From: Escherichia phage EPFV3-03/2025 | Length of the DNA stretch: 64,000 nt | Strand: one strand, 5' to 3' | Sequence record: PV435126.1 | Shown here: positions 1 through 64,000 of the stretch, piece by piece | Layout of the letters: each line of letters starts with the position of its first letter | How positions within the stretch are numbered: position 1 is the stretch's first letter | Program-made: the position numbers and the translations under genes | The notes under the pieces: model-generated | Told to the model about the DNA's origin: nothing | The model's database searches: none | Seen by the model: the letters and a program-made list of their open reading frames with translations, nothing else

Positions 1-373
1 TTGTCACGGTCCGGCGGCGAAAGGATTCGAAATCGATGGTAAACTAATTATTGTCAATGTTGACGGGGAAGAGGTTGCAGTATATCCGGTGGCAGACGTT
101 AAAAGCCGTCTACAATGCCGCATGGATGTTACCGCCTATCAGCTTGATCCGGTCCGCATAGTTGCCCTGGTCCTGGAAGAAGAAATTAAAGCAATGCACC
201 ACAGCAACAAGTTTATTGGTGACGCTCAAGATAATATGAAGGTATGCCGCCATAAAGTTAATGAAGTGCTTAAAGAATATGGCTTTAAAGATCTGATGAT
301 CAAACGTGAGGAAAAATTCCGCTACCGTAACGACCTGGCAAATCGGATTTTTGAAATATACGAATCATTATAA
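1..373 (+). CDS. hypothetical protein, 5' partial (frame open to window start)
   Basis: ORF 89..373 has no in-frame stop upstream to position 2; followed by a hairpin plus T-run terminator. Confidence 0.5.
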   Translation, partial: CHGPAAKGFEIDGKLIIVNVDGEEVAVYPVADVKSRLQCRMDVTAYQLDPVRIVALVLEEEIKAMHHSNKFIGDAQDNMKVCRHKVNEVLKEYGFKDLMIKREEKFRYRNDLANRIFEIYESL

Positions 374-391
374 TTTTTTAACTGAATTATC

Positions 392-416
392 AAGGGGCTT
401 AGGCCCCTTTCTTTTT
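392..416 (+). terminator. rho-independent terminator
   Basis: aaggggc/gcccctt stem with ttag loop followed by T-run, directly after the stop at 373. Confidence 0.6.
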
Positions 417-1167
417 GTCTGCTCTTCCCCATACCATAAACGGCCCTACCTGACAAGTGGAATAATTGACGAGCCATCAATCCCGCACACTGTACAAATA
501 TACATGTAAAATAGCTATTGCATAACCTTTCATTGTGTGGTAGCGGTGCTATTTTTACCCGTTTTCTCTCCCAAAATTGCACGTAATGCAGCTATTGCAC
601 AAAATTTAACCTGATGCACATCTTCAGTATACTGTCAACAATTAAAAATCTTTATAAGTCATACACTTACACAAACCAAAAAGCGTGTCCTACGTGAAAA
701 ATCGGGTGTAACTATAGCCGACAGATCTCAGAATCCACGTACAATCACCATTCTATAGCCTGCAAAGTATTTATTCCAACCACAGAATAACGGAATAGTC
801 AATACTTGTATAAAATAATTATTCGTGTAAACTGCATAACATAAATCTTCTCATGTGTCAACATTTTTCGTAAACAGTCCGAAATTGTCACGATAGGTTA
901 CTATAATCAGAGAAATCTTTAGTCGTCTAATGTTTACTGTACATAACTATACTGACTGGAATCATTAGATGACTAAGAGAAAGATAAGAAATAATTAACA
1001 ATGTAATTGTTTTATCTGCAACAATAAGGCAACTATGCAAACGAATGGCATGGCGCGACGGAGTCGCGACATAATATAAAAGCAGTAACCATCACCCCCG
1101 TGATAGTTTGTCTGCAATCTATTAATCAGATCATAGTTGCCTTGTATTTAGTTAATCATGACATAAC

Positions 1168-1207
1168 AAGCAGGGCAACTATAGATCTTCTAATAGTTGC
1201 CCTGCTT
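1168..1207. repeat. perfect 15-bp inverted repeat with 10-nt spacer
   Basis: aagcagggcaactat / atagttgccctgctt arms around agatcttcta; the GCAACTAT core recurs nearby in both orientations. Confidence 0.8.
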
Positions 1208-2938
1208 TTATATTATGTCATATATTATTAACTTGTCAATTGTCACCTTGCTAATTGTTTTCATGCAAACGAATGTCATGGCTTATCATCTCTGTGTAAA
1301 CTGTCAATGTGTAAACAGTCTACGCAGGAACAATCTATACGTGAACAGTGAAACATGAAATAATAACAGTCGTTATTGTGTCGAAAGTGTCGTATTGTGT
1401 GACATTGTGTCAGACAAGTTTTTCTCCTCTTTGTCAAGTGCTGCATGGAAAATTTACAATCTGGTATGGTAGCATTTTTGCGGCCCCGTTTACATGCATG
1501 AGTGTATGTATAATCCTTGTTGTGTGGGCGTTTAGACGTCTGGACGGTCAGAAGTCCGCAGGTTAATATCTAATCTATTGGTCGCTAACTATATCCACCA
1601 CAAATAATAAGAAATACAATTGTTATATTCGTAAACAGTAACCCATGTTATCAATCCCTGTATGTATCGCCAGTGGTGCGCATAATGGGTATTATGTTAA
1701 ATTGCCCGTAATGATAACGATTCTCACAATGATAAGTATTCTCATTCATCCACACAAAATAGCTTGCAAATGTTGTGCCACTGTGTGAACGGCCTCGCCT
1801 ATTAATTTGCCTCACTGCCCCGATATTTGAGAATTGTTATAAGAATGAGAAGTATTCCCATTCCGTCCGCCTGGCAGCACTCCAGTCGCTACCGGCTCCT
1901 GACAGGGTAGCACTCCTGTAGGACAAGCACAAAATCTGGGCATAACTGGACCTGTTCAGATATTTCTGGCTGACTCTTCAGGTCTGTGTGGGAAAAGCCA
2001 ACCTCTCCGGCGGGGCAGGGGGGGTCTGCATGGCAGATTTCACCTGGAGCGAAACCCTTAAGGGTAAGATGGGGTGGTATTACAGGAAAAATTGCAGGTC
2101 AATTAAAAAATTTACGTGGTGTATGAAGCCCTCTTCAGGCAGGGCGTGTATTATGGGATGAAACCCTCTTCAGGTGATGATATTTGTGGGTGTGATATTT
2201 GCTGGAAAGCCAGATATGACGGGGCTCCCGGCGGGGATGGGGTAGTACAGGCAGGGAAAATGTGGGGATGTGGTGTGGTAAATTGATCAGGCAGGTAGGA
2301 TATGGAATATGTTACAAGTATGTTAAATATGGAGGTAGGATATTTGTAAGATTTGTGTGTAAAATCAAATACTTATGTGGTGTTGTGGTATTTTCTATAA
2401 ATAATTCAAGTTTAATAGGTGATATTTGTCTCCATCTACTTTGTGTGGTAAACAGATTCTAATTGAATTGGTTTACAAGTGTATATAAAGTATACAAATT
2501 AAAGATATAAGAAACCCCCCTCCCCCCTTCGGCTACCATTCACCTTTTCCTCTGACTGGTACTTAAACACTTATTCAGACTCTTCAGGTTATCACCCATA
2601 TATCATATGGCAGTGACTGGTGTCCTCCGGCCCCTCTTTCGTCACCCGTCCGCTTCGCCATGCTAATGCCATAGCTAACTGTTCGGTTGTTCACCCTGTT
2701 CACTCAGGTGTATCTCCATACCCCTTCAAACCGAAGAGAACAGAAAACCCGAATTACTCGGTAAAAGAAAAGAGAAGAACTTAATTTTATCAGGATAGGC
2801 AAGAATGTCAAGGCATGACTGCTCACTAAACAAGCAAACAGTCATGTGTGGGAGGTAAGTGATTGTGGTGGTAGGAAATTTAGTTGAAAGATGTGTTATA
2901 GGTGCTTCCAGCACTTTAGCCTGGCAGCTAATTGTGTG

Positions 2939-3154
2939 TCAGTCCAGCGGTTCATCCTCTACTTCACTGAAATCAATGTTCATGGTCTCTTCCCAACCAT
3001 CGATCTCAGCACAAGAGTGGAGTTCTTTAGGGTTTACTCCCAAAGCCTCAGCAACAGAGTCTATATTTAACACCTCTGGCAGGTATGATTCATCGAATTC
3101 AAGGTAAATCAGGCCACGAGTGTTGTCAGCTCCACCAAATATTTCTATCTTCAT
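2939..3154 (-). CDS. hypothetical small acidic protein
   Basis: 71-aa ORF starting MKIEI; last gene of the minus-strand block. Confidence 0.45.
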   Translation of the reverse strand: MKIEIFGGADNTRGLIYLEFDESYLPEVLNIDSVAEALGVNPKELHSCAEIDGWEETMNIDFSEVEDEPLD

Positions 3155-3274
3155 AAAATCTCCTCTGGGAATGAGAGTGTGAACAGGATTATACGTTCCA
3201 ATGCACTGGAATTTATATACGTTTGCCTCTTCAGGCCATGCTTTAGCATGATAAACTTGTGTGGGCTCGGTGCT

Positions 3275-3610
3275 TCATAGTCTGCCACCTCTGAACTCTT
3301 CGTTCTCAGGCATGATAGAGAACCAGATGGCTATGATGTCCTCCCACGTCAGGTCATCAGCCTCAGGGTCCACCTGGGACGGAGATAGAGAATCCTCAGA
3401 ATTGAAGTTTTTCTCTGCGGTCGCTTCTTCAGATGTCTCTTTAGGTGCATGTGTGTTGGTCATGTTCCACCCGTGAGTATTCCGGCAACAGCCGCTATGG
3501 ACGTAATGATCATCAGGATCACCACCAAAACCTCGGACAATGTTTTCATTGCGTATTCCATATTCTTCAAACGATGTGAGGATACTATCACAGGAGCTGT
3601 AATGTGTCAA
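3275..3610 (-). CDS. hypothetical protein
   Basis: 111-aa ORF; start uncertain (a promoter-like motif overlaps the first codons). Confidence 0.4.
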   Translation of the reverse strand: MTHYSSCDSILTSFEEYGIRNENIVRGFGGDPDDHYVHSGCCRNTHGWNMTNTHAPKETSEEATAEKNFNSEDSLSPSQVDPEADDLTWEDIIAIWFSIMPENEEFRGGRL

Positions 3611-3771
3611 CAGAAACGCCGCGAGGGTTGGTTAAAATCCGAGCGTATGGTGATTTGGGTCAAAACGGACGTGCGTTCTCGCTACGCTCGAAATAGAGAG
3701 TTGTTTGTAAGCAGCTCTTAAACGCTCTGTAATGATATTAACTACCTAAGGTATGGAATCGTGCACCAGAT

Positions 3772-3797
3772 AAAGAAAAGGACGCCACAGAGCGTCC
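3772..3797 (-). terminator. rho-independent terminator (minus strand)
   Basis: ggacgc/gcgtcc hairpin with T-run on the minus strand, just downstream of the gene ending at 3823. Confidence 0.5.
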
Positions 3798-3822
3798 TAG
3801 GTGCCTTAAATTTGATATTTTG

Positions 3823-4134
3823 CTATACCCATGAGGGCTTGTCTAGGTTGGAGTAGCTGAAGGGGGTCAAAAGGTGACTGTCAAAATCTTTCAAACTGTC
3901 CAAGTCTTTTTCCTCGTCCTGACACCATCTGTGCCTGCATTTATTGTTGTAGTGCATGGAATGCATAGCGTTCTGCAACTTAACAGGTACAAGTGATTCA
4001 GGAGTAGATAGAATTGTTGGGTATGCCAGGACTATCTCAAACAATGGAAACACATCGAAACTGAAGTCTATTTCTGCTGAGGTTGCTGGCATATAGGAGT
4101 ATTTAGCTGTCGTTGTAGACATAATCCACCTCAC
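3823..4134 (-). CDS. hypothetical protein
   Basis: 103-aa ORF, abuts the next gene. Confidence 0.5.
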   Translation of the reverse strand: MRWIMSTTTAKYSYMPATSAEIDFSFDVFPLFEIVLAYPTILSTPESLVPVKLQNAMHSMHYNNKCRHRWCQDEEKDLDSLKDFDSHLLTPFSYSNLDKPSWV

Positions 4135-4457
4135 ACAGGCTTGATAATACCTTCACCGAATAACTCTTCATATTTAATCTTATCAGGATCCCACTCCTGG
4201 ATAATTTCGAAGACAATATCCAGCCCAGGGATAATCACTTCTCCGGTATCAAGTCTGGCAAGAACAAAACCGGAAGGTTGAATGGTTTCCCAGTTGCGAC
4301 GATTAGAATAGATAACTTCGAAAATATCGCCAACCGCAATCTGTTGATCAAGGTGTTCAAGATTCTCTTTCATATAAACGCAGCGTATTTTCCGTGCAGG
4401 CCACAGGCCCCCTGCATCACGTTTATTTAGCTCTTTTACAGTAATCGGCATTAGCAT
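4131..4457 (-). CDS. hypothetical protein
   Basis: 108-aa ORF. Confidence 0.55.
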   Translation of the reverse strand: MLMPITVKELNKRDAGGLWPARKIRCVYMKENLEHLDQQIAVGDIFEVIYSNRRNWETIQPSGFVLARLDTGEVIIPGLDIVFEIIQEWDPDKIKYEELFGEGIIKPV

Positions 4458-4480
4458 TTCTGATCTTCTCCATAGATAGT

Positions 4481-4503
4481 AAAAAGAGGGGCCAAGACCC
4501 CTC
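4481..4503 (-). terminator. rho-independent terminator (minus strand)
   Basis: gagggg/cccctc hairpin with T5 run on the minus strand, downstream of the gene ending at 4511. Confidence 0.6.
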
Positions 4504-4510
4504 TTCGTTG

Positions 4511-4816
4511 TTATTCTGCAGAGCGTTTGAACAGAATGTCTGCTTCAGACATGTGCTCAACCTCTTCTTCGATTTTAGCTCGACGTTTTTCAGCTTCGTA
4601 GCGGATATCGAATTCGGTAGCCACCAATGACTTGATAAACTTAGGAGAATACAGGTGATCCTGTTTCTCGACAAGAATAATATCCTTGATAGCGTCTTTC
4701 AGATCTTTAATCTGAAGCTGAAGTTCCACCAGCTCTTCAATTGTTTTACGGAGGCGATCACGCTCTGCAGTGTCAGAAGGCAGAGAGGTGAACAGTTCAA
4801 CTTTAGATTTAGCCAT
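4511..4816 (-). CDS. hypothetical coiled-coil protein
   Basis: 101-aa ORF rich in E/K/L heptad-like sequence. Confidence 0.55.
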   Translation of the reverse strand: MAKSKVELFTSLPSDTAERDRLRKTIEELVELQLQIKDLKDAIKDIILVEKQDHLYSPKFIKSLVATEFDIRYEAEKRRAKIEEEVEHMSEADILFKRSAE

Positions 4817-4844
4817 AGTAAGAGTCTCCTTATATTGTTTTAAA

Positions 4845-5096
4845 TTAACGTTCTACAAAAATACCATTCAGTTCGATAACCAGGAATTTCTGATCTTCAC
4901 TATCGTCACGTGCTAGCACCTCACAGACGTAACGGTCATCTCCGTCATCATCACAGTCAAATACAAGGCTGAGGACTTTATCATGATAAATCTTCGACAC
5001 TACTGCCTCGTAAGTATTGCCGATTGTGAATCCAAGATAATCCCCGATGCATTTGACAACAACATGGTCGCCAGCATTTAAGTCAATCTTCGTCAT
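4845..5096 (-). CDS. hypothetical small acidic protein
   Basis: ORF 4845..5162 trimmed to the internal start MTKIDL, which has an aaggag RBS. Confidence 0.55.
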   Translation of the reverse strand: MTKIDLNAGDHVVVKCIGDYLGFTIGNTYEAVVSKIYHDKVLSLVFDCDDDGDDRYVCEVLARDDSEDQKFLVIELNGIFVER

Positions 5097-5251
5097 TACT
5101 GTGCTCCTTGGGTGATAATATGGTATGTAAAACTTTAACCAGAGATGTGAATAACGCCCCAAAACACACAGATAGCGCTAAAACGGATAAGGCCATCATT
5201 AAAGCTTCAGTAAAATCAGTCATTCCTCACCTCTTGTTAGTAACTATACTA

Positions 5252-5515
5252 TCATTTATCTTCGCCGTCAAGAACTTTTTTAAATATCTCAGGAATATCT
5301 CCTGTTCTTAGATAGCTCATGACCTCCCAAGGTTTCCACTTGAACTTCTTGCACAGTAAGGCAGCCGAGATCGTCTCGTTGCGAAAAGAAAGGATATTAA
5401 TATCCCACTCTGAGAACCCCAATTTCCGAAGAGTGGCTATAGAAATCCTCACAGCAACCCAACAAGAGAGGCACGCAACAAACGCCACTGCCACAACCCA
5501 CATCAGGATGTTCAT
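5252..5515 (-). CDS. hypothetical membrane protein
   Basis: 87-aa ORF with N-terminal hydrophobic segment WVVAVAFVACLSCWVAV. Confidence 0.45.
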   Translation of the reverse strand: MNILMWVVAVAFVACLSCWVAVRISIATLRKLGFSEWDINILSFRNETISAALLCKKFKWKPWEVMSYLRTGDIPEIFKKVLDGEDK

Positions 5516-5604
5516 ACAGCCCCCTTAATGAAATACAAGGCATAGTGTTAAGGTTGCTACCCAGCAAATAATTAACAGTGCCGTTGCAACCTTGGCAAGA
5601 TTTA

Positions 5605-5892
5605 TCATAGTGTCTCTAAAATTTCATACCCTTCGGGTCGGAAAACAAGCCACTCAGGTGCTCCATTTGGTCGATACGCTTTATACAGAACAACCTGATC
5701 TCGGCACATGCACATGGCTACATAGTTTTCATCAACACCTGCCTCCTGCATTGCATCTTCTTCTCCGGCAACAGCCTTGCTTACAACTTCCTTGGTAGGC
5801 AGGTGGGCGATCAGCTCGTCACCATCGTTAATTCCAAAATGACTGAGTTCTCCATTGGTATCTTTAATCTTGATCTTAACCAAATCTTTCAT
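5605..5892 (-). CDS. hypothetical small acidic protein
   Basis: 95-aa ORF starting MKDLVKIKIK; in tandem array. Confidence 0.55.
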   Translation of the reverse strand: MKDLVKIKIKDTNGELSHFGINDGDELIAHLPTKEVVSKAVAGEEDAMQEAGVDENYVAMCMCRDQVVLYKAYRPNGAPEWLVFRPEGYEILETL

Positions 5893-6221
5893 TAGTCTTC
5901 CTCCAGGTTCAAAGGTCCTAAGATTTCATATGCTAGATTAGAAGTTACCAGAGGGTCTTCTGCATCTTTAGTATTATACCATCCGTGAATAACCAGAGTC
6001 CCACTTTGCTTCATGTCTAACTGGAACTGTTCTGCCGTTTCCTCATCCATCTCCAAGATCTCCATGAGGTATTTGATGTTAGGAAGGTATGCAGCTGTTA
6101 CAGTCCCCTCTACCAGGCCTTCAGGCCAACCTACATCCGGATGACAAGTAGGGACCAGAGAGGTCAGCTTGATAGTGTATGCTTTTTCTGCACGAGCCTT
6201 CAGTAACGGATCAATTTTCAT
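5892..6221 (-). CDS. hypothetical small acidic protein
   Basis: 109-aa ORF; start overlaps previous stop. Confidence 0.55.
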   Translation of the reverse strand: MKIDPLLKARAEKAYTIKLTSLVPTCHPDVGWPEGLVEGTVTAAYLPNIKYLMEILEMDEETAEQFQLDMKQSGTLVIHGWYNTKDAEDPLVTSNLAYEILGPLNLEED

Positions 6222-6571
6222 TATTCTTCCTCCTCTTCGGTGCCTGCTTCCAGTAGTAAGTTAAGAACATCTTCAGCAGAAGGTTCGTAGAACTCTTGGC
6301 CTTCGTTGTCGATGATGCGATAGTCATCACCCCGAATAATCAGAGGATCGTCATCAAAACCTTCAAGACCTTTAACAACGACAACACGGTCGATTGCCAT
6401 CATTGTAAGAACTTTATCGACATCTTCCTCTGCTACACCATACTGCAGCAGAATGTCTTTGGTAGGAGGGACAGCATCCACCACAACACCGTTACCAAAA
6501 CCTTCCGGAAGTTTAGCTAAAATATCTTCCGGAACCACATTCATATCAAAACCTGTGATCTCTACTTTCAT
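6221..6571 (-). CDS. hypothetical small acidic protein (MK-V/I-E/K family)
   Basis: 116-aa ORF starting MKVEITG with poly-E C-terminus. Confidence 0.55.
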   Translation of the reverse strand: MKVEITGFDMNVVPEDILAKLPEGFGNGVVVDAVPPTKDILLQYGVAEEDVDKVLTMMAIDRVVVVKGLEGFDDDPLIIRGDDYRIIDNEGQEFYEPSAEDVLNLLLEAGTEEEEE

Positions 6572-6832
6572 TTACAGAACCTCTTCGTCAACTACTTCAT
6601 AAAAATGGCTTGGGATTGCAATGGCGTTCTCGCCTTCACCTAAGAACACTGTCCCACTAACGATTAACATTAGAAGAACGTCTGCGATACCTTCCTCGGG
6701 GACGTTGCCAAAACCTTTAATCAGCTCGTAGGTTGGAAGATTTACCTCTAAGATGTCACCATCTTTGGAGCGGAAATCAACACCATCCTGAATCTCTGCC
6801 GTTTCAAGGTTTTTCAATTTAATCTTCATCAA
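6572..6832 (-). CDS. hypothetical small acidic protein (MK-V/I-K family)
   Basis: 86-aa ORF starting MMKIKL, ending YEVVDEEVL; TTGACA-N17-AATAAT promoter-like motif upstream on the minus strand. Confidence 0.55.
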   Translation of the reverse strand: MMKIKLKNLETAEIQDGVDFRSKDGDILEVNLPTYELIKGFGNVPEEGIADVLLMLIVSGTVFLGEGENAIAIPSHFYEVVDEEVL

Positions 6833-6908
6833 TCAGTCTCCTGTCTTGTTAAGATGAAGGTATTATTGCACACAGGGTTGGTGTTGTCAACACCTGTGTG
6901 GAATAAAA

Positions 6909-7304
6909 TTACTGAAACAGTGCAGATAAATTACCTTCTGGTGGGAACTTATCTGCCAAGAACGGAGTCAGAACAGTGGCCTTCTGAAGATCTGGAGTCC
7001 ACTCGTTGTTCAGAACATCCCAGTAGTACGCAATGTTGCTGTGTGGGTGCCGCATTACGAACTTTTTCCCTTCGTAGTCAGTTGAAACCTCTACAGAAGA
7101 AATAACAACAGAATCTTCAAGAGTTTCTTCATAGAAAGATCCACCCTCGAATTTCCAACGAGATGCAAGAGCTCCTGCCTTAAACGCTGCAGATAACGGA
7201 CTGTCGGCAAGAACATACATTTCTTGCACTCTGTCGCTACGATCTTTGCTTCTTACGTTGTATACAGTATCTGAGCTATACTCAACACGGTATAGACTTA
7301 CCAT
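6909..7304 (-). CDS. hypothetical protein, paralog of 9107..9505
   Basis: 131 aa; shares HPxS..YW..WTP motif with the ORF at 9107..9505. Confidence 0.6.
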   Translation of the reverse strand: MVSLYRVEYSSDTVYNVRSKDRSDRVQEMYVLADSPLSAAFKAGALASRWKFEGGSFYEETLEDSVVISSVEVSTDYEGKKFVMRHPHSNIAYYWDVLNNEWTPDLQKATVLTPFLADKFPPEGNLSALFQ

Positions 7305-7636
7305 TACCGCACCTCCTCAATAACTTCCACATCTGAACCTACCACAAATGCAAAAGGGCAGGTTTCATGAAAGACATCCGGATCGCCGCCAAGCTTGCTA
7401 ACTATTTCTCCACCACTAATAAACACAAGCTCACCGATATTCATCAGATTGCTGAAATAGTATCCATAATGATTAAAGAATGCAGCAGGGTCAGGCAGAC
7501 TAGTAGCCTCAAGCTCTACATCGGTTGAGATTACTTTCTTATCATACCCTCTGGCCTTTTGAGATGCAAGATCTGCAGAATCCTCAGGCGACCGGAGATG
7601 CACAGGAATTGTTTCACCAATAAAGCGTACTTTCAT
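7304..7636 (-). CDS. hypothetical small acidic protein
   Basis: ORF 7304..7663 trimmed to internal start MKVRFIG to avoid overlap; ends VEVIEEVR. Confidence 0.5.
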   Translation of the reverse strand: MKVRFIGETIPVHLRSPEDSADLASQKARGYDKKVISTDVELEATSLPDPAAFFNHYGYYFSNLMNIGELVFISGGEIVSKLGGDPDVFHETCPFAFVVGSDVEVIEEVR

Positions 7637-7640
7637 ATTC

Positions 7641-7904
7641 TCACCCAACAACCATAGCTTCAAAAGGGGTCATAAACGAATAAACAGCATTATCATCTGC
7701 TTCAGGAAATGCCCCCAAAGACTTCATGTCTGAGCCCTTGACAAATACAAGGTTCTGATCAAAAGCTTCTTGTGGATCAATCCGATACATATTTCGTAGG
7801 GTATCACTTACCTCATCATCAAGAGGCGAGTATGCTGTGCACGTTTTTCCAATCAAGCTTTGAGAATCAGGGTATCCACCTGAAGTTTTAAAATAAACAA
7901 TCAT
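7641..7904 (-). CDS. hypothetical small acidic protein
   Basis: 87-aa ORF. Confidence 0.5.
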   Translation of the reverse strand: MIVYFKTSGGYPDSQSLIGKTCTAYSPLDDEVSDTLRNMYRIDPQEAFDQNLVFVKGSDMKSLGAFPEADDNAVYSFMTPFEAMVVG

Positions 7905-7992
7905 ACAGTATCACCTCTGGTAAGAGATGGGGATTCCTTTCCCACAAATAATTACAAACCTTTCTTGTCGAGGAAGTATGGCTAACCCAAGA

Positions 7993-8262
7993 TTACTCCT
8001 CTACAACCTCATACACATCCGGAGTTACAATCAACTCTTCTCCGTTGCCTGGAGCAACAAACACTACCAAACCTTCCGGTGTGTGCTTTTTAGCCATCTC
8101 GATGACATCTTCTCGCAGAGCTGGCTCCATCAAATCAAAACCTTCACCCAGAGCATCACGAACCACCTTCATGTAGTCCACTGGTTGTGCTTCAACGATC
8201 ATGCCTTCAACCAGTCCGCAGTTTTTGTCTGCCAGCTCAGTTTTGAATAATTTAATTTTCAT
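7993..8262 (-). CDS. hypothetical small acidic protein (MK-V/I-K family)
   Basis: 89 aa starting MKIKLF; GMIVEA motif shared with 13415..13648; ends YEVVEE. Confidence 0.55.
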   Translation of the reverse strand: MKIKLFKTELADKNCGLVEGMIVEAQPVDYMKVVRDALGEGFDLMEPALREDVIEMAKKHTPEGLVVFVAPGNGEELIVTPDVYEVVEE

Positions 8263-8399
8263 TTAGAGGTCTCCTCAATTATTTGATATTAATAGCCGTA
8301 ACCTAACACATTAACTACAACTGCGATTGCAAACATAATTTCAAAGCATGCAATCTCTACATTTGGGACTAATTTCTTAATCATACCCATTGTAGCACC

Positions 8400-8717
8400 T
8401 CAATCCCAAAAGTCAATCTTTACTTTACCTTTTCCCTTACCTTTCTTTCCACCGCATTTAGCCAACTGGCGTGCTGCAACATCCACCATACGGTCAGTTG
8501 CCTCGTAAGCATCGCTACCTTTAGCTTTGGCGATAACTTCTTTCCCAGAATTGTCAAAAATAAAAGCCATAACTTCCTGGTGATCATTTTCAACTTTTAC
8601 ACTCACACGTGCATAGTTGGCAGATGGGTGCAAACGCTCCAGTTTGGACATTTTGTGGGAAATGAAAGACACCATACCTTCAGTGATCTCTACGTTGCCA
8701 GTGATTTCAATCTGCAT
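8400..8717 (-). CDS. ribosome hibernation promoting factor / RaiA-like protein
   Basis: MQIEITGNVEITEGM...KLERL...VKVE...RQLAK resembles the HPF/YfiA family N-terminus MQLNITGxNVEITxA..KLE and C-terminal RQL(N/T)K, as recalled from the E. coli proteins; TTGACA-N17-TATCAT promoter upstream. Confidence 0.7.
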   Translation of the reverse strand: MQIEITGNVEITEGMVSFISHKMSKLERLHPSANYARVSVKVENDHQEVMAFIFDNSGKEVIAKAKGSDAYEATDRMVDVAARQLAKCGGKKGKGKGKVKIDFWD

Positions 8718-8798
8718 AACGTGCTCCTTTTAAAGAAGAGGGAACCAAACCCTCTTTGAAAATAATGATACTAAAGATCAAATGTTGTGTCAACAGTT

Positions 8799-9089
8799 TT
8801 ACAGCTTGTCGTCGATAGTTTTTAAAATATCTACTGCAAGATCTGCCATTTTACGAACATACTCTGCAAACTCAACAGGATCCTTGATCAATGAGTTCAC
8901 AGGGTCGTACCCTAGAGCGTTCAAAATGGCTGCAGCATCTACAACCTTCTCATCATTTGCGAAGATCTCTCCGTCAAACTTGTAGGTCCATTTTGAGTCA
9001 ATCTTGGCAGGGAAGGATTGGTCAACGCTTGTTACACCATCCTTTTTAAACGCTCCGGGGTTATCAGTGTCCAGAACTAAATCCATCAT
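8799..9089 (-). CDS. hypothetical protein
   Basis: 96-aa ORF. Confidence 0.5.
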   Translation of the reverse strand: MMDLVLDTDNPGAFKKDGVTSVDQSFPAKIDSKWTYKFDGEIFANDEKVVDAAAILNALGYDPVNSLIKDPVEFAEYVRKMADLAVDILKTIDDKL

Positions 9090-9106
9090 GTTAGTACCTC
9101 ACTGTT

Positions 9107-9505
9107 TCAGTTTAGCTTTTCTTCAACAACCCCATAACTTGGGGCAGAGTCAAGAGCTTTCTGGTTTAAAAGTGGCGTAGCAGAATCTGCAAACGGTGTC
9201 CAAGTTTTTGTTCTGGCATTCCAGTAATGCTTCACTCTAGAATCTGGATGCACTATAACAAAAACTTTTTCACTTGTCAACACATTAATTTCTTCCACAC
9301 CCTTGCTGATAATTTCTCCGTCATATCCTCCGGTCTGGTATCCTTCGTACCAGGTTCTTGCATAGGCATAGCCAGCCTGCCAGCATGCAGCCTCCTCCGA
9401 GGTGGAGACTACGTAGAAGTCTTTCTCAAATTCTGGGATACGCCCTTGCTTTACGCTCCAAGCTCCGCGAATTTTCATTGTAACTTTGAACAGTTTGTTT
9501 TTCAC
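9107..9505 (-). CDS. hypothetical protein, paralog of 6909..7304
   Basis: 132 aa; VIVHPDSRVKHYWNARTKTWTP matches VMRHPHSNIAYYWDVLNNEWTP in 6909..7304. Confidence 0.6.
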   Translation of the reverse strand: MKNKLFKVTMKIRGAWSVKQGRIPEFEKDFYVVSTSEEAACWQAGYAYARTWYEGYQTGGYDGEIISKGVEEINVLTSEKVFVIVHPDSRVKHYWNARTKTWTPFADSATPLLNQKALDSAPSYGVVEEKLN

Positions 9506-9517
9506 AACGGTTACCTA

Positions 9518-9772
9518 TTACAGCTCTACAATATCTGCATCTGACCCTGCCCCAAAGGCATAATAGGACTCTTTCCCGAAATAATATTCAGGTGCACCAG
9601 CGGCGATCAGGTCTGATCCTAAGATAAACACCACGTTGTGGCCTACATAACTATGATGTTGCCGCACAGGATCATCCCACGGTAACCCTTCAAAGTATAC
9701 CGCAGGAACGACCTTTCCCTTCAGGAAGGATTGTCCCAAGTAGACGTTAGAATCAAGAATTTTAACCTTCAT
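9518..9772 (-). CDS. hypothetical small acidic protein (MKVK-L family)
   Basis: 84 aa; MKVKILDSNVYLGQ..GKVV..DLIAAGA..IVEL, paralog of 9762..9989 and 13415..13648. Confidence 0.6.
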   Translation of the reverse strand: MKVKILDSNVYLGQSFLKGKVVPAVYFEGLPWDDPVRQHHSYVGHNVVFILGSDLIAAGAPEYYFGKESYYAFGAGSDADIVEL

Positions 9773-9989
9773 GATCGTCCTCCACTATCTCTACATCCTC
9801 ACCTAGGGCAAAGTTGTAGGTCCACTGACTGTCAAAGCAGTCCTGAGATGCACCAGCGGCAATAAGATCTGCTCCTTTTATTTTTAAAAGGTCAGGGTAA
9901 TCTTCGTTAGGGACAGCAGTAAACACTTTTCCTACTAAAGGCTCCTGACCAATATAGAAGCTTGAATCTAAAACTTTAACTTTCATCAA
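9762..9989 (-). CDS. hypothetical small acidic protein (MKVK-L family)
   Basis: 75 aa; MMKVKVLDSSFYIGQ..GKVF..DLIAAGA..EIVED; overlaps neighbour by about 10 nt. Confidence 0.6.
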   Translation of the reverse strand: MMKVKVLDSSFYIGQEPLVGKVFTAVPNEDYPDLLKIKGADLIAAGASQDCFDSQWTYNFALGEDVEIVEDDHEG

Positions 9990-10273
9990 CGGTCTCCATC
10001 AGGTGGTTGTGGGACGTAAACACTGTTACGAATATCGTCCGCAGTATAGTAATAAGTGTCTCCAACCCTATCTCTGGCTGCAATGTACTCTGCTATACCA
10101 ATAAGTGCCATTGATTTGGTGGCGTATCTTCCCAACTCGTTAGCTCCCCAGTAGAATTTAGACCAATAGGGAATAAGACCGAACAAATATACCTTTTGAC
10201 GAACTTCCCAGTAAGTGCCTTTCCCGACAAGTTTAAACTCGACTTCACCACTGTTAATCTTTTTCATTATCAA
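9986..10273 (-). CDS. hypothetical protein
   Basis: 95-aa ORF, start overlaps previous stop. Confidence 0.5.
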   Translation of the reverse strand: MIMKKINSGEVEFKLVGKGTYWEVRQKVYLFGLIPYWSKFYWGANELGRYATKSMALIGIAEYIAARDRVGDTYYYTADDIRNSVYVPQPPDGDR

Positions 10274-10566
10274 TCTCCCTCCACCGTGGTCGGATTGTCA
10301 GTAAGAAATTGAGCATTAGCTGGAGGCACACCTGACATTTTCCACACAACCATAAGTTTGTAACCCGGAACCCTATTAAGTGCAGATCGAGTAGAGTTTG
10401 TGCACGTATACTTTCGCTTTCCAAACCCGTTCTCCATCATAATCCAGTACCCAGTATCTTTGTCACCAGGTATCGGTAGACCACCTTCATCAACCCACTG
10501 AATGGACCACGGCACGATGGCTACAGCTTTATATTTAAACTTTTTAAACCACTCAAAAAGTTTCAT
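10270..10566 (-). CDS. hypothetical protein
   Basis: 98-aa ORF. Confidence 0.5.
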   Translation of the reverse strand: MKLFEWFKKFKYKAVAIVPWSIQWVDEGGLPIPGDKDTGYWIMMENGFGKRKYTCTNSTRSALNRVPGYKLMVVWKMSGVPPANAQFLTDNPTTVEGD

Positions 10567-10661
10567 AATTCAGCCCCGCATAGACATAATCACTATAAAC
10601 AGGCAAATAATAAATCCGAATGCCACGCCACCCATAAACGTTAATATTGATGCAATCATAG

Positions 10662-10847
10662 TCAATCAGCCTCGCTTGGCAACTCTTCTACCTTAACATG
10701 CCGAAAAGTGTTACCGTAATGGTTGATCCATGACATCAGCTCGCTTTCTTGCTCTTCCTCTGGGATGAACTCTCGAATGCTGACAAGTTTTAAGAAAACC
10801 CAATCACAATCTGCACCCATTCTACCAGACAGGCAATAGTGCTTCAT
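10662..10847 (-). CDS. hypothetical protein
   Basis: 61-aa ORF, weak. Confidence 0.35.
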   Translation of the reverse strand: MKHYCLSGRMGADCDWVFLKLVSIREFIPEEEQESELMSWINHYGNTFRHVKVEELPSEAD

Positions 10848-10865
10848 AAAACCCTCCCGCCTGGT

Positions 10866-11060
10866 TTAGAATATTGCTTCTTCCATTGCACCTGAGAGCA
10901 ACAAAGAGGTGATCTGGCTAACATTCATCTCAGACTCTACTTCCTCCCCTTTGAAAGGTTCGCGGCAGAATAGGACTGTTTCAGGACTTTTACTTCGAAC
11001 AATATAATACAAATCATTCAATGTGTTGTAGTAATAAGTGTTAAAACGTAAGTTTTTCAT
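10866..11060 (-). CDS. hypothetical protein
   Basis: 64-aa ORF. Confidence 0.4.
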   Translation of the reverse strand: MKNLRFNTYYYNTLNDLYYIVRSKSPETVLFCREPFKGEEVESEMNVSQITSLLLSGAMEEAIF

Positions 11061-11344
11061 TTTCTAGTCCCCTTCTTAGATTTTTGTGTAGAAACGCTTT
11101 CTGCAATACGAGACAAACGTTCTTCTGAAGCCTTGCCTATTCCAGGTTTTTTGAGTGGATTATCTTTATGACCACAATCCAATTGGATATTGGATACCTC
11201 TCCAACCTTGTAAGTCAATTCTAGCAAAAGGTTGTCGTCCTTGTCAAATGTTCTTACGATAAATTTTTTATCGTTCTCCTGAACTTCATATCTGGTACCT
11301 GCAGTATACAGCATGGTGCCATCAGCATAGGATATCCAGATCAT
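11057..11344 (-). CDS. hypothetical protein
   Basis: 95-aa ORF with basic C-terminus. Confidence 0.5.
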   Translation of the reverse strand: MIWISYADGTMLYTAGTRYEVQENDKKFIVRTFDKDDNLLLELTYKVGEVSNIQLDCGHKDNPLKKPGIGKASEERLSRIAESVSTQKSKKGTRK

Positions 11345-11706
11345 TGAGCCTCCTTCTGCTGCAACAGCATTAACTCTTTGTTAGAGATCTTTACTGCTGT
11401 TTTTATTGTTCCGTCTTTACGGAACCACGACCAGAACTCTACAGTGTCCCCACTATCAAGCAAAGCATACCCGTGGTAGAAGTCTTTGTCCTTAGACAGT
11501 TTCTCATCTATGTCTGCATCGACACATTCGTGATCCATAGCATTTTGCCTGAATGCATCGGTTATGCCAATGCACGCCTTGCTCTCAAGACTGGTATATC
11601 CGGTATCTTTTAATTCGGTTTCCCAAACCCAGTATCCTGCAAAAGCTACGACAGTTACCAGCCCCATAGCAGCTACCAACTTTAATACCGATTTAATCTT
11701 TGCCAT
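11341..11706 (-). CDS. hypothetical membrane-anchored protein
   Basis: 121 aa with N-terminal hydrophobic segment LVAAMGLVTVVAFAGYWVW. Confidence 0.5.
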   Translation of the reverse strand: MAKIKSVLKLVAAMGLVTVVAFAGYWVWETELKDTGYTSLESKACIGITDAFRQNAMDHECVDADIDEKLSKDKDFYHGYALLDSGDTVEFWSWFRKDGTIKTAVKISNKELMLLQQKEAQ

Positions 11707-11766
11707 TCTCTCTACCTCTTTCTTAACTTATTTAACTATGGCACATCCTTTGTGCCTCATTGCACA

Positions 11767-12228
11767 CTACTTAAACAACAATTCAAAATAGTGAAAAATT
11801 AACAGAAGTTGAATTACGCCCAGCACAACGGCAAGTATGTTAATCTTAGAATCAAAAAACTTCTTAACTTTTACTCTAAAAGGTTCCTTAATGTCCTTTA
11901 CGATCCTATCTATAGATGACCTCATATCTCTGATTACCATCCTGAACATTAAAGACGGATGATCCTTCTCTGTAACGGAATCGAAAACATACTCTCTTTG
12001 ATCATAAGGGCCGCCAGCTCTGCGTATTAACCTCTCCACAGAGACCTCGAACGTCACACCTGTAACGTAATCATCTATGACAAGTAGTGACGGGTCTTTA
12101 CCATCAAGAGGCATCAAAGTTATCTTTCCAGATTTTGTTAAAATTTCTCCTTTTTCAAGTAAGGTGTACCAATGCTCTCTGCCAAGGCTGTTGAGGCACG
12201 TTTTTACATATTTAACAAACATCGTCAC
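11767..12228 (-). CDS. hypothetical protein with C-terminal hydrophobic segment
   Basis: 153-aa ORF; C-terminal ILAVVLGVIQLLLIF. Confidence 0.5.
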   Translation of the reverse strand: MTMFVKYVKTCLNSLGREHWYTLLEKGEILTKSGKITLMPLDGKDPSLLVIDDYVTGVTFEVSVERLIRRAGGPYDQREYVFDSVTEKDHPSLMFRMVIRDMRSSIDRIVKDIKEPFRVKVKKFFDSKINILAVVLGVIQLLLIFHYFELLFK

Positions 12229-12428
12229 CCCTCATCGCACGTCTGATATAACCACTCTATGAAATCTTGATACCATTCGCCCTCTGAGCGCTCCGTAGGC
12301 CAATAATCTTCACCCTCTCGTGCATTAAAATCTGAGTATTCAACTTTCCACTCCTTTACCAGCTCGTGGAGAAGGTTTTCAGCCTGCTCTAAAGATTTAT
12401 TTTTTACCATTGCTGTCTCCTTTTTCAA
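12225..12428 (-). CDS. hypothetical protein
   Basis: 67-aa ORF. Confidence 0.45.
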   Translation of the reverse strand: MKKETAMVKNKSLEQAENLLHELVKEWKVEYSDFNAREGEDYWPTERSEGEWYQDFIEWLYQTCDEG

Positions 12429-12629
12429 GATAGTTATACATCAGAACTGCACCACCTAAGATGGCTACCAGTAACAATATCCCAGATAGCATCTCAATAA
12501 ACATGGCTTGAAACACTGAAAGGTCTCCCTAAATTAACGCACCATTTTAAATACATGCTCTTTTCCCATAAAGGTGCCTGGCTAAGATCTGCGTAGAACG
12601 CAATCTCTTTAAGAACAGTATAGATAGTT

Positions 12630-12857
12630 TTAGGTGCGGTCTCCATCCCTACTCTCCTTCCGGATATTCTTGTAGTAATCGACTAGGCACATTATTACGA
12701 TGAAGATAACAACAGGCCAAAAAGGTGCAGCAGTGATGATGGTGATAAAATCATCAAACTTCACCCTTCGTCTGGACACGATGCATATACCTGTCAAGAA
12801 TACCGCTGTTATAACGGATATTACCAAGTAACCTATTAGCACAACATTTATACTCAT
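12630..12857 (-). CDS. hypothetical small membrane protein (two hydrophobic segments)
   Basis: 75 aa; two predicted TM stretches then a charged C-terminus, a holin-like architecture but not adjacent to lysis genes. Confidence 0.45.
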   Translation of the reverse strand: MSINVVLIGYLVISVITAVFLTGICIVSRRRVKFDDFITIITAAPFWPVVIFIVIMCLVDYYKNIRKESRDGDRT

Positions 12858-12887
12858 TAGCCCTCCCTTTGTAGGTTAAATTTTATA

Positions 12888-13418
12888 CTACAGATGGTTG
12901 CTTATGGTGTCAAGAAAATTATCCCGTTCTTTCTTGGAGTTTTCACGGGTGTAGCTGAAAAACATATCTAGAATAACCTTATTGATATATTCCAGCTCCT
13001 CTGTGTTCAGGTACTTAGCAGGATCTACAATGACATCCCAAGTCTCATACAGACCGCACTCATGATAACCCCAACGCTGCTCAATTGTCAAGCTGAGCGG
13101 CAAATCTTTACCGTCACAAACAACCTTCCATCTACAAATGCTGGTATCTGGGCACACCTGTGTACGGTATACCTGTACAAAATCCAATCTGAATTTGAGG
13201 TACTCGTCATACAATTTAAGCACAAAGCTCTCGATTTGTGGAGACACTTTTGCAGCAAACTGTGCGTATTTATACTTGCACTGGATGATCTTTCTGCGTT
13301 TTGCAGTTAAATTTTTTGCAGCCAGTTGTTCTTCAGTGTATCTCCACCGATCAACAAACGCAACAGGGTCTTTGTCCCCATAAAGGTCTTCCCAGTTAAT
13401 CAGAAGCATACCTGTCAC
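12888..13418 (-). CDS. hypothetical protein
   Basis: 176-aa ORF. Confidence 0.55.
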   Translation of the reverse strand: MTGMLLINWEDLYGDKDPVAFVDRWRYTEEQLAAKNLTAKRRKIIQCKYKYAQFAAKVSPQIESFVLKLYDEYLKFRLDFVQVYRTQVCPDTSICRWKVVCDGKDLPLSLTIEQRWGYHECGLYETWDVIVDPAKYLNTEELEYINKVILDMFFSYTRENSKKERDNFLDTISNHL

Positions 13419-13648
13419 TCCTCCACAACTTCAAGACCTTTACCGCCTCGCTCTGGCAGATTACTTAAAGACAGGTAATACGTATAGTCAGGAGAGATCC
13501 TGCCAGACTCTGCACCTGCAGATAGTAAATCTTTTCCCTTAACCATGACAACATTATCGTTTGCAGATAGTCGTTTTGCTTCCACAATTTTACCAACGCA
13601 GTCAACCAAGGAAGGGTACCCTAAATCTGTAAGAAATTTAACTTTCAT
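13415..13648 (-). CDS. hypothetical small acidic protein (MKVK-L family)
   Basis: 77 aa; MKVKFLTDLGY..GKIVEA..DLLSAGA..LEVVEE. Confidence 0.6.
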   Translation of the reverse strand: MKVKFLTDLGYPSLVDCVGKIVEAKRLSANDNVVMVKGKDLLSAGAESGRISPDYTYYLSLSNLPERGGKGLEVVEE

Positions 13649-13687
13649 GCTACCTCCTACTTCTACCGTCCCTGGTAAGATAAATTA

Positions 13688-14086
13688 TTACTGAACAAAG
13701 CGCGGAGCTGGGAAGGATAACTCTTCTAAAGAGAAGATTTCATTCCCCACAATCCATGTTGCAGGATCATCTGGGTTGACTGGATAGATAATCATCACCT
13801 CGTCAGTGTTACATACCCGCTTTTTACCTGTGGAGTCATCAGCAACCAGCATGCGCGGTTCTTCAGAAATGCACAAGTATCCTCCTCGGCCCACTGTTCC
13901 TTCCACAGGATCTTGTCCTTTGATCACGATGATTATCTTCTCTCCTGAGGCGATATTACCTTGCACACTCACCGTTTGACCAACCTTGGATGTGCCAATC
14001 TTAGTGACTTCGAACATTACATCCCGAATTACTGTTGCATAATCGCCAGACACTTTCTTACCTTCTTTAGTGATCTCAATCTTCAT
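13688..14086 (-). CDS. hypothetical protein
   Basis: 132-aa ORF starting MKIEITKEG. Confidence 0.55.
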   Translation of the reverse strand: MKIEITKEGKKVSGDYATVIRDVMFEVTKIGTSKVGQTVSVQGNIASGEKIIIVIKGQDPVEGTVGRGGYLCISEEPRMLVADDSTGKKRVCNTDEVMIIYPVNPDDPATWIVGNEIFSLEELSFPAPRFVQ

Positions 14087-14322
14087 ACACTGGGCTCCTT
14101 AAATGAATCTATGTAATCAATTAAATCCCAAGCATCCCTATGACCTGTCAGAGGGTATACTTCTCCAAGAGGGATCATAGCAATAAGTCTATCAAAAACC
14201 CAGTCTGGACGCAACATTTTATGATGATATTCCCACTCACCTTCTACAGACTTTTTCTGAGTGATCAGAATCTCTGTGTAGTGTTTTGCCTGTCTTGAGT
14301 AGATTGAAAATGACTTGTACAT
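14083..14322 (-). CDS. hypothetical protein
   Basis: 79-aa ORF. Confidence 0.5.
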   Translation of the reverse strand: MYKSFSIYSRQAKHYTEILITQKKSVEGEWEYHHKMLRPDWVFDRLIAMIPLGEVYPLTGHRDAWDLIDYIDSFKEPSV

Positions 14323-14359
14323 AGATGACCCCCCCTCTTGTTGAAAACAAAATACACTA

Positions 14360-14644
14360 CTACCAGGTTACTGTCAAGTAGGCAACCGTGTTATTTTTCT
14401 CCGGAGAGATGCCAACAACATCCACCTGCAGACCTCCTGCCCTCAAATCCCCAACGATGTGTGGGAAGTAGTCTGAGAGGTGCGATGGGAGATTTATCGA
14501 AAATCCGCATCCCAGAAAGCCTGCTAACGCTTTATTTTGTATCTCCCCTACAATCGCATCATAAATGGAGTTAAGCTCGTCAGGGAGCGTTACAGGGCGT
14601 TTTAGCGCTAACTGGTGCAACTTGTCCTTAGCACTCATTTTCAT
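14360..14644 (-). CDS. hypothetical protein
   Basis: ORF 14360..14713 trimmed to internal start MKMSAKDK, which abuts the upstream stop. Confidence 0.45.
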   Translation of the reverse strand: MKMSAKDKLHQLALKRPVTLPDELNSIYDAIVGEIQNKALAGFLGCGFSINLPSHLSDYFPHIVGDLRAGGLQVDVVGISPEKNNTVAYLTVTW

Positions 14645-15174
14645 TTCAGGTCTACCTCTGGAGGTGCCAACCACATAAATGGCGGCAGGTCTAAACGGTT
14701 CTTCTTGTCCCACACAAAATATGCATATGCTTGCCCGTCAGTTCTGCCATTTGATTGGAATGATGGACGCTTAGATATTGTGATCACAGTGGTAGGTGCA
14801 TTATCAAGCCACCATTCAAATCTGGCTTTGCTTTCCAGAAAATTAAGACGCAAAAGCATAATAACTACGTCAGCATCTTTCAACGCCTTGTCTACAAACT
14901 CACGAGCCAGGCTGTACGGTGGGTTGGTGATAATACAGTCAACATGGTTGTATTCTGTATTCAGATAGTCAACACCTTCTTGGATTTCTCCCCATGCAGA
15001 TCCTAACGGCATACGGGAGTAGAACACACCTGAGGCGCTATTTCTGCAAGGCTCTAGGTAGGTCCAGTCTTCTGGGAACGGAATAAGGTCATACAGCCCT
15101 TCTGCACACCACTCCGGTGTCACATACTCGTCGTAAGCGTTACGTTGTTCATCAGGTTTTCTAGCACAAGTCAT
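14641..15174 (-). CDS. DNA methyltransferase (amino-methyltransferase, NPPY motif)
   Basis: 177 aa containing IITNPPYS, the motif IV of N6-adenine/N4-cytosine methyltransferases. Confidence 0.7.
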   Translation of the reverse strand: MTCARKPDEQRNAYDEYVTPEWCAEGLYDLIPFPEDWTYLEPCRNSASGVFYSRMPLGSAWGEIQEGVDYLNTEYNHVDCIITNPPYSLAREFVDKALKDADVVIMLLRLNFLESKARFEWWLDNAPTTVITISKRPSFQSNGRTDGQAYAYFVWDKKNRLDLPPFMWLAPPEVDLK

Positions 15175-15190
15175 GCAAATCTCCAGATCA

Positions 15191-15214
15191 TAAAAGCCCT
15201 CCGAAGAGGGCTTT
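15191..15214 (-). terminator. hairpin terminator (minus strand)
   Basis: gccctc/gagggc stem with cgaa loop flanked by A/T runs, downstream of the gene ending at 15226. Confidence 0.5.
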
Positions 15215-15225
15215 AGAATTAATGT

Positions 15226-16275
15226 TTAAGCTTCTTCGACAATTCCTGCACCCAGGATTTTTTCATTGAGCTCTTTTGCTGTTTTAATAATATTGTCCAC
15301 CAGACGCTTGCGGGTCTTATCTTTAACCTGAACTTCTTCACCTCCGTTCAGGGTGGTTTTCAATTGGGACAAAATGTCCTGAAGCTCTACCACAGAGAAT
15401 CGCTGCAGATCTTCCGAGGTAATCTCACCAAGTGCAATCTTAACGGTCTCACCGCTCTCCATCTGTAGATTCAGGAACACAGTGTGAACATCACCTTTCA
15501 CACCATTTGCTTTTGCAGACTCAACAGCATGAACCAGCTCGTCCAGAGATGTGCATTGGTGAATCTCTGGCAGGCCTGCTTCACCTAGCACACCTTCTTC
15601 ATCACTTTTTGCCAAAAGCTTTTTCGGTTTCTGTCCATTCTGAATGCGCTGAATGTTTTCATCGTCCAGAATGATAGCACCAGTTCGAGATGCCAGCTCT
15701 TCTCCATCTAACCACACTTCGCCACCAGCTGTGATGGATGCGATTTCATCTTCTGTTAACACCCCACCGTAGTATTTTTCAATCAGGCGTTCAAAACGTT
15801 TCTTCCAGTAGTTGATCTGGGTATTCATGTTCACACCGTTACCATAGGTGCCACCTTGATAGTAGTGGAACATAAATTCTGTGTCCGGAGCTACAGTTCG
15901 TTCTTTGCAACCCAGCCATAAGATTGTTCCTGCCGAGCAGCACATCCCTTCAGCGTGTACAACAACGCTTGCCTGAGACTCGCGGAATGCCTGCAAATAC
16001 GCCATAGCAATGTGAACGCAACCACCGGGGCTGTTAATGATTACACGGATACTTTCTTCTGGCTGTGCCATACGAATTGTTTGCAAACGGGACATATGAT
16101 CCTGCAAATCTTCAAGATCGTCAATATAAAGAACGTGGTCAACAACAGGTGTTGGGTAGCTGTATGTTTCCATAATACCACCCGGCATACCAAACATTTT
16201 GTTACTCATAGGTTCGAAACCGTTCTGTTTTTCTTTCATGCCGTGTACCATGGTGCTGCGAGGTGTTAAATTCAT
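15226..16275 (-). CDS. ClpP-like serine protease with C-terminal extension
   Basis: 349 aa; INSPGGCVHIAMAYLQ...HAEGMCCSAGTILW resembles the ClpP/S14 core; about 150 extra C-terminal residues. Confidence 0.7.
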   Translation of the reverse strand: MNLTPRSTMVHGMKEKQNGFEPMSNKMFGMPGGIMETYSYPTPVVDHVLYIDDLEDLQDHMSRLQTIRMAQPEESIRVIINSPGGCVHIAMAYLQAFRESQASVVVHAEGMCCSAGTILWLGCKERTVAPDTEFMFHYYQGGTYGNGVNMNTQINYWKKRFERLIEKYYGGVLTEDEIASITAGGEVWLDGEELASRTGAIILDDENIQRIQNGQKPKKLLAKSDEEGVLGEAGLPEIHQCTSLDELVHAVESAKANGVKGDVHTVFLNLQMESGETVKIALGEITSEDLQRFSVVELQDILSQLKTTLNGGEEVQVKDKTRKRLVDNIIKTAKELNEKILGAGIVEEA

Positions 16276-16335
16276 GAGAAATCCTTAATATTGGAAGTTG
16301 AAAGCTATTTATTTAAACCTGATTCACATTTACCT

Positions 16336-16695
16336 TTATTTAGCAATCACTATAGAATACTTACGATTGTCAGAAGCATCACAGCTCAATGATTGCCAGT
16401 CTACCACATACCACGTATCATTGTCAACAATTACTTTATCGCCTGTTCTGTAGCAGGTGCTGCTTTCAATAATCCTAGACTCGATAAAGAATCTGTGTCG
16501 GCGCTCACGTAGCAACGCTAAGTTGATTATATTACCACCACTGTCCTTGGTCCACACATTCTTGGATCCTTTATTTGCCAAAATTGTCTCGCCGTTATAT
16601 ACAAACAGGCAGTATATTTTATTCAGTCTCTCTTGTATTGTAGCCATACTGTGTCCTTCTCCTTGTTTTGTCCAATAATAATATCTAAAGCTCAC
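16336..16695 (-). CDS. hypothetical protein
   Basis: 119-aa ORF; TTGACA-N17-TATTAT promoter-like motif upstream. Confidence 0.45.
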   Translation of the reverse strand: MSFRYYYWTKQGEGHSMATIQERLNKIYCLFVYNGETILANKGSKNVWTKDSGGNIINLALLRERRHRFFIESRIIESSTCYRTGDKVIVDNDTWYVVDWQSLSCDASDNRKYSIVIAK

Positions 16696-16750
16696 CTGTT
16701 TGTCAACAACTGTTTTAGATATTTAAGGGTGGAATAACCACCCTTCTGTA

Positions 16751-17539
16751 TTACTCGGAAACAGGAGTCCAAATATGATTTGCACGATCCTCAATAAGAT
16801 TGAGTGCAATCTGACGGCCTAACCCGGAACGAACGACATCGTCTGGACTATCAAAGCTAATCATTCCAACCTCAGGATCTGGATGACGCGTAAAGAAATC
16901 TGTCACCCATGCAAGGCCAGATTTACCAGGGATGTCACGTTGGCTGTTATCGCCCATAATTACAAGGGTGGCCTGATCAGAGATCCTTGTGATAATTGAC
17001 AACATTTCTTCAGGATTGGTTTGCTGTGCTTCATCAATAAGGACAAAGCATCGTTCATCAAAACTACGACCACGAATGCTTTCAACCTCACAAATCTCGA
17101 TACGGCTGTTCTGACCGTCCCCAAGCATTGCTGCAAAAGCACCTTTGCCAACACGACGACAAATCGTGTCCATCATGCTTCTAAGATAGGGCCACAGTTT
17201 CTGCATTGCATTTCCAGGTTTAAATCCTGAAGTCTTTCCTGTCTGAACGTAAGGGCGTGCAACAATGATCTTATCAATCTCGTTCTTGCGCAGAAGATCC
17301 CCCGCATATGCAGATGCCATGAATGTCTTACCGGATCCAAACACACCGTTTACAATGATAATCTTACGCGACCCTAGATAATCAAGATACTTTTGCTGCT
17401 TTTTATTCATTGGTCGGAGAGCTGGAGCGGTGTGCTCTCGTTCGTCAGCAAATTTTTCAGCAGCCTTACGCAGGCGATCAGATTTGCGAGCCTCTCTAGC
17501 TTCATCACGCATGCGTTTTGTTTCTTTAGCTCGACCCAT
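16751..17539 (-). CDS. phoH: PhoH-like ATPase
   Basis: 262 aa; Walker A GVFGSGKT and overall PhoH-like organisation. Confidence 0.85.
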   Translation of the reverse strand: MGRAKETKRMRDEAREARKSDRLRKAAEKFADEREHTAPALRPMNKKQQKYLDYLGSRKIIIVNGVFGSGKTFMASAYAGDLLRKNEIDKIIVARPYVQTGKTSGFKPGNAMQKLWPYLRSMMDTICRRVGKGAFAAMLGDGQNSRIEICEVESIRGRSFDERCFVLIDEAQQTNPEEMLSIITRISDQATLVIMGDNSQRDIPGKSGLAWVTDFFTRHPDPEVGMISFDSPDDVVRSGLGRQIALNLIEDRANHIWTPVSE

Positions 17540-17577
17540 GTTGGGACTCCTTTCAGATTGAGATGTGCCAAGTACTT

Positions 17578-17928
17578 TTACTGCAATAGTTTTTCAATAG
17601 CCGCTTCCATGCTGCTTGCAACAGCCTGAACTCGGATATTCATCTCTTCTTGGTGGATCAGCTCCTTAAGCTCTTTAATGGTAAATTCTTTAGAGAAACC
17701 TTCCACCATAATCTTGTGTAAGGCTTCTTGCGTATCTACCTGCAAGAACTTTTCCAGTTTGTTGGCAGAGGCTTCTAAATCAGCCCGAATACGAGGGTCA
17801 TCTGTGCGATTCAGCATCAGGCGTAAGCCATCAAGATTAGTAGAAATAGCGTCTGCATGTTGAGTAACTAACCGTGGCAAAATGAGATCTACAAACTTAT
17901 TAGCCAAATCGATACGTTCTTGTGTCAC
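17578..17928 (-). CDS. hypothetical protein
   Basis: 116-aa ORF, probably GTG-initiated. Confidence 0.5.
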   Translation of the reverse strand: MTQERIDLANKFVDLILPRLVTQHADAISTNLDGLRLMLNRTDDPRIRADLEASANKLEKFLQVDTQEALHKIMVEGFSKEFTIKELKELIHQEEMNIRVQAVASSMEAAIEKLLQ

Positions 17929-18038
17929 TGTTGCACCCCCTCTTCATCCTCATGATGTTTCTTTTCACGCTTGTGTTTTTTCTTAAGCTCAAGCGCAATC
18001 TCTTTTTTGTACGCCTTCTTCAAGGCCTTTTTAGCCAT
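17926..18038 (-). CDS. small lysine-rich protein (about 37 aa, below the ORF-track cutoff)
   Basis: ATG preceded by gaggagg RBS; translation MAKKALKKAYKKEIALELKKKHKREKK..; consensus TTGACA-N17-TATAAT promoter upstream on the minus strand. Confidence 0.4.
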
Positions 18039-18100
18039 TTGGCACCTCCTCTGCTTTCATTACGCTAATTATAACCAACTTAACAAGACTTTGTCAACAA

Positions 18101-18592
18101 TTAGTCAACCTGAACCCAACCGCCTGCTACCTTTTTAAACATTCTTTGGTTATCGCTGCCTCGGAATGGTTTCTTGGTTGGTAAATCTTTTACATACTTT
18201 CCATCAATGACGATATCAGCCAGTTTAAGAACATCACTAGAGATATGCTCAAATGTGAACCCAGTATACACAAGAATAGTTTTCTTGTCACCAAACTTTT
18301 CCTTAATTCTCCTCATAAGGTCAATAATACCTGGCTCATTATAAGTAGCCAAAGGCTCTCCACCAAGTAAAGAAATACCGCATACAGATTCATTGTCTAA
18401 ATCCAACAAAATTTTCTGCAAATCTTCTTCGGTGAACTCTCTTCCTTTATCTTTTGACCAAAATGCTTGATTAAAGCAACCAGGACAAGCGTGTGGGCAC
18501 CCAGATACCCACAAAGCTGTCCTAATACCTGGTCCCTCGGTGTAAGATATCTCTGTATACCCGACAATATTCATACATACTCCGCATCGCAT
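18101..18592 (-). CDS. nrdG: anaerobic ribonucleotide reductase activating protein
   Basis: 163 aa; radical-SAM-type cysteine cluster GCPHACPGC; directly downstream of nrdD. Confidence 0.8.
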   Translation of the reverse strand: MRCGVCMNIVGYTEISYTEGPGIRTALWVSGCPHACPGCFNQAFWSKDKGREFTEEDLQKILLDLDNESVCGISLLGGEPLATYNEPGIIDLMRRIKEKFGDKKTILVYTGFTFEHISSDVLKLADIVIDGKYVKDLPTKKPFRGSDNQRMFKKVAGGWVQVD

Positions 18593-18750
18593 TTAGGACA
18601 ATGCCAAATAAAATCGTCCAGTGCCTTACACCAACGAAGATTGCAATGACAACCACACTTGCAAATTTTATAAATACCTGTAGACATACTGCACCTCCTA
18701 GTTTACTGTGTAACAACAATATGCCACATCCTTGTGACTTTTGTCAAGTA

Positions 18751-19713
18751 TCAGCAACCACAACTTCCGTAGTGCTTAACCCGTTCTATAACCTCCGCTT
18801 GCTTACCTTTATTGTAAGGACGAGAGTTTGGACTGGACAGATACCCGGATACGCGTCTGATCACACTGATCGTTCCTTCTTCATGGTTTCCACATTCTGG
18901 GCATACAAAGCCTTTAGCTGTTGCACTGAACTCACCAGAGAATCCACACTTAAGACATTTATCCACAGGCTGGTTAATACCAAAATACATAATGTGTTTA
19001 TATCCGAAATCAACAAGAGCTTCCAAAGCATCTAAGTTGTTTTTCAGATTTGGTGTCTCTATGTACCCAATGTTGCCACCAGAGGAGATCATAGCAAAAC
19101 CTTCCTCATACTTCCACTTATCAAAAGGCGAGCTATTGATCCATACTGGCTGATGGAAACTGTTGGTGAGGTATTCATGCTCGTGCTTCAACACTTCTGG
19201 GTATTCACGATCCAGACAGGTTGCAGCTTTATAGCATAAACTCTCAGAAGGTGTGCCGTACAAGCTAAATGCTAGTCCACTTTCCTTCTTGTATCGCTCA
19301 CAAGCATCTTTCATGTGCTGAAGGATTCCAAGAGCTAAAGCCTTGTCACCCTCTCTGCCCAAAATCTGACAGGTTTCATACACACCAATATACCCAATAC
19401 TGATGGAAGCGTACCCGTCATAGAAGAGTTTATCGATACTCTCTTCAGGATCCAGGCGAGCAAGAGCTCCTTCACACCACATGATAGGGTTCTGCCCTGC
19501 CTTTGTTCCTTTTAGACGGTTAACCCTTACAAGGTGAGCCTCATATGCCAAATCCAAATATTCGTCAAGAACTGCAAAGAAATCAACACCTTCCGTTTTA
19601 GCTTTTGCCGCAATCATTGGTAGGTTAAGGCTAACAACACCCAAGTTGAATCTGCCAAGGTATTTCTCCTCGCCTGTTACAGGGTCGCTATATTTCGATA
19701 AGAAACTTCTACA
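18751..19713 (-). CDS. nrdD: anaerobic ribonucleotide reductase, exon 2
   Basis: Begins at CRSFLS; C-terminal glycyl-radical motif RVSGY and cysteine tail CGC. Confidence 0.8.
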   Translation of the reverse strand, partial: CRSFLSKYSDPVTGEEKYLGRFNLGVVSLNLPMIAAKAKTEGVDFFAVLDEYLDLAYEAHLVRVNRLKGTKAGQNPIMWCEGALARLDPEESIDKLFYDGYASISIGYIGVYETCQILGREGDKALALGILQHMKDACERYKKESGLAFSLYGTPSESLCYKAATCLDREYPEVLKHEHEYLTNSFHQPVWINSSPFDKWKYEEGFAMISSGGNIGYIETPNLKNNLDALEALVDFGYKHIMYFGINQPVDKCLKCGFSGEFSATAKGFVCPECGNHEEGTISVIRRVSGYLSSPNSRPYNKGKQAEVIERVKHYGSCGC

Positions 19714-20475
19714 CATTATGTTCAAGGTGGTTCGCAAGGCCACCCCCGCACCTTTACGTGCTGCTGCATGTCCCCATGCAGATCAGACTATATCTTCACA
19801 CTTAGTGTGTCTACCATTTCGAGTGTCATCAGCTTACACCCTACACCGCTACATTCATCACGGTTAGTCGTTAGGCATTTCGTAACAGAACTCGTAATCA
19901 TAGTTATTAGGTGCACCACGTTTCAGGATAGCAGATATTCTTTTTCTATCTATTCCTAAAACATCAGCACAACATCTCAGACTCTTAAAGTGAATAACCA
20001 CACCAGTTAATTTGTGGGTGGCTTTCACCCCGTGACATCTTGTGTAAAAAGCATAACAGTTGTTGTCGTATCCTTCTTGAGTATTGTCTGGGCAAGCTCC
20101 CCACTCAAGGTTGTATACGCTGTTATCTTTCCTGTTGTCACCTTTGTGCTTAACATATGGTAAATTGTCTGGATTTGGTAAAAACGCTTCAGCAACAAGT
20201 CTGTGAACCCTTAGGCAAACAGTCTTTTTGTTCTTGCGTATCCTGACAAGACGGTAACCTGTGTTTATCTCTTCCCACGAATGAATAATTCTTTCATTTT
20301 CGTATCGGGTGCAATAAACATTGCCCATCTCGTCAATTTCATAACCTTCAAAATCACGAATTTGTTTTCTCATTTCAGGACTCCTCTTAGTCAGGAGTTC
20401 TGTTACGTTTAGCACGGGATTGTCCGTTCTGGAGTTTCCCCGTTTAGATAGATTTTACATGAGCAGTTATAGTTT
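19714..20475 (-). mobile_element. candidate group I intron in nrdD carrying an HNH homing endonuclease
   Basis: nrdD reading frame is interrupted; exon 1 ends in U (..atgggt) and the intervening sequence ends in G before tgt(Cys); free-standing HNH ORF inside; same arrangement as the T4 nrdD intron. Confidence 0.6.
19864..20415 (-). CDS. HNH homing endonuclease
   Basis: 183 aa; VHRLVAEAFLPNP...KHKGDNRKDNSVYNLEWG, typical HNH_3-type motif. Confidence 0.8.
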   Translation of the reverse strand: MLNVTELLTKRSPEMRKQIRDFEGYEIDEMGNVYCTRYENERIIHSWEEINTGYRLVRIRKNKKTVCLRVHRLVAEAFLPNPDNLPYVKHKGDNRKDNSVYNLEWGACPDNTQEGYDNNCYAFYTRCHGVKATHKLTGVVIHFKSLRCCADVLGIDRKRISAILKRGAPNNYDYEFCYEMPND

Positions 20476-21636
20476 ACCCATGCTTGTTACTTTGCCGTCT
20501 GTTGAACCTGTCACTTTACGATTCAGCGGAACAGAAACAAAGTCAGGATAAATCCGCTCTGCAGAACATTCTAGAGCCAATCGTTTCAAATCGTAGTTAG
20601 GATCCCCAGGGTTCATGTTGACACCCTCCTCTAAGAAGAACAGCACTTTAGGGAACACAGGTGTGATCCGTTCTTCACCAAGACCCATTTTGTGAACTTT
20701 CAAGTAGTTTTTGGTAATCATTCTACCAAAGACCGAGGTATCTAGCCCTAAACTTAATGTGATGAATGGAGTTTGCCCGTTGACAGAAGTTAACGTATTG
20801 ATTTGGTAGAGCAAAGTTTGCATACTATCAAACACGTCTTTATCTGTCATTTGCATTGCAACAGTCTCAGCATCTGGCAACCAATGTTCCTGACAAAATT
20901 TAAGGTTCTTCTCGTAGGTTGCTTCAGCATACTGTGCCAGATAATGATCAATATGGCTCATGGTCTGACCACCATATTGAGCACTAGCTACTGCACTAGA
21001 GATTTGGCTAAGGATTGTTGTTGCAACCCCTATTGACTTCGGCTTACTGACATGGGCGTTGCCAATGTTGAATCCGTTTTCCAGCATATCCGGATAATTT
21101 ACCAAACAACAGTTTGTTAACGGACTGATCAGGTAGTCAAGATCATGCACATGGATGAAGCCTTTGTTGTGCTCTTCGGAGACACGGTCTGGCAGGATCT
21201 GTGTTGATGCAAGATGTTTGCTAAGGATTCCTGCAAGCAGGTCACGATGAGTGTGTACATGATTAGTAGGCTTATTTGCGTTTTCTTTTGTAAATTCATC
21301 ACAAGTACGATCCAAGAAGCCGCTAATATCTGCAAGCAGTTTTCCACCTGCCTCTCTGTTATTATCCCTTGTCTGTCTATACTGGATGTATTCTCTGGCT
21401 GCACATTTTAAACCCATATCCATAAGAGCATCTTCAACAAGGATATGGATATTTTTTACAGAGATCGTGCACTGGTCAGTTGGCAGATTGTTGGCAACAA
21501 CTTCATTAACCGCACAGGCAATCCGGTAAGCTTCTTCTTCAGTATGTCCAGACTCAAGTAAGGCGGACTCTGCCGCCTTGATCACCTTAATTCCGTTATA
21601 AAACTCTTCTCTACCGTCCCGTTTTACAACTTTCAC
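20476..21636 (-). CDS. nrdD: anaerobic ribonucleotide reductase, exon 1
   Basis: N-terminal ATP-cone-like start MKVVKRDGREEFYNGIKV and GFIHVHDLD region; ends ..VTSMG. Confidence 0.8.
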
Positions 21637-21911
21637 TTTTTCTCTCCAAAACCATTCTTAACAAAAGAGATGAAATCGTCAGCACCACCTATGTGGATAC
21701 TGTCAAGGTTGCTTTCCAAGAAGATCTGAGGCAACGTTCTGGGAACAAATGGGCTACACTTCTCGATAAGCTCTTCTTTTGTGTATCCTTCACCTAGCGT
21801 CTTGTATACGAAAGGTATGCCTTTACTGACTGCAAATTCTTTTGCTCTTACACAATGTGGGCAGTTATCCTTACCGTAAATGATGATGAAAAAAGATTTT
21901 TCGCAGCTCAT
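21633..21911 (-). CDS. glutaredoxin-like protein
   Basis: 92 aa with CPHC redox motif (YGKDNCPHCVRAK); adjacent to nrdB. Confidence 0.7.
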   Translation of the reverse strand: MSCEKSFFIIIYGKDNCPHCVRAKEFAVSKGIPFVYKTLGEGYTKEELIEKCSPFVPRTLPQIFLESNLDSIHIGGADDFISFVKNGFGEKK

Positions 21912-21914
21912 ATA

Positions 21915-23003
21915 TTAAAACTCCCAAATTTCTTCTTCAGCGTCGTTAACAGTTGTGTTGACGCGGTAGTCAGTGTTCGACATTTCTTGGTTCGCCGTCT
22001 GTTGCAATGAAGGTTTCATCCACACCTGCATAAACGGTAGCGGGTCCTTTGTTGGCGGCACAAAGTCTTTGTCGATGTCGTAATAATCATAAATCGGTGA
22101 GCAGTTATAGTCAACCCATTCTTTAAGCAACGGTGAATTAAGACCTATAATCGCTCTTCCTTCGCTGAAAATATAGTCACTCCAACCGTACTCCTTGGTC
22201 CGCACTTCGTCAAGAATTTCTTTTAACTCACCCTTAATCTCAAGAAAGCTTTGCTCCCATGCAGGATCATCAAGCAGGATATCGATGATAGCAAAATCAC
22301 CTTTCGAATGCAGCATTTCATCAAGCATAATTTTTTGAACAAGTTGTGCCACTTGAACAAAAATACCTTGCTCAGCTACTGCGAACGTACATGCAAAACT
22401 TGCAATAAACTCAATACTTTCTAGAGCTAAAAGTGCAAAAAGTGCTCTAAGGATACATTTCCGTACAACATCTTCTTCAACACTGGAAGGATCCAGTCGG
22501 TATTTTGCACCAATAACCTCAAGCTCTTGCATATATTTGACAATAACTCCAGATCTGCTCAGCACGTTCTGGTTTTCCTGAATCTCTTCTATAATCTCGC
22601 GAGCATTAGGAAGGCATTGTCTAACAATCTCTGAGTAAGTTAGTGCATGAAGAACCTCAATCTCAGACTGCTTCATCAACAAGGTGAAAAGCTCACTGTT
22701 GGTGATAAATGGTGAAAACAGACAAATGATAGATCTTGCTGCAACACTGTCTGCCTCCCATTGCCACATCAGTGTCTGCACCATCACATCGTAAGTTGAC
22801 TTTGAGCATGTTACGAAATCAGAAATAGACTGTGACAAATCTACTTCGTCCTCTGCCCAATCTTGTTCTTTTTGTTTTTTGTATAGTTCAAACAGCTGTG
22901 GATACTTTTTGTTAATAGAGTCGTACATCCCCATCTGCTGTCCTAGAAACAGCGGATAATCACCAGTTTTATGAGCAGTGTTCTCAGTATTAAATACGGA
23001 CAT
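21915..23003 (-). CDS. nrdB: ribonucleotide reductase small subunit
   Basis: 362 aa, ferritin-like di-iron protein directly downstream of nrdA. Confidence 0.85.
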   Translation of the reverse strand: MSVFNTENTAHKTGDYPLFLGQQMGMYDSINKKYPQLFELYKKQKEQDWAEDEVDLSQSISDFVTCSKSTYDVMVQTLMWQWEADSVAARSIICLFSPFITNSELFTLLMKQSEIEVLHALTYSEIVRQCLPNAREIIEEIQENQNVLSRSGVIVKYMQELEVIGAKYRLDPSSVEEDVVRKCILRALFALLALESIEFIASFACTFAVAEQGIFVQVAQLVQKIMLDEMLHSKGDFAIIDILLDDPAWEQSFLEIKGELKEILDEVRTKEYGWSDYIFSEGRAIIGLNSPLLKEWVDYNCSPIYDYYDIDKDFVPPTKDPLPFMQVWMKPSLQQTANQEMSNTDYRVNTTVNDAEEEIWEF

Positions 23004-23013
23004 TATTCTACCT

Positions 23014-23036
23014 CTAAAATGGGGCCGAAGCCCCTT
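23014..23036 (-). terminator. intergenic hairpin (attenuator or terminator)
   Basis: ggggc-cgaa-gcccc hairpin flanked by A/T runs between nrdA and nrdB. Confidence 0.4.
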
Positions 23037-23041
23037 TTAAA

Positions 23042-25357
23042 TTACAGTGCACAACTTTCGCAATACGGATCTTCAACTGAACTATCTGCAATCAAAGGAT
23101 AGTTCTTTCTTGTTTCATCTTCAGCCTGTTTCTTCGCGTGAAGCTCCTCTGTCAAAGAGTCACCAGCACCAACCCTAGAGTTTAAGTAATACCATGTCTT
23201 CATCCCGAATTTAGTAGCACGGATAAGATACCCAAGCTGCTCCTTCATTGAAATTTTACCATCTTTCAACTTGGTGTAATCAATATATAGGTCAGCACTG
23301 ATTGCCTGTCCTGTGAATTTTTGAATCACAGCATACATATCAATCATGTCGTTAGTATCAACGTCCCAAGCCGAGGTATAATACTCTTTCAGTTCATCAT
23401 ATTCAGGAACGATAAACAGCACCTGTCCTTGTGGCGACTTTTTAAAGATAATGTGCTCACGGACAGGATAAACCCCGTTAGTTGTGTTTGTTGCCAACGA
23501 GGAGCTTTCATTAGGCATATATGCTTCAAGAACGCTATTACGTAGTCCACCGTTTTCAATAATTTCTTTACGTAACCCTTCCCAATCCTGCTTAAGAGAA
23601 GGATCTTTCACCACACTATCGACCTCTTTGTTATAAGTGTCGATTGGTAACCAACCCTCTGGGTATTTTGTTTTATGCATCCACTCGCAGACACCACGCT
23701 CTTTTGCCAATCGTAAACTTGCCTTATGCAAGCTGTAGCTGTGAAGCTCTGCAAGATCGTGAACAAGCTGTTTACTTTCAGGAGACCCGTAAGCAACCTT
23801 GTGGCTGGCAATAAAATGTGCAATATTGGTAAGGCCAACCCCGATGGATCTGCGTTTTTTAACAGTGCTCTCCATATTTTCATACGGATATGTCATGATT
23901 TCCATAACATTGTCAATCATAAGCACAGTGTAGTATGCAACATCCTCATACTCCTCTGGGGTAACCCTTCCAGCTACAAGGGATGATAGGAAGCACAATG
24001 CAACCTCACCATCATCAGCATCGTACTTGAAGATATTACGCATATCTGAATAGCCTTTTGTCGGAAGGGCTATCTCTGCACACAGATTACTTGAATAGAT
24101 TACATCTTTAAAAGGTGTATGCCTATTCATCTCATCTGTCCAGTACACATACAGCCTGCCTACCTCGGTACGCTGCGTGATCAGTTCAACAGCAAGGTCT
24201 CTAGCACGGATCCATGTTTTAGGAATGCTGTCATCTTTAGCGATACGATCAACCTCTGCATCAAACTCCTCCATAGACATGGTGAAGATACCCTCGTGCA
24301 GTTGAGGTGCGTGCTTATAAGAAACAAGCATCCAATCTAAATTCTTAGCCACACGGTTGATAAATGATCTATTAATACCTATAGAGTAGTCCATAGTGTT
24401 GATTCTTTTTGAAGCAACAGTCATAGGGTTTCTCAAACGGATCAGTTCATCAATCTGTGGATCTAGCGCAAGGAATGATACCGTTGCCGAACCTCCACGT
24501 GATTGTTGTCTATTCTCCTTAACCCCAGCATCAATACCTCGATAATATGGAAGCTTGCCCATATGTTTAATAGTGTTACCACGAACACCATCACCTGCAG
24601 ATCTTGATGATAGATAGTAGCCAATACCTGCTTGGTTAACCGTCATTGTGTACGCAACTTCACGTGCCACACCAATAGATTTTGCTGTATCGTCAGCTTT
24701 TATTACGCAACAAGATGCATACCCTGTCTTACCTGTGCGTAGACCGTTTAAGTACGGTGTCGGGGCATTAATCTTCAAGTCCGACAGATAAGTGTATAAT
24801 TTTACAACATCGTTGATACGACGTTCTTTCGGCATATTCTTCATGACAGCCATTGCTATCCCCATAAACATCATCTGGGGAGATTCAAACAGGGTGTCTT
24901 TAAGAGTATCCTTGATCCCGTATTTGTCGCGAAACTGTTTAAGGACTGCATAGCCATAACCGAGATCTTTACTGTGATCAACAACAGCGTCTAAAGTGTT
25001 TAACTCGGTAAAGCTATAACCCATATCCTCCCAATACCCTTTATCAACCATGGTATTGTAAAATGAGGGTAAGGAAGGGATCTTTGTAAATCCTCCAAAA
25101 GCCTCTTTATAAATCTGACCGATAAGAACACGACCAGCCATACGAGAATGAGCTTCGTCTTTACGGCTAACACAGGAGTCTATGATAGCTTGGTTAACTT
25201 CTTTGGTTGTACACCCATCATACAGCCGTTTGTATGCATCAAGTGCAATATGTGACCAATTGCCGTTACCGTCGTCACCGAAAATAGCTGCCTTATTTAA
25301 ACGTTCTGGGTCGAATGCCACTTCACATCCGTTGCTTTTAATTACCTTGGTGATCAA
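23042..25357 (-). CDS. nrdA: ribonucleotide reductase large subunit (class Ia)
   Basis: 771 aa; N-terminal ATP cone, C-terminal CESCAL tail. Confidence 0.9.
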   Translation of the reverse strand: MITKVIKSNGCEVAFDPERLNKAAIFGDDGNGNWSHIALDAYKRLYDGCTTKEVNQAIIDSCVSRKDEAHSRMAGRVLIGQIYKEAFGGFTKIPSLPSFYNTMVDKGYWEDMGYSFTELNTLDAVVDHSKDLGYGYAVLKQFRDKYGIKDTLKDTLFESPQMMFMGIAMAVMKNMPKERRINDVVKLYTYLSDLKINAPTPYLNGLRTGKTGYASCCVIKADDTAKSIGVAREVAYTMTVNQAGIGYYLSSRSAGDGVRGNTIKHMGKLPYYRGIDAGVKENRQQSRGGSATVSFLALDPQIDELIRLRNPMTVASKRINTMDYSIGINRSFINRVAKNLDWMLVSYKHAPQLHEGIFTMSMEEFDAEVDRIAKDDSIPKTWIRARDLAVELITQRTEVGRLYVYWTDEMNRHTPFKDVIYSSNLCAEIALPTKGYSDMRNIFKYDADDGEVALCFLSSLVAGRVTPEEYEDVAYYTVLMIDNVMEIMTYPYENMESTVKKRRSIGVGLTNIAHFIASHKVAYGSPESKQLVHDLAELHSYSLHKASLRLAKERGVCEWMHKTKYPEGWLPIDTYNKEVDSVVKDPSLKQDWEGLRKEIIENGGLRNSVLEAYMPNESSSLATNTTNGVYPVREHIIFKKSPQGQVLFIVPEYDELKEYYTSAWDVDTNDMIDMYAVIQKFTGQAISADLYIDYTKLKDGKISMKEQLGYLIRATKFGMKTWYYLNSRVGAGDSLTEELHAKKQAEDETRKNYPLIADSSVEDPYCESCAL

Positions 25358-25584
25358 TTTGCTTCCTCCACTTCATCAACGTATTTATCAAGGCAGGTAT
25401 CAGTATCTTGTTGGATAAAGGTATCCTCTTCTACAGAGATATTTATAATTTTACCTGTATATTCATCATAATAAACATCATCATACATTTTAATATCGTT
25501 TGTCAGACCGTTGAACCAAAGCCAACCAACATACTCTGCCCGACTTGCAAAACCAAGATCCTTCCACTTGGAGTTATGACTCAT
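25354..25584 (-). CDS. hypothetical protein
   Basis: ORF 25354..25662 trimmed to internal start MSHNSK, which has an aaggtgg RBS. Confidence 0.45.
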   Translation of the reverse strand: MSHNSKWKDLGFASRAEYVGWLWFNGLTNDIKMYDDVYYDEYTGKIINISVEEDTFIQQDTDTCLDKYVDEVEEAN

Positions 25585-25594
25585 CTTCACCACC

Positions 25595-26095
25595 TTAGCT
25601 TTCAATACCGAATAATTTTTCCAGGCGATGCAGATCTTCAAAATTGAAAGGTTCATCAACAATATGAATATCTTCAGCCTTTTCAGATTGTTTTGTATAC
25701 TTTCTCACATTAACACGATCTTCTACTGGGATATCATACGGAAGATCTTGAACAAGCATTGCCTCACCGGGTGCTTTATCTACATCTAAAATATCTACAC
25801 CGTTATACATCTGCGGGTATCTAAAGTCTGCACGCATGACACCAGCAAATACATCTGCCTTTCGATAATGGGTTGGCTTATTTTTGCATCTAACGTTTTT
25901 TCCACGAAGAACATCAATATTTTTTAAATCAAACCCTACGGCGAAGAGTGCAGCTCGGAGACCGTTTCGTGTGCGAACGTTAAATCCGGGAACAGTAGAT
26001 AGGAAATCTAAAGTAACTGAAATAAATGTCTTTTTAGGAATCATAACATTACTCATATCTGTCTCCATTTCTGGCTCACCAACAAAGTGAGCCAT
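25595..26095 (-). CDS. hypothetical protein
   Basis: 166-aa ORF; TTGACT-N17-TATAAT promoter-like motif upstream. Confidence 0.5.
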   Translation of the reverse strand: MAHFVGEPEMETDMSNVMIPKKTFISVTLDFLSTVPGFNVRTRNGLRAALFAVGFDLKNIDVLRGKNVRCKNKPTHYRKADVFAGVMRADFRYPQMYNGVDILDVDKAPGEAMLVQDLPYDIPVEDRVNVRKYTKQSEKAEDIHIVDEPFNFEDLHRLEKLFGIES

Positions 26096-26154
26096 TATTA
26101 TAGATTATCTGATGCTATTAGTCAACACAAAAGTTACCTATCGCTGTGATAGGA

Positions 26155-27138
26155 TTAACCTTTCATGAAGTGGTTATTAAGCAGCTGTCTGTGCTGAACC
26201 CACCCACAAAAGTTGGCAGACCAGAATTTACCATCACGGTCTTGATGGGTTACACCTTCCTGCCAAACACAGCTGTCCTGTGTGATTTCACATGAAGACA
26301 GGTAGTAGTTTAAACGTTCCATTGCGTTATCGTGATCCATAGGTGTTGCCTGATGCTCGTAAGGGCTTGCATGAATACGATCCCCACCGATCAATTTTTT
26401 AGCCACACTGTCTGCCTTTTCAAACGTGCTGTCAATATTGCGATAAGATACTTGTGCACAGCAACTAGCACTAATAGACAGAGCTTCTCCAGTGTCGAGA
26501 ATACATAGCTTCCCTTCTGTGTCACGTACAGCATAGTTAAACTCACCGTCCAAATAAACGTGCTCCACATATGGGGTGTGCCATTGACCCGGTTTAAGGA
26601 TTTCAGGAGTGCTATTTACAAGAGCCTCCCACATACAATTAGCCAACATCTGAATCGTAGGATCCGCATCGTGCCAGCAACGGAGGTGGAAAAAATTATT
26701 CCACTCGGTGCTTGTTACAACTGTTTTCATGCGTTGAAACGGCTCTACTAGGCGGTTACATACTTGCTTATGGTAACCAGCAAGGGCGAACTTCTCTGCA
26801 TGCCAAGCGGCGTTTTTTGCAGCTTCTTTCCAAAACTCTTCAGGGGTTAGCTCCATGTCAGTGTATTCTACACGGATCTTTTGATCGTGTTCCCCTCCAT
26901 CTTCCATTCCTCGCTTATTTACACCGAAGCGAACTGGCATTGCCGGATTCTCCACAATCTGCTGCAGCATCTTGCTGACAGGCACTGCACGAGAAGACAT
27001 AGCGTTTCGGCTGAACATTCGATGTGTCATAAGCTCTGAGTGAATAATTCGAGGATATTCTAGCTCAAAAGTGGTGATACGCTTACCTTTCTCTGAAATG
27101 CTGTCGGCAATAATCTTTGCAGTGCACAGTTTTAGCAT
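26155..27138 (-). CDS. thyX: flavin-dependent thymidylate synthase
   Basis: 327 aa; ThyX signature region RIIHSELMTHRMFSRNAMSSRA. Confidence 0.8.
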   Translation of the reverse strand: MLKLCTAKIIADSISEKGKRITTFELEYPRIIHSELMTHRMFSRNAMSSRAVPVSKMLQQIVENPAMPVRFGVNKRGMEDGGEHDQKIRVEYTDMELTPEEFWKEAAKNAAWHAEKFALAGYHKQVCNRLVEPFQRMKTVVTSTEWNNFFHLRCWHDADPTIQMLANCMWEALVNSTPEILKPGQWHTPYVEHVYLDGEFNYAVRDTEGKLCILDTGEALSISASCCAQVSYRNIDSTFEKADSVAKKLIGGDRIHASPYEHQATPMDHDNAMERLNYYLSSCEITQDSCVWQEGVTHQDRDGKFWSANFCGWVQHRQLLNNHFMKG

Positions 27139-27338
27139 TATTTAGCTCTCCTTGTTTTAATTTTGGAAATTTCGTCTGGGTTTATGTTGGCCTTAAATGC
27201 GAGGTATCTGTTAAACATATCGGAGCACATATCTTGGGTGATCCTAGAGGCATACACCAGCTTACCGCCCAGATCATACACCTCTAGCCAGTCACCGTAT
27301 CTGACTACAGGATCGCCACCTTTAGAACATCTGCCCAT
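27138..27338 (-). CDS. hypothetical protein
   Basis: 66-aa ORF. Confidence 0.4.
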   Translation of the reverse strand: MGRCSKGGDPVVRYGDWLEVYDLGGKLVYASRITQDMCSDMFNRYLAFKANINPDEISKIKTRRAK

Positions 27339-27339
27339 T

Positions 27340-27933
27340 TCAAATACCTTCTAAAAACTTCCCTATTTTATACCAGCTGTTAGCGGTATAGTCAACACTA
27401 ACCTTCAACTCCTCGAATTGCTCATAAGGAGTGTCTTTTAAGATTTTAATAACTTCAGGACGTGAAGCGAATTGGTTCAGGTATTCATGCCTGTCGTCAA
27501 TTATAACATCTACAGCCACATTACCTTTGAAATGTGTGGCGTAGAAGCCGTGACCCTGGGTGTGATCGTCCAGATCCATAAAATCGCTGGTCCAACGCTT
27601 TAAGAACCTTGATTTAGATGCAAGGTGACCTTTCTTACATACAGAGATAAATGCAAGCTTGTGACCACGAGCCACCAAATCTTTCATAACCTCAATAGCC
27701 CCCTCTTCAGGCTTAAGAAAGTCGTAGAGGAACGGGTCACTCCAGAAATCAAAAGGCCCTATGATGTTTTCTTTGGGGCGATCAGGCCAATACTTTGACA
27801 GATCGTAATACATCAGTCCGTTAGAAGGTTTAGCGACTGTCTTGCTGGCTGGACCATATAAACGCTCTAGCCACTCCCACCATGCTGTTCCTGAGTCTAC
27901 CAGTGTTAAATCTACATCAATTCCGATCAGCAT
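27340..27933 (-). CDS. HAD-family 5'(3')-deoxyribonucleotidase-like phosphatase
   Basis: 197 aa; N-terminal DxDxT motif (IGIDVDLTLVD) and later IIDD. Confidence 0.65.
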   Translation of the reverse strand: MLIGIDVDLTLVDSGTAWWEWLERLYGPASKTVAKPSNGLMYYDLSKYWPDRPKENIIGPFDFWSDPFLYDFLKPEEGAIEVMKDLVARGHKLAFISVCKKGHLASKSRFLKRWTSDFMDLDDHTQGHGFYATHFKGNVAVDVIIDDRHEYLNQFASRPEVIKILKDTPYEQFEELKVSVDYTANSWYKIGKFLEGI

Positions 27934-27938
27934 TGTTC

Positions 27939-28541
27939 TCAGCCCTCTTTAGCATCAATATACTTGCACACAATCTCAGATGCGCACTCCCAAGGAGCTC
28001 CCTCAGGGTTAATAACATCAAACTCGATACCTTTTATCCCGTTCTTCTCTAGGCTAAGGTAAGTTCTGGAATCATTTCCCCAATCATATCCTGCACGGTG
28101 GATACGGAACAGTAGAAGATCGCCACCTGTGCTGTATGCGTACTCGCCAAGGCATGCCAGCTCCTCTTTGAAGCCACCATCGGAGTAAACAACAACCCCT
28201 TTACCTTCAGGGAAATCTTTCTTCAAGGATGCGACTGCGGCCTTACCGAAAGCATCTTCACCAAAGATAGGTTTAATCAGATTTTCACTACAATGGATCA
28301 TCCATTCTCGCGGAGAAACATGCTTGCCGTCTATAATTAAGAACGGGCACGGTTCTTCTTTGTAGCGGCGATCATAAAGTGCATTCCACAACTGTGGTGA
28401 AATACCAGCTGCCTTAATTGCCACACTGAATAGCATTTCCTTTACCTCGCGGTGATGCGAGTTTGGAATGGCTTCCAACAAAAGATCTGCGATATGGTCT
28501 TTTCCAGAACTTGGTGGAGCATTAAGAACAATAATATCCAT
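27939..28541 (-). CDS. P-loop kinase, possible dNMP kinase
   Basis: 200 aa; P-loop LNAPPSSGKD near the N-terminus; sits among nucleotide metabolism genes. Confidence 0.5.
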   Translation of the reverse strand: MDIIVLNAPPSSGKDHIADLLLEAIPNSHHREVKEMLFSVAIKAAGISPQLWNALYDRRYKEEPCPFLIIDGKHVSPREWMIHCSENLIKPIFGEDAFGKAAVASLKKDFPEGKGVVVYSDGGFKEELACLGEYAYSTGGDLLLFRIHRAGYDWGNDSRTYLSLEKNGIKGIEFDVINPEGAPWECASEIVCKYIDAKEG

Positions 28542-28744
28542 TAAAAACCTCCGTGGTATTCTTCAACTGCATCAATAATACTTTTACACTTATCTACCAG
28601 CTCGTTAGCTACTACAGCATCGTCTTCCCAAACAGCCTCCTCAATCTGATCAAGCAATGATCGCATCTTATTCATCATTTCTGGGATAAAGCTTTCTGAA
28701 AAGCTGTCTGGAATTGTTAACTCTGGTGTCATTGCGGTCTCCAA
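28541..28744 (-). CDS. hypothetical acidic protein
   Basis: 67-aa ORF. Confidence 0.4.
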   Translation of the reverse strand: METAMTPELTIPDSFSESFIPEMMNKMRSLLDQIEEAVWEDDAVVANELVDKCKSIIDAVEEYHGGF

Positions 28745-28759
28745 TCATACTGTGCGTTA

Positions 28760-29218
28760 TTAGAAGTTTGTTTTTACACGTCCCTTTTCATCTACTTCGT
28801 TGTTAGCTAAAAGCGTTACAAAGTCTGTAAAACGAACATGAAGAACTCTTTTCTTATCCAGGTATCCTAAAGCCACACCTGAGAAATTTACCATCAAAGG
28901 TGCTAAAGAAGCTCTAGCACTGAAATGCTGCTGTTCCACTCTTCCAACACCCTTAGTATAAGAAGGGTTGAGATTGTAAGTTCTGAATCCAAGTTTTGTT
29001 GGGGCTTTAGAATTAAAAACAACTTTATAACGTTTCTTACTCAACTTATGTTCCAGAATAAGCATACCCTTTTCACCACGGATAAGCTGAAAATCTGTAA
29101 AATGCTCTTTTAAGACAAAAGGTAGTGCCAGCCCCATAGCCTGTCCCCTTTGCACGGCTGTTTCACCAAAAGCCTTTGCATCAGTAAGCTCTTTAGTCAA
29201 GTCTATACTTTTGATCAT
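28760..29218 (-). CDS. hypothetical protein
   Basis: 152-aa ORF. Confidence 0.5.
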   Translation of the reverse strand: MIKSIDLTKELTDAKAFGETAVQRGQAMGLALPFVLKEHFTDFQLIRGEKGMLILEHKLSKKRYKVVFNSKAPTKLGFRTYNLNPSYTKGVGRVEQQHFSARASLAPLMVNFSGVALGYLDKKRVLHVRFTDFVTLLANNEVDEKGRVKTNF

Positions 29219-29999
29219 ACCTGGTCTCCAAAATGTATTGTAGTTCTTTCTTGCCTATACTCTTCATTCCAGCAGTCTTACCTGCTTCTTCTTGAAAAGA
29301 AGAATAGCATTCAGCAAACACTCTGTCAACACCCTCAACTAAAGATTTTATGAAATATGTTGATTCTTCAGATTTTGGGTCATCATCTCCCAATACTTTT
29401 CCAGCATTATACCCAACACGTCTTATGCAGAAGTCGTAGTCATCCGGTGTGCTAAAAGAAAATAGCTTATTCTCTCCAATCTCTACAGGATCCCTATTGC
29501 ACACCTTTTTCTCCCAAATTTGGAAAACACATGGCACGTCATAAGGTTTGTCGTTAAGTAAAAACGAGTTCTTGGGGCACCTTTCGCTGTAGATAAGGTG
29601 CATTGACATGTCCAACTTGTTTGCAAAAAATATTTTTTCAAATGTCCGTGGCAAGATGAAGGCTATAGCCCCGCCAGGCTCTAGCAATGATGCACAGTGG
29701 TTAAAGAACTTGCAAGCTAAAGACGAATTTTTGCCGAATGGAGGATTACCTATGAAGACATCAGCCTTAGGGTACACCTCTAAGAAGTTTGCCTTAATAC
29801 ACGGTGTTGGGCCTTCAAATTCAGGATCTGGTACCAAATCGTACGACAGTATCTCTGAAAATAGTTTTGAAAAAGAACCCTTTCCAGCAGAAGGCTCAAC
29901 GTATGCACAATTCCCATACCTAGCTTTTACTTTACCAACAAGATATTCTGCATACTCAGGGTCTGTGTAATATTTGTCGTTGGACTCTTTCTTGCTCAA
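29193..29999 (-). CDS. DNA methyltransferase (NPPF motif)
   Basis: 268 aa containing VFIGNPPFGK, amino-methyltransferase motif IV. Confidence 0.65.
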   Translation of the reverse strand: MSKKESNDKYYTDPEYAEYLVGKVKARYGNCAYVEPSAGKGSFSKLFSEILSYDLVPDPEFEGPTPCIKANFLEVYPKADVFIGNPPFGKNSSLACKFFNHCASLLEPGGAIAFILPRTFEKIFFANKLDMSMHLIYSERCPKNSFLLNDKPYDVPCVFQIWEKKVCNRDPVEIGENKLFSFSTPDDYDFCIRRVGYNAGKVLGDDDPKSEESTYFIKSLVEGVDRVFAECYSSFQEEAGKTAGMKSIGKKELQYILETRYDQKYRLD

Positions 30000-30045
30000 G
30001 GTGCCTCCAAAATGAAAAGGGGAGGCGCAAGCCTCCCTCTACTTG

Positions 30046-31029
30046 TCAGATTATCTGAATCAGGGTGTTTTTCATCTCTTCTCGGGTACGGATGTTGTTA
30101 CGATCACGAACAACAGATCCACAACCTTCGCAGCGGTAGGTTTTAAATGCACTCAGTTGAGTATACGCCAAAGCCTCTTCCTCGTGAAGGTGTTCTCCAC
30201 CACAACGTGGGCAACGAACTTTTGACTCCTCATCTTGGTAGTACAACGACATGTTGGGGTGCTGCTTAGCAAACGGACGCGCCAGCAAATACAGACCTTC
30301 CAGAGACAAGATGTCCCCAACATTATACTCCCGCATCTGTTTAAACGCCTCAAGATCACCATGAACACACTTGATCCACATTTCAAATGTGTGGTCAATT
30401 AGTTTCTGTCGGGCCAGCTGGAAGTATTTACATGCATACTCTAACGTGTTTGCATTCAAACGGAATGCCTTTTTAATCATCTTGAGGGTGTCAACCTCTT
30501 TGTATGGGCTTGTTGGCGGCAAACCGTGAAATGCAAATCGTTGGTTGGCCCACCCACAGTCAAAACCAGAGTTGTGTGCTACTGCGACATCACATTTATC
30601 CAGATAATACCACAAATCTTGAATCAGCTCAAGATCGTTGTGGATATCCTCGCCCCACATTTTGTAATCAGGAAGAGCACAGTCAACCACACTGGGGCTG
30701 TCTAACCATTTACCTGCGAAAGTTAGCATATAGGGCATAATTTCAATACCGCAGGTTTGAATGTTGGTCTTATAATGCCCAAAGAACCAGCCGTTTGTTG
30801 GGGATGTCTCTGTATCATACACCCAAACTTTAGCACCTTTGTGTTCTTCAAGGAAGCGCTCCGTTGCCTCTCCTACAATCTCTGACATATTCTCTTGTGC
30901 ACGTTTAAGCTGTAGCCGGATCCAGCTCTCACGTGACTCACGACCTAGAAATTCACGAGCAATTTGTCTATTGGTGTATCCTTGTTGCTTTAGTGTTAAA
31001 ATTTGCTCAAGAGTTAACTTTGTCATCAT
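30046..31029 (-). CDS. DEDD-type 3'-5' exonuclease with N-terminal HTH and C-terminal zinc ribbon
   Basis: 327 aa; exo motifs VYDTETS, AHNSGFD, YNVGDI; N-terminal LEQILTLKQQGYTNRQIA; C-terminal CPRCGG..CEGCG. Confidence 0.6.
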   Translation of the reverse strand: MMTKLTLEQILTLKQQGYTNRQIAREFLGRESRESWIRLQLKRAQENMSEIVGEATERFLEEHKGAKVWVYDTETSPTNGWFFGHYKTNIQTCGIEIMPYMLTFAGKWLDSPSVVDCALPDYKMWGEDIHNDLELIQDLWYYLDKCDVAVAHNSGFDCGWANQRFAFHGLPPTSPYKEVDTLKMIKKAFRLNANTLEYACKYFQLARQKLIDHTFEMWIKCVHGDLEAFKQMREYNVGDILSLEGLYLLARPFAKQHPNMSLYYQDEESKVRCPRCGGEHLHEEEALAYTQLSAFKTYRCEGCGSVVRDRNNIRTREEMKNTLIQII

Positions 31030-31041
31030 CGTTAAGATTCC

Positions 31042-31263
31042 TTAGTAAAACTGAAGAATGTCTTTTAAAGCGAAGTCACGATATTCGCCCTTGTCTACAT
31101 CAAATGCATGCATCAACCACTGCTCTTCTTTATGATACTCTGTAGATCCAAACCATAAACTAGGCTCAGTAACGCAGCGATCTGCAACAACACCTTTCCA
31201 GTTACGGTATTTCATTCTGATCAGAACTGAATCGCAAGGATTGAATACCTTTTTCATCCCCAT
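31042..31263 (-). CDS. hypothetical protein
   Basis: 73-aa ORF. Confidence 0.4.
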   Translation of the reverse strand: MGMKKVFNPCDSVLIRMKYRNWKGVVADRCVTEPSLWFGSTEYHKEEQWLMHAFDVDKGEYRDFALKDILQFY

Positions 31264-31807
31264 AGAAATCTCTCTCCTCAGTTTTCTTTATAAACTCCTG
31301 CATGTATGCCTCAATAGCCTCATGCTTGGTGTACTCTGAATTAATGACAAGATCGAGATCCGATTCTGCCCGTGCAATAATCGTAGCCTTAGAGCATCTC
31401 CTCAAGAACTTTGTCATATCATCTCTGTAGTTTTTGTGGAGCGGGAAGTCGCTGTAGTCTTTCTCCAGATAGTCAGCCATCCGGCGCAACGCCTCTGATA
31501 AACTGCAATCTGTATACTCGTTACAGTATTTCATCCAGTATTTAAGCACATACCCCTCAAAGGTATTAGTGCATTGGGACAAAACACCTCTACAACGACC
31601 AGTCAGATGATCATGATCTAAACAAGGCTTACGAAGTGGTTCGCACAAGATCGGATCAAGACCATCCTGCTCTTCTGACAATTCTTTCCGAAAGTTGGCT
31701 ATGTCCTTAGAATCTTTTAGCCACCCTCTATTAACGGGGGCTTTGACAGCTTTCTTTCTTATTTTACGCTTTGCGATAATCCCTCCAGATGCGCCCTGCC
31801 TATCCAA
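31202..31807 (-). CDS. endonuclease VII-like junction-resolving enzyme
   Basis: CEPLRKPCLDHDHLTGRCRGVLSQCTN matches the T4 gp49 zinc/HLDHDH core; start uncertain because the ORF overlaps both neighbours. Confidence 0.7.
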   Translation of the reverse strand: MDRQGASGGIIAKRKIRKKAVKAPVNRGWLKDSKDIANFRKELSEEQDGLDPILCEPLRKPCLDHDHLTGRCRGVLSQCTNTFEGYVLKYWMKYCNEYTDCSLSEALRRMADYLEKDYSDFPLHKNYRDDMTKFLRRCSKATIIARAESDLDLVINSEYTKHEAIEAYMQEFIKKTEERDFYGDEKGIQSLRFSSDQNEIP

Positions 31808-32388
31808 TAAGCATCTGCGAGATCGGCCTTACCTTGTACCAAATTGATCCCATCTAGGAACCCAGGTTCAGATACTTCACAGGCCTTAACCATCAACTTT
31901 TTATCCATCGTAACAGGCTTCTTCACAGTATGCTCTTTACCCGTCCTTTTGTCAAGCTTTTTCTTCTCCTCAAAAGCAAGTTCTTCAGGAAGATGACTAC
32001 GAGCAAACTTTTTGGCAGTTGTTGGTGTCACTGTGTGGACCTTAAACAGGCCGTCATTTTCACAATCAGCTAAGGCATCCCAAAGCATAACTTCAAGACC
32101 GTAAAACAACCCAGCCAGTTCACGTGTGGCATCCCCGCGTGATCCAAAGGAAAGCCCTTCCATAACTACGGTGTCAACGCCGTGCGTGTGGATATAATAT
32201 CTGACCTGTTTGCAGATCCAGTCAATACGCTCAGCAGCTGTTGCAAAAGAAACCGTCCCTGGTTTCTTCTCTTTTGCAGATGAGCTTTGAGTTCGTAACA
32301 CAACCTTATGAACAGGCTTTCCATCGTCCCATACAACGCAAGCTGTGTGTGTCAACGACTGGTCTATGGATAATAGACGCTCTCTCAT
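31759..32388 (-). CDS. RuvC-like Holliday junction resolvase
   Basis: 209 aa; LSIDQSLTHTA, VVMEGLSFGSRGD and KADLADAYWIG resemble RNase H-fold resolvase catalytic motifs. Confidence 0.55.
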   Translation of the reverse strand: MRERLLSIDQSLTHTACVVWDDGKPVHKVVLRTQSSSAKEKKPGTVSFATAAERIDWICKQVRYYIHTHGVDTVVMEGLSFGSRGDATRELAGLFYGLEVMLWDALADCENDGLFKVHTVTPTTAKKFARSHLPEELAFEEKKKLDKRTGKEHTVKKPVTMDKKLMVKACEVSEPGFLDGINLVQGKADLADAYWIGRAHLEGLSQSVK

Positions 32389-32720
32389 GCTTCCTCATCC
32401 TCCTCTCCTTCATCAGGAGCATAAGCCTTATCTTTGAACAAGACGAGAGAGCAAAGCTTAACATCTGTTTCCACACTGGTGAACATGCATAACCGCTCGC
32501 CCTCAATCAGCTCACAATCCTCTTTTAAAACAGCAGACCATACACGGTCATCTGCGTAATCATCAGTGTACAGGATGTATGAAATGGTGTCATCTTCATA
32601 CAACCGCCACATACCTGTGGCAACAACGAATGTGTTTTTTGTTTTAAGTGTCCCTGTTGTATGATCATCCTCAAAAACAGCTTCCATAATTGCGTTATCT
32701 ACAGCATTTTTAGTCATCAA
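32385..32720 (-). CDS. hypothetical protein
   Basis: 111-aa ORF. Confidence 0.45.
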   Translation of the reverse strand: MMTKNAVDNAIMEAVFEDDHTTGTLKTKNTFVVATGMWRLYEDDTISYILYTDDYADDRVWSAVLKEDCELIEGERLCMFTSVETDVKLCSLVLFKDKAYAPDEGEEDEEA

Positions 32721-33856
32721 ATTGCTCCAACATTTCTAAGAACGTTAACAAGTTTTGTTTGATCATTGAATGTTCGCTTCATATACAAACAGTCAAAAAT
32801 TATACTCATCCATTGACCTACGGAAATTCTGCGATCAATACCATTGAAGTCAGTATACTTAACAACACCTTTCGGGAACCACTTCTTGTACTGATCAATA
32901 ATAGCCACCCACATCTCCTTTGGAGTGCTGCACTGAGACAGTAGGTAGAATGCTGAGGCATCCCCGAACTTACCCTTACCGATAAGTCCTTGATACGGCT
33001 TGATATTGTCAGCAGAGTCACCACACAGCATTTGGTATCCGAAGAACAGCATCCCGTAACCACCAACCTCTCCATTAGGCTTCATGAAGATGTTCCCCAT
33101 ACCGTTATCGATCAGCATAGGGGTTTCCCTTACAAAATCTCCCTTATCGTTTCGCATGGGATCGAACACAAGCCCCGGTAGTGTTCTTTGGTCCTTATCA
33201 ATAGAGATAATAAACTTGTTGAACTTACCCGTTTTTTGGTAGTGGTTCCAACCTTCAAATTGCTGGATAGCTAACCAGTCGTCAGCCTCGATACCGTTGA
33301 TCACTTGAGCATTATACTGCTTTTGGAGATACTGTCTTGCATCTCCAAGCAGCAGTGGTCGAAGAGTATTGTTACGGTTGGCTTTATATCTTTCCGGCAT
33401 GGGAAGATCTAGTCTGAAATTACCTGTGCCTCCAAGTACCCCCACGCACCGATCTTCCGGAATACCGAGATAATTAAGGACTGCATTAGCTTTACACTTA
33501 ATTGTGTGCAAGCAGTTCTCTACAGGATCAGGGGTTTGGATATCCAAGACATCGAAATCTTCTCGTGTCCACGGAATAAACTCCTTGCCAGCCTTTTTAC
33601 ATGCAGCTTCACGGTTGGTATTCTCAGCTTTTAACCAACCACCAACGGTGTTCTTCTGCCGCCCCCAGAACTCTGTTCGTGTTTTAAACATCTTCTTACG
33701 TCCGGAGGCTTTGTGTGTTACCTCAATTGTCCTTTTTTCACAACTTGCTGCAGCTTGATATGCAACCTGATCGAAGTCATAATAAACTATAGCGTCAGGT
33801 TCAAGAAGATCAGCCAGACAATCTATGGACTCAATAAGTGGATATTCTCTACTCAA
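32717..33856 (-). CDS. 5'-3' exonuclease / flap endonuclease (T4 RNase H-like)
   Basis: 379 aa; VYYDFDQVAYQAAAS parallels T4 RNase H CLIDFSQIALSTA; GDSADNI matches the FEN GDxxDNI motif. Confidence 0.75.
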   Translation of the reverse strand: MSREYPLIESIDCLADLLEPDAIVYYDFDQVAYQAAASCEKRTIEVTHKASGRKKMFKTRTEFWGRQKNTVGGWLKAENTNREAACKKAGKEFIPWTREDFDVLDIQTPDPVENCLHTIKCKANAVLNYLGIPEDRCVGVLGGTGNFRLDLPMPERYKANRNNTLRPLLLGDARQYLQKQYNAQVINGIEADDWLAIQQFEGWNHYQKTGKFNKFIISIDKDQRTLPGLVFDPMRNDKGDFVRETPMLIDNGMGNIFMKPNGEVGGYGMLFFGYQMLCGDSADNIKPYQGLIGKGKFGDASAFYLLSQCSTPKEMWVAIIDQYKKWFPKGVVKYTDFNGIDRRISVGQWMSIIFDCLYMKRTFNDQTKLVNVLRNVGAI

Positions 33857-34157
33857 AGACCCTCCTGTTAGTTATTCTGCAAGATGGTTGGATGCTGTAA
33901 TGGAATGCATCATCACTCTCTGCAATAAGTGACTCAACATCCCAATACTTTTCAAAAAGGAACGGATTAGACCCCCAGTGGTGGGTTATTTTCATCAAGG
34001 AGTCTGGTATCATATAACCACAGATCTTAATTACATCGCCAGGTTGAATTGTGTTTTCATGAAGGTTGCTTGCCTTCTTCAGAATCATACCTTTATGATT
34101 CTCGTTTGCATACAACTGGACAATATCTTTATCTTCAACAATAAAAATTTTAAGCAT
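33849..34157 (-). CDS. hypothetical protein
   Basis: 102-aa ORF. Confidence 0.45.
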   Translation of the reverse strand: MLKIFIVEDKDIVQLYANENHKGMILKKASNLHENTIQPGDVIKICGYMIPDSLMKITHHWGSNPFLFEKYWDVESLIAESDDAFHYSIQPSCRITNRRVFE

Positions 34158-34216
34158 ATCTAGTTCTCCTAGTTTATAGATATCTGACCGATAATATCAG
34201 ATTAATAACACTTTTG

Positions 34217-34510
34217 TCAAGACTTTTTAGTCTTTCTTGGAGAGCTTTTTGTTGATCTTTTCCTTTTGTGGTAGATTCCAAGTGCAGCGTTTTCTTGGGC
34301 GCACGTTTTAACAGTTCTCAGACAAGAACTTTCAGCTTTAGGCAGGTTTAACTCCCACCAACCAAGCCAGTAAAGTTCTGATTCAGACAACTGCTCAGAT
34401 TCAGCCTTACGATACAAGGCTTGCATACCTCTGATGATATCGTCCAGAGGTGTATCGAATACAAAAGCTGTCTTATCGAATTTCTCTTTTACAGGTTTCT
34501 TAGCCATCAA
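34217..34510 (-). CDS. hypothetical protein
   Basis: 97-aa ORF with basic C-terminus. Confidence 0.45.
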   Translation of the reverse strand: MMAKKPVKEKFDKTAFVFDTPLDDIIRGMQALYRKAESEQLSESELYWLGWWELNLPKAESSCLRTVKTCAQENAALGIYHKRKRSTKSSPRKTKKS

Positions 34511-34964
34511 GGTAACCCTCTATCCACGAAAAGTCAGTCTTCCATTCTGGAACTTTACTAAGCTCGCGCCACTCTGCAAAGCAGTCTCGGTAATACGCCT
34601 CTGCCATACCTCTGGTGATCTTATTCACCTTAGCCAACTGATTAACTGCCTGAGCATACTTTCCACGGATATTTGCTAACCCAGGATGCACCGATGTGTG
34701 ACAATCTGGGCACAACGCTATCAGTCCGACAAGCCGGATCACTCCCTCTTCGAAAGTGTAAAGTTCATGACACTCCACTGGGTGTTTGCTGCCTTTACCG
34801 CCGCACACCTCACAAGTGTAGTTGGCTTCTCTATAGCACTTCTTGCGGATCTTATCCCACTCACTCTTCTTCACAGCGTTTCGGAGGTTATTATACCAAG
34901 CTGTTTCTGGGATCAGTTGTACGATAAGCCTGCGTTCAGACTTCATTAAACGTCCGTCTTCCAC
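34500..34964 (-). CDS. HNH-like zinc-finger nuclease
   Basis: 154 aa; CEVCGG..HPVECHE..CPDCH. Confidence 0.5.
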   Translation of the reverse strand: MEDGRLMKSERRLIVQLIPETAWYNNLRNAVKKSEWDKIRKKCYREANYTCEVCGGKGSKHPVECHELYTFEEGVIRLVGLIALCPDCHTSVHPGLANIRGKYAQAVNQLAKVNKITRGMAEAYYRDCFAEWRELSKVPEWKTDFSWIEGYLDG

Positions 34965-34973
34965 GTATCCTCC

Positions 34974-35180
34974 TCATTCAAAGAAATGGGTGCGAGGGCA
35001 GGAACCTGCCTCACCTTGTTTCACAAGCTCATATAGCTCACCTTGGCTTGTCTCATAAAGGCAAATACGTTTACCATTGTCCCGATATACATCCACAAGA
35101 TACGCTGTTTCACCTGCAAACACGACACCACAGACAAGGCATGCTGCCATGAACAAAATTGCCAACAGAAAATCTTTCAT
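34974..35180 (-). CDS. small secreted or lipoprotein-like protein
   Basis: 68 aa; N-terminal signal-like LLAILFMAACLVCGVVFA; immediately downstream of the endolysin gene. Confidence 0.45.
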   Translation of the reverse strand: MKDFLLAILFMAACLVCGVVFAGETAYLVDVYRDNGKRICLYETSQGELYELVKQGEAGSCPRTHFFE

Positions 35181-35243
35181 GGTTAAACCCTCCTGAACAT
35201 TCTATGAGGCAACAATACCACGTCCGTGTGGTTATGTCAATGA

Positions 35244-35714
35244 TTAATCCAGGACAACGCCGCCTGACTTTTTGAACACCTCGATCAACTTTTCAATCTT
35301 CTGTTCGTGCTGACCGTACCCTGCACCTGGAAGGCTTGCCCATCGGGATCGGCAAAGATGGATGGCCTGGTGAATACGACCTTCATCAATATCATCGAGC
35401 GCCTTACACTCACGGATCAGTTGCAACGCAATCTTGTCCTGACTGGTAGGGCCAAAATCTGGTAATCCTAACTGCTCCATATAGTGTTTAGCAAACTTCT
35501 CCAAAATCTGGTAACGCCCAGCAGCAGAGGAGGTAAGTTTAGCATTTAACTTAACGTAAACACCTGGATGCTTACTGTAATCGCTAAACAGCTTGCCACC
35601 GACTATGACATCATAGCCCCGATCCTTGGTAGGTTGTCTACCGTTATCTGTACCTTCTGAATATGCGATCATATCCAAGAAAGCTTTTCGTTGAACATTT
35701 TTATCAAGTTTCAT
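35244..35714 (-). CDS. endolysin (lambda R-like lytic transglycosylase)
   Basis: 156 aa; QRKAFLDMIAYSEGTDNGRQ...YDVIVGG...AGRYQ...WASLPGAGYGQ closely parallels lambda R. Confidence 0.9.
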   Translation of the reverse strand: MKLDKNVQRKAFLDMIAYSEGTDNGRQPTKDRGYDVIVGGKLFSDYSKHPGVYVKLNAKLTSSAAGRYQILEKFAKHYMEQLGLPDFGPTSQDKIALQLIRECKALDDIDEGRIHQAIHLCRSRWASLPGAGYGQHEQKIEKLIEVFKKSGGVVLD

Positions 35715-35865
35715 TTTTCATACTCTCCAGTTCACTCATAACGAGCCCGATCAGCACCACTACATAGTGTGGCTATGTTGCACAGTGCATACATCAGAGC
35801 ATATGTAGGTGCCAATTGAAAACACTCATTCAATTGGCTACCGTTATCTACTAAACATACCTACA

Positions 35866-37149
35866 CTATTCCAGAACCTCCCAAGTGTCTGGATTAACAT
35901 TTCGGACGCAGATACCGACAGGGAATTGGTAGTTGTTGTCTTCTGTCCTTGCTTGATATTTAAAGGTGACAAACTTGCCGATCATTTCCTGCATCCTGCC
36001 ATAGCTACGCTCCTCGTGCGTGCCTTTCATCTTCATTTTAACAACGATGCCTTCCTTGTCAACGCAGATAAGAACACCCTCATCATTCTTATCTTTCTCA
36101 ACGTCAATAACTTTCACCTCTGCGTCGTTGAACTTTTTCCATTTCAATGCTTCAGATGTTCGCTGACCGTATTCGTATTTACCACAGAAGTTACGCATGA
36201 TAGTACCTTCATACCCTTCGGACATGAATACACCAACAGATTCTTCGCAATGATCAACTGTGTACGCAATCTCTGCGTCAACAACCCTGATATGGTCAAG
36301 CATCAGAGTGGTAATGGTATCTTCTGCATCCATAAGATCCTTGCAGCGTCCAGACTCTGTTTCTGGATCCCACCACACCTTGTCACTAGGGATATCAAAA
36401 ATGTGATACTCTAAGTCATAGCTACAGTACCCTCCGTAACGCAAATCATCACGAACAGGCTCAACATCAACAGGAATATCTACCTTATTGAAGTTTTTGT
36501 ATGTTGATAAGCCTGCCTTAATTGCGGCATGACGGCGTTTTTTATCTGCCTCGTAGTCTTTATCGATCTCGGCCTGAATCTCTTCCTGTGTGCGCCACCG
36601 TTTAGCAAGAGACACTATTTTCTGCAGAGGCAGACCATGAATATAGATCTCTCCGTCGAGCTGTTTAATCCCGGTGGTGAAGTGGAAAGAACGAAGTTGC
36701 TCCAGAAGCTTTCCTTGAATAGGGTAGGACTTATTACCACGGGAAATAAATTTAGGCTCCCCATTTTGGAAAACAACAAGTAGACGAAGGCCATCTAACT
36801 TACGCAAGATCCAGCAAGGTAATTTAAGTGCCTTTCCACGCTTCAGGTAGTCATGCACCAGCATGGGTAAAAGGTCAACGCCCTGCTCGCAATCTTCCAT
36901 ATTTTCAACATACCCCAGACGGACTTGTTTTTCCCACTTACTGATCGCTTCCAGCTCAGCCTGTTGCTCAGCTGTAGTTTCATTGGCACGACCCACGTTC
37001 TTAGGTGTGCAGATCGTCTCTTTGTATTGCAGTTTACCATCAAGCTTGCCAAACTCTACGATAACCTTATCACCATCCGTGAATACTTTCCACTGTTGGT
37101 AGCTGTCATCTTTGTTCAGTGCGTACAGTGTTGTTTTGATCTGATGCAT
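35866..37149 (-). CDS. ATP-dependent DNA ligase
   Basis: 427 aa; adenylation motif KLDGLR, EGTIMR and KWKKF-type downstream motifs. Confidence 0.75.
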   Translation of the reverse strand: MHQIKTTLYALNKDDSYQQWKVFTDGDKVIVEFGKLDGKLQYKETICTPKNVGRANETTAEQQAELEAISKWEKQVRLGYVENMEDCEQGVDLLPMLVHDYLKRGKALKLPCWILRKLDGLRLLVVFQNGEPKFISRGNKSYPIQGKLLEQLRSFHFTTGIKQLDGEIYIHGLPLQKIVSLAKRWRTQEEIQAEIDKDYEADKKRRHAAIKAGLSTYKNFNKVDIPVDVEPVRDDLRYGGYCSYDLEYHIFDIPSDKVWWDPETESGRCKDLMDAEDTITTLMLDHIRVVDAEIAYTVDHCEESVGVFMSEGYEGTIMRNFCGKYEYGQRTSEALKWKKFNDAEVKVIDVEKDKNDEGVLICVDKEGIVVKMKMKGTHEERSYGRMQEMIGKFVTFKYQARTEDNNYQFPVGICVRNVNPDTWEVLE

Positions 37150-37418
37150 TACTCAGCCTCTTCCTTAAAAATTTTAAACATCTCTTCTTTGCTCATTACC
37201 AACCAGTCTCCCATAAAGTCAACTAACCAATCCCCTTGGTACAAGACCAGGTTACCAAACGGCTCGACAAGCTCACACATGCGAAGAATATCTCTGGTTC
37301 GAACAGGTGACGATGTAAACACACCTGTATCAATCCACCGTTGCAGATCAGATACTGATGAAGAGCTTCCGTCAAACTGGTGTGCTTCTACAGGTTTAGC
37401 AAGATTAAATAACGGCAT
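37149..37418 (-). CDS. hypothetical protein
   Basis: 89-aa ORF. Confidence 0.45.
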   Translation of the reverse strand: MPLFNLAKPVEAHQFDGSSSSVSDLQRWIDTGVFTSSPVRTRDILRMCELVEPFGNLVLYQGDWLVDFMGDWLVMSKEEMFKIFKEEAE

Positions 37419-37713
37419 TGCAGTCCTCCTTCTCTAATAGGTCTTTTATCGGGTAAACAAGCAGGTGCGGATCGTAATAACTTATAGTCTTATTCTGCCA
37501 CACTATGAACTTAATTACAACTAAATTTACCACATCTTTATCCCCATGTAGTCCAACACACAAATTTGTCCATATTTTGTGGTTGAATACTTTGCTGTCG
37601 ATGTAGATCTTAGTGTCAAACTTATCCTCTATCCTACCTATAAGTTTAACCAATTCTTTCATCTGATCACCAAACACAGCATCGTTTTCAAGATCTCTAG
37701 AGTGCTTGTACAT
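37405..37713 (-). CDS. hypothetical protein
   Basis: 102-aa ORF. Confidence 0.45.
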   Translation of the reverse strand: MYKHSRDLENDAVFGDQMKELVKLIGRIEDKFDTKIYIDSKVFNHKIWTNLCVGLHGDKDVVNLVVIKFIVWQNKTISYYDPHLLVYPIKDLLEKEDCNAVI

Positions 37714-37777
37714 AACTTTCTACCTCACTTGCATACTTTCCGAAACAAGTAAAGCCGGGATCGCCCCGGCTATGTTA

Positions 37778-38491
37778 TTAAATATATTCTGTTACATCCT
37801 TGAAGCTCGAAGGCTTCATAATCTTACCTTTACTGTCGAGGAATATGATAACTTTATTTCCGTTGTAGAATTCTTCTTTAGCAACAAAACCTTCATAGCG
37901 ACCATCAAAGCGTCGCTCAAGATCTTTAATCTCCAACTCGATGAGTTGTTCAGCAGGCATATCTGCACTGGCACCGTGTGAATACCGCAGATGGTTGACG
38001 CGTGCAAACTTGCTGTCATTAGATTTTAGAACCTTCCGCATCATCCCGCACACATCACCGCGAAGCTGGAACAGCAAAGCTGTTGACAACTCTGCTAAGC
38101 GGTAAGCAGACGCTCTTTGCTTAGAGGTATTTTTCGCAGCGATCAGTGTATCATAAAATTCACCGATCTTAAACTTAAGACCTCGCGGATTATCAAACAG
38201 GTTTGACCACTTTTCATGGTTATCGTTAACAAGATAAGCGGCATAACTTGTGACAACGTGAAGATCGCAGGCCTCTTTTAGGAGATGATCCCCACCATCA
38301 CCTTTCTCCAACTCTTCCAAAACTTCATTGAACTCTTCCTCAATGAAACTCAGCTGAAGTTCGAATGGTGTGTATGATTTTTTCACTTTAGCTGCTACAC
38401 GGTTCCAATTTTCCACCCAGTTGGCAGACCAAAGGTAGTTTTCAGGCTGAGACAGTTTTTCCAGGTTGTCGATCAGTTTAGTATTCAGCAT
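37778..38491 (-). CDS. MazG-like nucleotide pyrophosphohydrolase domain protein
   Basis: 237 aa; EEEFNEVLEELEKGD...HLLKEACDLHVV resembles the MazG helical core; C-terminal domain unknown. Confidence 0.5.
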   Translation of the reverse strand: MLNTKLIDNLEKLSQPENYLWSANWVENWNRVAAKVKKSYTPFELQLSFIEEEFNEVLEELEKGDGGDHLLKEACDLHVVTSYAAYLVNDNHEKWSNLFDNPRGLKFKIGEFYDTLIAAKNTSKQRASAYRLAELSTALLFQLRGDVCGMMRKVLKSNDSKFARVNHLRYSHGASADMPAEQLIELEIKDLERRFDGRYEGFVAKEEFYNGNKVIIFLDSKGKIMKPSSFKDVTEYI

Positions 38492-38505
38492 TAAAAGGCC
38501 TCCGC

Positions 38506-39267
38506 TTACAGTTCCATAAAGTTTTCTACGATGTCAATAAATGTTTTATCAGAGAAAGCGTCAACCGCCCCGTTAAACCAAACTGGGATGCCGCGATCCT
38601 CATACTGGTAAATGTCACTACGTGAAATGCCATTCTCCCCTAAATGCTGTGAGTCGTATTTGTTAACGATCAGTAGTTTAGTCCCCTTATTACAGGCAGG
38701 GAATAGCTCCCAGTTAAAATTGATAACTGTGTTGGAGCACCCTACAAGGATAACCATATCATTGCTCGTCAGAGAAGTCAACAGGTCATACATGTCTACA
38801 TACTTTGGAGCTACTTCTCCGAAGAACACTACATTAGGCTTGACCCAAGTATACTCGCTTGCATCTACCTCAGAGTATCCAATGTCTTTAATTACGTCAT
38901 TCCCTTCATCATCCTCATAAACTATTTCTGGCAAATACCCGTGGACATGCAAAATATCTTCATGTTTTACACCAGCACGCTCCAGCAAATCATCTACATT
39001 GGTGGTCAGGTTGATCACACGACCAGACCAGCGGGAATACCACTCAGCGATCCGGAGATGTGCAAGGTTAGGCTCAACACTCCCCAAAGCTACACGCCGT
39101 GCATTGTAAAAGTCATGTACCTTATAGTAGTTCTTGGCAAAGGTGTGGATGTTACACACCTCATCGATGCTGAAATTCTCCCACATTGCAGTGCCACCAG
39201 ATCGGAAAGTTGGGATACCAGATTCAGCGCTCAAACCAGCACCGGAGATAATGATCAGTCGTCGCAT
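38506..39267 (-). CDS. Sir2-family (sirtuin-like) NAD-dependent protein
   Basis: 253 aa; GAGLSAESGIPTFRS, NLTTNVDDLLERAG..HVHG and KPNVVFFGE match the three Sir2 signature regions; no CxxC zinc module seen. Confidence 0.75.
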   Translation of the reverse strand: MRRLIIISGAGLSAESGIPTFRSGGTAMWENFSIDEVCNIHTFAKNYYKVHDFYNARRVALGSVEPNLAHLRIAEWYSRWSGRVINLTTNVDDLLERAGVKHEDILHVHGYLPEIVYEDDEGNDVIKDIGYSEVDASEYTWVKPNVVFFGEVAPKYVDMYDLLTSLTSNDMVILVGCSNTVINFNWELFPACNKGTKLLIVNKYDSQHLGENGISRSDIYQYEDRGIPVWFNGAVDAFSDKTFIDIVENFMEL

Positions 39268-39275
39268 AAGTGTCC

Positions 39276-39626
39276 TCAGTAGATGTTTTGTTTAATCTCT
39301 ATTCCAAACTTTTTAAACGAGTCAGCAGCAAGCATGAATTTACGAGCCGCTGATGGGTTAGAAGTATGCACGAAAATCTTCACGTTGTCAACTACAGGAG
39401 GCTTACCAAATACAAATTTTTCTTCCAGCATAGATAGGCAATCGTACCCTTCAAATACCTCTCCAAGGTCGTTGTCCATGTGCCACTCAGAAACGCGCCT
39501 GTAGAGCTTTCCCTTATCGTTAATAAAATCAATAAACTCAGAGGAATTCTTTAGCCAAAGAGCATCTGGGAGCCCATAATTTGACGGATCTCTCAAGTCA
39601 TCCAGCCACACAATCAACTTCTTCAT
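39276..39626 (-). CDS. hypothetical protein, possible receiver-like RNA-repair accessory domain
   Basis: 116 aa; N-terminal KLIVWLDDLRDP strand-loop; translationally coupled to the RNA ligase gene. Confidence 0.4.
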   Translation of the reverse strand: MKKLIVWLDDLRDPSNYGLPDALWLKNSSEFIDFINDKGKLYRRVSEWHMDNDLGEVFEGYDCLSMLEEKFVFGKPPVVDNVKIFVHTSNPSAARKFMLAADSFKKFGIEIKQNIY

Positions 39627-40558
39627 TGCATATAGTCCTCGTTGTGGAAATAGCAGTCAAGTATCTCACGGCGTTCCTGCTCCAGGAGGCAATTCCACAC
39701 ATCTTCTGTGTAGTTTCTACGAATGAAGTTTACCATGCCGTAAAACTCTTCGTCAACACGTTTAAAGATATCATCATCCCAAATCTTCCAAGCTCTACCC
39801 CTCATTACGACCTTCCGTGCCAGATAGTAGGGAGACTTGATCTTTAGTTGCAGGTCATAAGGGTAGTAAGACTTACGGATCATATACCCTTCGCCCCTTG
39901 TTTCTGCAGCCAACTCTTTTGCATAGCTGAACGGAATTTCACGCACAGTGTGAGGACGTTTTGCACCAAGGTATTTGGCAATACCGTCTAAAGCTGCTTC
40001 TGGTAGCATTATTCCAGAATCATTGTATCGGCAACCGATCAAATAGGCACCATGATCTTCCTGAACAATATGCGGGTCTGAAGGGTGACAAATTTCAAAC
40101 ATGAATGTCATGTTTTCATGGCCCATAACCTTCTTGATAAGATCTAAATTACCACATTGCTCCTGGATTGTTTCCTTTGCGAGGTTACAATATGGAGAAT
40201 CAAGAGACCCTGTTGTTGAGAACAACAGTTCACCTTTGTGAGATGATACCACACCAAGGAATCCGTTCTTTTTCTCTACCGCCGTCACAAGTTTATTGTC
40301 AGGCAGGTTGGTGGAATTTTCTCCCAAGTTAAATACTTTTGTGAAGGGCCATGCCACAACATTTCCTTCATTACCGACAACAATTCCTCGGCACTCTAGT
40401 AAACGCGGAGACAAATGCCATAGATTGTTGTAAAATACTTTTCTGGCATATTTATAGATCTTTAACCCAAGATCTGGATAATACCGACTGGTTACAAGAC
40501 CTTTATCCACTAAATCATCTGCATTAAAATACTTCATCATACATTCCTCGTTTGTCAT
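39623..40558 (-). CDS. RNA ligase-like nucleotidyltransferase
   Basis: 311 aa; candidate motif I KKNG, motif IV EGYMIRK, motif V LKIK; separate from the DNA ligase; next to the Pnkp-like genes. Confidence 0.6.
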   Translation of the reverse strand: MTNEECMMKYFNADDLVDKGLVTSRYYPDLGLKIYKYARKVFYNNLWHLSPRLLECRGIVVGNEGNVVAWPFTKVFNLGENSTNLPDNKLVTAVEKKNGFLGVVSSHKGELLFSTTGSLDSPYCNLAKETIQEQCGNLDLIKKVMGHENMTFMFEICHPSDPHIVQEDHGAYLIGCRYNDSGIMLPEAALDGIAKYLGAKRPHTVREIPFSYAKELAAETRGEGYMIRKSYYPYDLQLKIKSPYYLARKVVMRGRAWKIWDDDIFKRVDEEFYGMVNFIRRNYTEDVWNCLLEQERREILDCYFHNEDYMQ

Positions 40559-40601
40559 TTTGTCACTCTATCTTGCCACACAAATAAACTAGTGTCAACA
40601 C

Positions 40602-40630
40602 TTGAAATGAACAAAAGAGTTATGTATACT
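40602..40630 (+). promoter_or_regulatory. sigma70-like promoter
   Basis: TTGAAA-N17-TGTATACT upstream of the first plus-strand gene. Confidence 0.5.
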
Positions 40631-40658
40631 ACCATTAAAATTAAAACGGAGGATTACT

Positions 40659-41069
40659 ATGTCTAAAATGCTGTATATCGTGCGTGGTCTACCAGGTTCT
40701 GGCAAATCAACACTGGCAAATGCACTATCTTTAGAGGGGCTGTACCCACATTTTGAGAACGACATGTTCTGGTACGACGACGATGGAAATTACAACTGGG
40801 ATGCAAGTAAAGTAACACTTGCAGCAAAATGGTGCAAAGATAACGTAGAAGATATGATGCGTATGGGATACGACCGTGTCGTGGTAAGTAATACGTTTAC
40901 AAAAGAAAAACATGTGCAAGAATATGTTGACATGGCAATCAGTCATGGGTATAGTTATACTGTGATCGTGGTTGAAAACCGCCACGGTAATAAGAGCATT
41001 CATGATGTTCCAGATAGGGTTGTGGACCGTATGGAGCGTGAGCTTAAAAACTGCATTAAACTAAAATGA
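40659..41069 (+). CDS. polynucleotide 5'-kinase (Pnkp kinase-domain-like)
   Basis: 136 aa; P-loop GLPGSGKST and VSNT resemble the T4 Pnkp kinase domain. Confidence 0.7.
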   Translation: MSKMLYIVRGLPGSGKSTLANALSLEGLYPHFENDMFWYDDDGNYNWDASKVTLAAKWCKDNVEDMMRMGYDRVVVSNTFTKEKHVQEYVDMAISHGYSYTVIVVENRHGNKSIHDVPDRVVDRMERELKNCIKLK

Positions 41070-41076
41070 GGGATGT

Positions 41077-41631
41077 ATGAAATATTTTGTAACAAGCGAT
41101 ACACACTTTCTCCACCAGCGAGTCATGGAGTTTGATTCATGTCAAAAACACAGATCTCAGTATGATCACAATCTTGACAGTATGAACGAAGGAATCATTG
41201 CAGAGTGGAACTCTGTTGTATCACCAGAAGACACTGTGTTTCACTTGGGCGATATTGCATGCACTAAGGATAAGAATATCAACAACTTATTTCCAGATAT
41301 TCTAAATATGTTGAACGGACATATTATTCTTGTTCGTGGTAACCATGACACAAGGACGACTGTCAGAATTATGAAAGAGTTCGGTCATGAGGTTGTAGAT
41401 TATTACGAGCTTCGCCACAACAAGAATTTGATCTGTATGAGCCATTACCAGTTTGCAAAGTGGAACAGAAAGCCTCACGGATCAGTCCAACTGTTCGGTC
41501 ATGCTCACGGAACCACACAGCAGTTGTTTGGCAGGCAGTTTGATGTCGGTTGGGATGTGTGGGGGAGACTCTTACCATTAGAAGAGGCATACCGTATTGC
41601 AATGAGTCTTGCTATTGACAGCGGGGAGTAA
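41077..41631 (+). CDS. calcineurin-like metallophosphoesterase (candidate 2',3' end-healing phosphatase)
   Basis: 184 aa; SDTHF, GDI, GNHD, GHAH motifs. Confidence 0.8.
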   Translation: MKYFVTSDTHFLHQRVMEFDSCQKHRSQYDHNLDSMNEGIIAEWNSVVSPEDTVFHLGDIACTKDKNINNLFPDILNMLNGHIILVRGNHDTRTTVRIMKEFGHEVVDYYELRHNKNLICMSHYQFAKWNRKPHGSVQLFGHAHGTTQQLFGRQFDVGWDVWGRLLPLEEAYRIAMSLAIDSGE

Positions 41632-41678
41632 TCCCTGCTATTTTAAAGAAAATTGCCACACAAGGAGAATCAGGAGAT

Positions 41679-42029
41679 ATGAAAGAGGAGGATAAGCTGC
41701 CATACCTTAAAGTCCCATTTGGAATACTGTCTATGTCAAAAGTTTTGAATGATACAACTGGAGAGGTTGTTGTTCTTGACTTGTATGACAAGATCGTATA
41801 CTGCTACCTGCACAACTGGTATAAGCTTGGAGGAAATTCACGCTTCACACCCAGCACAAGGAAAATTGCAGCAGATGTTGGGATAAAGAAAACAAAAGCA
41901 GCAGCGTGCGTTAAAACTTTAGAATGTGCAGGCGTGGTTGAAATATCCACACAAGGGAGAGGTAAAAGATGCACATTTTCCAAAGTTTTGCCACCAGAAG
42001 AGGTTATTCGAATGTCAACAACTGGTTAG
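41679..42029 (+). CDS. winged-helix DNA-binding protein, candidate initiator or repressor
   Basis: 116 aa; STRKIAADVGIKKTKAAACVKTLECAGVV helix-turn-helix-like segment; followed by an iteron array. Confidence 0.5.
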   Translation: MKEEDKLPYLKVPFGILSMSKVLNDTTGEVVVLDLYDKIVYCYLHNWYKLGGNSRFTPSTRKIAADVGIKKTKAAACVKTLECAGVVEISTQGRGKRCTFSKVLPPEEVIRMSTTG

Positions 42030-42090
42030 ACCAGTAAAAACTTAAATATCTGTACTATAAGGATTCGTATGTTTTATGTCCATCCAAGAG

Positions 42091-42176
42091 CAGAGGGTAG
42101 TAACTGTCCGTAATACGGACACTACTGCCCGTCACGCGGACACATCTGCCCGTAATACGGACACTAACTGTCCGCA
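42091..42176. repeat. four tandem 21-22 bp repeats each containing the dyad GyCCG-N5-CGGAC
   Basis: taactgtccgtaatacggacac / tactgcccgtcacgcggacac / atctgcccgtaatacggacac / taactgtccgcaatacggacac, directly abutting. Confidence 0.85.
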
Positions 42177-42690
42177 ATACGGACACATAAAGAATATAAC
42201 TAAAATAACTAAATAATAAAAAATAAAAGATCTAGTACTTATGGTACTAAAGTACATATACTTAACTTATGTAGAATATACTAGATCCTAAGTACCATGT
42301 TTTAAATTTATTACTTACTATTGGTAGTGTCGGCCCTTCATTGGCACTCGCCTACGAGGGGCGAGATGCCGGGCCTCCATAGTGCACACAATAACAGGAG
42401 TGCATACATGCAGGACTGTTAACATGTGTGGGAGCGAAGCGATAGCGCAGGCCAAAGGCCGAGCACTAATGTGGACCACCGACGAAAGCTTGCCAGCGCC
42501 GTAAGGAGTCGGTTGAGAGCCTCCCGCGAGAGTTTAGTTAAAGTTTATGTGTGGAAACGGACAGGAAGGCCCCTAAATCGCCACACAGCTGCGTAAACTA
42601 TACCAAGTAAGGCAATCGCACCAGTTTGATAGAAAAGCTCGTTACAAAGCGATACAGTGAGTTTTTCTATAACTTGAAGAGGAGGCAGTT

Positions 42691-43269
42691 ATGAGTTCAC
42701 GCAAAGATGACCGCGAAAAGATTGCAAAACGTTATCAGAATGAAGAACAGATGGAGAAAACTTTCAAGTGGAAGCCAGGTTTCCAGCGTAATCATTCTAA
42801 CGCTCGTGATCGTAAGCATCCGGATAAGTGGCTAACACCGCCAAATGATGGCATGCAGGTTGGTGATGAGAAGGAGCTATCGCCTGGAAAAGATGGCAAC
42901 TACATTCGCACTAAGGACGCTGGTCCAAAGGATGACAGCTATCTTGTAGATAAGGTTCTTGATGGTATTGATGTAGATGTTGACACCACACGGAACTTTT
43001 TTCTTGGGTGGTATCGCACAGGTTTTTTCGACATCAAGGCCATTCGTCGTGTTTGTGATATTAAAAAGTCTGCATATGATGACGACTCGTTACATCGCAC
43101 CCTGAGGCAATATTCAGAAAGATATGGTCATCCGGTTATCACTCTTGACGATGTTGACGAAGTGATGTATCATGCAGAGGTTGTTGCAGGCAGATTTGGT
43201 GATGCATATCTTGATATCCTTTCTGCAAACGATGAGGTAATGTTGAATAAGATTTACTACGAACGTTGA
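42691..43269 (+). CDS. hypothetical protein
   Basis: 192-aa ORF with ggagg RBS. Confidence 0.5.
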   Translation: MSSRKDDREKIAKRYQNEEQMEKTFKWKPGFQRNHSNARDRKHPDKWLTPPNDGMQVGDEKELSPGKDGNYIRTKDAGPKDDSYLVDKVLDGIDVDVDTTRNFFLGWYRTGFFDIKAIRRVCDIKKSAYDDDSLHRTLRQYSERYGHPVITLDDVDEVMYHAEVVAGRFGDAYLDILSANDEVMLNKIYYER

Positions 43270-43279
43270 GGAGAGCTTA

Positions 43280-43468
43280 ATGAACAATCCGGTAGCAAAG
43301 AACTGTAATAAGTTCAACAAGTCTGCAATTCACACTGACAGGAAAAAGAGCTGGTCACCGGACATTGACGAGGAGCTTGAGAATTACTTTGAAGATCTGG
43401 TTACCAATGCAGGTGAGGTTGCGATTAAAGAATACGCAGACAGGAGGGATAAGGCCGGAATCTGTTGA
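43280..43468 (+). CDS. hypothetical protein
   Basis: 62-aa ORF. Confidence 0.4.
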   Translation: MNNPVAKNCNKFNKSAIHTDRKKSWSPDIDEELENYFEDLVTNAGEVAIKEYADRRDKAGIC

Positions 43469-43493
43469 CAAAAATAATGTTACCTGATAAGAT
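43465..43493 (+). promoter_or_regulatory. sigma70-like promoter
   Basis: TTGACA-N17-TAAGAT. Confidence 0.5.
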
Positions 43494-43544
43494 CTGCAAT
43501 ATGATGTGATACAATTTTAACTTACGAGGTCTACAGGTAATGCT

Positions 43545-43787
43545 ATGTTTAAGGTTAAGCTCGTTTTCCGTTCCATGAATGAGGATTATTTAGAAGATGA
43601 AGGTGAATTTCGTGCACTAGATGATGCAATAGATTTTGCCAACGACTTAGCTTGTATGAACACGGGTTATGGGTTGTGTTGTTGGGACGGTGGTATTCAG
43701 ATCGGTGATAGCAAAATCTTCTACTTCTACCCTGAGCCGGATAACAAACAAATTAAGTATGTTTTATTTATTTGTGCTTTACAATGA
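43545..43787 (+). CDS. hypothetical acidic protein
   Basis: 80-aa ORF. Confidence 0.45.
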   Translation: MFKVKLVFRSMNEDYLEDEGEFRALDDAIDFANDLACMNTGYGLCCWDGGIQIGDSKIFYFYPEPDNKQIKYVLFICALQ

Positions 43788-44074
43788 GGTTGTTTTCGTG
43801 TATCATGATGAATATCCAATTTAAAGATGAATTTGATGGCTTTATCTCCGGATGCTTTGAAACAGGGTTCGGAGAATGCTGAGTTCCCCTTAGAGGGCTT
43901 GATAGTGCACCACACTTAAAATGGTAGGGGCAGCCAGCACATGACGATGTGACCCCAGCCAACCTGTAATAAGGTCGAGCCAAAGCGCGGTAATGGGTCT
44001 CTGGTAACCCACTTGTTGGGTCTTGTGGTCCAGGACGCTGGGCAAGTCGCAGGGAATACCACCCTGCGGCGAAC

Positions 44075-44103
44075 TTGACAATCAGTATTTGCCGTGATAA
44101 AAT
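44075..44103 (+). promoter_or_regulatory. sigma70-like promoter
   Basis: TTGACA-N17-TAAAAT upstream of the gene at 44132. Confidence 0.5.
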
Positions 44104-44131
44104 CCACCTATCACGTGATAATGGAGGAAAC

Positions 44132-44470
44132 ATGGCGGATACAACTAAAAAGCGTCGCCGTAGAGGCAGACCTCTGAAAGAGGAGTCCAACGCCATTCAG
44201 CTAGAGAAGAACATTCTTGATATGAAGGAATCTTTTATAGCGATGGTTCCAGAAGCTCACAAAGTTTTAAGAGAGCTGATGTTGGATCCGAAAACCAAGC
44301 AAAATATTCGTCAAAGCATTGCAGAGTATGTCCTTGATAAGGCAGACCGAATGCAGGAAGAATATGATGAGATGTTTGGTGAAGAGGAAGAGGTAGTAGT
44401 AGAAGAGGCTGAAAAACCAGCACCTTTTATGCCATTTACCACAGAGATACAGCCTGTTGGCAATAGTTAA
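44132..44470 (+). CDS. hypothetical DNA-binding-like protein (basic KKRRRRGRP N-terminus, acidic C-terminus)
   Basis: ORF 44075..44470 trimmed to MADTTKKRRRRGRP, which has a ggagg RBS. Confidence 0.5.
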   Translation: MADTTKKRRRRGRPLKEESNAIQLEKNILDMKESFIAMVPEAHKVLRELMLDPKTKQNIRQSIAEYVLDKADRMQEEYDEMFGEEEEVVVEEAEKPAPFMPFTTEIQPVGNS

Positions 44471-44479
44471 AATATTTTC

Positions 44480-44508
44480 TTGACAAACTTTGCTTAACAG
44501 TGTAATAT
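44480..44508 (+). promoter_or_regulatory. sigma70-like promoter for the tRNA cluster
   Basis: TTGACA-N17-TAATAT about 60 bp upstream of the first tRNA. Confidence 0.55.
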
Positions 44509-44566
44509 TGTAAACATGGTCTCCCACCTTTTCTGGCGGCTCAGGTGTAAAAGAAAGCCACCCAGT

Positions 44567-44641
44567 GCCCTGTTAGCTTAGTGGATAAAGCAGCGGCCTT
44601 CTAAGCCGTTGACACTGGTTCGAGTCCAGTACGGGGTGCCA
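44567..44641 (+). tRNA. tRNA-Arg (anticodon UCU)
   Basis: Cloverleaf by eye: acceptor gccctgt/acggggt, anticodon loop cttctaa, T-loop ttcgagt, encoded CCA. Confidence 0.75.
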
Positions 44642-44645
44642 AATT

Positions 44646-44732
44646 GGGGAGTTATCCCGTAGAGGTAGCGGTGTAGACTGTAAATCTATTGTCATTGCGA
44701 CTCGGGTGGTTCGACTCCACCACTCCCCACCA
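44646..44732 (+). tRNA. tRNA-Tyr (anticodon GUA)
   Basis: Acceptor ggggagt/actcccc, anticodon loop ctgtaaa, long variable arm, T-loop ttcgact, CCA. Confidence 0.75.
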
Positions 44733-44856
44733 AATTTATATTTTTAAATGCATAAATCATACAGATAATGACATTGATATTTATCGTCGTTTATACTAGT
44801 CACTAACTGCTCGAAAATCAGTGTCATTATCAGTGTAATTTATAAAGGAGGGTAGG

Positions 44857-44947
44857 GAGCAATGGTGCTCAAGCGGTCTTGAAAACCGTCCCGTTGAGGA
44901 TGACTCGATGATGGTTCGATTCCATTACTCTCCGCCACATTGTTGAC
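44857..44947 (+). tRNA. tRNA-Ser (anticodon UGA)
   Basis: Acceptor ggagggt/actctcc, anticodon stem-loop gcggt-cttgaaa-accgt, long variable arm, T-loop ttcgatt, CCA; exact 5' end uncertain. Confidence 0.6.
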
Positions 44948-45035
44948 CTTGTAATTAAGCGAAAGCCGGAAGCAGAACCGGATTATCAAATGTTACAGTC
45001 GTCATCGCCGACTAGCCACATGGTCAACATATTGC

Positions 45036-45134
45036 GCTAGGTAAGCCCTTTGGCAAGGGCGAGGATTTTTAATCCTGAAAATAGACGAGGTAGTCGTTGA
45101 ATACATAGGTGGTTCGATTCCATCACCTAGCACC
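45036..45134 (+). tRNA. atypical oversized tRNA-like element (about 99 nt; anticodon uncertain, loop candidate tttttaa)
   Basis: Perfect 7-bp acceptor pairing gctaggt/acctagc, D-arm gccc-tttggcaa-gggc, T-arm ggtgg-ttcgatt-ccatc, but about 30 nt between anticodon arm and T-arm. Confidence 0.4.
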
Positions 45135-45139
45135 TTTTT

Positions 45140-45215
45140 GCTGATGTAGCACAATTGGCAGTGCAATTGATTTGTAATCAATAGGTTGCAGGTTCGAGTC
45201 CTGCCATCAGCACCA
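45140..45215 (+). tRNA. tRNA-Thr (anticodon UGU)
   Basis: Acceptor gctgatg/catcagc, anticodon stem-loop attga-tttgtaa-tcaat, T-loop ttcgagt, CCA. Confidence 0.75.
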
Positions 45216-45216
45216 T

Positions 45217-45291
45217 GGCCCTGTAGCTGGAAGGTTCAAGCAAGCGACTCATAATCGCCAGACGGTGGTTCAATTCCACCCAGGGCCACCA
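45217..45291 (+). tRNA. tRNA-Met or Ile2 (anticodon CAU)
   Basis: Acceptor ggccctg/cagggcc, anticodon loop ctcataa, T-loop ttcaatt, CCA. Confidence 0.7.
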
Positions 45292-45303
45292 AATAATAAA
45301 TAC

Positions 45304-45379
45304 TCCGCGTAGCTCAGCTTGGTAGAGCGCCTGATTTGGGATCAGGAGGTCGAGTGTTCGAATCACTCCGTGGAGACCA
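45304..45379 (+). tRNA. tRNA-Pro (anticodon UGG)
   Basis: Acceptor ctccgcg/cgtggag with C1-G72, anticodon stem-loop cctga-tttggga-tcagg, T-loop ttcgaat, CCA. Confidence 0.7.
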
Positions 45380-45425
45380 CCTTTAGTTATACTTTAAATA
45401 TATACACACAAAAGGAACCTTTAAA

Positions 45426-45695
45426 ATGTATACACTTAAAATTGTAGAGCGTGTAAATCCAACCCATACTGTAGATTTTCGTGACGATTTCAACCCTCTT
45501 GCTGTAAATCTTCGAGAGTCGTATCATGAACTAAGCTGCGATGCAGTTGTGGTCTTCTTTGAAGACAACTCTGAAGGGGCAGTGGCTTGTGTTGTTGATA
45601 GCGAGCAGAAGTTTTATATTTACAGAGATGTGGATGCTTACTTGATGAATGAGAATGCGGTTACTGTCAGAATCATCCACCGAGTGCCTCGATAA
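45426..45695 (+). CDS. hypothetical protein
   Basis: 89-aa ORF after the tRNA cluster. Confidence 0.45.
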   Translation: MYTLKIVERVNPTHTVDFRDDFNPLAVNLRESYHELSCDAVVVFFEDNSEGAVACVVDSEQKFYIYRDVDAYLMNENAVTVRIIHRVPR

Positions 45696-45751
45696 GTATT
45701 AGTCTCCTTTTAGTTAGTTTCGATCTATTTAGGTTACTCAATTTTAACCCG

Positions 45752-45783
45752 CCCCGTTAGCTGTATAGCTGCGGGGTTTTTTC
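45752..45783 (+). terminator. rho-independent terminator
   Basis: GC-rich hairpin ccccg..cgggg followed by TTTTTT. Confidence 0.6.
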
Positions 45784-45800
45784 GTTTCTGGAGCCTTAAA

Positions 45801-46199
45801 ATGATTTCAGTTTTAACATTGATGAGTAAATACAGAGGGATCATAAAAGGTTTAGTTTTTGCAGCTGCTCTAGGCACAGCATACTTGGGGGCCGTGTATT
45901 GGTTTAACTCTAAGCTCAACGCTGCTTATCAGGAAGGCGTAACAGCAACAGAGTTAAAGTGGGAACGGATCCTTGACCAGCAACAAAAGCAGGCCGACAA
46001 AATTAAAATGGGCCACGCAGAGGAGGTTAAAAACCTTGAAAAATCTCTTTCTGACCTACAGGATAAATTAAATATGGCTGAGAAGGCAGGTAAAGAAAAG
46101 CAGATTATCTACCTCCAATCACCTGAAGGTAAGAAGTCAACACTCCCTGACCAGCTTATAGATATCTATAATGAGAGCATTAATCAGGAGGGCAGATGA
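45801..46199 (+). CDS. i-spanin (Rz-like)
   Basis: 132 aa; N-terminal TM LVFAAALGTAYLGAVYWF followed by coiled-coil-like region; stop overlaps the o-spanin start. Confidence 0.6.
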   Translation: MISVLTLMSKYRGIIKGLVFAAALGTAYLGAVYWFNSKLNAAYQEGVTATELKWERILDQQQKQADKIKMGHAEEVKNLEKSLSDLQDKLNMAEKAGKEKQIIYLQSPEGKKSTLPDQLIDIYNESINQEGR

Positions 46200-46483
46200 G
46201 AGCCACCGTATTATTAGTTGCTTGCTTGCTGCTGTGCGGGTGTGCGACAAGTGTCGAAAAAGAATACAAGATTGACCCTCCGGATGTAGGAAGGTTGATT
46301 GTTAAACCTCCCGAGGGTGCTATGAAACCACCTGCTAAAGCTATCCCTTTGAAGAAAGGTGCGCCAGATGCGGTGAATTCTGGCATTATGAGGGATAATA
46401 ACCTGTCTTGTAGTAATGATAGAGCTAAATTGATCATTTTGCAAGACTATATAAGAACACTGTTTCCAAAGGAGAGAGGTTAA
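46196..46483 (+). CDS. o-spanin (Rz1-like lipoprotein)
   Basis: 95 aa; signal plus lipobox-like LLLCGCA, proline-rich mature region. Confidence 0.65.
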   Translation: MRATVLLVACLLLCGCATSVEKEYKIDPPDVGRLIVKPPEGAMKPPAKAIPLKKGAPDAVNSGIMRDNNLSCSNDRAKLIILQDYIRTLFPKERG

Positions 46484-48030
46484 TGTCTAAGATTTACGGA
46501 CCGTGTTCTGAAAAGCAGAAGATGATCCTTGAGAACGATGCAGATATTTTGGTGATCGGAGGTGCAGCAGGTTCTGGCAAGTCGTTCCTCTTGCAGCTAA
46601 TGCCACTTAAAATTATTGATGACCCACACAGCTCTGTGGTTATGTTCCGAAGAACAACTCCACAGTTGGAAGGTGAGGGTGGGCTATGGCCTAAAGCAGT
46701 AGCTATTTACAGTGATCTGCCTGAAAACATTAAACCAAAGTTCAGAGAGAAGGATCATAAGTTTATTTTTCCACGGTTTGATCCGAGCACTGGCAAGTGG
46801 GACAGGAGCAAAAAAGGGGCCGTTGTAAAATACTGCCACATGGAGTATGTCCAAGATAAGCTTAACCATCAAGGCCTTGAGTACACCATGGTTTGCTTCG
46901 ATGAAGGCACGCAATTCGAATGGGAGCAGATAGACTATTTGATGTCTCGTCTGCGATCTCAGTCAAAGTATCCATCAAGAATGGTTATCAGTTGTAACCC
47001 CGACTCAGAACACATGCTTGCCAAACTGGTTAGGTGGTGGTTGGACGATGAAGGGTATCCAGATCCGGAGAAATGTGGTAAGAAAAGATATTTTATCCGA
47101 CGCGACGGTGAGTTTATCTGGGGAGACTCTAAAGAGGAGTTAATAGAGAAATACACCACGGTTAACGGACTGGGTGTGGAGATCAAGCCAAGACCGTTGT
47201 CATTCTCGTTTATAGGTGCAACAATTTTCGATAATCCTGTCTGCTTGAGAGACAACCCAGAATACCTTGCTTTCCTTGAAGGTCTACCAGAGCTTGAAAA
47301 AGCCCAGCTTCTTCATGGCAACTGGTTTGCCAAACCTGAGGGTGCAAACTATTTCCAAAGATCTTTCCTTCGTGATGCCGATAGAGTACCTCTTGGATCA
47401 GTATCTTGCAGGGCATGGGATAAGGCAGGAACCGAGAGAACTTCCGGTAATAAATTTCCTGACTTTACTGCCAGTGTTAAGGTAAGTAAAGATAGCGACG
47501 GTTTTTATTACCTGTCCGGGGATTATTGTCCTGAGAACGTGGATGACGGTAGGTATTCCACAGGTCTGGAAGGTAAGTTCTGTAAAAAGGCTGGGGAACG
47601 AGATGTGATCATCAGGAAACAGGCGCAGTTTGATGGAGATGATTGCATAATCGTATTTTCTGTGGACCCCGGTCAGGCAGGTAAGAGTGAGTTCTTAACC
47701 TCGTCCAGATCCTTGCTCGCCGAAGGGTTCAGGGTTGAAGAAGATCCGATGCCTTCCAACAAATCTAAACTGACAAGGTTCTCACCTTTTGCCAATCTTG
47801 CCCAACAAGGAATGGTGAGGATTGTAAAATCCAGTTTCCATCCTGACACTCTGGAAGCATTTCTGACTGAACTTGAAAAGTTCAACGGGGAAAGATCAAC
47901 ATTTAACAGAAAAGACGACTGGGCCGACTGTGTAGCTTCTGCGATTAATTTCTTGGAGAAAGAGGAGGTAGCACTGCCTTGTGTGATTCCATCAATCTCA
48001 TCACCTTCTATGTTCAAGCGTTTTATCTAA
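46483..48030 (+). CDS. terminase large subunit
   Basis: 515 aa; Walker A VIGGAAGSGKS, Walker B-like MVCFDEG; followed by the portal gene. Confidence 0.85.
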   Translation: MSKIYGPCSEKQKMILENDADILVIGGAAGSGKSFLLQLMPLKIIDDPHSSVVMFRRTTPQLEGEGGLWPKAVAIYSDLPENIKPKFREKDHKFIFPRFDPSTGKWDRSKKGAVVKYCHMEYVQDKLNHQGLEYTMVCFDEGTQFEWEQIDYLMSRLRSQSKYPSRMVISCNPDSEHMLAKLVRWWLDDEGYPDPEKCGKKRYFIRRDGEFIWGDSKEELIEKYTTVNGLGVEIKPRPLSFSFIGATIFDNPVCLRDNPEYLAFLEGLPELEKAQLLHGNWFAKPEGANYFQRSFLRDADRVPLGSVSCRAWDKAGTERTSGNKFPDFTASVKVSKDSDGFYYLSGDYCPENVDDGRYSTGLEGKFCKKAGERDVIIRKQAQFDGDDCIIVFSVDPGQAGKSEFLTSSRSLLAEGFRVEEDPMPSNKSKLTRFSPFANLAQQGMVRIVKSSFHPDTLEAFLTELEKFNGERSTFNRKDDWADCVASAINFLEKEEVALPCVIPSISSPSMFKRFI

Positions 48031-48033
48031 GTG

Positions 48034-48062
48034 TTGCCAATCTTAATTAGATGTGGTAGAAT
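48034..48062 (+). promoter_or_regulatory. sigma70-like promoter
   Basis: TTGCCA-N17-TGgTAGAAT upstream of the portal gene. Confidence 0.45.
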
Positions 48063-48132
48063 AGAGTAATCGGAGATACTAGCCCTCTGACACGAGGGCT
48101 ATTTTGTTATACTGTTTTGAGGGGTAAAGCTT

Positions 48133-49689
48133 GTGTCCAAAAAGAACCGCAGGAAACACAACGCCACAGCCAAAACTGTGAATAAATCTGGGAACGCAGG
48201 CGCACCAACTCATAATGTTCGTATGAGTGAGATCGGTTCTGGCGCACTTTCCCAAATTATGGCAGAATCACAATCTATGATGGTTGAGGAATTGCGTTGG
48301 CCTCAGCTGATTGCCACAGTGGAGACTATGAAATGTGATTCCACAGTTGCTACTGCCTTAGATACAAAATATGTTTTCATCACGAAAGCATTTAATGATT
48401 TTAAGATCCTTTATAATGTTAAAAGTGAAGACTCTAAGAAAGCTGCCGAGCTTATAGAGTATTCTTTGCGTAATTTGGCAAACCAGCAAACTCTTCGAGA
48501 TATTGCAAGAAGCGCAGCTACCTTTAACGAGTATGGTTTTTCACTGTTTGAGAAAGTATACCGCAGAGAGAAAGAAGGTAAATATGCCGGGATGCTTCTT
48601 ATTGATAAAATTGCATTCCGACCTCAGGCCAGTTTGTCCAGATCAGAGCCGTTTGTCTTTGACAAGAATAGTAGAACACTGACAGGTATTTATCAATCAC
48701 CTAATGCATTTCTAAACACGCAGAATGCACGCTGGGCTGGCCCTCTTGCTGCAATGCCTTCAAAAGGCTTTAATGAGCCTGAAATTTTCATCCCTGCCAA
48801 GAAGCTTATGCTCATGACCTTGTCAGGAACAGAGTCTAATCCTGCAGGTGTGTCACCGATGATAGGTTGCTACAGATCTTTCCGTGAGAAAGTTCTGATT
48901 GAAAACCTTGAGGTTGTTGGCTGCTCCAAAGACCTTGGTGGTGTGCTTGAGCTGAAAATTCCTTCCAATATTCTGAACAAGGCCAGCATTGACCCGAATT
49001 CAATGGAAGGGAGAATGGTTGCAGATCTTATGCTTGACGCAGCAAATGCCCACAGTGGGGAGCAAAGTTTCTTTATACTTCCGTCTGATAGAGATAAGTC
49101 TGGTAAAGAGCTTTACTCCATGACCCTGAAGGGGGTTGACGGCATGGGTAAGCAGTATTCCACTAAAGATTTGATTGATGCCCGTAAGAAGGCGATTCTT
49201 GACCGTTTCGGTGCTGGCTTTATTAACCTCGGTAACGATAACGTTGGATCCTTCTCTCTGTCTGAGTCAAAACAATCTATCCATGGTCATTTTGTTCAGC
49301 GTGATATAGATATTATCACTGAGGCCTTCAATAAAGATCTTATTCCACAGCTTCTGGCATTGAATGGTATCATCCTTGAAGATGATGATATGCCTAAACT
49401 GAAACCTGGTCTGATTGAAGAAGTGGACATGGAGAGCTTCTCCAAGTTTGTCCAGAGGATCGGTGCTGTAGGTTACTTGCCAAAAACTCCTGCAGTAATT
49501 AATAAGATTCTTGAAGTAGGCGGGTTTGATGAAAGATTTGACGAAGACATGGATCAGGAAGAGCTGATGAAGCTCTTGGGCCAGGATATCAGCAGGGCTG
49601 GTGATGGTATGGCTGCAGGATCCACTGGCAACGGCACTTCTAAGATGTCATCAACCAGAGATAATTCCATATCTAACATGGAAAATTAA
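48133..49689 (+). CDS. portal protein (by position and size)
   Basis: 518-aa ORF, GTG start, immediately after the large terminase. Confidence 0.6.
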   Translation: MSKKNRRKHNATAKTVNKSGNAGAPTHNVRMSEIGSGALSQIMAESQSMMVEELRWPQLIATVETMKCDSTVATALDTKYVFITKAFNDFKILYNVKSEDSKKAAELIEYSLRNLANQQTLRDIARSAATFNEYGFSLFEKVYRREKEGKYAGMLLIDKIAFRPQASLSRSEPFVFDKNSRTLTGIYQSPNAFLNTQNARWAGPLAAMPSKGFNEPEIFIPAKKLMLMTLSGTESNPAGVSPMIGCYRSFREKVLIENLEVVGCSKDLGGVLELKIPSNILNKASIDPNSMEGRMVADLMLDAANAHSGEQSFFILPSDRDKSGKELYSMTLKGVDGMGKQYSTKDLIDARKKAILDRFGAGFINLGNDNVGSFSLSESKQSIHGHFVQRDIDIITEAFNKDLIPQLLALNGIILEDDDMPKLKPGLIEEVDMESFSKFVQRIGAVGYLPKTPAVINKILEVGGFDERFDEDMDQEELMKLLGQDISRAGDGMAAGSTGNGTSKMSSTRDNSISNMEN

Positions 49690-49744
49690 AAATTATCAAC
49701 ACAGGGGGTTGCAAAACCTCCTTTGGCGTGATAAAATAATCCAC

Positions 49745-50176
49745 ATGGGGAATAAGATGCCACAGGAAGAAATGATTTCCTACGAAATCATCTACGAACC
49801 TGACACTAAAGATGCTCACGGTGAGTGGATGAGTAAAGACACCATCAAAAAGGCTAAAGATAACTGGGACGCAGCATACGCCGCAGGCCTAGTTTCTGAA
49901 AACCTTTTTCACTTGACCTCTACAGATGCTTTCACCATTGAAAAGACGTGGATTCAAGAAGAGTTTGATGTTGTAGTGATTGGCACTGAGCAGGTCATCA
50001 AGGCTGGCTCTTGGGTTGCTAAAGTTAAATACAATAATCCTGAATTATGGGAAGCTAAGAAGGCTGGCATTGTTGGTGGCCTAAGCATTCAGGCAACAGG
50101 TAATGTTGATGAAGAGACTGGTGAAATTACCAACGTAAACTTCGGAATCAGTGTTGTAGAAGAGGGCAATGAATAA
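49745..50176 (+). CDS. hypothetical head-module protein
   Basis: ORF 49601..50176 trimmed to a start beyond the portal stop. Confidence 0.4.
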   Translation: MGNKMPQEEMISYEIIYEPDTKDAHGEWMSKDTIKKAKDNWDAAYAAGLVSENLFHLTSTDAFTIEKTWIQEEFDVVVIGTEQVIKAGSWVAKVKYNNPELWEAKKAGIVGGLSIQATGNVDEETGEITNVNFGISVVEEGNE

Positions 50177-51153
50177 TGTCTGAAAAAACGATTACTATTA
50201 AAGAGAAGGGGATTGCCCTGTGCCATAAGGCGCAAGGCTATAGCGCTAACAACAGACCTGTATCTCTTTTGATGAAGAGTGATCTTCAGCCTGAGCAGTT
50301 AACAGAAGATATTGTTAAGGCACTTCGCCAAGTTACTGTGGAGCTTAGTTTTGAAGAATACCTGCGTCGTTTCTTCGATATGTGGTATGACGATGCCAAG
50401 GCACTTGCACACATGCTTGGTTTTGAGGTTGAAGAGGAAGCTTGGGCTAAAGAGCATCCTGATTGGGAATGGGCGCAAGCTGACGCAGAGTCTTGTATTG
50501 CATGGCTGGAAGAGCGTTGTGATAACGTGACCATTCATAAAGCTGCAAAAGAAGGCAAGCAGCTTAGTGTGGTAGATCAGTACAGCCTGTTAAAAACACA
50601 ACAGATTTTTGAACAAGTAACCGCTGATCTCTTCGATAAAGAAGGGAACCTGATCAAGGCGGTACAGGAACCTACTGAGGTAGATAAAACTACCGAGGTG
50701 GATGATGTTGCAAAATCCGCAAATACCGAGGAGAATCCGGTGGACGTAACCAAAACTAAAGAGTATCTGGATCTGCTGAAGCAAGTAGAAGAGCTGAAAG
50801 CAACCCAGAGTAAAGCTGAAGAAATCATCAAGGCCCAGGTTGAAGTTGAAAAAGCTAAAATGCTGACTAAAGCTCAAGCTTTAAGCTTTGTTGGTGAAGA
50901 AGATCATGCAACCCTGGTTGACTTCATGCTGGAAAAAGCTAACGAACCTATTGTAGCTATGCTGGAGAAAGCTCAAGCCAAAATTGAAGAGCTGGAAGCA
51001 GAGGTGCATAAAACCAAAGAAGAGTTTGCCACCACTGAACATGGTAATGATGGCGAACCTGTTGTGGATGATATTGCAAAATCCGCAGAAGAAATTCTTG
51101 CTGAAAACGTTGCAAAAGCACTTGCTCGTGCACGTGCAGAATCTACCAAATAA
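50176..51153 (+). CDS. putative scaffolding protein
   Basis: 325 aa, acidic and helix-rich (EELKATQSKAEEIIKAQVEVEKAK); between portal and capsid genes. Confidence 0.5.
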   Translation: MSEKTITIKEKGIALCHKAQGYSANNRPVSLLMKSDLQPEQLTEDIVKALRQVTVELSFEEYLRRFFDMWYDDAKALAHMLGFEVEEEAWAKEHPDWEWAQADAESCIAWLEERCDNVTIHKAAKEGKQLSVVDQYSLLKTQQIFEQVTADLFDKEGNLIKAVQEPTEVDKTTEVDDVAKSANTEENPVDVTKTKEYLDLLKQVEELKATQSKAEEIIKAQVEVEKAKMLTKAQALSFVGEEDHATLVDFMLEKANEPIVAMLEKAQAKIEELEAEVHKTKEEFATTEHGNDGEPVVDDIAKSAEEILAENVAKALARARAESTK

Positions 51154-51173
51154 GACATTAACGGGGGAAATAA

Positions 51174-51563
51174 ATGATTACCGCTCAATATTCTGATATC
51201 GTGCTCGGCAAAGTTGATTCTAGCGATGCTGGCTACAATTTTAAAGAGATGGAAATTACACTGACAGAGCATCACCACGCTGGCACGGTTGTGACCAAAG
51301 ATGGTAGCATTGCCAATCAGGACGGTTCAGACGCTTACGGCGTTCTGGTGGATCGTGCTTTAATTCCAGACTCTGCTGGTAAAGTGCATATCGCTGAACC
51401 TCTTGGCACAAAGAAATATAAACTGGTTGTTGCCGTGCGTGGTGTTACTTTTGCCAAGGATAAATTGCTGGCAACTGGTGGCGCTAAAGCAGCACAGGCT
51501 GTGTTAGACAAGCTTGAGGCTCTGGGTAACAAGGTTCAAGTCCAGACCCTTGGTGATGAGTAA
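51174..51563 (+). CDS. putative head decoration protein
   Basis: 129-aa ORF directly upstream of the putative major capsid gene, as with lambda D before E. Confidence 0.4.
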   Translation: MITAQYSDIVLGKVDSSDAGYNFKEMEITLTEHHHAGTVVTKDGSIANQDGSDAYGVLVDRALIPDSAGKVHIAEPLGTKKYKLVVAVRGVTFAKDKLLATGGAKAAQAVLDKLEALGNKVQVQTLGDE

Positions 51564-51611
51564 GCCCTAAATTGTTCGGGAAAATATTTAAGTTTTACTT
51601 TGGAGAAATAA

Positions 51612-52622
51612 ATGATTACTCGTAAAGATGAATTTGGCATTGTTGATTTAGGTGCTACTCTGGACCTTGTTCCGCGTCAATTTCGCCTGATCACTGGTAT
51701 GGATCTGTTCGAAACCCGTCTCGGCACCTCAACAATTGCTCAGATCGAGCGTGTTGATGAAGTTGTAACCGACATTCCGGCACGCCGTCGTGGTGGTGAG
51801 CGTAACTACGTTGGTAGTGAACGTGCTCAGGTTAAAAACCTGAACATCCCGTTCTTCCCTCTGGACAAAGGCATCACTGCCGCAGATGTTCAGAACTTCC
51901 GTCGTTACTTCACCCCTGATGCTCCGAAAACTGTTCAGGACGTAGTAACCCGCGTTGTTCGCCGTATCCGTGTTTCTCATGAAGCACTGCGTGAGAAAGC
52001 GCTGTTCCAGGCTATTCTGGGTAAATCCTATGCACCGGGTGACACAACCTGTCAGTATGACTATTACACTCTGTGGGGTGTGACTCAGAAGTCTGTTGAG
52101 ATTGACCCTGCAAAAGCAGATCAGGATCCTATGGAGGTTCTGGAAGAAGCTCGTCTGCACATCGCACTGCAAGCTGGTGATAACGCAGCTGGCTATCGTA
52201 TTGTAGCTCTGTGCTCACCAGAGTTCTTCAGCGCTATTACCCATCACCCGCTGGTAGAACTGGCATACACCTACTACGGCTCTGCTCAGGAACCTCTGCG
52301 TCGCCGTCTGGGTGCTGGCGGTCAAGACAGCGTATACCGTGTGTTTGAACATAAAGGTATCACCTTTATCGAAGATATCTCTGGCAATATTCCTAAGAAA
52401 GAAGCTCGCATTCTGCCGATGGGTATTGATCAGATGTTCCAGCTGCACTTTGCTCCGGCAGATGATGTTAACGAAGCAAACACCCCAGCACAGGAACTGT
52501 ACATGTGGTATAAACACTCTGCATACCTGCGTGAAGAGAAGATTGAATCTGAAACTTCCATGCTGGCAGTTAACACCCGTCCAGAGCTGGTTGTTAAAGT
52601 AACTCTGAAAAACGGTGGCTAA
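51612..52622 (+). CDS. putative major capsid protein
   Basis: 336 aa; position in head module; codon usage strongly biased (ctg, cgt, ggt); followed by a strong terminator. Confidence 0.6.
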   Translation: MITRKDEFGIVDLGATLDLVPRQFRLITGMDLFETRLGTSTIAQIERVDEVVTDIPARRRGGERNYVGSERAQVKNLNIPFFPLDKGITAADVQNFRRYFTPDAPKTVQDVVTRVVRRIRVSHEALREKALFQAILGKSYAPGDTTCQYDYYTLWGVTQKSVEIDPAKADQDPMEVLEEARLHIALQAGDNAAGYRIVALCSPEFFSAITHHPLVELAYTYYGSAQEPLRRRLGAGGQDSVYRVFEHKGITFIEDISGNIPKKEARILPMGIDQMFQLHFAPADDVNEANTPAQELYMWYKHSAYLREEKIESETSMLAVNTRPELVVKVTLKNGG

Positions 52623-52646
52623 TCACTAAGGTGATTCATCCCATAT

Positions 52647-52679
52647 GGGGAGGGGGTTCTCCCCCTCCCCTTTTTATTT
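52647..52679 (+). terminator. rho-independent terminator
   Basis: Perfect 10-bp stem ggggaggggg/ccccctcccc with ttct loop, then TTTTT. Confidence 0.75.
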
Positions 52680-52703
52680 ATTAGGGTTTAACAGGAGTGT
52701 CCC

Positions 52704-53519
52704 GTGAAGAGAGCCGTATATCCAGTTGAGTATGATCCTCTATTAAGAGTTTTCAACAATCAGTTAAGTTTCTATCAATTTTTAGCACAATATAACCCAG
52801 AAATCAATGTTGGTTTATCAGCCCTGCTGCCACCAACAGAATTCGTTATTGGCAGTGTTCACTATCCGTGCAGAACTATTGTAGACTTCTTCGAGAAGAT
52901 TGCAAAACATACAGGCCTGCCAATTGATACTGGTATTTCAACTATCCGTATGGGTGTTATTCTTCTGTTCTTCACAGAGAACCTTGATGAAAGCACTTTA
53001 ACACTGCAAAGCGGGGATGTCAATATCACACTCACTCCGTCAGTGTTTAAAGAGGTAGATGCTGCTTTCAAAGTTTCCGTGGCAGAGGGACATCTGTGGG
53101 ACCCTGTAGGGATGCCTAAAAAAGTGACCATAAACGATGAGCAATGCAGCATTGTTTATGAAGAAGATACTCAAACTTTCACTATTGAGTGGCCTAAGAA
53201 ACGTTCTCAGGTTGTAAATCTTGGACTGACCTCTACAGTGGCTCCAGAGCCTGAACCTGAAGTGCCGGAACCACCTCTTGAGGGTGACAGTGAAGGTCCT
53301 GTAGCAGATCCACAAGATGTGGCTGTAGCCTCTTTCGCATCTGCAGCTGTTGAGAATAAGGATGAAATCCTTAAACAGGCCGCAGCTCTTAACAACGAAG
53401 ATGACAAAAGTGGTTCAAAAGATGCACTCCAAACCTTTGCTAAAGAGTACGGTGTTACCTTAAGTAAGGCAAAAACTTTCCAAAATATGATGAAAGATTT
53501 TGAGGCTGCACTGGCATAA
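52704..53519 (+). CDS. hypothetical structural protein
   Basis: 271-aa ORF with proline/glutamate-rich linker (PEPEPEVPEPP). Confidence 0.5.
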   Translation: MKRAVYPVEYDPLLRVFNNQLSFYQFLAQYNPEINVGLSALLPPTEFVIGSVHYPCRTIVDFFEKIAKHTGLPIDTGISTIRMGVILLFFTENLDESTLTLQSGDVNITLTPSVFKEVDAAFKVSVAEGHLWDPVGMPKKVTINDEQCSIVYEEDTQTFTIEWPKKRSQVVNLGLTSTVAPEPEPEVPEPPLEGDSEGPVADPQDVAVASFASAAVENKDEILKQAAALNNEDDKSGSKDALQTFAKEYGVTLSKAKTFQNMMKDFEAALA

Positions 53520-53578
53520 TTTTGTTAAGGCCCCTTCCAAATCAGGAATGGGGCTTTATTTTTACGAGGTATTTTCAA

Positions 53579-54199
53579 ATGGCATGGTATGAAGATGAAG
53601 AGATTATCCCGTCCCCGCCTAACCAGGATGGTGTAGTCGATACCCCAGAAGAACCACCAAAAGAAGATCCTGCACCTTCTGAACCTGATCCAGACCAACC
53701 TCTTATTGATATTATGAGGTTATTGCTTGGCAATGTTGATGAGGAAACACTTCCTGATGAGGTAATTAAAACATTCCTTGACATGGAGAAGCTGAAACTA
53801 AATTATCCGGCAGATCCTGATAAGCTACCTCTTCTTAAATACAATGTGCTTGTGCAGCTTGTGCGGTGGCTGATGATGCAGGAAGTGTCCAGCGGTAATG
53901 CAAGTATAACTTCTCGTCTGGAAAAAATAGGTGATGAGACCATAGAGATTCGTGGCGGGTCTTCTTACGCCCAGTGGAAAGATTTCCTTGATTGGCTGCT
54001 GGCACATCCGGATTATGTAGACTCTGAGCTAGACGCTTACAGCAGAATGATTATCATCGGTGGTGTTCGTGTAGACGAAGGTATTCGGGTTAAATTTAAT
54101 GAAAACAGTAACGGCCCGTTCGATGTTCAGGGAATTACACCTATCAGTGGTCTAAATAATCAACCTCCTCGCCACCCAAGACGCAAACGCAGTTTTTAA
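53579..54199 (+). CDS. hypothetical head-tail connector protein
   Basis: ORF 53522..54199 trimmed to internal start MAWYEDEE. Confidence 0.45.
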   Translation: MAWYEDEEIIPSPPNQDGVVDTPEEPPKEDPAPSEPDPDQPLIDIMRLLLGNVDEETLPDEVIKTFLDMEKLKLNYPADPDKLPLLKYNVLVQLVRWLMMQEVSSGNASITSRLEKIGDETIEIRGGSSYAQWKDFLDWLLAHPDYVDSELDAYSRMIIIGGVRVDEGIRVKFNENSNGPFDVQGITPISGLNNQPPRHPRRKRSF

Positions 54200-54205
54200 A
54201 AATTG

Positions 54206-54234
54206 TTGCTTTTGATGTATCTTTGTGGTAAAAT
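54206..54234 (+). promoter_or_regulatory. sigma70-like promoter
   Basis: TTGCTT-N17-TGgTAAAAT; the -10 context tggtaaaatac is shared with the promoter at 57727. Confidence 0.45.
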
Positions 54235-54252
54235 ACATTAGTGAGGAATATA

Positions 54253-54717
54253 ATGCTAAAGGTTAAATGTCAAACCAGGTTCAACCTAAAGCGTTTAGAT
54301 CGCTTTTACAAAGACCTTGTGAAACTCGAAAGCAAAACAATAACCTACGGCTTTTATGATGAACCTCACCCGTCAGGCTTAAATATGGCAACATTGGCAG
54401 CTATTCACAACTTCGGTTGGAACGGACTGCCTGTTCGCAATTTCATGGAGACGGCCTTTGCATTTCACAGCACGCAACTGCAGACCTTGACAGAAAAATT
54501 GTTGAGAGCTATGGCTAGAGGATCAAGTGCAGAGGCTGTTCTTAAGCAGATGGGAGACACAGGGGCCAAAGCTATCCAGTTTGTTATTGAGGCTGGGCAG
54601 TTTAGTAACCCTACTGTTAGTGAGCAGTGGGCACAAGAGAAGGGCTTCAACGAGGCTATGCGGCATTACGATGTGCTGCTGGAATCTGCAACCTTTAAAA
54701 TTGGACAGCAAAAATAA
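54253..54717 (+). CDS. hypothetical virion morphogenesis protein
   Basis: ORF 54241..54717, start probably MLKVKCQ. Confidence 0.5.
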   Translation: MLKVKCQTRFNLKRLDRFYKDLVKLESKTITYGFYDEPHPSGLNMATLAAIHNFGWNGLPVRNFMETAFAFHSTQLQTLTEKLLRAMARGSSAEAVLKQMGDTGAKAIQFVIEAGQFSNPTVSEQWAQEKGFNEAMRHYDVLLESATFKIGQQK

Positions 54718-54726
54718 GGGGGTTGA

Positions 54727-55152
54727 GTGGCAGCAGGTTATAAGCTGATAGGAAAGAACAGGCTAATACCCCGTAAAACATTCAAAGGTCGCCACAGAGT
54801 GTATAACAAAACAGTTGGTGGTCCTTTTGCTAACGAGGGGTTAGAACTTGAGTATGAAGAGTTTGATGTCTTAGAGTGTGTTGTGCAGCCGTTGACAGGA
54901 AGGGCAGCTAAAGACTACTCCTCTCAAATAAATCCTGAAGGTGACAGACAGTACGAGGCTTTTACGGTTTACTCCTCAACCAAGTTGTATAGTCCAGATG
55001 AAGGAACATATGCAATGGCTGATCAAATTCAACTACCTGACATCCGTGGTGACTTGAAATGGTTTACCGTTTTAAAATGCGATGCATATGTCACGTCTGG
55101 TGGTGGAAGATATAGATTTTTTGTGGTAGAAGAGCCTGAAGGAGAAAACTGA
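54727..55152 (+). CDS. hypothetical structural protein
   Basis: 141-aa ORF, GTG start. Confidence 0.5.
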   Translation: MAAGYKLIGKNRLIPRKTFKGRHRVYNKTVGGPFANEGLELEYEEFDVLECVVQPLTGRAAKDYSSQINPEGDRQYEAFTVYSSTKLYSPDEGTYAMADQIQLPDIRGDLKWFTVLKCDAYVTSGGGRYRFFVVEEPEGEN

Positions 55153-55703
55153 TGGAAGCTTTCGAAAAAGTTTTTTCTGATCTTGAAACAACCATTGCTA
55201 AGCTTGTCAAGGTTGCCACAGGAAGAACTGTAGTTCTGGCAGAAAGCTCTACCATACCGAAGCCGGAAGGTGAGTTTGTACTTTTACAAACCTTGGCGAT
55301 CAATCCCACCACTTGGGAAGATAATGAGTTTCAAGATGCGGAGGGTAATGCTTACGTAACACACAGTTACACTGTTACCTATCTGTTAACAGCTTATCGT
55401 GGCAGGGCACATGCTGCACTTAGCAGAGTATTGCAAGCAATAAATCTTCCAATGTTTTATGACAAGTATTTCCCTCTGGGATCGTGCTTTGCTTACTCTA
55501 ACAATTCAACAATCTCCCCTCAAAGGGTGCCGTTGAATAAGCAGACGTATGAAAATAGAGCCACGGTAATGCTGACATTTAACGTAAGGTTTGTTGAGAC
55601 AGACATTGGGGCTTTTGAGGATCTTCAGGGAATTAAGGCTGAAATAACCACGCACTTCCCTTCACCCAATTCTGATAAATCGGTTACAGACAGTGGTCAG
55701 TAA
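55152..55703 (+). CDS. hypothetical structural protein
   Basis: 183-aa ORF, start overlaps previous stop. Confidence 0.5.
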   Translation: MEAFEKVFSDLETTIAKLVKVATGRTVVLAESSTIPKPEGEFVLLQTLAINPTTWEDNEFQDAEGNAYVTHSYTVTYLLTAYRGRAHAALSRVLQAINLPMFYDKYFPLGSCFAYSNNSTISPQRVPLNKQTYENRATVMLTFNVRFVETDIGAFEDLQGIKAEITTHFPSPNSDKSVTDSGQ

Positions 55704-55775
55704 TCGTTATAATTGTGTAGTGTAATGATTACACTGCGTGTTTGATATCCGTGCACAGATATTAAGAGGAAACAA

Positions 55776-57152
55776 ATGCCATATTTAGATAAAGTGGTAG
55801 ATGTTACAGTTAACCTCGGAACCCAGCCTATTGACACTGTAGGTTTCGAAACCCCGCTGTTCATCGCTATCCACAACAACTTTACTGAGCGAGCTCGCGT
55901 ATATGCTGAGCTGGATCAGATGGTGGAAGACGGTTTCGCACAAGGCTCTGCAGCGTATGAGTTTGCAGCAAAAGCTTTTGGTGGTGTATTCCCTCCACAA
56001 TACGTTATAATCGGCAGACAGGCTAAAGAAAAAACCACTGTAGATTTTAAAGGTATTGCTGCCGCAGCTGATACCGATGTCGTAATGACTATTGCAAAAG
56101 GTAGCTACAATACTTCTCTGATAGTGCCTATCTCTGGTGGAACAGGTGCAACTCAGATTGCAGAGTCAATGAAGACTAAAATTGAAGCAGATGATAGCTT
56201 GAACGATATCACTGTAGCGGCTGAAGACGGTGTTCTCACCATCACGGGTGACTGTACTGTTGGTTATCATACTGGTAACTATACAATCAAAAATATCGCA
56301 AATGCTGAAAAACCTTCTACAGTAGTTGATAAGATCAATGCTGAGCGTGACAATTGGTACTTCCTGTGCCATGAAGACCACACCGACATTGAAGCATGTG
56401 CGAAGTGGGCTCAGGCTAACTACAAGCTGCATGTCTACTCTACTGCAGAAGATGTTACTGGTAAAGATAATAACATCGCCACCAAACTAATGGCTGCACA
56501 ATATGACAGTGTTGGCATGTACGATCCTCGTGCTGATAAAGATTTTCCAGAGGGTGGTATCGTAGGCGCTATGGCATCCAACGATCCGTCTTACGGTGAC
56601 AGCTTGCATTTAAAACAGATGCCAGGTGTGATTGCACCGTCTCTGACTTTAACTCAGCGTATGGCTATTTGGGAAAACCACGTTAACTTCTACAGAATGA
56701 TTAACGGTGTTGGCGCTTTCTGGGAAGGTAAGTGTGCTTCAGGTCAGTATGCAGACGCTATTCGTTTTGCACACTGGATCAAGTTCAGATCTGAAGAATC
56801 TATGTTTGGGTACATGCATCGTCGCTCCAACATGGGTTTAAGCATGAAGATGTCTGATGATGATCTTCCGGTTATCAAGTCTGTCCTGATGAACAACCCG
56901 ATCAACACTGGCATTAAGAATGGCGCGATCCTGACAGGTTTTGACGAAGACAACAATGTGTTCTACGACCCGATCATCACAGTTCCTAAACGTGCAGAGA
57001 TCCCAACCAATCAGCTGGCTGCTCGTGTTCTGGAAGGTGTGAAAGTAGAACTGGTGTATAACAACGCCCTGCACTTCGTTCGTATCCGGATCAACGTCCT
57101 CTTGGACAAAGTTGGTTCTAAATCCACCAATGCTGTTGCAATGACTGAATAA
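55776..57152 (+). CDS. putative tail sheath protein
   Basis: 458-aa ORF immediately upstream of a 157-aa tube-sized ORF, chaperone pair and tape measure. Confidence 0.55.
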   Translation: MPYLDKVVDVTVNLGTQPIDTVGFETPLFIAIHNNFTERARVYAELDQMVEDGFAQGSAAYEFAAKAFGGVFPPQYVIIGRQAKEKTTVDFKGIAAAADTDVVMTIAKGSYNTSLIVPISGGTGATQIAESMKTKIEADDSLNDITVAAEDGVLTITGDCTVGYHTGNYTIKNIANAEKPSTVVDKINAERDNWYFLCHEDHTDIEACAKWAQANYKLHVYSTAEDVTGKDNNIATKLMAAQYDSVGMYDPRADKDFPEGGIVGAMASNDPSYGDSLHLKQMPGVIAPSLTLTQRMAIWENHVNFYRMINGVGAFWEGKCASGQYADAIRFAHWIKFRSEESMFGYMHRRSNMGLSMKMSDDDLPVIKSVLMNNPINTGIKNGAILTGFDEDNNVFYDPIITVPKRAEIPTNQLAARVLEGVKVELVYNNALHFVRIRINVLLDKVGSKSTNAVAMTE

Positions 57153-57162
57153 GGAAGACTAG

Positions 57163-57636
57163 ATGGAAACTCAAATTTTAACTCCTTATGCGTATGACCC
57201 TAAAAAGGTCAAACTGTATCTGATGCAGCAGCGTGTCACTGGCTTCGCTGCTGACACCAAGATCGTTGTTTCAAGAAACGAAGACAACATCTACCCTCAC
57301 GTTGGTGTGGATGGTGAAATGTCTGCGGCACTGTCTCGTAACCAATCTGGTGTTATGACTGTATCCTTGCAGAACACTTCTGTATGGAACGCTTACCTTT
57401 CTGACTGGCAGAAACAGGCATCGATTACTGGTCTGGTATTCTTCCCGGTTCTGCTGGAAGGTAGCCAAGGCCCTGGTATTTCTACAATCGGTTGGATCCA
57501 GAAACAGCCTGACCTGACTTACGGAACCGAAGTAGGTCAGTTGGACTGGGATATCGGTATTCTGGATGCATGGCTCAACCGTGACAACATCACTGGTGCT
57601 CTCACTGGCCTCGCAGGTCTTGCAGGTATTATCTAA
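57163..57636 (+). CDS. putative tail tube protein
   Basis: 157-aa ORF between sheath-sized gene and chaperones. Confidence 0.55.
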   Translation: METQILTPYAYDPKKVKLYLMQQRVTGFAADTKIVVSRNEDNIYPHVGVDGEMSAALSRNQSGVMTVSLQNTSVWNAYLSDWQKQASITGLVFFPVLLEGSQGPGISTIGWIQKQPDLTYGTEVGQLDWDIGILDAWLNRDNITGALTGLAGLAGII

Positions 57637-57654
57637 GGGCACACTCTAGCATAG

Positions 57655-57685
57655 GCCTCACCTTCGGGTGGGGCTTTTTGCTTTT
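57655..57685 (+). terminator. rho-independent terminator
   Basis: gcctcacc-ttcg-ggtggggc hairpin then TTTTT. Confidence 0.7.
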
Positions 57686-57726
57686 AGGGTTTTGACACAC
57701 GTTCTTGAATTGCTTGAAAGGTTAAA

Positions 57727-57755
57727 TTGACAATGCACCATAATCATGGTAAAAT
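57727..57755 (+). promoter_or_regulatory. sigma70-like promoter with extended -10
   Basis: TTGACA-N17-TGgTAAAAT. Confidence 0.55.
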
Positions 57756-57798
57756 ACACAAATATGGTGCACAACATGACTAATAAGGATGCTATAAA

Positions 57799-58272
57799 AT
57801 GGCTATAAACTTTAGACCTACAACAGAGATTGATTTAGCAGGGCACAACTTTGTGATCACCCACTGGGGACCGATGAAAGCAATGAAAAACATGCCTAAA
57901 ATCGGTAAGATTGTAGCTGTCCCGCTAGGTGCTATCGGTGGATCTATTCTCTCAGGCGGTCAGAATATGGCAGAGGTCCTTCCTACAGCCCTGGCTTACC
58001 TGTTCCAAGAACTTGATGATAACTCTATCGAAGAGTTATTTAAAATCTTGTTCGAAGATATTACCGTGGATGGTGTGGATAAGCTTAACCCTGATGTTGT
58101 GTTTGCAGGGCATCTGCTGGAGATGATTAAGCTGGCAGGTAAGGTTCTGGAGGTTAACTACGGCTGTTTTTTCACACAAGACGGTTTAGGAAGCCTTCTG
58201 GAGATGTTACAGCAGATGGGTATGATTCAGCAGGTGAACAATCTGGATCAGACTCCGGAAGAGCAGGAATAA
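57799..58272 (+). CDS. tail assembly chaperone
   Basis: 157-aa ORF immediately upstream of the tape measure gene; contains slippery heptamer T_TTT_TTC at 58167-58173. Confidence 0.6.
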   Translation: MAINFRPTTEIDLAGHNFVITHWGPMKAMKNMPKIGKIVAVPLGAIGGSILSGGQNMAEVLPTALAYLFQELDDNSIEELFKILFEDITVDGVDKLNPDVVFAGHLLEMIKLAGKVLEVNYGCFFTQDGLGSLLEMLQQMGMIQQVNNLDQTPEEQE

Positions 58273-58532
58273 GCAAGGTTGTTGTGAGGGCCAGTGAGTG
58301 GGCAGCCAAGAACAGTTCACTCAACTGGTTCGACTTTCTTTGGTGCAGGGTGCTCAAGAATTTCAAAGGGGAAAATTTTGAATCGCTAAATCTTGCAGAT
58401 ATGGCGTATTTCCTGAAGCTCTGTGAGTATCTTGATATCGAAGAATTCCTAGATACCGTCCAAAACAGGGAAATGGAGCGGGAGCAGAAGGCTGCCGCAG
58501 CTGCTGCGAAAGCTAAGCGCAGGAGAGGATAA
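58158..58532 (+). CDS. -1 frame extension of the tail assembly chaperone (frameshift product C-terminal part)
   Basis: The -1 frame is open from 58158 to 58532 and overlaps the chaperone 3' end; slippery site 58167-58173 lies in the overlap. Confidence 0.55.
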   Translation, partial: LRLFFHTRRFRKPSGDVTADGYDSAGEQSGSDSGRAGISKVVVRASEWAAKNSSLNWFDFLWCRVLKNFKGENFESLNLADMAYFLKLCEYLDIEEFLDTVQNREMEREQKAAAAAAKAKRRRG

Positions 58533-58537
58533 TCTAA

Positions 58538-58573
58538 GGGCCGGATTCCTTTTCTGGGATCTGGCCCTTTTTA
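58538..58573 (+). terminator. hairpin terminator
   Basis: gggccggat..atctggccc hairpin then TTTTT. Confidence 0.55.
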
Positions 58574-58586
58574 TTATGAGGAAAGC

Positions 58587-60926
58587 ATGGCTACAAACAA
58601 AATAGTTGCCACAACAGTCAACAAGATTGGCTTTGAGATAGAGAACTCCTCCTACAAAAAAGCTGTAGAGAAAATTCGCAGTATTGGGAGGGAGTTCAGA
58701 AAACTGGGCGAGGATTTTAACTCAGCCAACCCAATGAGTAGATGGCAGGCAGTGGCTGTTAAAACCCAGCAAACAATGCAGCGGGTTGCCAGACAGCAAT
58801 CTCAGGCAAATGCTAAACTGCACAGGGAGAGCGTAGCACAAGCCAAGAAAGAGGCTGCAGTAAGGGCTGCAATAGAACGTAGGGAGAACGCAAGACGTAA
58901 ACAAGCTGTGGGTAATCTTACCGCTAAAAATCCAGAAATGGCTAGGATGCGTAAGTTCTACCAGCAGCAAGCTAAAGAGGCCAAAAAGGCTGCCAAATCT
59001 GCACCAGTGTCTTACGGCGGTTATAAGGCACCCAAGGCAAGAGTTTTGGCTAATGCCAAATCTTTCAAGTATATCCCTGGTAACCCTAATATGGGTGGTG
59101 TGGCTTCCGACCCTAACCTTGTGAAAGCTCAGACAGCTGCTATGAATCGTTATCATAGACAGCTAAGAAGAGACAGTAAAGCTGGTATGGATAATAAGCT
59201 TATGTCTGATCGTGAGGCAAGGAGAACCCACCTCTACAACTCTGCGATAAGACTTTCTGCCAAGTATGGAGCCGGATTCCGTGGAAGCTTGCCAGGATAC
59301 TCAGAGTTAGAGTCCAGGTTTGCTCGCGGAGAGATGAAAAAGTCAACCTTTAACGCCCACCTGTCAGCTCTGCAGTCTGGATTTAAAAGCGCCACCAGCC
59401 AAACGCTTACACTAGGCGATGCCATGAGAGACTTACGTAGATCTGTTATTAATGCAACAGCTGCGTATACGGCTTTCTCTGGATTTACTGCTGTGAACAG
59501 ATCTGGTCACATGATGGAGGGGGCAAGTGCTGCTCTTACTGCTGTTACTGGAGATCCAAACAAAGCCAACAGTGAGGTTGCGTTTGTCCAGCAAGAGGCT
59601 ATGCGTCTTGGTTTTGATCTCAAATCTGGTCTTCAAGGTTACGCCCAGATGGCGGTAAACGCCAAAAACCAGATGACAAATCAGGAAGTGCATGAGCTAT
59701 TCTCTGCATACTCACAGTATGCTGCTGCTTATGGTGCGGATGAGGTAAAATACCAGCGCGGTATTATGGCAATCCAGCAAATGCTTGGTAAAGGACAGGT
59801 AATGTCCGAAGAACTGAAGCAACAACTTGCTGAAGCATTGCCCGGTGCATACGAACCTTTTATCAAAGCCACCAAAGAGGCTTTTGGTCTTTCTGAACTA
59901 TCCATGGATCAGTTCATGGACATGATGAAGAAAGGTGAGGTTAAGACAGCCAAGATCATGAAGTATGTAGCTAAGTACATGAACGAGGCATCTGCAGCTG
60001 GTTATGAAAGAATGCAGAAGTCTAACGTACTGGCAGAAAACAGACTGAAAACCTTCATCGAACTATCTCGTCAGAAGCTGTTCACCCGTTGGGCTGATGA
60101 ATTAACAGAGTTCTATTATACACTGATTCGCACAGGTGAGACTTTGCAATTTGTGTGGGATGCCTCTGGTGATTTTGTTAGCGGTTTTGTGAGAGGTCTC
60201 AACTGGGTAGTTGGCGAACTAAACAATACCATAGTCAAGATCCGCATGTTTTTCCTTGAATGGGGGATTAAATGGGGATTCATAACAGCTAAGACGAAGG
60301 AATATTCTGAAGAGCTTAATGACACCTTTAGCTATGCTAAATGGGCAGGGTTTGCTGCTGCCATCATGCTGGTAGTGAACGCCCTGACAAAAGGTTTTGT
60401 CATGGCATCTATGCTTGTAAAAACCTTCAAATTCCTTAGTTCTATAAGAGGCGCAGCTGGAGCAGCAGGTGCAGGTGCAGCTACCACAGAAGGATCTGGT
60501 GGTGGTGCGGCAGGAAAAGGGGGAGGTGGCCTCAAGACACCTGGTGGTAAAGTTGGCCTGCTTGGGAAGCTTGGTATTATCGGTACAATATTAAGTGCCG
60601 GGGAGTTATTTAATGACCGTTTCAACCCGCTAAGTGAGAGAAATCAGCAACTGGATACTATCAGTGATATGATTCGCAAAGATATCATATCGGGAGGTAA
60701 CGGATTTGTTGATCCTTTGGACACCTTGCCGGGAGGAACTCTTCCGTTGCCGGGTGGTCCTGGTTTTGCTTCTCAATTAAGAACTATGGAAATGCTACCT
60801 TTAGAGATCAGCGATGGGAAAATCACGATTTCAATAGATGAGGGTGAGTTTAGCAAAATACTTGATGCAAAACTTGAGTGGGAGAATAACAAAGATATTA
60901 ACTTTATGTCAACAGATCTTTGGTAA
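58587..60926 (+). CDS. tail tape measure protein
   Basis: 779 aa; long helical N-terminal half, Gly/Ala-rich segment and hydrophobic segments in the C-terminal half; follows the chaperone pair. Confidence 0.75.
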   Translation: MATNKIVATTVNKIGFEIENSSYKKAVEKIRSIGREFRKLGEDFNSANPMSRWQAVAVKTQQTMQRVARQQSQANAKLHRESVAQAKKEAAVRAAIERRENARRKQAVGNLTAKNPEMARMRKFYQQQAKEAKKAAKSAPVSYGGYKAPKARVLANAKSFKYIPGNPNMGGVASDPNLVKAQTAAMNRYHRQLRRDSKAGMDNKLMSDREARRTHLYNSAIRLSAKYGAGFRGSLPGYSELESRFARGEMKKSTFNAHLSALQSGFKSATSQTLTLGDAMRDLRRSVINATAAYTAFSGFTAVNRSGHMMEGASAALTAVTGDPNKANSEVAFVQQEAMRLGFDLKSGLQGYAQMAVNAKNQMTNQEVHELFSAYSQYAAAYGADEVKYQRGIMAIQQMLGKGQVMSEELKQQLAEALPGAYEPFIKATKEAFGLSELSMDQFMDMMKKGEVKTAKIMKYVAKYMNEASAAGYERMQKSNVLAENRLKTFIELSRQKLFTRWADELTEFYYTLIRTGETLQFVWDASGDFVSGFVRGLNWVVGELNNTIVKIRMFFLEWGIKWGFITAKTKEYSEELNDTFSYAKWAGFAAAIMLVVNALTKGFVMASMLVKTFKFLSSIRGAAGAAGAGAATTEGSGGGAAGKGGGGLKTPGGKVGLLGKLGIIGTILSAGELFNDRFNPLSERNQQLDTISDMIRKDIISGGNGFVDPLDTLPGGTLPLPGGPGFASQLRTMEMLPLEISDGKITISIDEGEFSKILDAKLEWENNKDINFMSTDLW

Positions 60927-60939
60927 TAAACAGCACACA

Positions 60940-60965
60940 GGGGGCTCCGGCCCCCTTTATTTTAT
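60940..60965 (+). terminator. rho-independent terminator
   Basis: gggggc-tccg-gccccc hairpin then T-rich run. Confidence 0.6.
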
Positions 60966-61032
60966 CGGTGTTGTAAAAACGGCTATTTTATGATACAATA
61001 TTTAGATGGTATCGGAGTGTCCTGGAGAGGTT

Positions 61033-61917
61033 ATGCCAAGCAATATAGTTGATGAAAAAGACCTGTACAAGCCTCAAGAGGTTAAATCTCCAAAGGCTGA
61101 AAAGGCAGAGCAGCAAGCTGAAAGCGATGTAAAATACACTATGTTTGTCAGCGGTCTTAACTATGGTGGTCGCAATACGGAGATGAAGGGTAAAAACTTT
61201 ACTAACGATCTTGCCATCATCTTCGATCAGATTGAGAACTACTCTTTCAAACATACGGTTGATAAGACTGATTTTGCGGTGGAAGATAAATCTACCCTGT
61301 CAGACCACGCTGTAATTAAAGATGGTGTATTTTCTTTTACTGGTAGGGTAAATACATCACCACATATAATCTATGAGCAAAACTACATTGACAGGAATAC
61401 TGACTCTAAAAACCCTGCAGCATCTATGCGACCAGGCGCTGCACTAGAGGCTTTGACTGAGATCATTAATAAGCGCCAGTTGGTTTCTTTGGTTACCGAG
61501 GAGAGACTCCTTGAGAACTACATCATAACCAGCCTTTCTGCCAACAAGTCTGTTGGTGAAGGTGCTGCGATGGTGTTTGATGTAGAACTTACAGAGTTCC
61601 GCACATTCTACTTGAACAAGGTTGTTAATGCAACTGTATACAGCAACCCTAAGAAAGTAGGCAAGACCCAGCAAAAAGGTGCTGTCAACGACTGTAAGAA
61701 TGGCAGCAACGTAGGTAACAAGAGGGACACAGGGGCATTTGCAGACACTGCATCCACAAATGCCGCAGAAGAGTGGCAGCCATACAAATCTATGATGTGG
61801 ACGGATGAAAACGGTGTTACTCAATCTGCTGCGGATTGGTATTATCAGGAATATGGAAGACCTTCTACCATAGTCCCATCTGAGCAGGGAAACTACAACA
61901 AAGTTAACGGAAAATAA
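61033..61917 (+). CDS. hypothetical tail or baseplate protein
   Basis: ORF 61006..61917, start probably MPSNIV. Confidence 0.5.
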   Translation: MPSNIVDEKDLYKPQEVKSPKAEKAEQQAESDVKYTMFVSGLNYGGRNTEMKGKNFTNDLAIIFDQIENYSFKHTVDKTDFAVEDKSTLSDHAVIKDGVFSFTGRVNTSPHIIYEQNYIDRNTDSKNPAASMRPGAALEALTEIINKRQLVSLVTEERLLENYIITSLSANKSVGEGAAMVFDVELTEFRTFYLNKVVNATVYSNPKKVGKTQQKGAVNDCKNGSNVGNKRDTGAFADTASTNAAEEWQPYKSMMWTDENGVTQSAADWYYQEYGRPSTIVPSEQGNYNKVNGK

Positions 61918-61932
61918 TAAGGGGAGCGTGTA

Positions 61933-62313
61933 ATGGAACTTAAAGATTGGTGCATAATCACCTTTGTGTGGGACATTGACGGCTTTCCTGATCAAACCAT
62001 GCGTGTTGTTTTAGACAATGAGACGTATGAAATGCGTATGCAATGGAATGAGAGGGATGAGTCCTGGTGGTTATCTCTTGGTCCGGTAGGTGACAGCCCT
62101 TTAGTAACCAGAAAAGTAACAGCCTGTCAAGATATTTTAGACGGACTGCATTACAGAGACGATTTACCGAAAGGTAGATTGATGGCGCTGTCGTTTAAAG
62201 ACGATCAATATTGGGGAAGGGTTGGAAGATACAACCTTGGAGCAAGATCTGAGCTGCAACTTGTATACGGCACCCCAGTTGATCTTTACAAGGAACAGCA
62301 AGGGTTAGAGTAA
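61933..62313 (+). CDS. hypothetical tail or baseplate protein
   Basis: 126-aa ORF. Confidence 0.5.
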   Translation: MELKDWCIITFVWDIDGFPDQTMRVVLDNETYEMRMQWNERDESWWLSLGPVGDSPLVTRKVTACQDILDGLHYRDDLPKGRLMALSFKDDQYWGRVGRYNLGARSELQLVYGTPVDLYKEQQGLE

Positions 62314-63311
62314 TGGCAGAGTACAGACGTAGAACATGGCGATTGCTATTTGGTCGTCCTGTAGAGCATGGCGGTAAATCAAAAACCAATATCCCAAAAT
62401 CTGTTGAAAAGAAAGGAGAGAGTGATTCCGGAGTTTATGAGATTAGCTCGGACACTGGTGCTGCCAATATAGAGTTTGACATACAAAAGGACAATACCAA
62501 AGAGCCAAACAAAGGCTATGTGACAGTTTACAACCTGTCTGACGATACAGTTAACTATCTGGATATGCATCAAGCTGATGCTCTTGCAGTTATGTTTGAG
62601 GCTGGCTATGATAATGAGAACCAGTTAATATTCTCCGGAACTGTAGAGTTTGTTGAGGACAGATGGGAAGGCCCGACCAGAAAAACTAAGTTCATCTTTG
62701 GGGATGGCACTGAGAACATTATTAAGTGCCAAAGCACAAGATCTTATCAGAAAGGTACACCTCTGAACTCTGTGCTTAATGACCTGCTGAAGGATATGAA
62801 CTTGCCAAAAGGTAGGGTTGTTGGTTTTGGAAACCAGACTTTGCAATACTCTATGGCTTTCTCCGGAAACACCGCAGAAAACCTCCGCAGGTTTGCAAGG
62901 CTGACAAACTCAACATTCAGCGTTCAGGACGGTGCTTTATATTGGACCAAGGTTGGAAAAAGGTTCAAGGACTCTGTGTTTGAAATAAGTGCAGAGTCTG
63001 GGATGCACGGATCACCTACCCCTAAAAACCCAGAACCTGCTAAAAAGCGAAAAGCTAAAGCTGCTGCGAAAGGCGGCACAAGTAAGAAAAAGAAAAACCC
63101 GAGAGAGGATGTTGGTCTTACTGTAACCACATGTCTTAACGGGGCTATCCTCCCAGAGTCCACCATTTATCTTAAAAGCAGGCAATACACAGGCTTCTAT
63201 AAGGTGATCACAGTGCATCATAAGGGCACCATAGAAGGTGGTGATTACACTACGGAGCTTGGCCTTGGGGAAACAGTGGGTGGAGTTGTTGACAAAACTG
63301 AGGAGGTATAA
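62313..63311 (+). CDS. hypothetical baseplate or tail protein
   Basis: 332-aa ORF, start overlaps previous stop. Confidence 0.5.
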   Translation: MAEYRRRTWRLLFGRPVEHGGKSKTNIPKSVEKKGESDSGVYEISSDTGAANIEFDIQKDNTKEPNKGYVTVYNLSDDTVNYLDMHQADALAVMFEAGYDNENQLIFSGTVEFVEDRWEGPTRKTKFIFGDGTENIIKCQSTRSYQKGTPLNSVLNDLLKDMNLPKGRVVGFGNQTLQYSMAFSGNTAENLRRFARLTNSTFSVQDGALYWTKVGKRFKDSVFEISAESGMHGSPTPKNPEPAKKRKAKAAAKGGTSKKKKNPREDVGLTVTTCLNGAILPESTIYLKSRQYTGFYKVITVHHKGTIEGGDYTTELGLGETVGGVVDKTEEV

Positions 63312-63988
63312 TGGCAATAAATAGGAAAGATGCTGCTGTAAGATCCTTTATAGAAAAAATAATGAGGGACTACCACACCAGTATCAGGGCCAGAGTTGTC
63401 AGTGTAGATTACAGTATCCCCTCCGCAGCAGTGCAGCCAATAGCTGAAACCACGTTTGATGACGGGGATGTTGAGAGGTACCCTCTTATTTATGACGTTC
63501 CGATCCAGGTAATGTCTGCAAACAGCGGGAAGGCAAGGTTAACACTCCCTATTAAGGCTGGTGATGTTGTAGGGTTGCAGTTTTCAGAGAGAAATGAAAA
63601 CAATAACGACGATCAACAAACTCACGGCCTGTTTCCAGGGTGGGCAATAACCTCTGTTCATTCAGACTCGAACGCTCTGCAGATCGATCCTGATAATGTA
63701 GAGTTATGGAATGATAGGGTTTATTTTAAACTGACACCTTCTGGTGATTTTGAGCTTCAAACACCTGGTGGGACATTACGGTGCGACAGTAGCGGGGAGT
63801 TTTCTTTCACTAACGGGGCTGCCAATTTACGAGCTGCTGTGGATGGGAATATTAGAATGAATGGTGCCACAATAGACCCATCGGGTAGAATCATAACTGC
63901 TGCTGGTGTGGATTTGGACTCATTCTATGCAGAATATAAAGGTCATACCCACTCTTGCCCTGATGGTGAGACAAGTGGACCGCACTAA
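63311..63988 (+). CDS. putative baseplate spike/assembly protein
   Basis: 225-aa ORF in baseplate position. Confidence 0.45.
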   Translation: MAINRKDAAVRSFIEKIMRDYHTSIRARVVSVDYSIPSAAVQPIAETTFDDGDVERYPLIYDVPIQVMSANSGKARLTLPIKAGDVVGLQFSERNENNNDDQQTHGLFPGWAITSVHSDSNALQIDPDNVELWNDRVYFKLTPSGDFELQTPGGTLRCDSSGEFSFTNGAANLRAAVDGNIRMNGATIDPSGRIITAAGVDLDSFYAEYKGHTHSCPDGETSGPH

Positions 63989-64000
63989 TAGAGGGCTTGC

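Follow-up and report, generated by a model that had tools for sequence, protein, structure and literature searches.

Two orphan adenine methyltransferases in an rV5-like Escherichia phage: an ortholog of a proven GATC methylase and a probable writer of GTAC methylation

Results and discussion

Two methyltransferase genes lie on the minus strand of a Vequintavirus genome

We analyzed a 64,000-nt stretch (hereafter the window) of the genome of Escherichia phage EPFV3-03/2025 (PV435126.1). It contains two genes for putative DNA N6-adenine methyltransferases, one encoding a 268-aa protein with the motif NPPF and the other a minimal 177-aa protein with the motif NPPY (Table 1). The initial annotation had placed both open reading frames exactly and described their products as amino-methyltransferases; the presence of motif IV and profile matches (PADLOC and PHROG for the 268-aa protein, PHROG for the 177-aa protein) support that description for both. 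The tetrapeptide itself is only suggestive. The window holds 241 ORFs that are 60 aa or longer, and [DNS]PP[YFW] was found twice in them, once in each of these genes, against an expectation of about 0.47 with shuffled residues; taken alone it is weak evidence of a methylase, and the case rests on the profile matches.

The window comes from the genome of a Vequintavirus (an rV5-like E. coli myophage) and shows 99.6% nucleotide identity to VB-EcoM-WM; about 120 rV5-like records are 94-98% identical to it. In many records of these relatives, each of the two genes is labeled a putative DNA (N6-adenine) methyltransferase. In complete genomes of close relatives, there are two more methyltransferase genes outside the window, one Type III Mod-like and the other 'Dcm-like', and phage Bas51 (WalterGehring) has four annotated methyltransferase genes. 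The count of two methylases given in the initial annotation thus holds inside the window but not for the genomes of the relatives. Purifying selection acts on the two genes: dN/dS (omega) is about 0.10 for the 268-aa gene and about 0.01 for the 177-aa gene; the latter, compared with its counterparts in three BASEL phages, is extremely constrained.

Each methylase gene starts 46-51 bp after the preceding gene and has its own Shine-Dalgarno sequence, with a GC-rich hairpin and T-run directly upstream. The hairpin in front of the 268-aa gene was found by a consensus scan and in the sequence; the one in front of the 177-aa gene, which precedes a GGAG Shine-Dalgarno sequence, was not reported by the same scan. 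Such an arrangement may provide for attenuated read-through expression of both genes. The TTG start of the 268-aa gene is the same as that assigned to its ortholog in the BASEL annotation of Bas51.

Table 1. Positions in the window of the two methyltransferase genes, their motifs and adjacent features
Feature	Position	Strand	Remarks
Gene for the 268-aa orphan gamma-class (M.TaqI-like) Type II DNA N6-adenine methyltransferase, predicted	29193..29999	-	TTG start
Motif X (YYTDPEYAEYLV) of the 268-aa enzyme	29937..29972	-	Aligned to M.TaqI residues 20-40
Motif I, SAM-binding loop EPSAGKGSF (residues 35-43)	29871..29897	-	Aligned to M.TaqI 'EPACAHGPF'
Motif IV, catalytic GNPPFG (residues 84-89)	29733..29750	-	Aligned to M.TaqI GNPPYG; NPPF itself at 29736..29747
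Shine-Dalgarno sequence GGAGG, 4 nt before the TTG of the 268-aa gene	30004..30008	-	Read from sequence
Terminator-like hairpin GGGAGGCTTGCGCCTCCC and T-run, located after the DnaQ-like exonuclease gene and before the 268-aa gene	30009..30037	-	Consensus scan and sequence
Gene for the 177-aa minimal DNA N6-adenine methyltransferase, bas51_0176 ortholog	14641..15174	-	ATG start; 176/177 identical
T83 and motif IV NPPY (residues 83-87)	14914..14928	-	NPPY at 14914..14925; TNPPYS is residues 83-88
Stretch with D69 (14968..14970) and D79 (14938..14940), Bas51 retron-escape sites D69G and D79G	14938..14970	-	
EPCRNSASG, a degenerate motif I in the 177-aa enzyme	15028..15054	-	Read from sequence
Hairpin AAGCCCTC-TTCG-GAGGGCTT and TTTAT, upstream of the Shine-Dalgarno sequence of the 177-aa gene	15190..15213	-	Read from sequence
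Context gene outside both methylases, ortholog (91% identical) of the 'putative glycosidase' of Bas51	12888..13418	-	

The 177-aa protein is almost certainly a GATC methylase

The 177-aa protein is identical to bas51_0176 of Bas51 at 176 of 177 residues, the sole difference being V174A near the C-terminus. The genomic context is also the same, with a ClpP-like protease gene upstream and the 'glycosidase' gene downstream. Profile PHROG 799 ('DNA methyltransferase') matched the protein with E=8e-67. Its scores against the phage 'Dam' family PF05869 (19.2 bits; cut-off, 28.1) and TIGR01712 phage_N6A_met (16.1; cut-off, 97) were below the thresholds; it is at most a distant relative of that family. 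D79 is the conserved Asp located five residues before the Asn of motif IV, and both D79 and T83 lie on the motif IV strand. Its motifs would be arranged in the order X-I-IV, as judged by analogy with M.TaqI and the 268-aa enzyme.

The function of bas51_0176 can be traced through a study of retron defense (PLoS Biology 2025, PMC12548924), in which all Bas51 escapees from retrons Asa1 and Squ1 carried mutations in an N6 adenine methyltransferase. Each of the substitutions D69G, D79G and T83P engineered in Bas51 ended retron defense; native nanopore sequencing of Bas51 detected m6A at GATC, which was lost with T83P; and the GATC methylase was toxic when expressed in E. coli (PMC12548924). Among the four methyltransferases of Bas51, only bas51_0176 possesses D69, D79 and T83 together. 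Because the three substitutions fit only that protein, the N6-adenine methyltransferase of the retron study is bas51_0176. And because only V174A separates it from bas51_0176, the 177-aa protein of the window is almost certainly a GATC adenine methylase working like Dam. During infection, it would convert essentially every GATC of the phage DNA into Gm6ATC, beyond the reach of host Dam; the same activity would also act on GATC in retron msDNA or in DNA derived from ncRNA, with retrons Asa1 and Squ1 triggered as a result.

With E. coli Dam and T4 Dam (alpha class), the ortholog of the 177-aa enzyme shares the target, the product Gm6ATC and the orphan status. Unlike Dam, the 177-aa protein has the apparent order X-I-IV, about 90 residues after NPPY and no separate target-recognition domain. 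It gave no match to the Pfam Dam (D12-class) family at E<=1 and is not a member of it.

The 268-aa protein is a predicted gamma-class DNA methyltransferase

Motifs X, I and IV of the 268-aa protein can be aligned with those of M.TaqI, and their order, followed by a C-terminal recognition region, matches that of the gamma class. Among 68 homologs, D8 and T12 of motif X (YYTDP being residues 10-14), E35, P36, G39 and F43 of motif I and all six residues of GNPPFG are invariant; a conserved Asp, D80 (29760..29762), is located five residues before the Asn of motif IV. The PADLOC Type II MTase model PDLC03255 (MTase_II) matched the full length of the protein with E=1e-32 and PHROG 5172 matched with E=1e-124, while the N-terminal half matched PHROG 799, to which the proven GATC DNA methylase also belongs, with E=1e-13. 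Scores for the Pfam families Eco57I (17.7 bits; cut-off, 25.3) and MTS (15.8; cut-off, 23) remained under the cut-offs, and a search against NCBIfam returned no match.

An AlphaFold2 model built on the homolog alignment was confident (pLDDT 93, pTM 0.89) and showed the class I SAM-methyltransferase (Rossmann) fold. In a Foldseek comparison with the PDB, the top match of this model was M.TaqI; a fold search of BFVD gave only uncharacterized or DarB-like fusion matches. The motifs, this model and the PADLOC match place the protein in the gamma class, as an M.TaqI-like Type II enzyme predicted to methylate adenine in DNA. Its identity to M.TaqI, which targets TCGA, is about 20%. In M.TaqI (421 aa), the C-terminal recognition domain is large, while the C-terminal part of the phage protein is compact (about 100 aa); M.TaqI also has a cognate nuclease, which the phage protein lacks, and the targets of the two enzymes presumably differ.

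GATC and GTAC are both essentially fully methylated in Bas51

We re-examined the m6A calls in the source data of Fig 4f of the retron study (PMC12548924). In wild-type Bas51, 1405 calls fell on GATC, 509 on GTAC and 576 on other sites; in T83P, the respective numbers were 35, 511 and 349. GTAC is named only in the methods of that paper, which credits no enzyme with it (PMC12548924). By our count, GATC occurs 703 times in the Bas51 genome (1406 adenines) and GTAC 258 times (516 adenines). Methylation therefore covered 1405 of the 1406 GATC adenines in the wild type but 35 of 1406 in T83P, and 509-511 of the 516 GTAC adenines (~99%) on both strands. Both palindromes are essentially fully methylated on both strands, and the nearly unchanged number of GTAC calls (509 versus 511 with T83P) indicates that GTAC methylation is independent of the 177-aa enzyme.

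To our knowledge, E. coli K-12 possesses Dam, Dcm, EcoKI and a silent YhdJ but no GTAC methylase; the GTAC mark is therefore attributed to a phage enzyme. That the two enzymes of the window differ in specificity, as was suspected at the outset, agrees with these data: GATC belongs to the 176/177-identical ortholog of the NPPY enzyme, to which the published Bas51 results tie it directly, and an independent second m6A motif, GTAC, is present in the same phage. The explanation that we consider likely is that the two proteins are stand-alone SAM-dependent DNA N6-adenine methyltransferases, which methylate the DNA of the phage itself as it replicates, each at a different 4-bp palindrome.

Not all m6A calls fall on these palindromes. 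EcoKI sites account for at most 26 of the 349 'other' calls in T83P, leaving about 320. A third m6A motif, perhaps that of the Type III Mod-like orphan, may be hidden among them; when classic Type III motifs were counted in Bas51, none stood out as explaining the 'other' calls.

Protection from restriction is a plausible role of both enzymes

The initial annotation took both enzymes to be probable anti-restriction methylases. Such a role is plausible, and their purpose would then be to pre-empt GATC- and GTAC-specific restriction. Orphan methylases of phages are classically protective. GATC methylation blocks enzymes of the MboI/DpnII type; GTAC lies within KpnI sites, and enzymes of the RsaI/Csp6I/PabI/HpyAXII type are candidates for restriction at GTAC itself. 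RsaI, for example, cleaves only unmethylated GTAC (PMC2588503). GTAC is among the most depleted 4-bp palindromes, with an observed/expected ratio (Markov) of 0.59 in Bas51 and 0.46 in the window (91 sites), as it would be under restriction pressure, but palindromes containing TA are depleted in general. We know of no R-M system in the BASEL study that targets GATC or GTAC. The exceptional susceptibility of Vequintavirinae to the R-M systems tested there (BASEL study) is compatible with a narrow protective role, because the tested systems are not known to target either site.

Alternatively, the two methylases may have been selected for a role in phage DNA metabolism: they would, for instance, keep MutH from nicking DNA that replicates fast and is under-methylated, or time packaging, replication or late transcription. 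Dam methylation is known to govern the packaging of P1. In favor of this possibility, host Dam falls short on phage GATC, as seen from the few adenines methylated in T83P, Vequintavirinae stay highly sensitive to R-M systems, and the 177-aa gene is extraordinarily conserved (omega as given above). In a host without retrons, the titers of methylase-null Bas51 were 2-3-fold below those of the wild type, a mild cost under laboratory conditions. However, the Bas51 mutants are viable with near-normal titers, and since the drop is only 2-3-fold, an essential role in replication or packaging is not indicated. Together with the depletion of GTAC, with the reservation made above, and the usual protective function of such enzymes, this makes the metabolic role somewhat unlikely, though a serious possibility. 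The sole documented phenotype of the GATC enzyme harms the phage, namely the triggering of retrons, in addition to its toxicity to E. coli (PMC12548924).

The range of restriction systems that a phage can evade is set by its orphan methylases, which matters for host-range prediction for rV5-like phages used in therapy and biocontrol. The GATC enzyme is at the same time a proven retron trigger, and its presence predicts sensitivity to methylation-sensing defenses.

The 268-aa enzyme is the best candidate for the writer of GTAC methylation

The GTAC mark cannot be assigned to the 268-aa enzyme by elimination, because Bas51 has four methyltransferase genes rather than two, and the pairings of enzymes with motifs could be permuted among them. 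Besides the 177-aa enzyme, the adenine methylases of the phage that are candidates for the GTAC writer are the 268-aa enzyme and bas51_0070, the Type III Mod-like protein encoded outside the window. The latter matched PADLOC MTase_III with E=1.5e-205 and, in the PDB, the Mod subunits of H. pylori and EcoP15I with E=1e-28 and 2e-24, respectively. Characterized Type III Mods recognize asymmetric sites of 4-6 bp and methylate one strand.

If bas51_0070 were the writer of GTAC, the 268-aa enzyme would have its target elsewhere, among the 'other' m6A calls or at an m4C site, or would show little activity on virion DNA. The Mod-like protein matches PF01555 over its full length and has kept the motifs DPPF and FGGSGTT intact, its gene is also present in the closest relative of the window, the 320 or so residual calls in T83P are unexplained, and a Type III Mod that recognized a palindrome would likewise methylate both strands. 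Against this, bas51_0070 is a very close homolog of Type III Mods, a class that methylates one strand of asymmetric sites, whereas GTAC is palindromic and ~99% methylated on both strands. The Mod-like gene is also accessory, being found in 88 records (at least 90% identity) compared with about 120 for each methylase gene of the window, including the NPPF gene; roughly a quarter of the Vequintavirus records lack it. Finally, the proven GTAC methylase M.HpyAXII is of the gamma class, as is the 268-aa enzyme by prediction. We therefore regard GTAC methylation by bas51_0070 as unlikely.

M.HpyAXII of H. pylori produces GTm6AC (PMC2588503) and has an M.TaqI-like N-terminal catalytic domain, like the 268-aa protein. 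Both are short gamma-class enzymes (331 aa and 268 aa, respectively), and the catalytic Asn of motif IV is found at position 87 in M.HpyAXII and 85 in the phage protein, the comparison being one of architecture only. The activity of M.HpyAXII is often kept when the nuclease has been lost (PMC2588503). A literature search for digests of rV5-like phage DNA with RsaI, Csp6I or KpnI yielded nothing usable. DNA of VpaE1, a Felix O1-like phage, is cut by Csp6I, but the VpaE1 homolog of the 268-aa protein is only about 29% identical.

Because GTAC is a 4-bp palindrome methylated on both strands, the 268-aa enzyme fits better than the Mod. By this analogy, the GTm6AC mark of Bas51 is probably made by the 268-aa NPPF enzyme, its best candidate, which would methylate ~99% of GTAC adenines without need of the 177-aa enzyme. 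Both genes had been annotated before and the 177-aa enzyme was characterized in a near-identical phage, so that the finding as such is largely known; what is new is the observation that GTAC is completely methylated in existing public nanopore data on a sister phage, together with the proposal of the 268-aa enzyme as the writer. If this assignment is true, a specificity is gained for a methyltransferase family with hundreds of uncharacterized members in bacteria and phages.

A nuclease-like gene follows some bacterial homologs

In Sphingomonadales and Rhodobacterales, homologs share 33-43% identity with the 268-aa protein over the full length, with GNPPFG and VPCVFQ[IV]W conserved. In 17 of 80 bacterial loci, the gene for the homolog lies directly upstream of one for a putative Type II nuclease, a protein about 215 aa long with a match to PADLOC REase_II; in the phage, an unrelated 152-aa ORF follows instead. 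The family of the 268-aa protein belongs to Type II R-M systems. Apart from PADLOC REase_II, the partner nuclease showed no match in Pfam, in NCBIfam or in the PDB (by sequence or by profile). R.HpyAXII, the partner of M.HpyAXII, is in comparison a PabI-type 'half-pipe' nuclease, and the bacterial partner matches no PDB chain by sequence. Apparently, these bacterial relatives form an uncharacterized Type II R-M family, a point that is new.

Further searches added little on specificity. Palindrome avoidance gave no signal: the observed/expected ratio of GTAC was 0.70 in bacterial loci that have the partner nuclease and 0.72 in those that lack it. In a plasmid database, the nuclease had no match and the methyltransferase had a few matches to 'hypothetical protein' entries. 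Metagenomic homologs on long contigs occurred in jumbo-phage or conjugative-element settings, with no annotated nuclease and no clue to specificity, and a literature search for Sphingomonas methylomes found nothing usable. Taking the GTAC assignment and the bacterial pairs together, we lean slightly towards a combined view: the 268-aa protein would write GTm6AC and found a compact, GTAC-specific gamma-class family, whose bacterial members are paired with a restriction endonuclease family lacking Pfam, NCBIfam or PDB relatives; these pairs would make up a new family of Type II R-M systems, of which phages captured the methylase only.

The family profile of the 268-aa protein also gave weak matches to Ta1320 and METTL5, but it is very improbable that the protein is a 'predicted RNA methylase' of this type acting on rRNA or tRNA rather than DNA, given that RNA m6A methyltransferases superposed on the model over the Rossmann core only (140-150 residues) and gamma-class DNA methyltransferases over 225-251 residues, including the C-terminal ~100 aa beyond that core, that the Type II DNA methyltransferase model and, in the N-terminal half, PHROG 799 matched as described above, and that a nuclease-like Type II gene adjoins the bacterial homologs.

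Both phage methylases are orphans

Among the ten ORFs flanking both methylase genes, no match to restriction-endonuclease models of PADLOC or Pfam was found. The 152-aa ORF that immediately follows the 268-aa gene was considered as a degraded nuclease, but it is unrelated to the bacterial partner nuclease. The absence of an adjacent restriction endonuclease gene noted in the initial annotation is borne out, and both methylases are genuine orphans. Nuclease genes that do occur nearby encode recombination and replication nucleases (EndoVII, RuvC-like and DnaQ-like). As for the neighborhood of the 177-aa gene, the product of the 'glycosidase' ortholog had no match in Pfam or PADLOC and falls into PHROG 13467 (function unknown); in Bas51, the mutation R87* in the 'putative glycosidase' helps the phage to escape from Retron-Asa1 (PMC12548924).

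GTAC abundance and additional methyltransferase genes

GTAC occurs at 91 sites in the 64-kb window and is strongly under-represented (observed/expected ratio 0.38 under a zero-order model and 0.46 under a Markov model), in contrast to the full methylation of GTAC in the sister phage Bas51. GATC showed no depletion (ratio ~1.0, Markov model).

Outside the window, two more methyltransferase genes are present in Vequintavirus genomes (Bas51 and PQ014731). One encodes a Type III Mod-like orphan of 441 amino acids (PADLOC MTase_III, E=1.5e-205); this gene is accessory, being found in ~88 of ~120 records. The other encodes a 254-amino-acid protein labelled 'Dcm-like C5', for which Pfam and PADLOC gave no match.

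In the T83P mutant of Bas51, which has lost GATC methylation, 349 m6A calls are left after exclusion of GATC and GTAC (S4 Table, PMC12548924). EcoKI sites account for at most 26 of these, and a third methylation motif may be concealed among the residual calls.

Genes and elements around the methylase genes

Immediately 5' of the gene for the 268-amino-acid methylase, and likewise of that for the small GATC methylase, lies a GC-rich hairpin with a T-run, followed by the gene's own Shine-Dalgarno sequence. This arrangement suggests that expression of the two genes could rely on read-through of a terminator or on phage promoters that escaped recognition. The gene 5' of the 268-amino-acid methylase encodes a DnaQ-like 3'-5' exonuclease with a Cys-rich zinc-ribbon at its C-terminal end; the protein matched several zinc-ribbon families weakly and below threshold, among them the Lar restriction-alleviation family.

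The window also carries an ortholog of the Bas51 'putative glycosidase', in which the mutation R87* contributes to escape from Retron-Asa1 (PMC12548924). At the position equivalent to R87, the ortholog has Cys. The 'glycosidase' label was unsupported in Pfam and PADLOC; the protein belongs to PHROG 13467, of unknown function.

Features in the window, in related phages and in bacterial loci (L-numbers, fetched loci; L009, Bas51)
Feature	Location	Strand	Identity
Ortholog of Bas51 'putative glycosidase'	window 12888..13418	-	91%
Hairpins 5' of methylase genes	window 30009..30037 and 15190..15213	-	
DnaQ-like 3'-5' exonuclease gene, 5' of 268-aa gene	window 30046..31029	-	
~215-aa partner protein	L063:4780-5424, L051:4788-5441 and 15 other bacterial loci		
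Two extra methyltransferase genes, Bas51	L009:14456-15781 and L009:17042-17806		
Two extra methyltransferase genes, PQ014731	45344..46672 and 48161..48700		

A nuclease-like partner of bacterial homologs

Directly 3' of homologs of the 268-amino-acid methylase in Sphingomonadales and Rhodobacterales, there is a conserved protein of ~215 amino acids with the invariant stretches HGK.FE, FDIE..TSIK and LNPKIDSK.QRRLQCS. Because its sole match was PADLOC REase_II, with none in Pfam, NCBIfam or PDB, it looks like a putative, uncharacterised Type II restriction-enzyme family.

Genome layout and records of related phages

Position 1 of the window corresponds to Bas51 93,539 and position 50,000 to Bas51 5,080, so the window crosses the point at which the Bas51 record was arbitrarily opened. 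This fits the circular permutation described for the rV5 genome.

In PQ014731.1, the closest relative, the 268-amino-acid gene (103301..104078; L001:4194-4971) is annotated merely as a 136-amino-acid fragment, together with a spurious 'hypothetical protein' on the opposite strand. The full ORF is intact there (99.6% protein identity, tblastn), and the fragment call is an annotation artefact due to the TTG start. The rV5-like coliphage of the window shares 94-95% identity with about 20 records labelled as Campylobacter jejuni phages (MG0656xx) and with one, the 137,565-bp CP057073.1, labelled as an E. coli plasmid. The probable reason is that hosts were mislabelled or that a phage genome was submitted as a plasmid.

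What the first reader, a model, noticed from the sequence alone, without database searches (positions are those of the whole stretch)
30046..31029. DEDD exonuclease fused to an N-terminal sigma-70 region-4-like HTH and a C-terminal zinc ribbon
The exonuclease motifs YDTETS / HNSGFD / YNVGDI are flanked by LEQILTLKQQGYTNRQIA at the N-terminus and CPRCGG..CEGCG at the C-terminus. This is an unusual domain combination for a proofreading-type exonuclease; it could be a targeted nuclease or a regulator.
Basis: partly seen in the sequence, partly recalled or inferred. Interest (0 to 1): 0.45.

Follow-up and report, generated by a model that had tools for sequence, protein, structure and literature searches.

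The report
Phage stand-alone 3'-5' exonuclease gene
This is an ordinary, already-annotated gene of rV5/FV3-like E. coli phages: a stand-alone DNA-trimming (3'-5') exonuclease with a small DNA-binding domain at one end and a zinc ribbon at the other, and that layout is the norm for a very large but biochemically untested phage protein family.

Summary
A 327-aa ORF on the minus strand (30046-31029) carries an N-terminal three-helix HTH, a DEDDy 3'-5' exonuclease core (D72, E74, D157, Y235, D239) and a C-terminal four-Cys zinc ribbon.

The "unusual" reading is not supported.
- The window is a Vequintavirus (rV5/FV3-like) phage, and the gene is 100% identical to a GenBank CDS.
- It matches PHROG 403 end to end (E 9e-111).
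- Relatives occur in 1527 phage records and 4773 protein clusters.
- Of the 149 best cluster representatives, 148 keep the four Cys and 120 have an N-terminal extension of at least 45 aa.

The fold is closest to polymerase proofreading domains (family B, T7). It is not DnaQ/epsilon, because Exo III is Y-x3-D, and it is not a polymerase.

The database name "polymerase exonuclease subunit" is unsupported here. The phage's T7-like polymerase keeps its own exonuclease acidic residues and, in a relative, is encoded about 45 kb away.

The gene closes a co-directional nuclease string (5'-3' exonuclease, RuvC-like, endonuclease VII) that ends in a terminator-like hairpin. The same order recurs in phiKMV-like phages.

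Most likely it is a DNA-tethered 3'-end-trimming nuclease of phage replication and recombination. Its biochemistry is untested. Low interest.

The parts
30046..31029 (-). Complete CDS, 327 aa: HTH, DEDDy 3'-5' exonuclease and zinc ribbon (equivalent to FV3 gp093 and Bas59 gp178)
   Evidence: ORF list and translation; PHROG 403 E 9.3e-111 over residues 2-326; 100% nt identity to PQ014731 and 99.5% to FV3
30889..31014 (-). N-terminal three-helix HTH (aa 6-47; helices 7-15, 20-28, 31-47 and onward)
   Evidence: AF2 pLDDT 85-91; a profile from 115 distant relatives without the window scores 27.9 bits on aa 2-42; HTH_38 E 0.034 and HTH_7 E 0.094 on the window protein itself; HTH_23, HTH_38, HTH_SB and HTH_7 hits in relatives; 59-76% identity to the four closest relatives P0002-P0005, falling to 23-38% in P0006 and P0007 where the core stays near 50%
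30835..30888 (-). Low-confidence helical linker (aa 48-65) between the HTH and the core
   Evidence: pLDDT below 50 for aa 50-64; least conserved segment
30262..30834 (-). DEDDy 3'-5' exonuclease core (aa 66-256)
30802..30819 (-). Exo I motif YDTETS (D72, E74)
   Evidence: D and E in 268 of 270 aligned sequences
30559..30576 (-). Exo II motif HNSGFD (N153, D157)
   Evidence: D157 in 270 of 270, N153 in 265 of 270
30310..30327 (-). Exo III motif YNVGDI (Y235, D239): the DEDDy type, not DEDDh
   Evidence: Y in 268 of 270, D in 269 of 270
30100..30222 (-). C-terminal zinc ribbon (aa 270-310), with knuckles CPRCGG (30196-30213) and CEGCG (30118-30132)
   Evidence: Several Pfam zinc-ribbon models at E 2e-3 to 5e-3; three beta strands in the model; C273 and C300 nearly invariant, all four Cys in 159 of 270 sequences and in 148 of 149 50%-cluster representatives
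31039..31043 (-). AAGGA Shine-Dalgarno-like site about 9 nt upstream of the ATG, directly after the stop codon of the upstream gene
   Evidence: Sequence read
30020..30037 (-). Terminator-like hairpin GGGAGGC-TTGC-GCCTCCC followed by a T-run, 8 nt after the stop codon
   Evidence: Scan and sequence read
31042..33856 (-). Upstream co-directional, overlapping gene string: 5'-3' (FEN-type) exonuclease 32717-33856, unknown 32385-32720, RuvC-like resolvase 31759-32388, endonuclease VII 31202-31807, small unknown 31042-31263
   Evidence: PHROG 107, 159 and 423 and Pfam PF02945; ORF coordinates

Best explanation
The gene encodes a stand-alone, metal-dependent DEDDy 3'-to-5' exonuclease. Its catalytic core is of the polymerase-proofreading type, closest to the exonuclease domains of family B and T7 polymerases. 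It belongs to the phage cluster of Pfam PF13482, which is PHROG 403. A flexibly linked N-terminal HTH and a C-terminal four-Cys zinc ribbon most likely hold the enzyme on DNA. It is expressed as the last gene of a nuclease operon (5'-3' FEN-type exonuclease, RuvC-like resolvase, endonuclease VII). It most likely trims 3' ends or flaps of phage DNA intermediates during replication-coupled recombination and repair, and may also help break down host DNA for nucleotide salvage. It is probably not a dedicated proofreading subunit of the phage polymerase. Shown here: the domain anatomy, an intact active site, the fold, the breadth of the family, and the synteny. Inferred: the DNA substrate, the role of the HTH and ribbon in DNA binding, and the biological pathway.
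Confidence: 0.6

Rival explanations
1. It is a trans-acting proofreading subunit of the phage family A DNA polymerase, as the database name 'DNA polymerase exonuclease subunit' implies. In this view it supplies or supplements 3'-5' editing at the replication fork.
For: PHROG 403 and several GenBank records use this name. The core is of the polymerase-proofreading type. In podoviruses the gene lies a few genes downstream of the polymerase gene. The Vequintavirus polymerase aligns Arg at the position of the Exo III Tyr of T7.
Against: The cognate polymerase retains the Exo I D-x-E, Exo II HN..YD and Exo III Asp. Its gene is about 45 kb away on the other arm of the genome in Bas59. Co-occurring complete PolA genes in other phages mostly keep a D-x-E Exo I motif at the N-terminus. 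The one apparent case of an exonuclease-less partner, Xanthomonas CP1 ORF40, actually starts with FDLETT...GHN and is a polymerase split at its C-terminal end. From general knowledge, not tested here: cluster F mycobacteriophages that carry the family encode no DNA polymerase.
Confidence: 0.15
2. It is a host-DNA breakdown and nucleotide-salvage exonuclease, functionally like T4 DexA or the T7 gene 3 / gene 6 system. It would convert nicked host DNA into dNMPs that the neighbouring dNMP kinase, ThyX and RNR genes recycle.
For: Downstream neighbours in the same orientation are dNMP kinase, 5'-nucleotidase, ThyX and class I and III RNRs. Distant homologues are strongly cytotoxic when overexpressed.
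Against: A terminator-like hairpin separates the gene from the salvage genes. In small podoviruses the gene sits in the replication and recombination block, without a salvage module. Toxicity on overexpression is not specific evidence.
Confidence: 0.15
3. It is a sequence-targeted nuclease or an HTH-based regulator. The HTH would recognise a specific site, such as genome ends, an origin or a competitor element, or would repress transcription, with the nuclease domain secondary.
For: The HTH is of the transposase/resolvase type, which usually reads specific sequences. Among the four closest relatives it is 59-76% identical, comparable to the catalytic core.
Against: The catalytic residues are invariant, so this is not a pure regulator. 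About 15-20% of family members lack the N-terminal domain altogether, and the marine clade carries an N-terminal domain with no detectable sequence similarity to this one. This suggests a generic, exchangeable anchor. No target site was identified.
Confidence: 0.08

Closest known systems
PHROG 403 / phage cluster of Pfam PF13482 (RNase_H_2; cluster F.23 of Majorek et al. 2014), e.g. FV3 gp093, Bas59 gp178, phi92 gp084, ICP1 ORF189, LKA1 gp34, mycobacteriophage LeBron gp93
   Same: Full-length homology (E 9e-111), the same DEDDy motifs, and the same C-terminal ribbon. In most members there is also an N-terminal HTH-type extension.
   Different: Nothing material: the window protein is a typical member. 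The family itself has no biochemical characterisation in the literature searched.
3'-5' proofreading exonuclease domains of family B DNA polymerases and of T7 DNA polymerase
   Different: There is no polymerase domain. The protein stands alone at 327 aa with HTH and zinc-ribbon additions. Sequence identity to these domains is only 13-18%.
DNA polymerase III epsilon subunit (DnaQ)
   Same: Same superfamily fold. Weak local similarity around Exo II (E 0.013 to PDB 1j53; NCBIfam 26.7 bits).
   Different: DnaQ is DEDDh (His-x4-Asp in Exo III), whereas this protein has Tyr-x3-Asp. The score is far below the equivalog cut-off (26.7 against 196 bits). No alpha- or clamp-binding tail was identified.
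T4 DexA and other stand-alone phage 3'-5' exonucleases
   Same: A stand-alone DEDD exonuclease encoded among phage DNA-metabolism genes. This resemblance is recalled from general knowledge.
   Different: No detectable specific sequence relationship was found here. As far as I know, DexA lacks an HTH and a zinc ribbon. Not tested.

Membership tests
DEDD(y) 3'-5' exonuclease superfamily (RNase H-like fold) | Exo I D-x-E, Exo II N-x2-3-[FY]-D, Exo III Y-x3-D | tested here: met
   D72/E74, N153/D157 and Y235/D239 are present and invariant or nearly so in 270 relatives
DEDD(y) 3'-5' exonuclease superfamily (RNase H-like fold) | RNase H-like alpha/beta fold superimposable on known exonuclease domains | tested here: met
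DEDD(y) 3'-5' exonuclease superfamily (RNase H-like fold) | Metal-dependent 3'-5' exonuclease activity | not testable with these tools
   Requires an enzyme assay
PHROG 403 / phage PF13482 cluster | Full-length profile match | tested here: met
   PHROG 403 E 9.3e-111, residues 2-326 against profile positions 2-320 of 321. PF13482 matches 139 of 144 relatives at E <= 0.01, although the window protein itself gives no PF13482 hit
DNA polymerase III epsilon (DnaQ) equivalog | DEDDh Exo III (H-x4-D) and a score above the NCBIfam equivalog cut-off | tested here: not met
   Exo III is Y-x3-D; best NCBIfam score is 26.7 bits against a cut-off of 196
Family B DNA polymerase (one GenBank annotation of the identical gene) | Polymerase palm, fingers and thumb domains | tested here: not met
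   The 327-aa protein has only exonuclease-domain similarity
Polymerase proofreading subunit | A partner polymerase that lacks or has lost its own exonuclease site | tested here: inconclusive
   The Vequintavirus PolA keeps the Exo I, Exo II and Exo III acidic residues but has Arg at the Exo III Tyr position. Partner polymerases elsewhere mostly keep Exo I
Polymerase proofreading subunit | Physical association with the polymerase | not testable with these tools
   Requires co-purification or a validated complex prediction
Sigma-70 region 4 HTH | Significant match to Sigma70_r4 models | tested here: not met
   No Sigma70_r4 hit on the window protein at E <= 1; Sigma70_r4_2 matches only 2 of 144 relatives, against HTH_23 in 20 and HTH_38 in 11
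Generic three-helix HTH (Pfam HTH clan) | Three-helix bundle with a helix-turn-helix, recognised by HTH profiles | tested here: met
   Helices 7-15, 20-28 and 31 onward at pLDDT 85-91; HTH_38 E 0.034 and HTH_7 E 0.094 on the window protein; family N-terminal profile 27.9 bits; strong HTH hits in relatives
Zinc ribbon | Two CxxC knuckles on a three-stranded sheet | tested here: met
   CPRC and CEGC lie 23 residues apart; strands 281-289, 294-300 and 306-308; several ribbon models at about 2e-3; four Cys in 148 of 149 representatives
Zinc ribbon | Zinc actually bound | not testable with these tools
   Requires metal analysis. A marine subclade has C-x2-S pairs instead

The most novel reading that the evidence does not exclude
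The HTH and zinc ribbon may make this a site- or structure-directed 3'-5' exonuclease with a dedicated job beyond general end-trimming. Examples would be processing phage genome termini or replication origins, or attacking host or competitor DNA or a defence-system nucleic acid. The strong cytotoxicity of distant mycobacteriophage homologues would then reflect a real host-directed activity. Because the family spans thousands of phage lineages, this would define a widespread, uncharacterised phage nuclease function.
Probability: 0.1. Interest if true: 0.55.

Novelty: already known. Interest (0 to 1): 0.18.

Why it matters
It matters little as a discovery, because the gene and its family are already catalogued. 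Two modest points are worth keeping. First, the common database names ("DNA polymerase III epsilon subunit", "DNA polymerase B", "DNA polymerase exonuclease subunit") are not supported by the tests done here. A neutral name such as "DEDDy 3'-5' exonuclease with HTH and zinc ribbon" would be more accurate. Second, this is a very large phage family: 4773 50%-identity clusters and 1527 phage records. It has a conserved three-part architecture, recurrent linkage to FEN and endonuclease VII genes, and reported cytotoxicity of distant members, yet I found no biochemical study of it. It is therefore a reasonable target for routine characterisation.

Tried and rejected
- **Exonuclease-less partner lead.** Xanthomonas phage CP1 ORF40 is annotated "DNA polymerase lacking N-terminal exonuclease". 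Rejected: ORF40 begins FDLETT...GHN and aligns to residues 2-534 of a complete phiKMV-type polymerase, and ORF39 supplies the rest. It is a split polymerase, not an exonuclease-less one.
- **Paralogues in the window.** I searched all window ORFs for copies of the HTH or the ribbon, for example the small "transposase-like" genes upstream. None was found.
- **Defence-system models.** PADLOC gave only a generic DEDDh hit, E 4e-6. This is uninformative.
- **Sequence search of PDB.** A single-sequence search found only weak epsilon and PolC hits. A profile search added the Pfu PolB exonuclease domain and a faint Sleeping Beauty PAI HTH match, E 0.26.
- **Structure prediction.** It was replaced by a 119-sequence model (pLDDT 80.2).
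- **afdb50 fold search.** Not available.
- **Literature.** Searches on rV5/Vequintavirus, "DNA polymerase exonuclease subunit", DnaQ-like mycobacteriophage genes, PF13482 and phiKMV found genome annotations and overexpression screens but no enzymology.
- **Rfam scan of the window.** It found only tRNAs.
- **Neighbourhood clustering.** Across 85 loci (80 IMG/VR contigs plus the window and four reference phages) the contexts are diverse and no universal partner gene emerged.

Full report
**What is there**

The reported interval holds one ORF, on the minus strand (30046..31029, ATG start, 327 aa, TGA stop).
- LEQILTLKQQGYTNRQIA at aa 6-23
- YDTETS at aa 71-76
- HNSGFD at aa 152-157
- YNVGDI at aa 235-240
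- CPRCGG at aa 273-278
- CEGCG at aa 300-304

An AAGGA ribosome-binding-like site lies 9 nt upstream of the ATG, right after the stop codon of the preceding gene. A strong terminator-like hairpin (GGGAGGC-TTGC-GCCTCCC plus a T-run) starts 8 nt after the stop codon.

**Where the window comes from**

The gene is 100% identical in DNA to Escherichia phage VB-EcoM-WM and 99.5% identical to phage FV3. It is at least 90% identical in 120 Vequintavirinae records. The window is therefore an rV5/FV3-like myovirus.

The same gene is annotated in different records as "hypothetical protein", "DNA polymerase exonuclease subunit", "DnaQ-like 3'-5' exonuclease", "DNA polymerase III epsilon subunit" or "DNA polymerase B". 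The 2013 rV5 genome paper does not discuss it (PMC3606486).

**Domain anatomy**

- **Whole protein.** It matches PHROG 403 end to end (E 9.3e-111). Pfam gives only sub-threshold hits on this one sequence: RNase_T E 3e-4, several zinc ribbons at about 2e-3, HTH_38 at 0.034.
- **Structure model.** A model built on 119 homologues has mean pLDDT 80.2. It shows three N-terminal helices (7-15, 20-28, 31-62; pLDDT 85-91 up to about aa 40), a low-confidence linker (aa 50-64), a core at pLDDT above 90 (aa 66-256), and a three-stranded C-terminal ribbon (281-289, 294-300, 306-308; pLDDT 54-75).
- **Active site.** In a 270-sequence alignment D72, E74, D157, Y235 and D239 are invariant or nearly so. This makes it an intact DEDDy site, not the DEDDh site of DnaQ.
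- **Ribbon cysteines.** C273 and C300 are nearly invariant. C276 and C303 are Cys in 159 sequences and Ser or Thr in a marine subclade.

**How common the architecture is**

- A profile of the close relatives finds 4773 clusters (50% identity) at E <= 1e-3, and 1845 at E <= 1e-30, among 1.84 billion representatives.
- tblastn finds the protein in 1527 phage records: Mycobacterium 549, Escherichia 217, Pseudomonas 214, Vibrio 95 (including ICP1 ORF189), then Xanthomonas, Klebsiella and others.
- Among the 149 best representatives, 148 have all four Cys, 120 have at least 45 residues before Exo I, and 22 have fewer than 20.
- Scanning 144 representatives against Pfam gives RNase_H_2 (PF13482) in 139, DNA_pol_B_exo2 in 83, RNase_T in 75 and DNA_pol_B_exo1 in 45. 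N-terminal HTH hits are HTH_23 (20), HTH_38 (11), HTH_SB (5), HTH_7 (4) and Sigma70_r4_2 (2).
- An N-terminal profile built from 115 of these relatives, without the window protein, matches window aa 2-42 at 27.9 bits. Its consensus is a textbook HTH...eeiieLkneglssreiArklgvskstvrryl....
- Against the four closest relatives (P0002-P0005) the HTH is 59-76% identical, comparable to the core at 51-81%. In P0006 and P0007 it drops to 23-38% while the core stays near 50%.

The tripartite layout is therefore the family norm, not an oddity. Majorek et al. 2014 already list a phage-only PF13482 cluster (F.23) next to the PolB exonuclease clusters and call PF13482 proteins presumed 3'-5' exonucleases (PMC3985635). 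BFVD's best structural match is LKA1 "YprB ribonuclease H-like domain-containing protein" (E 1e-25).

**Is it a polymerase subunit?**

The evidence is mostly against.
- The Vequintavirus polymerase (Bas59 gp074, 925 aa, T7-like family A) starts with FDFEASGL (Exo I). It also has HNCYSYD (Exo II) and the Exo III Asp, aligned with the T7 motifs.
- One caveat: Arg aligns where T7 has the Exo III Tyr.
- Its gene is about 45 kb from the exonuclease gene in Bas59.
- In other phages that carry the family, most complete co-occurring PolA genes keep a D-x-E Exo I motif at the N-terminus.
- The one apparent exception fails on inspection. Xanthomonas CP1 ORF40 is annotated as lacking the exonuclease, but it begins FDLETT...GHN and is simply split from its C-terminal part, ORF39.

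**Context**

In the window the gene is the last of a run of overlapping, co-directional genes:
- FEN-type 5'-3' exonuclease (PHROG 107)
- an unknown gene
- RuvC-like resolvase (PHROG 159)
- endonuclease VII (PF02945, PHROG 423)
- a small unknown gene
- this gene, followed by the terminator-like hairpin

Downstream, past the hairpin, lie a DNA methyltransferase, dNMP kinase, 5'-nucleotidase, ThyX and RNR genes.

The order FEN - EndoVII - this gene recurs in P. putida phage ErraM and in Xanthomonas CP1. Pseudomonas phage Mx1 has polymerase - hypothetical - an annotated exonuclease gene - small hypothetical - this gene.

I also sampled 85 loci: 80 IMG/VR contigs plus the window and four reference phages. 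A FEN gene lies within 3 kb upstream on the same strand in 16 of the 63 loci that have enough upstream sequence. EndoVII does so in 8 and PolA in 6. Linkage to the replication and recombination nuclease set is thus recurrent but not universal.

**Experimental hints**

The only functional data found are overexpression screens. LeBron gp93, a distant member that lacks the HTH (H49), is among the most toxic LeBron genes in M. smegmatis. The authors group it with toxic "DnaQ-like" genes of phages Girr, Amelie, Hammy and Adephagia (PMC13148394; PMC11797047). This fits an active nuclease or interference with replication, but it is not specific evidence.

**Most likely mechanism**

The protein is most likely a stand-alone two-metal DEDDy 3'-5' exonuclease that acts on DNA. 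The HTH, on a flexible linker, and the zinc ribbon probably act as DNA anchors. It probably trims 3' ends or flaps of replication and recombination intermediates alongside the FEN, RuvC-like and endonuclease VII products of the same gene string. A contribution to host-DNA recycling is possible.
- **Shown here:** the anatomy, the intact active site, the fold, the family breadth and the synteny.
- **Inferred:** the substrate, the role of the accessory domains and the pathway.

**Verdict**

The gene is already known and annotated, and it is a typical member of a very large but biochemically uncharacterised phage family. Interest is low. The useful by-products are that several database names for it (epsilon subunit, polymerase B, polymerase subunit) fail simple membership tests, and that the family would repay a routine biochemical study.

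Noticed in passing
window ~18751-21636 (minus strand): The class III ribonucleotide reductase gene nrdD appears split into two ORFs (20467-21636 and 18751-19743) by an HNH homing-endonuclease ORF at about 19864-20373. This follows the annotation of the identical phage PQ014731. In phage Bas59 nrdD is a single 1911-nt gene. Rfam finds no group I intron at the gathering threshold.
   Followed up: partly
window 30020-30037 (minus strand): A strong terminator-like hairpin, GGGAGGC-TTGC-GCCTCCC plus a T-run, lies directly after the exonuclease stop codon. It is followed by GGAGG and the TTG start (29999) of the methyltransferase gene. This suggests a transcription-unit boundary inside the DNA-metabolism cluster.
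   Followed up: partly
L004:11538-14315 (Bas59 DNA polymerase; not in the window): The Vequintavirus T7-like polymerase keeps the Exo I, Exo II and Exo III acidic residues. However, it aligns Arg where T7 has the Exo III catalytic Tyr (DRVFED against DYNVQD). Whether its proofreading is weakened is unknown.
   Followed up: no
GenBank MG065647, MG065661 and about 18 other 'Campylobacter phage' records: Records labelled as Campylobacter jejuni phages carry this gene at about 99% amino-acid identity to E. coli Vequintavirus. The host attribution looks doubtful.
   Followed up: no
P0009-P0120 (marine metagenome relatives): A large marine subclade replaces the second Cys of each zinc knuckle with Ser or Thr (C-x2-S ... 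C-x2-S) while keeping C273 and C300. It also carries an N-terminal helical domain with no detectable sequence similarity to the window's HTH. This could be a degenerate, possibly metal-free, ribbon with an exchanged N-terminal module.
   Followed up: partly
L090:2944-5729 (Xanthomonas phage CP1 ORF40 and ORF39): The CP1 'DNA polymerase lacking N-terminal exonuclease' is really the N-terminal 572 aa of a phiKMV-type polymerase, with the Exo I motif FDLETT present. The adjacent ORF39 supplies the C-terminal part. It is a split or frameshifted polymerase gene that has been mis-described.
   Followed up: yes
window 29193-29999 (minus strand): The 268-aa methyltransferase ORF (TTG start) is intact here and in FV3. 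In the identical phage record PQ014731 it is annotated as a shorter gene plus an opposite-strand hypothetical gene. This looks like an annotation inconsistency.
   Followed up: no

Follow-up and report, generated by a model that had tools for sequence, protein, structure and literature searches.

The gene studied here lies in a window of 64,000 nucleotides from Escherichia phage EPFV3-03/2025 (PV435126.1), the window being the whole stretch of DNA that was analysed. In the ORF listing of the window it occupies positions 37778-38491 on the minus strand, with an ATG start and 237 amino acids plus a stop codon, in exact agreement with the coordinates given in an earlier note on this DNA that was made from the letters alone. 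The locus and the genes discussed together with it are as follows.

37778..38491, minus strand: MazG-like ORF, complete; all-alpha NTP pyrophosphohydrolase of the PHROG 671 family, identical to FV3_00078 / YP_007006249.1
38499..38503, minus strand: Shine-Dalgarno sequence GGAGG, 7 nt before the ATG and in the 14 nt between that ATG and the Sir2 stop codon, as read from the sequence
37753..37771, minus strand: GC-rich hairpin, then UUUACUUGUUU, directly 3' of the ORF stop codon; terminator-like
38506-39267, minus strand: Sir2, directly upstream of the ORF
39276-39626, minus strand: cREC_REC, upstream and on the same strand as the ORF
39623-40558, minus strand: Rnl1-like RNA ligase, upstream and on the same strand as the ORF
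40659-41069, plus strand: AAA_33 polynucleotide-kinase-like ATPase, divergent from the string of genes that contains the ORF
41077-41631, plus strand: calcineurin-like phosphoesterase, also divergent from this string
26158..27138, minus strand: ThyX (FAD-dependent thymidylate synthase), 10.6 kb from the ORF; likely dUMP consumer
8403-8717: HPF/RaiA homolog, 29 kb from the ORF, in a separate block among small early genes

The ORF is a real, conserved gene. It is preceded by the Shine-Dalgarno sequence and followed by the hairpin (MFE -14.3 kcal/mol, z = -2.1) and a U-tract, and its product is identical to the FV3 protein, with 100% protein identity also in other listed Vequintavirus records. 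The region 36500-40600 of the window is shared with Escherichia phage FV3 at 99% identity, and with over 100 further rV5-like phages (Vequintavirus, Vequintavirinae) at 94-98%. The genes for RNA ligase (rnl1), cREC and Sir2 and the ORF form a string with gaps of -4, 8 and 14 nt, and since the terminator-like hairpin directly follows its stop codon, the ORF is the last gene of this string. The naming of the protein is inconsistent: RefSeq calls FV3_00078 a 'nucleotide pyrophosphohydrolase', it is a 'hypothetical protein' in its first GenBank entry and in the majority of sister records, and several GenBank records wrongly label the ORF 'Sir2-like'.

The assignment to a superfamily is already public through the PHROG and RefSeq annotation and through Iyer et al. 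(2022; PMC9503650). PHROG 671 ('nucleotide pyrophosphohydrolase') covers residues 6-232 of the protein (E=5e-22). When 1.84 billion representatives were searched exhaustively with an HMM (E<=1e-3), 167 clusters at 50% identity were matched; almost without exception, these contain proteins of 200-270 aa that were covered end to end. The family alignment used below contains 74 sequences with 22-95% identity to the window protein. All 74 match PHROG 671, and some also match PHROGs named 'MazG-like pyrophosphatase'. At E<=0.01, 51 of the 74 members match Pfam PRA-PH and 18 match Pfam MazG, the latter weakly (best 2.8e-5). Judged from these profiles, the PRA-PH matches show homology at the superfamily level and no HisE orthology. 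The window protein itself reaches 13.7 bits against PRA-PH (HisE, PF01503; gathering cutoff 21.3, E=0.084) over residues 31-81 only, has no match to Pfam MazG (PF03819) at E<=1, and gave only noise in the NCBIfam search. Searches of PDB sequences with the single protein and with a profile of close homologs returned no match; with the 74-sequence profile, the segment of the metal motif aligned weakly to HisE (1yvw, E=0.0095) and to E. coli MazG.

An AlphaFold2 model, predicted as a monomer from the 74-sequence alignment, has a pLDDT of 94.5 and a pTM of 0.90. Its helices span residues 4-13, 20-37, 43-63, 68-87, 92-97, 109-119, 122-142, 147-159, 165-172 and 180-194, and are followed by a beta-hairpin (203-209/212-218), a loop and a short terminal helix. 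The model contains the helical-bundle fold that is common to the solved all-alpha NTP pyrophosphohydrolases (MazG/HisE/dimeric dUTPase), and also the overall fold of the dimeric dUTPases together with the additional helices that surround its core. Given this layout of helices and hairpin, the protein is not a minimal MazG domain joined to an unrelated domain. The top matches in the structure search were d(C/U)TPases, the best of them staphylococcal phage Duts, and the model is closest to the enlarged helical build of the dimeric d(C/U)TPase branch within the all-alpha NTP-pyrophosphohydrolase superfamily; the protein may likewise act as a dimer. Matches in the BFVD structure database were mostly unnamed phage proteins, the ORF family itself, with TM scores of 0.55-0.76, and a match labelled 'NTP pyrophosphohydrolase, DR2231-like' had a low rank. 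The parts of the protein that are relevant for its function are listed below, all on the minus strand; fractions give the number of family members that have the residue.

38366..38491, minus strand: residues 1-42 with helices 4-13 and 20-37, before the metal-binding helix; conserved V26, W29, N30 (73/74) and A33
38264..38341, minus strand: residues 51-76, EExxE...ExxD metal-binding motif of the superfamily (E52/E53/E56, E73/D76)
38252..38257, minus strand: V79-V80 (73/74 and 67/74), where canonical dimeric dUTPases have the His-Phe couple
38006..38053, minus strand: residues 147-162, helix with an S-N-D-S-K motif; N158 and K161 invariant
37781..38005, minus strand: residues 163-237, family-specific C-terminal module with helices 165-172 and 180-194, G-R198-Y199, the beta-hairpin 203-209/212-218 and the short terminal helix
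37811..37825, minus strand: residues 223-227, K-I-M-K-P loop; K223 and K226 74/74, P227 73/74

The metal motif is intact across the family. E53 and D76 are present in all 74 members, E52 in 73 and E56 in 72, every one of the 74 has an acidic residue at 72 or 73, and Q46, just upstream of the motif, is conserved in 71/74. The earlier note had seen a resemblance to the MazG helical core in the N-terminal region and had tied this to a MazG/HisE-like fold; as the model has an all-alpha fold of the MazG/HisE type together with the metal-binding motif, this fold is present, and the MazG likeness of the N-terminal part is confirmed at the superfamily level. The 237 residues contain one EExxE/ExxD core, whereas E. 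coli MazG consists of tandem MazG domains. Alignments to MazG and HisE structures (3CRA, 1YVW, iMazG 2Q5Z and S-2L MazZ 7ODY) extend over only about 77 residues. In comparison with these enzymes the protein has two additional N-terminal helices, about 75 further helical residues and the C-terminal alpha/beta module, and in structure it resembles the dimeric dUTPases more closely than E. coli MazG. Residues 1-42 are a candidate helix for base or sugar recognition, as motif I of the dimeric dUTPases would suggest by analogy.

Between 132 and 149 residues align to dUTPases, and therefore the match runs far beyond residue 117. Residues from about 88 to 162 are helices of the catalytic fold itself, so the C-terminal domain of roughly 120 aa that the earlier note had left unassigned shrinks to an addition of about 75 aa (163-237), which is seen only with this core and gives no support for an independent domain. 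Conserved residues of this module are E187, E192, G197-R198-Y199, F217, D219 and G-K223-I-M-K226-P227, and K223 and K226 are as strongly conserved as the catalytic acids. The K-I-M-K-P loop gave a weak motif match to PDB 3NL9 (putative NTP pyrophosphohydrolase Exig_1061, a structural-genomics target), which was lost with a longer profile. From its conserved residues, we infer that the module could act as a lid that closes over the substrate and provides lysines and an arginine for the binding of phosphates, with a function like that of motif V in the dimeric dUTPases.

In sequence, the protein is not a canonical dUTPase. Canonical dimeric dUTPases have a His-Phe couple (E..D..HF) that sandwiches the deoxyribose and excludes ribose, and its His was proposed to set the specificity for uracil (PMC5608427). 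Among the nearest known enzymes are the dimeric dUTPases and d(C/U)TPases of S. aureus phage phiDI (5MYD), C. jejuni (1W2Y), L. major (2YAY) and T4 (gp56). The window protein has Val-Val in place of the couple, and none of the 74 members has a His at these two positions. Staphylococcal phage dimeric Duts without this His (Ala73) also hydrolyse dCTP (PMC5608427). In phiDI Dut, one helix carries Lys154...Asn158...Arg161; its Asn serves as the anchor for deoxyribose, and its basic residues make the phosphate contacts (PMC5608427). By their spacing, N158 and K161 of the window protein match Asn158 and Arg161 of this K...N..R motif, while its Lys, at the -4 position, is replaced by Val154. The two canonical motifs, E..D..HF and K.N..N..RQ..GY, read 'EIVDIWHF' and 'GKNVLNIFRQNNGY' in the C. 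jejuni enzyme (1w2y) and 'ELVDIFHF' and 'LKNKHNFERQDNGY' in T4 gp56. The 'RQxxGY' tail of the dimeric dUTPases is absent; a G-R-Y motif occurs 37 residues later, and the place of the tail is taken by the 75-aa module of two helices, beta-hairpin and GKxMKP. Neither the window protein nor any of the 74 members matched Pfam dUTPase_2 (PF08761), and no dUTPase PHROG was found among the 74. An hhalign comparison of the family with T4 gp56 was insignificant (2% probability), with Q46 and the EEE..E helix placed on gp56 'EQKDCIDDEFRE'. A MazG-like sequence with dUTP-specific activity has a precedent in DR2231 of Deinococcus radiodurans, whose exclusive dUTPase activity is the subject of work cited in PMC10014863 (Goncalves 2011, Mota 2016).

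The neighbourhoods of distant homologs, which come largely from short metagenomic contigs, contain genes of deoxynucleotide metabolism. In L023 the MazG-like gene is followed by two small ORFs, ThyX, glutaredoxin and the small and large subunits of ribonucleotide reductase (RNR). L016 has the order dNMP kinase, two ORFs, MazG-like gene, four small ORFs and ThyX, and L012 has a dNMP kinase, one ORF and the MazG-like gene, with PRPP synthetase and NAMPT further on. A gene for an NT5C deoxynucleotidase abuts the MazG-like gene in L018, and NT5C is also found in the neighbourhood in L011. In Phapecoctavirus ukendt, the homolog stands between DNA ligase and RdgC, with ThyX and RNR 5-10 kb downstream; Pseudomonas phage PsgM04F and the metagenomic contig L011 have the same order of DNA ligase, MazG-like gene and RdgC. 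Among cultured phages, the most constant neighbour is this block of ATP-dependent DNA ligase and recombination genes. FV3 itself has genes for ThyX, glutaredoxin and RNRs of both the aerobic and the anaerobic type. Its annotation contains no dUTPase, dCMP deaminase or dNMP kinase, and tblastn searches of the genome with E. coli Dut and T4 gp56 found nothing (best E 0.9 and 0.17, respectively). The same E. coli Dut probe detects 2439 phage records.

Because homologs lie near ThyX, RNR, dNMP kinase and NT5C, and because FV3 encodes ThyX and reductases while no Dut could be detected in it, a role in the deoxynucleotide pool appears most likely. With moderate confidence, we propose that the ORF encodes an active (d)NTP pyrophosphohydrolase that conditions this pool, most plausibly by converting dUTP and/or dCTP to dNMP and PPi. 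Mg2+-dependent hydrolysis of NTP to NMP and PPi is predicted from the superfamily. Mg2+ bound by E52/E53/E56 and E73/D76 would activate a water molecule, and the alpha-beta phosphoanhydride would be cut to give NMP and pyrophosphate. N158 would anchor the sugar, K161, R198 and K223/K226 of the C-terminal hairpin-loop lid would bind the leaving phosphates, and N30, W29 and Q46 on the N-terminal helices may read the base. Removal of dUTP would keep uracil out of the phage DNA and the dUMP would go to the phage ThyX; other dNTPs are possibly hydrolysed as well. Several observations speak against a d(C/U)TPase: Val-Val in place of His-Phe, Val154 in place of Lys, the missing dUTPase_2 and dUTPase PHROG matches and the insignificant alignment to gp56. 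The gene order in Vequintavirus does so too, with the gene packed against Sir2, cREC and RNA ligase and ThyX 10.6 kb away.

A possible, if rather unlikely, alternative is a house-cleaning or pool-reshaping NTP pyrophosphatase of another specificity than pyrimidine d(C/U)TP. Its substrates could be damaged or non-canonical dNTPs (dITP, 8-oxo-dGTP), purine dNTPs or a defence-related nucleotide signal of the host. The family sequences are nearer to the MazG/HisE models than to the dUTPase models and do not have the uracil-specific His. Specificities in the superfamily vary widely: cyanophage MazG prefers dGTP and dCTP (PMC6850273), which is the comparison for purine dNTPs, and M. tuberculosis MazG, as an example of breadth, is stated in PMC10014863 to hydrolyse all canonical and non-canonical NTPs. 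The constant DNA ligase/recombination block would also fit a general role in replication fidelity. On the other hand, the recurrent ThyX, NT5C and dNMP-kinase neighbours favour pyrimidine deoxynucleotides, and d(C/U)TPases head the list of structural matches. A signalling nucleotide as substrate is disfavoured by the lack of a PADLOC match for the ORF, on which an origin from a defence system was also dropped, and by the absence of a signalling-nucleotide context.

The genes directly around the ORF suggest a different partner. RNA ligase, cREC, Sir2, kinase and phosphoesterase all lie within 3.2 kb of it in the window, and together with the ORF they are the same genes as in the type 2 neighbourhood of Iyer, Burroughs and Aravind (2022; Viruses, section 3.7.3), whose prototype, phage V5, is of the same phage lineage. 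These authors proposed an NAD+-using, sirtuin-based system for RNA-end repair and listed 'a MazG superfamily pyrophosphatase' in the neighbourhood of phage V5 and Proteus phage Mydo (PMC9503650). The enzyme could thus be part of this sirtuin-centred module of ligase, cREC, Sir2, kinase and phosphoesterase and cut a pyrophosphate-containing by-product or intermediate, with an ADP-ribose derivative or an adenylylated or NAD-derived nucleotide as candidate substrates; we regard this as unlikely. It would agree with the position of the ORF as the last of four tightly packed genes on one strand before the terminator hairpin, and the Val-Val sugar pocket could admit ribose. In Mydo, no more than about 3 kb separate the homolog from Sir2, the genes in between being those of a DNA ligase and an HNH protein and three small ORFs, and in Phapecoctavirus-like genomes cREC, phosphoesterase, kinase and RNA ligase lie 2-4 kb upstream of the homolog. 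However, the adjacency to Sir2 is lost elsewhere. In ukendt, of whose genome the central third was read, Sir2 is 27 kb from the homolog, and no Sir2 was found in the 5-7 kb flanks, as far as the contigs permit, of the homologs in PsgM04F, L011, L012, L016, L018, L022 and L023. Linkage to Sir2 is not conserved across the family and fades fast outside Vequintavirus. Since the contexts in Vequintavirinae and Stephanstirmvirinae are syntenic relatives, their common gene order may reflect descent and not function, whereas the independent contexts speak for dNTP metabolism. No reaction is attributed to the MazG protein in the proposal of Iyer et al. (PMC9503650).

Less probable still is a stronger form of this view, in which the family is a new subtype of all-alpha NTP pyrophosphatase and the substrate in Vequintavirus is not a dNTP, but a product with a pyrophosphate linkage that comes from the neighbouring Sir2/cREC/RNA-ligase machinery. 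Here the Val-Val sugar pocket and the beta-hairpin with its double-lysine lid may stand in place of His-Phe and RQxxGY, and the substrate could be an ADP-ribose- or NAD-derived nucleotide. If true, this would add an enzymatic step to the NAD+-dependent RNA repair or anti-defence of phages.

Hardly credible, finally, is the suggestion of the earlier note that the MazG-like protein lowers host (p)ppGpp and cooperates with the phage HPF/RaiA homolog on stringent response and translation: the protein does belong to the MazG superfamily, the phage does encode a RaiA/HPF homolog, and PMC2297514 carries the older proposal that phage MazG lowers (p)ppGpp, but purified cyanophage MazG neither bound nor hydrolysed (p)ppGpp (PMC6850273), the likeness to dimeric dUTPases over E. 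coli MazG and the lack of tandem domains point elsewhere, distant homologs adjoin genes of deoxynucleotide metabolism, stringent-response genes occur in none of the family contexts examined, and the HPF gene lies 29 kb away in another gene block with nothing that links the two. By analogy, this suggestion seems weakly refuted.

To specialists, the pyrophosphohydrolase nature of the ORF will be no surprise, as its family is an uncharacterised variant subfamily of a known kind of enzyme. Iyer et al. (2022) name the superfamily only, without the dimeric-dUTPase-like build, the C-terminal module or the dNTP contexts of the distant homologs (PMC9503650). New here are the dimeric-dUTPase-like architecture, the corrected domain boundary and Val-Val for the His-Phe couple; the conserved and structurally unmatched C-terminal module of hairpin and double lysine; and the dNTP-metabolism contexts, together with the finding of no other dUTPase in FV3. 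If the proposed deoxynucleotide-pool function is true, rV5-like, phAPEC8-like and related large coliphages bring a non-canonical d(C/U)TPase of their own, which would feed ThyX, shield the phage DNA from uracil and fill an apparent gap in nucleotide metabolism. With its Val-Val pocket and lysine lid it would be a third answer, in sequence and structure, to the dUTPase problem. Several rV5- and phAPEC8-like and related large coliphages serve in phage therapy and biocontrol. The practical value of the finding is modest, with the superfamily already assigned and the substrate a predicted one. It does correct two habits of annotation, namely to regard a phage 'MazG' as a tool against ppGpp and the stringent response and to call this ORF 'Sir2-like'.

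Two observations concern possible fusions. Three proteins with long multi-stretch matches in the exhaustive search (P0099, P0126 and P0139) were considered as fusions and turned out to be repetitive, unrelated proteins. A BFVD match of 471 aa labelled 'thymidine kinase [Mimivirus LCMiAC01]' hints at a fusion.

The MazG-like ORF (37778-38491, minus strand; 237 aa), which encodes a predicted NTP pyrophosphohydrolase, is surrounded by a complete set of RNA-repair-like genes. Two small conserved ORFs are positioned between its terminator and the gene for an ATP-dependent DNA ligase.

Window 38506-41631, both strands: complete RNA-repair-like gene set.
Window 37149-37713, minus strand: two small conserved ORFs of 102 aa (phrog_7684) and 89 aa (phrog_14585).

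The RNA-repair-like set encodes an Rnl1-like RNA ligase, cREC_REC, Sir2, an AAA_33 polynucleotide-kinase-like ATPase and a calcineurin-like phosphoesterase, and it corresponds to the 'type 2' sirtuin-centred neighbourhood for which NAD+-dependent 2'-phosphate removal was proposed as the chemistry (Iyer et al., 2022; PMC9503650). On the DNA ligase side, the genomes of Proteus phage Mydo, the Phapecoctavirus ukendt and Pseudomonas phage PsgM04F likewise have small ORFs between the homolog of the MazG-like gene and the DNA ligase gene.

In the metagenomic phage contig L012, genes for PRPP synthetase and for a NAMPT-like protein (8278-10728) follow a few kb downstream of a distant homolog, and the two products form an NAD+-salvage pair. 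The AF2 model of the ORF protein was matched over its whole length by BFVD entry A0A481Z0N6 (E=4.9e-5, TMq 0.57), a 471-aa Mimivirus-like 'thymidine kinase'. This structural match hints that a related NTP-PPase domain may be fused to thymidine kinase in that protein, which, if true, would agree with a role in pyrimidine deoxynucleotide metabolism.

The earlier note combined the MazG-like protein with an 'HPF homolog' as a hint at manipulation of the host stringent response and translation. That homolog is the following gene, which is located among small early genes and has no linkage to the MazG-like ORF.

Window 8403-8717, minus strand: 105-aa homolog of the ribosome hibernation factor RaiA/HPF, 100% identical to FV3_00136.

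The window differs from the Vequintavirus reference FV3 by one HNH endonuclease gene. The HNH homing endonuclease FV3_00083 (FV3 71350-72033), encoded in FV3 between the endolysin and a small membrane protein, is missing from the window (~35180-35244), which results in a 687-nt offset between the two coordinate systems. The window therefore represents a close relative of FV3 and not FV3 itself. In the FV3 reference, an HNH endonuclease gene also splits NrdD, the large subunit of anaerobic ribonucleotide reductase, into two CDSs.

FV3 85636-88554 (matching window stretch about 18.0-21.0 kb): split NrdD and HNH, FV3_00106/00107/00108.

The MazG-like ORF is called 'putative Sir2-like protein' in GenBank MN850578, MN850595, MN850646 and MN850630 and in UniProt A0A7H0XDZ2, a name that appears to have slipped across from the neighbouring gene. 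About 20 GenBank MG0656xx 'Campylobacter phage' records (host C. jejuni) have 94-100% identity to this E. coli Vequintavirus region, and in two further records of that series one gene shows 100% identity to dut of E. coli. Together, this suggests that hosts were mis-attributed in the MG0656xx submission set or that it was contaminated with coliphage or E. coli DNA.

Follow-up and report, generated by a model that had tools for sequence, protein, structure and literature searches.

The sirtuin gene and the unit around it

The window analyzed here is the whole 64,000-nucleotide stretch of Escherichia phage EPFV3-03/2025 (sequence record PV435126.1), and the gene of interest is the third of a tight Rnl1-cREC-Sir2-MazG unit on its minus strand (Table 1). 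That this phage gene encodes a Sir2-family protein, as a sequence-only reading of the DNA had proposed, was confirmed by the Pfam SIR2 profile (PF02146; E = 8e-27; score 94.7 bits, gathering threshold 24; profile positions 1–178 of 180), a match far above chance level, and by phrog_2162, 'Sir2 (NAD-dependent deacetylase)', over residues 1–252 (E = 8e-109). The open reading frame starts with ATG and is preceded by a ribosome-binding site, GAGGA, 6 nt upstream of the start. Comparison with a 93%-identical homologue gave a dN/dS of 0.078. The gene is real and intact.

The three Sir2 signature blocks that had been noticed beforehand are all present, at residues 9–23 (GAGLSAESGIPTFRS), residues 88–110 (TTNVDDLLERAG at 88–99 and HVHG at 107–110) and residues 143–151 (KPNVVFFGE). 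Invariant in 121 family members are G9, A10, G11 and S13, S16 and G17, F21 and R22, N90 and D92, H109 and G110, K143 and P144, F148, F149 and E151, G176 and S178, and N202. The catalytic histidine and the NAD-binding motifs (GAGxS, FR, N-x-D, HG, GxS and the distal Asn), on which the sequence-only reading had made its proposal depend, are thus all found in the sirtuin and are invariant across the family. The protein has a pI of 4.7; the median of its clade is 5.1, and the values for the CobB core and KptA are 5.5 and 9.4, respectively.

The genes of the unit are closely spaced. The stop codon of the RNA ligase gene and the start of the cREC gene overlap by 4 nt, gaps of 8 and 14 nt separate cREC from the sirtuin and the sirtuin from the MazG-like gene, and the latter has GGAGG as its ribosome-binding site. 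The flanks are as originally described, with the MazG-like gene downstream and cREC and the Rnl1-type RNA ligase upstream. In an alignment of cREC, residues D9, D10, D51 and D53 are invariant. The hairpin is likely the end of the four-gene unit, which is presumably expressed as one transcript. No minus-strand promoter was called upstream of Rnl1 by a consensus scan; inspection by eye shows a perfect TTGACA there, but its −10 is weak. The kinase and metallophosphoesterase genes are transcribed divergently from the unit, and the metallophosphoesterase is a candidate RNA 3'-end healing enzyme. Searches of the window by tblastn with queries from phages BF and T5 and with KptA gave nothing significant for Nampt, NMNAT, 2H, HAD_SAK or KptA.

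Table 1. Features of the window at and near the sirtuin gene
Feature	Coordinates	Strand	Remarks
ATP-dependent DNA ligase (427 aa)	35866..37149	-	
Terminator-like GC-rich hairpin and T-run	37753..37771	-	6 nt past the MazG-like stop
MazG-like nucleotide pyrophosphohydrolase (237 aa)	37778..38491	-	Last gene of unit; phrog_671 E = 5e-22; without Pfam match
Sirtuin (253 aa)	38506..39267	-	CobB-like class III sirtuin by sequence and predicted fold; zinc-less phage clade phrog_2162; equals FV3 gp077
cREC, predicted cyclic-phosphate-processing receiver domain (116 aa)	39276..39626	-	Pfam PF20274 E = 2e-14
Rnl1-type ATP-dependent RNA ligase (311 aa)	39623..40558	-	First gene of unit; Pfam PF09511 E = 4e-15; phrog_562 E = 1e-65
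P-loop polynucleotide-kinase-like kinase (136 aa)	40659..41069	+	Pfam AAA_33 E = 5e-11; phrog_2071, phrog_505 (polynucleotide kinase)
Calcineurin-like metallophosphoesterase (184 aa)	41077..41631	+	Pfam Metallophos E = 6e-6; phrog_547 E = 3e-52
tRNA cluster	44567-45379		About 5 kb from the sirtuin

Phage relatives and their gene neighborhoods

Over the 4.2 kb around the sirtuin gene, the DNA is 98.7–98.8% identical to that of Escherichia phages FV3 and vB_EcoM_SYGMH1 and 94–97% identical to that of ~120 other rV5-like records (Vequintavirinae). The sirtuin itself is 100% identical to the 'putative Sir2-like protein' (FV3_00077, gp077) annotated in FV3, an rV5-like Vequintavirus. Homologues were detected by tblastn in 1006 phage records. 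The one in T5 (58% identity) is annotated 'cobb: putative transferase', and other carriers are T5-like Salmonella and Klebsiella phages, Klebsiella phages of ~145 kb, and Vibrio and Serratia phages of ~250–360 kb. An exhaustive search of 1.84 billion representative proteins yielded 5769 clusters at E ≤ 1e-3, of which 74 reach E ≤ 1e-30.

The clade and its link to RNA repair were already published by Iyer, Burroughs, Anantharaman and Aravind (2022, Viruses 14:1977, section 3.7.3; PMC9503650). Their neighborhood type 2, 'Escherichia phage V5 / Proteus phage Mydo', combines the sirtuin with a T4-like tRNA ligase, cREC, a nucleotide kinase and MazG, sometimes also with a calcineurin-like phosphoesterase, and they proposed that the sirtuin is KptA-like and strips 2'-phosphates from RNA using NAD+. 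The protein described here belongs to that clade (phrog_2162), without structural difference, and has the same neighbor genes: none of the RNA ligase, cREC, kinase, MazG and phosphoesterase genes is more than 2.4 kb from the sirtuin gene. It is thus a sirtuin already annotated, in a named phage family, and analyzed in print together with its neighborhood. Skliros et al. (2016, PMC5107563) had earlier reported that the sirtuins of Vibrio phages are without zinc ligands, and had proposed for them a CobB-like role in deacetylation of host Acs on the basis of in-silico analysis and transcript profiling only. These proteins (Sir2/CobB of KVP40, phiSt2 and phiGrn1) are homologous to ours, with 44–48% identity over ~79% of the query, but have NAD salvage genes (Nampt, NMNAT) as neighbors rather than Rnl1 and cREC. 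Full-text literature searches found no experimental characterization of any phage sirtuin; a match to 'phage Sir2' in the NARP3 paper reads in fact 'anti-phage Sir2-HerA'.

A census was made of 67 sirtuin loci, which are not phylogenetically independent: 64 from IMG/VR, with flanks of up to 10 kb on each side, and those of T5, Klebsiella phage K54_rec1 and Serratia phage BF, with flanks of 5 kb. The set of Rnl1, kinase, phosphoesterase, MazG and DNA ligase genes is found, whole or partial and in several gene orders, in 14 loci, and the repair set stands in another order near the sirtuin in contigs of ~94–149 kb and in K54_rec1. A DNA ligase gene recurs near the sirtuin in 16/67 loci and is only 33–57 nt away in the ~94–149 kb contigs (sirtuins 54–57% identical). 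In the T5-like loci (29 of the 67), the gene for a HAD_SAK_2 phosphatase ('Swiss-army-knife RNA repair') stands instead 20–530 nt from the sirtuin, together with DUF7415 genes, and no RNA ligase was found within 10 kb. In Serratia phage BF, the neighbors are a 2H protein whose highest-ranking family in Pfam is Acb1 (E = 4e-15), a Nudix-cREC fusion, Nampt and NMNAT, the NMNAT-Nudix gene lying about 3 kb from the sirtuin. In 12 loci of several lineages, the sirtuin has a Nampt-like gene no more than 8 kb away; the distance is 664 nt in one (L063) and 1 kb in BF. About 20 of the 67 loci are without RNA-repair genes, and Pfam and PHROGs scans of their neighbors gave only phrog_8514, phrog_757 and DUF7275/DUF7277 proteins; the function of phrog_8514 is not annotated, and phrog_757 is annotated 'DNA methyltransferase'.

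Seen from the side of cREC, a search with a sirtuin HMM placed the sirtuin within 8 kb in only 8 of 54 cREC loci on viral contigs. Two clusters (L077 and L078) have cREC, phosphoesterase, Rnl1, kinase, DNA ligase and MazG genes without a sirtuin, and two others, L079 (Rnl1 and kinase not detected) and L080, are partial repair clusters without it; the contigs of L077–L079 do carry a sirtuin tens of kb off (L036, L034, L035). KptA was not found in the 54 cREC loci by phmmer with E. coli KptA as the single query (at BLAST/phmmer sensitivity), and the absence of KptA from the sirtuin-less cREC clusters means that there is no evidence of analogous displacement. A universal linkage of the sirtuin with RNA repair is ruled out by the 67-locus census. 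The linkage is lineage-specific and less general than Iyer et al. (2022) imply.

Sirtuin class, acyl pocket and zinc module

Both the profile search and the structural alignment that the sequence-only reading had suggested for classification place the protein with deacylase-type sirtuins. The best match in a profile search of the PDB was E. coli CobB (1s5p, E = 1e-29), followed by Sir2Af2/Sir2Af1 and then SIRT5. An AF2 model (pLDDT 89.3, pTM 0.88) recovered the sirtuin fold, Rossmann plus small domain, as a predicted and not an experimental structure, and Foldseek with this model again ranked CobB first (E = 2e-18, target TM 0.83–0.85), ahead of Sir2Af1 and SIRT5. The phage sirtuin is collinear with CobB (PDB 1S5P, 6RXJ) over residues 3–207, and GAGxS, FR, N-x-D, HG, FGE and GxS are common to both. 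However, it scored below the cut-offs of all NCBIfam CobB models (NF040867, NF001753 and others), the best scores being 120.9 bits against 243 and 102.3 against 320, half of the cut-off or less, and it is encoded by a phage within an RNA-repair unit. By sequence, it is a divergent relative of CobB and not a CobB orthologue.

The residues of the acyl pocket are retained. The class III Tyr-x-x-Arg pair, the acyl-carboxylate motif of CobB and SIRT5, is Y54/R57 here and occurs in 121/121 family members, and its motif, FYNARR, is identical to that of E. coli CobB. The acyl-specificity positions of CobB, read from sequence differences of engineered PDB variants, are A76, Y92, I131 and V187; they correspond to C38, Y54, V91 and V146 of the phage sirtuin, all invariant or nearly so in the family. 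Among them, Cys38 in place of Ala76 is a difference from CobB, and it is invariant.

Further differences from CobB concern the small domain and the substrate-binding motifs. The only cysteines of the sirtuin are residues 38, 177 and 192. The stretch from the catalytic His109 to Lys143 contains none, so that the protein lacks the CxxC pairs, and the four-Cys structural zinc site of class III sirtuins is absent from its small domain. Residues 111–142 contain no or one Cys in 119 of the 121 family members. The sequence-only reading was therefore correct about the missing zinc-binding pairs, but the module itself is not missing. It is 32–33 residues long compared to 35 in E. coli CobB and is modeled confidently as a beta-hairpin (AlphaFold, block pLDDT 93–96); judged by its length and predicted structure, it is kept at full length, with only the Cys ligands replaced. 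In addition, the Gln of the 'TQNID' motif is Thr89 in 121/121 family members, and the 'VYP' substrate-staple motif is 'VIN' in the phage clade. Among 150 representatives at 50% identity, 35 combine Thr89 with 0–1 Cys, 74 combine Gln with at least 4 Cys, and 17 are off-diagonal; this correlation is probably a phylogenetic signal and was set aside as functional evidence. The nearest zinc-containing relatives, by cluster look-up, are nearly all metagenomic proteins, with one from 'Bacteriophage sp.' and one from a Neptunomonas MAG.

Sir2 domains of bacterial defense systems had been suggested as a frame for this gene. The defense NADases (ThsA, DSR1/2, Sir2-HerA, SPARSA) and SirTM have in common with the phage sirtuin the Sir2-superfamily Rossmann fold and NAD+ as substrate, and many defense Sir2 domains are likewise without the zinc module. 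However, the phage sirtuin is a single-domain protein of 253 aa with RNA-repair enzymes as neighbors, the sole PADLOC hit is partial, with 13.5 bits to PDC-S65, and no defense Sir2 is among the top 50 Foldseek matches of the AF2 model. The neighbors scanned in the window and in T5, BF and the Klebsiella phage include no SLOG, HerA, pAgo or Macro partner; in particular, a Macro-domain gene beside the sirtuin, the criterion for SirTM, is absent among the ten window neighbors (Pfam). On the strength of the PADLOC and Foldseek results, a defense-type Sir2 identity was rejected. Sequence and predicted fold group the protein with the class III deacylase sirtuins (CobB, SIRT5) and not with the defense NADases.

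Possible functions of the phage sirtuin

Of the activities suggested beforehand, deacylase fits best with the neighbors in sequence and predicted fold, and our preferred reading, to which we assign a probability of about 0.45, is that the protein would be an NAD-dependent deacylase of the CobB type whose gene is expressed along with the repair genes. The intact residues predict that it is most likely catalytically competent, with ordinary sirtuin chemistry: NAD+ would sit in the Rossmann cleft, a substrate oxygen would attack C1'' of the nicotinamide ribose with His109 as general base, and nicotinamide would leave. The substrate would most likely be a protein acyl-lysine, and since the Tyr-x-x-Arg pair of SIRT5 and CobB is kept, the acyl group may be negatively charged (succinyl or malonyl type). 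Because the unit stands back to back with the kinase and phosphoesterase genes, the phage probably produces the sirtuin along with its kit for repair of RNA breaks. The biological target that we infer is speculative. It could be a lysine that, when acylated, would switch off an enzyme expressed at the same time, in line with the reactivation of acetyl-CoA synthetase by CobB. A less probable, unpublished variant is that the sirtuin might protect the RNA and DNA ligases encoded with it from being inactivated through acylation of their catalytic lysines.

The intact hydrophobic pocket and Tyr/Arg pair, the CobB-like acidity, and the low dN/dS all argue for a deacylase. Against it, Thr89, VIN and the lost zinc ligands could mean a different substrate, and the scores with the NCBIfam CobB models are well under their cut-offs. 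The E. coli host has its own CobB, so that the need for a phage copy is not evident. The genomic context is without an obvious protein-modification partner and offers instead RNA-end and nucleotide phosphoesterases, the basis of the different proposal of Iyer et al. (2022), by which the sirtuin is a KptA/Tpt1 analogue that passes the 2'-phosphate at the junction to NAD+. In such a pathway, which would mirror that of yeast Trl1/Tpt1, cREC would open the 2',3'-cyclic phosphate on the broken tRNA so as to leave a 2'-phosphate, the 5' end would be phosphorylated by the kinase, and Rnl1 would seal the break; the sirtuin step would then release nicotinamide and ADP-ribose 1''-2'' cyclic phosphate, the latter to be cleared by cREC, the phosphoesterase or MazG. 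We consider this possible, although doubtful. The chemistry would be formally parallel, with an oxygen nucleophile directed onto C1'' of NAD+ (PMC9503650), and KptA too takes up NAD+, releases nicotinamide, and acts after the RNA ligase in fungal and plant tRNA repair. The context also speaks for it: the sirtuin gene is packed with those of Rnl1 and cREC and adjoins the kinase and phosphoesterase genes, the tRNA cluster is near, the same gene set recurs in the rearranged loci of the census, and independent pairings with RNA-end enzymes exist, with HAD_SAK_2 in T5-like phages and with 2H and Nudix-cREC in BF. The lack of a Macro-domain partner among ten neighbors in the window and ten in T5, BF and the Klebsiella phage (Pfam) is also consistent with it. 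On the other side, KptA has an unrelated ART fold and is basic, whereas the phage clade is acidic, and we found no homology between the two. We know of no sirtuin that acts on nucleic acid, and no remodeling is seen of the hydrophobic acyl-lysine pocket, which is conserved. The kinase, phosphoesterase and Rnl1 already complete a T4-type heal-and-seal set, and healing and sealing of the T4 Pnkp/Rnl1 type leaves no 2'-phosphate. The census results weigh in the same direction, namely the lineage-specific linkage (8/54 cREC loci with a sirtuin within 8 kb, ~20/67 sirtuin loci without a repair neighbor), the sirtuin-less repair clusters L077 and L078, the T5-like loci without an RNA ligase within 10 kb, and the absence of KptA from sirtuin-less cREC clusters. 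The furthest-reaching form of this published hypothesis, that the zinc-less phage sirtuin would be directed at nucleic acid as a Tpt1/KptA analogue and cREC would be the cyclic phosphodiesterase of a yeast-type pathway rebuilt in phage, appears to us less probable still.

A third possibility is that the protein is an NAD+ glycohydrolase, a host-directed protein ADP-ribosyltransferase, or a disruptor of immunity based on NAD or ADPr signals, perhaps together with phage NAD-salvage genes. The Nampt-like genes within 8 kb in 12/67 loci and the NMNAT-Nudix gene of BF would fit such a role, as would the match of the 2H neighbor in BF to the anti-CBASS Acb1 family (E = 4e-15), and the change of Gln to Thr89 and loss of VYP could weaken the use of a peptide substrate. 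Nevertheless, this is unlikely, given that the protein has no similarity to the models of defense NADase Sir2 and no fused sensor or partner domain, that its nearest sirtuin relatives are all deacylases, and that a plain NADase does not need the acyl pocket and Y-x-x-R, which are invariant. In the window, no homologue of Nampt, NMNAT or 2H is detectable by tblastn, and depletion of NAD+ would hurt the phage itself. The framing of the sequence-only reading in terms of NAD-depleting defense thus finds no support, the nearest neighbors in fold and sequence being the deacylases CobB, Sir2Af1 and SIRT5 and not ThsA, DSR or Sir2-HerA, and its suggestion of interference with NAD-based immunity gained no specific support. 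Finally, the lost zinc site and the substituted Gln might be taken as signs of a decayed or purely structural, non-catalytic remnant. This is highly improbable in view of the dN/dS of 0.078, the catalytic residues invariant in 121 sequences, the retention of the family in about 1000 phage records of diverse lineages, and the confidently modeled zinc-less module. We infer the ranking from the most to the least probable as deacylase, KptA-like enzyme, NADase, ADP-ribosyltransferase or agent of immune interference, and remnant, with some of the probability left unassigned.

In summary, the evidence from sequence and predicted structure points to ordinary sirtuin chemistry on a substrate like acyl-lysine, and the evidence from gene context points to RNA-end repair. 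If the conventional reading is true, the protein would add a CobB-like deacylase to the known auxiliary enzymes of phages and be of modest interest. The published KptA-like hypothesis, if true, would make it the first RNA-acting sirtuin and would mean that phages have a tRNA repair pathway of the fungal type. The family, which is under strong purifying selection, is large: its records, about 1000 in phages, include those of the model phages T5 and rV5. The phage clade is also a natural case of a sirtuin small domain that survives the loss of its zinc site, a case relevant to the question of how this domain is stabilized.

Accessory features of the window

The tRNA cluster of the window contains seven tRNAs by ARAGORN, against five in the FV3 RefSeq record. 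Both a tRNA-Ser(tga) and a tRNA-like element with a four-base anticodon are absent from the RefSeq list. The tRNA-like element also clears the gathering threshold for tRNA in Rfam (35.5 bits); the tRNA-Ser(tga) has no Rfam tRNA call. Just 3' of a gene annotated in FV3 as a replication initiation protein or transcriptional regulator there are four tandem copies, at a spacing of 21-22 nt, of a unit carrying the palindrome TGTCCG-TAATA-CGGACA, an arrangement that resembles an array of iterons or operators. In the FV3 record, nrdD (anaerobic ribonucleotide reductase) is annotated as two pieces, FV3_00106 and FV3_00108, and the gene standing between them, FV3_00107, encodes an HNH homing endonuclease.

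Positions of features in the window, the FV3 record and the compared loci
Feature	Sequence	Position	Remarks
nrdD region	FV3 record	85636-88554
nrdD region	window	~18030-20950	converted from FV3 coordinates, not read off the window sequence
Replication initiation/regulator gene	window	41679-42029
Palindrome array	window	42101-42186
tRNA cluster	window	44567-45379
tRNA-Ser(tga)	window	44847-44937	ARAGORN
tRNA-like element	window	45036-45134	99 nt; anticodon atcc; ARAGORN
BF gp110	L003	4281-4727	148 aa
phrog_8514 protein	L035	9237-9878
phrog_8514 protein	L043	9062-9736
phrog_8514 protein	L054	8839-9501

Database records of doubtful host

Between 18 and 25 "Campylobacter phage" records with C. jejuni as host are 92-94% identical to the E. 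coli rV5-like phage of the window, and a T5-type sirtuin is present on short (~2.7 kb) "Listeria phage" and "Salmonella phage" records. All of these, GenBank records MG065652 and MG065674 (database matches H23 and H32) among them, look like cases of misattributed hosts or contaminant sequences.

Genomic neighbours of the sirtuin

Several unrelated phage lineages carry a Nampt-like gene 0.7-8 kb from the sirtuin (loci L025, L026, L030, L033, L047, L052, L056, L061, L063-L065, and L003 of Serratia phage BF). Such a gene is also found near the repair cluster in loci L077-L080, which have no sirtuin close by. The association of the sirtuin with NAD salvage is about as recurrent as that with cREC. 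At sirtuin loci with no repair genes close by, a conserved phrog_8514 protein of ~215 aa and unknown function is encoded ahead of the sirtuin, and a phrog_757 "DNA methyltransferase" gene lies farther upstream in two of them (L035 and L043); these neighbours are a possible alternative functional partner of the sirtuin.

The BF sirtuin has as another neighbour gp110, a 2H family protein annotated as "RNA ligase", for which the anti-CBASS Acb1 family (PF23474, E=4e-15) outscores the 2'-5' RNA ligase family. Since gp110 is thus closer to Acb1, the "RNA repair" neighbourhood of the jumbo phage could equally be an anti-signalling island.
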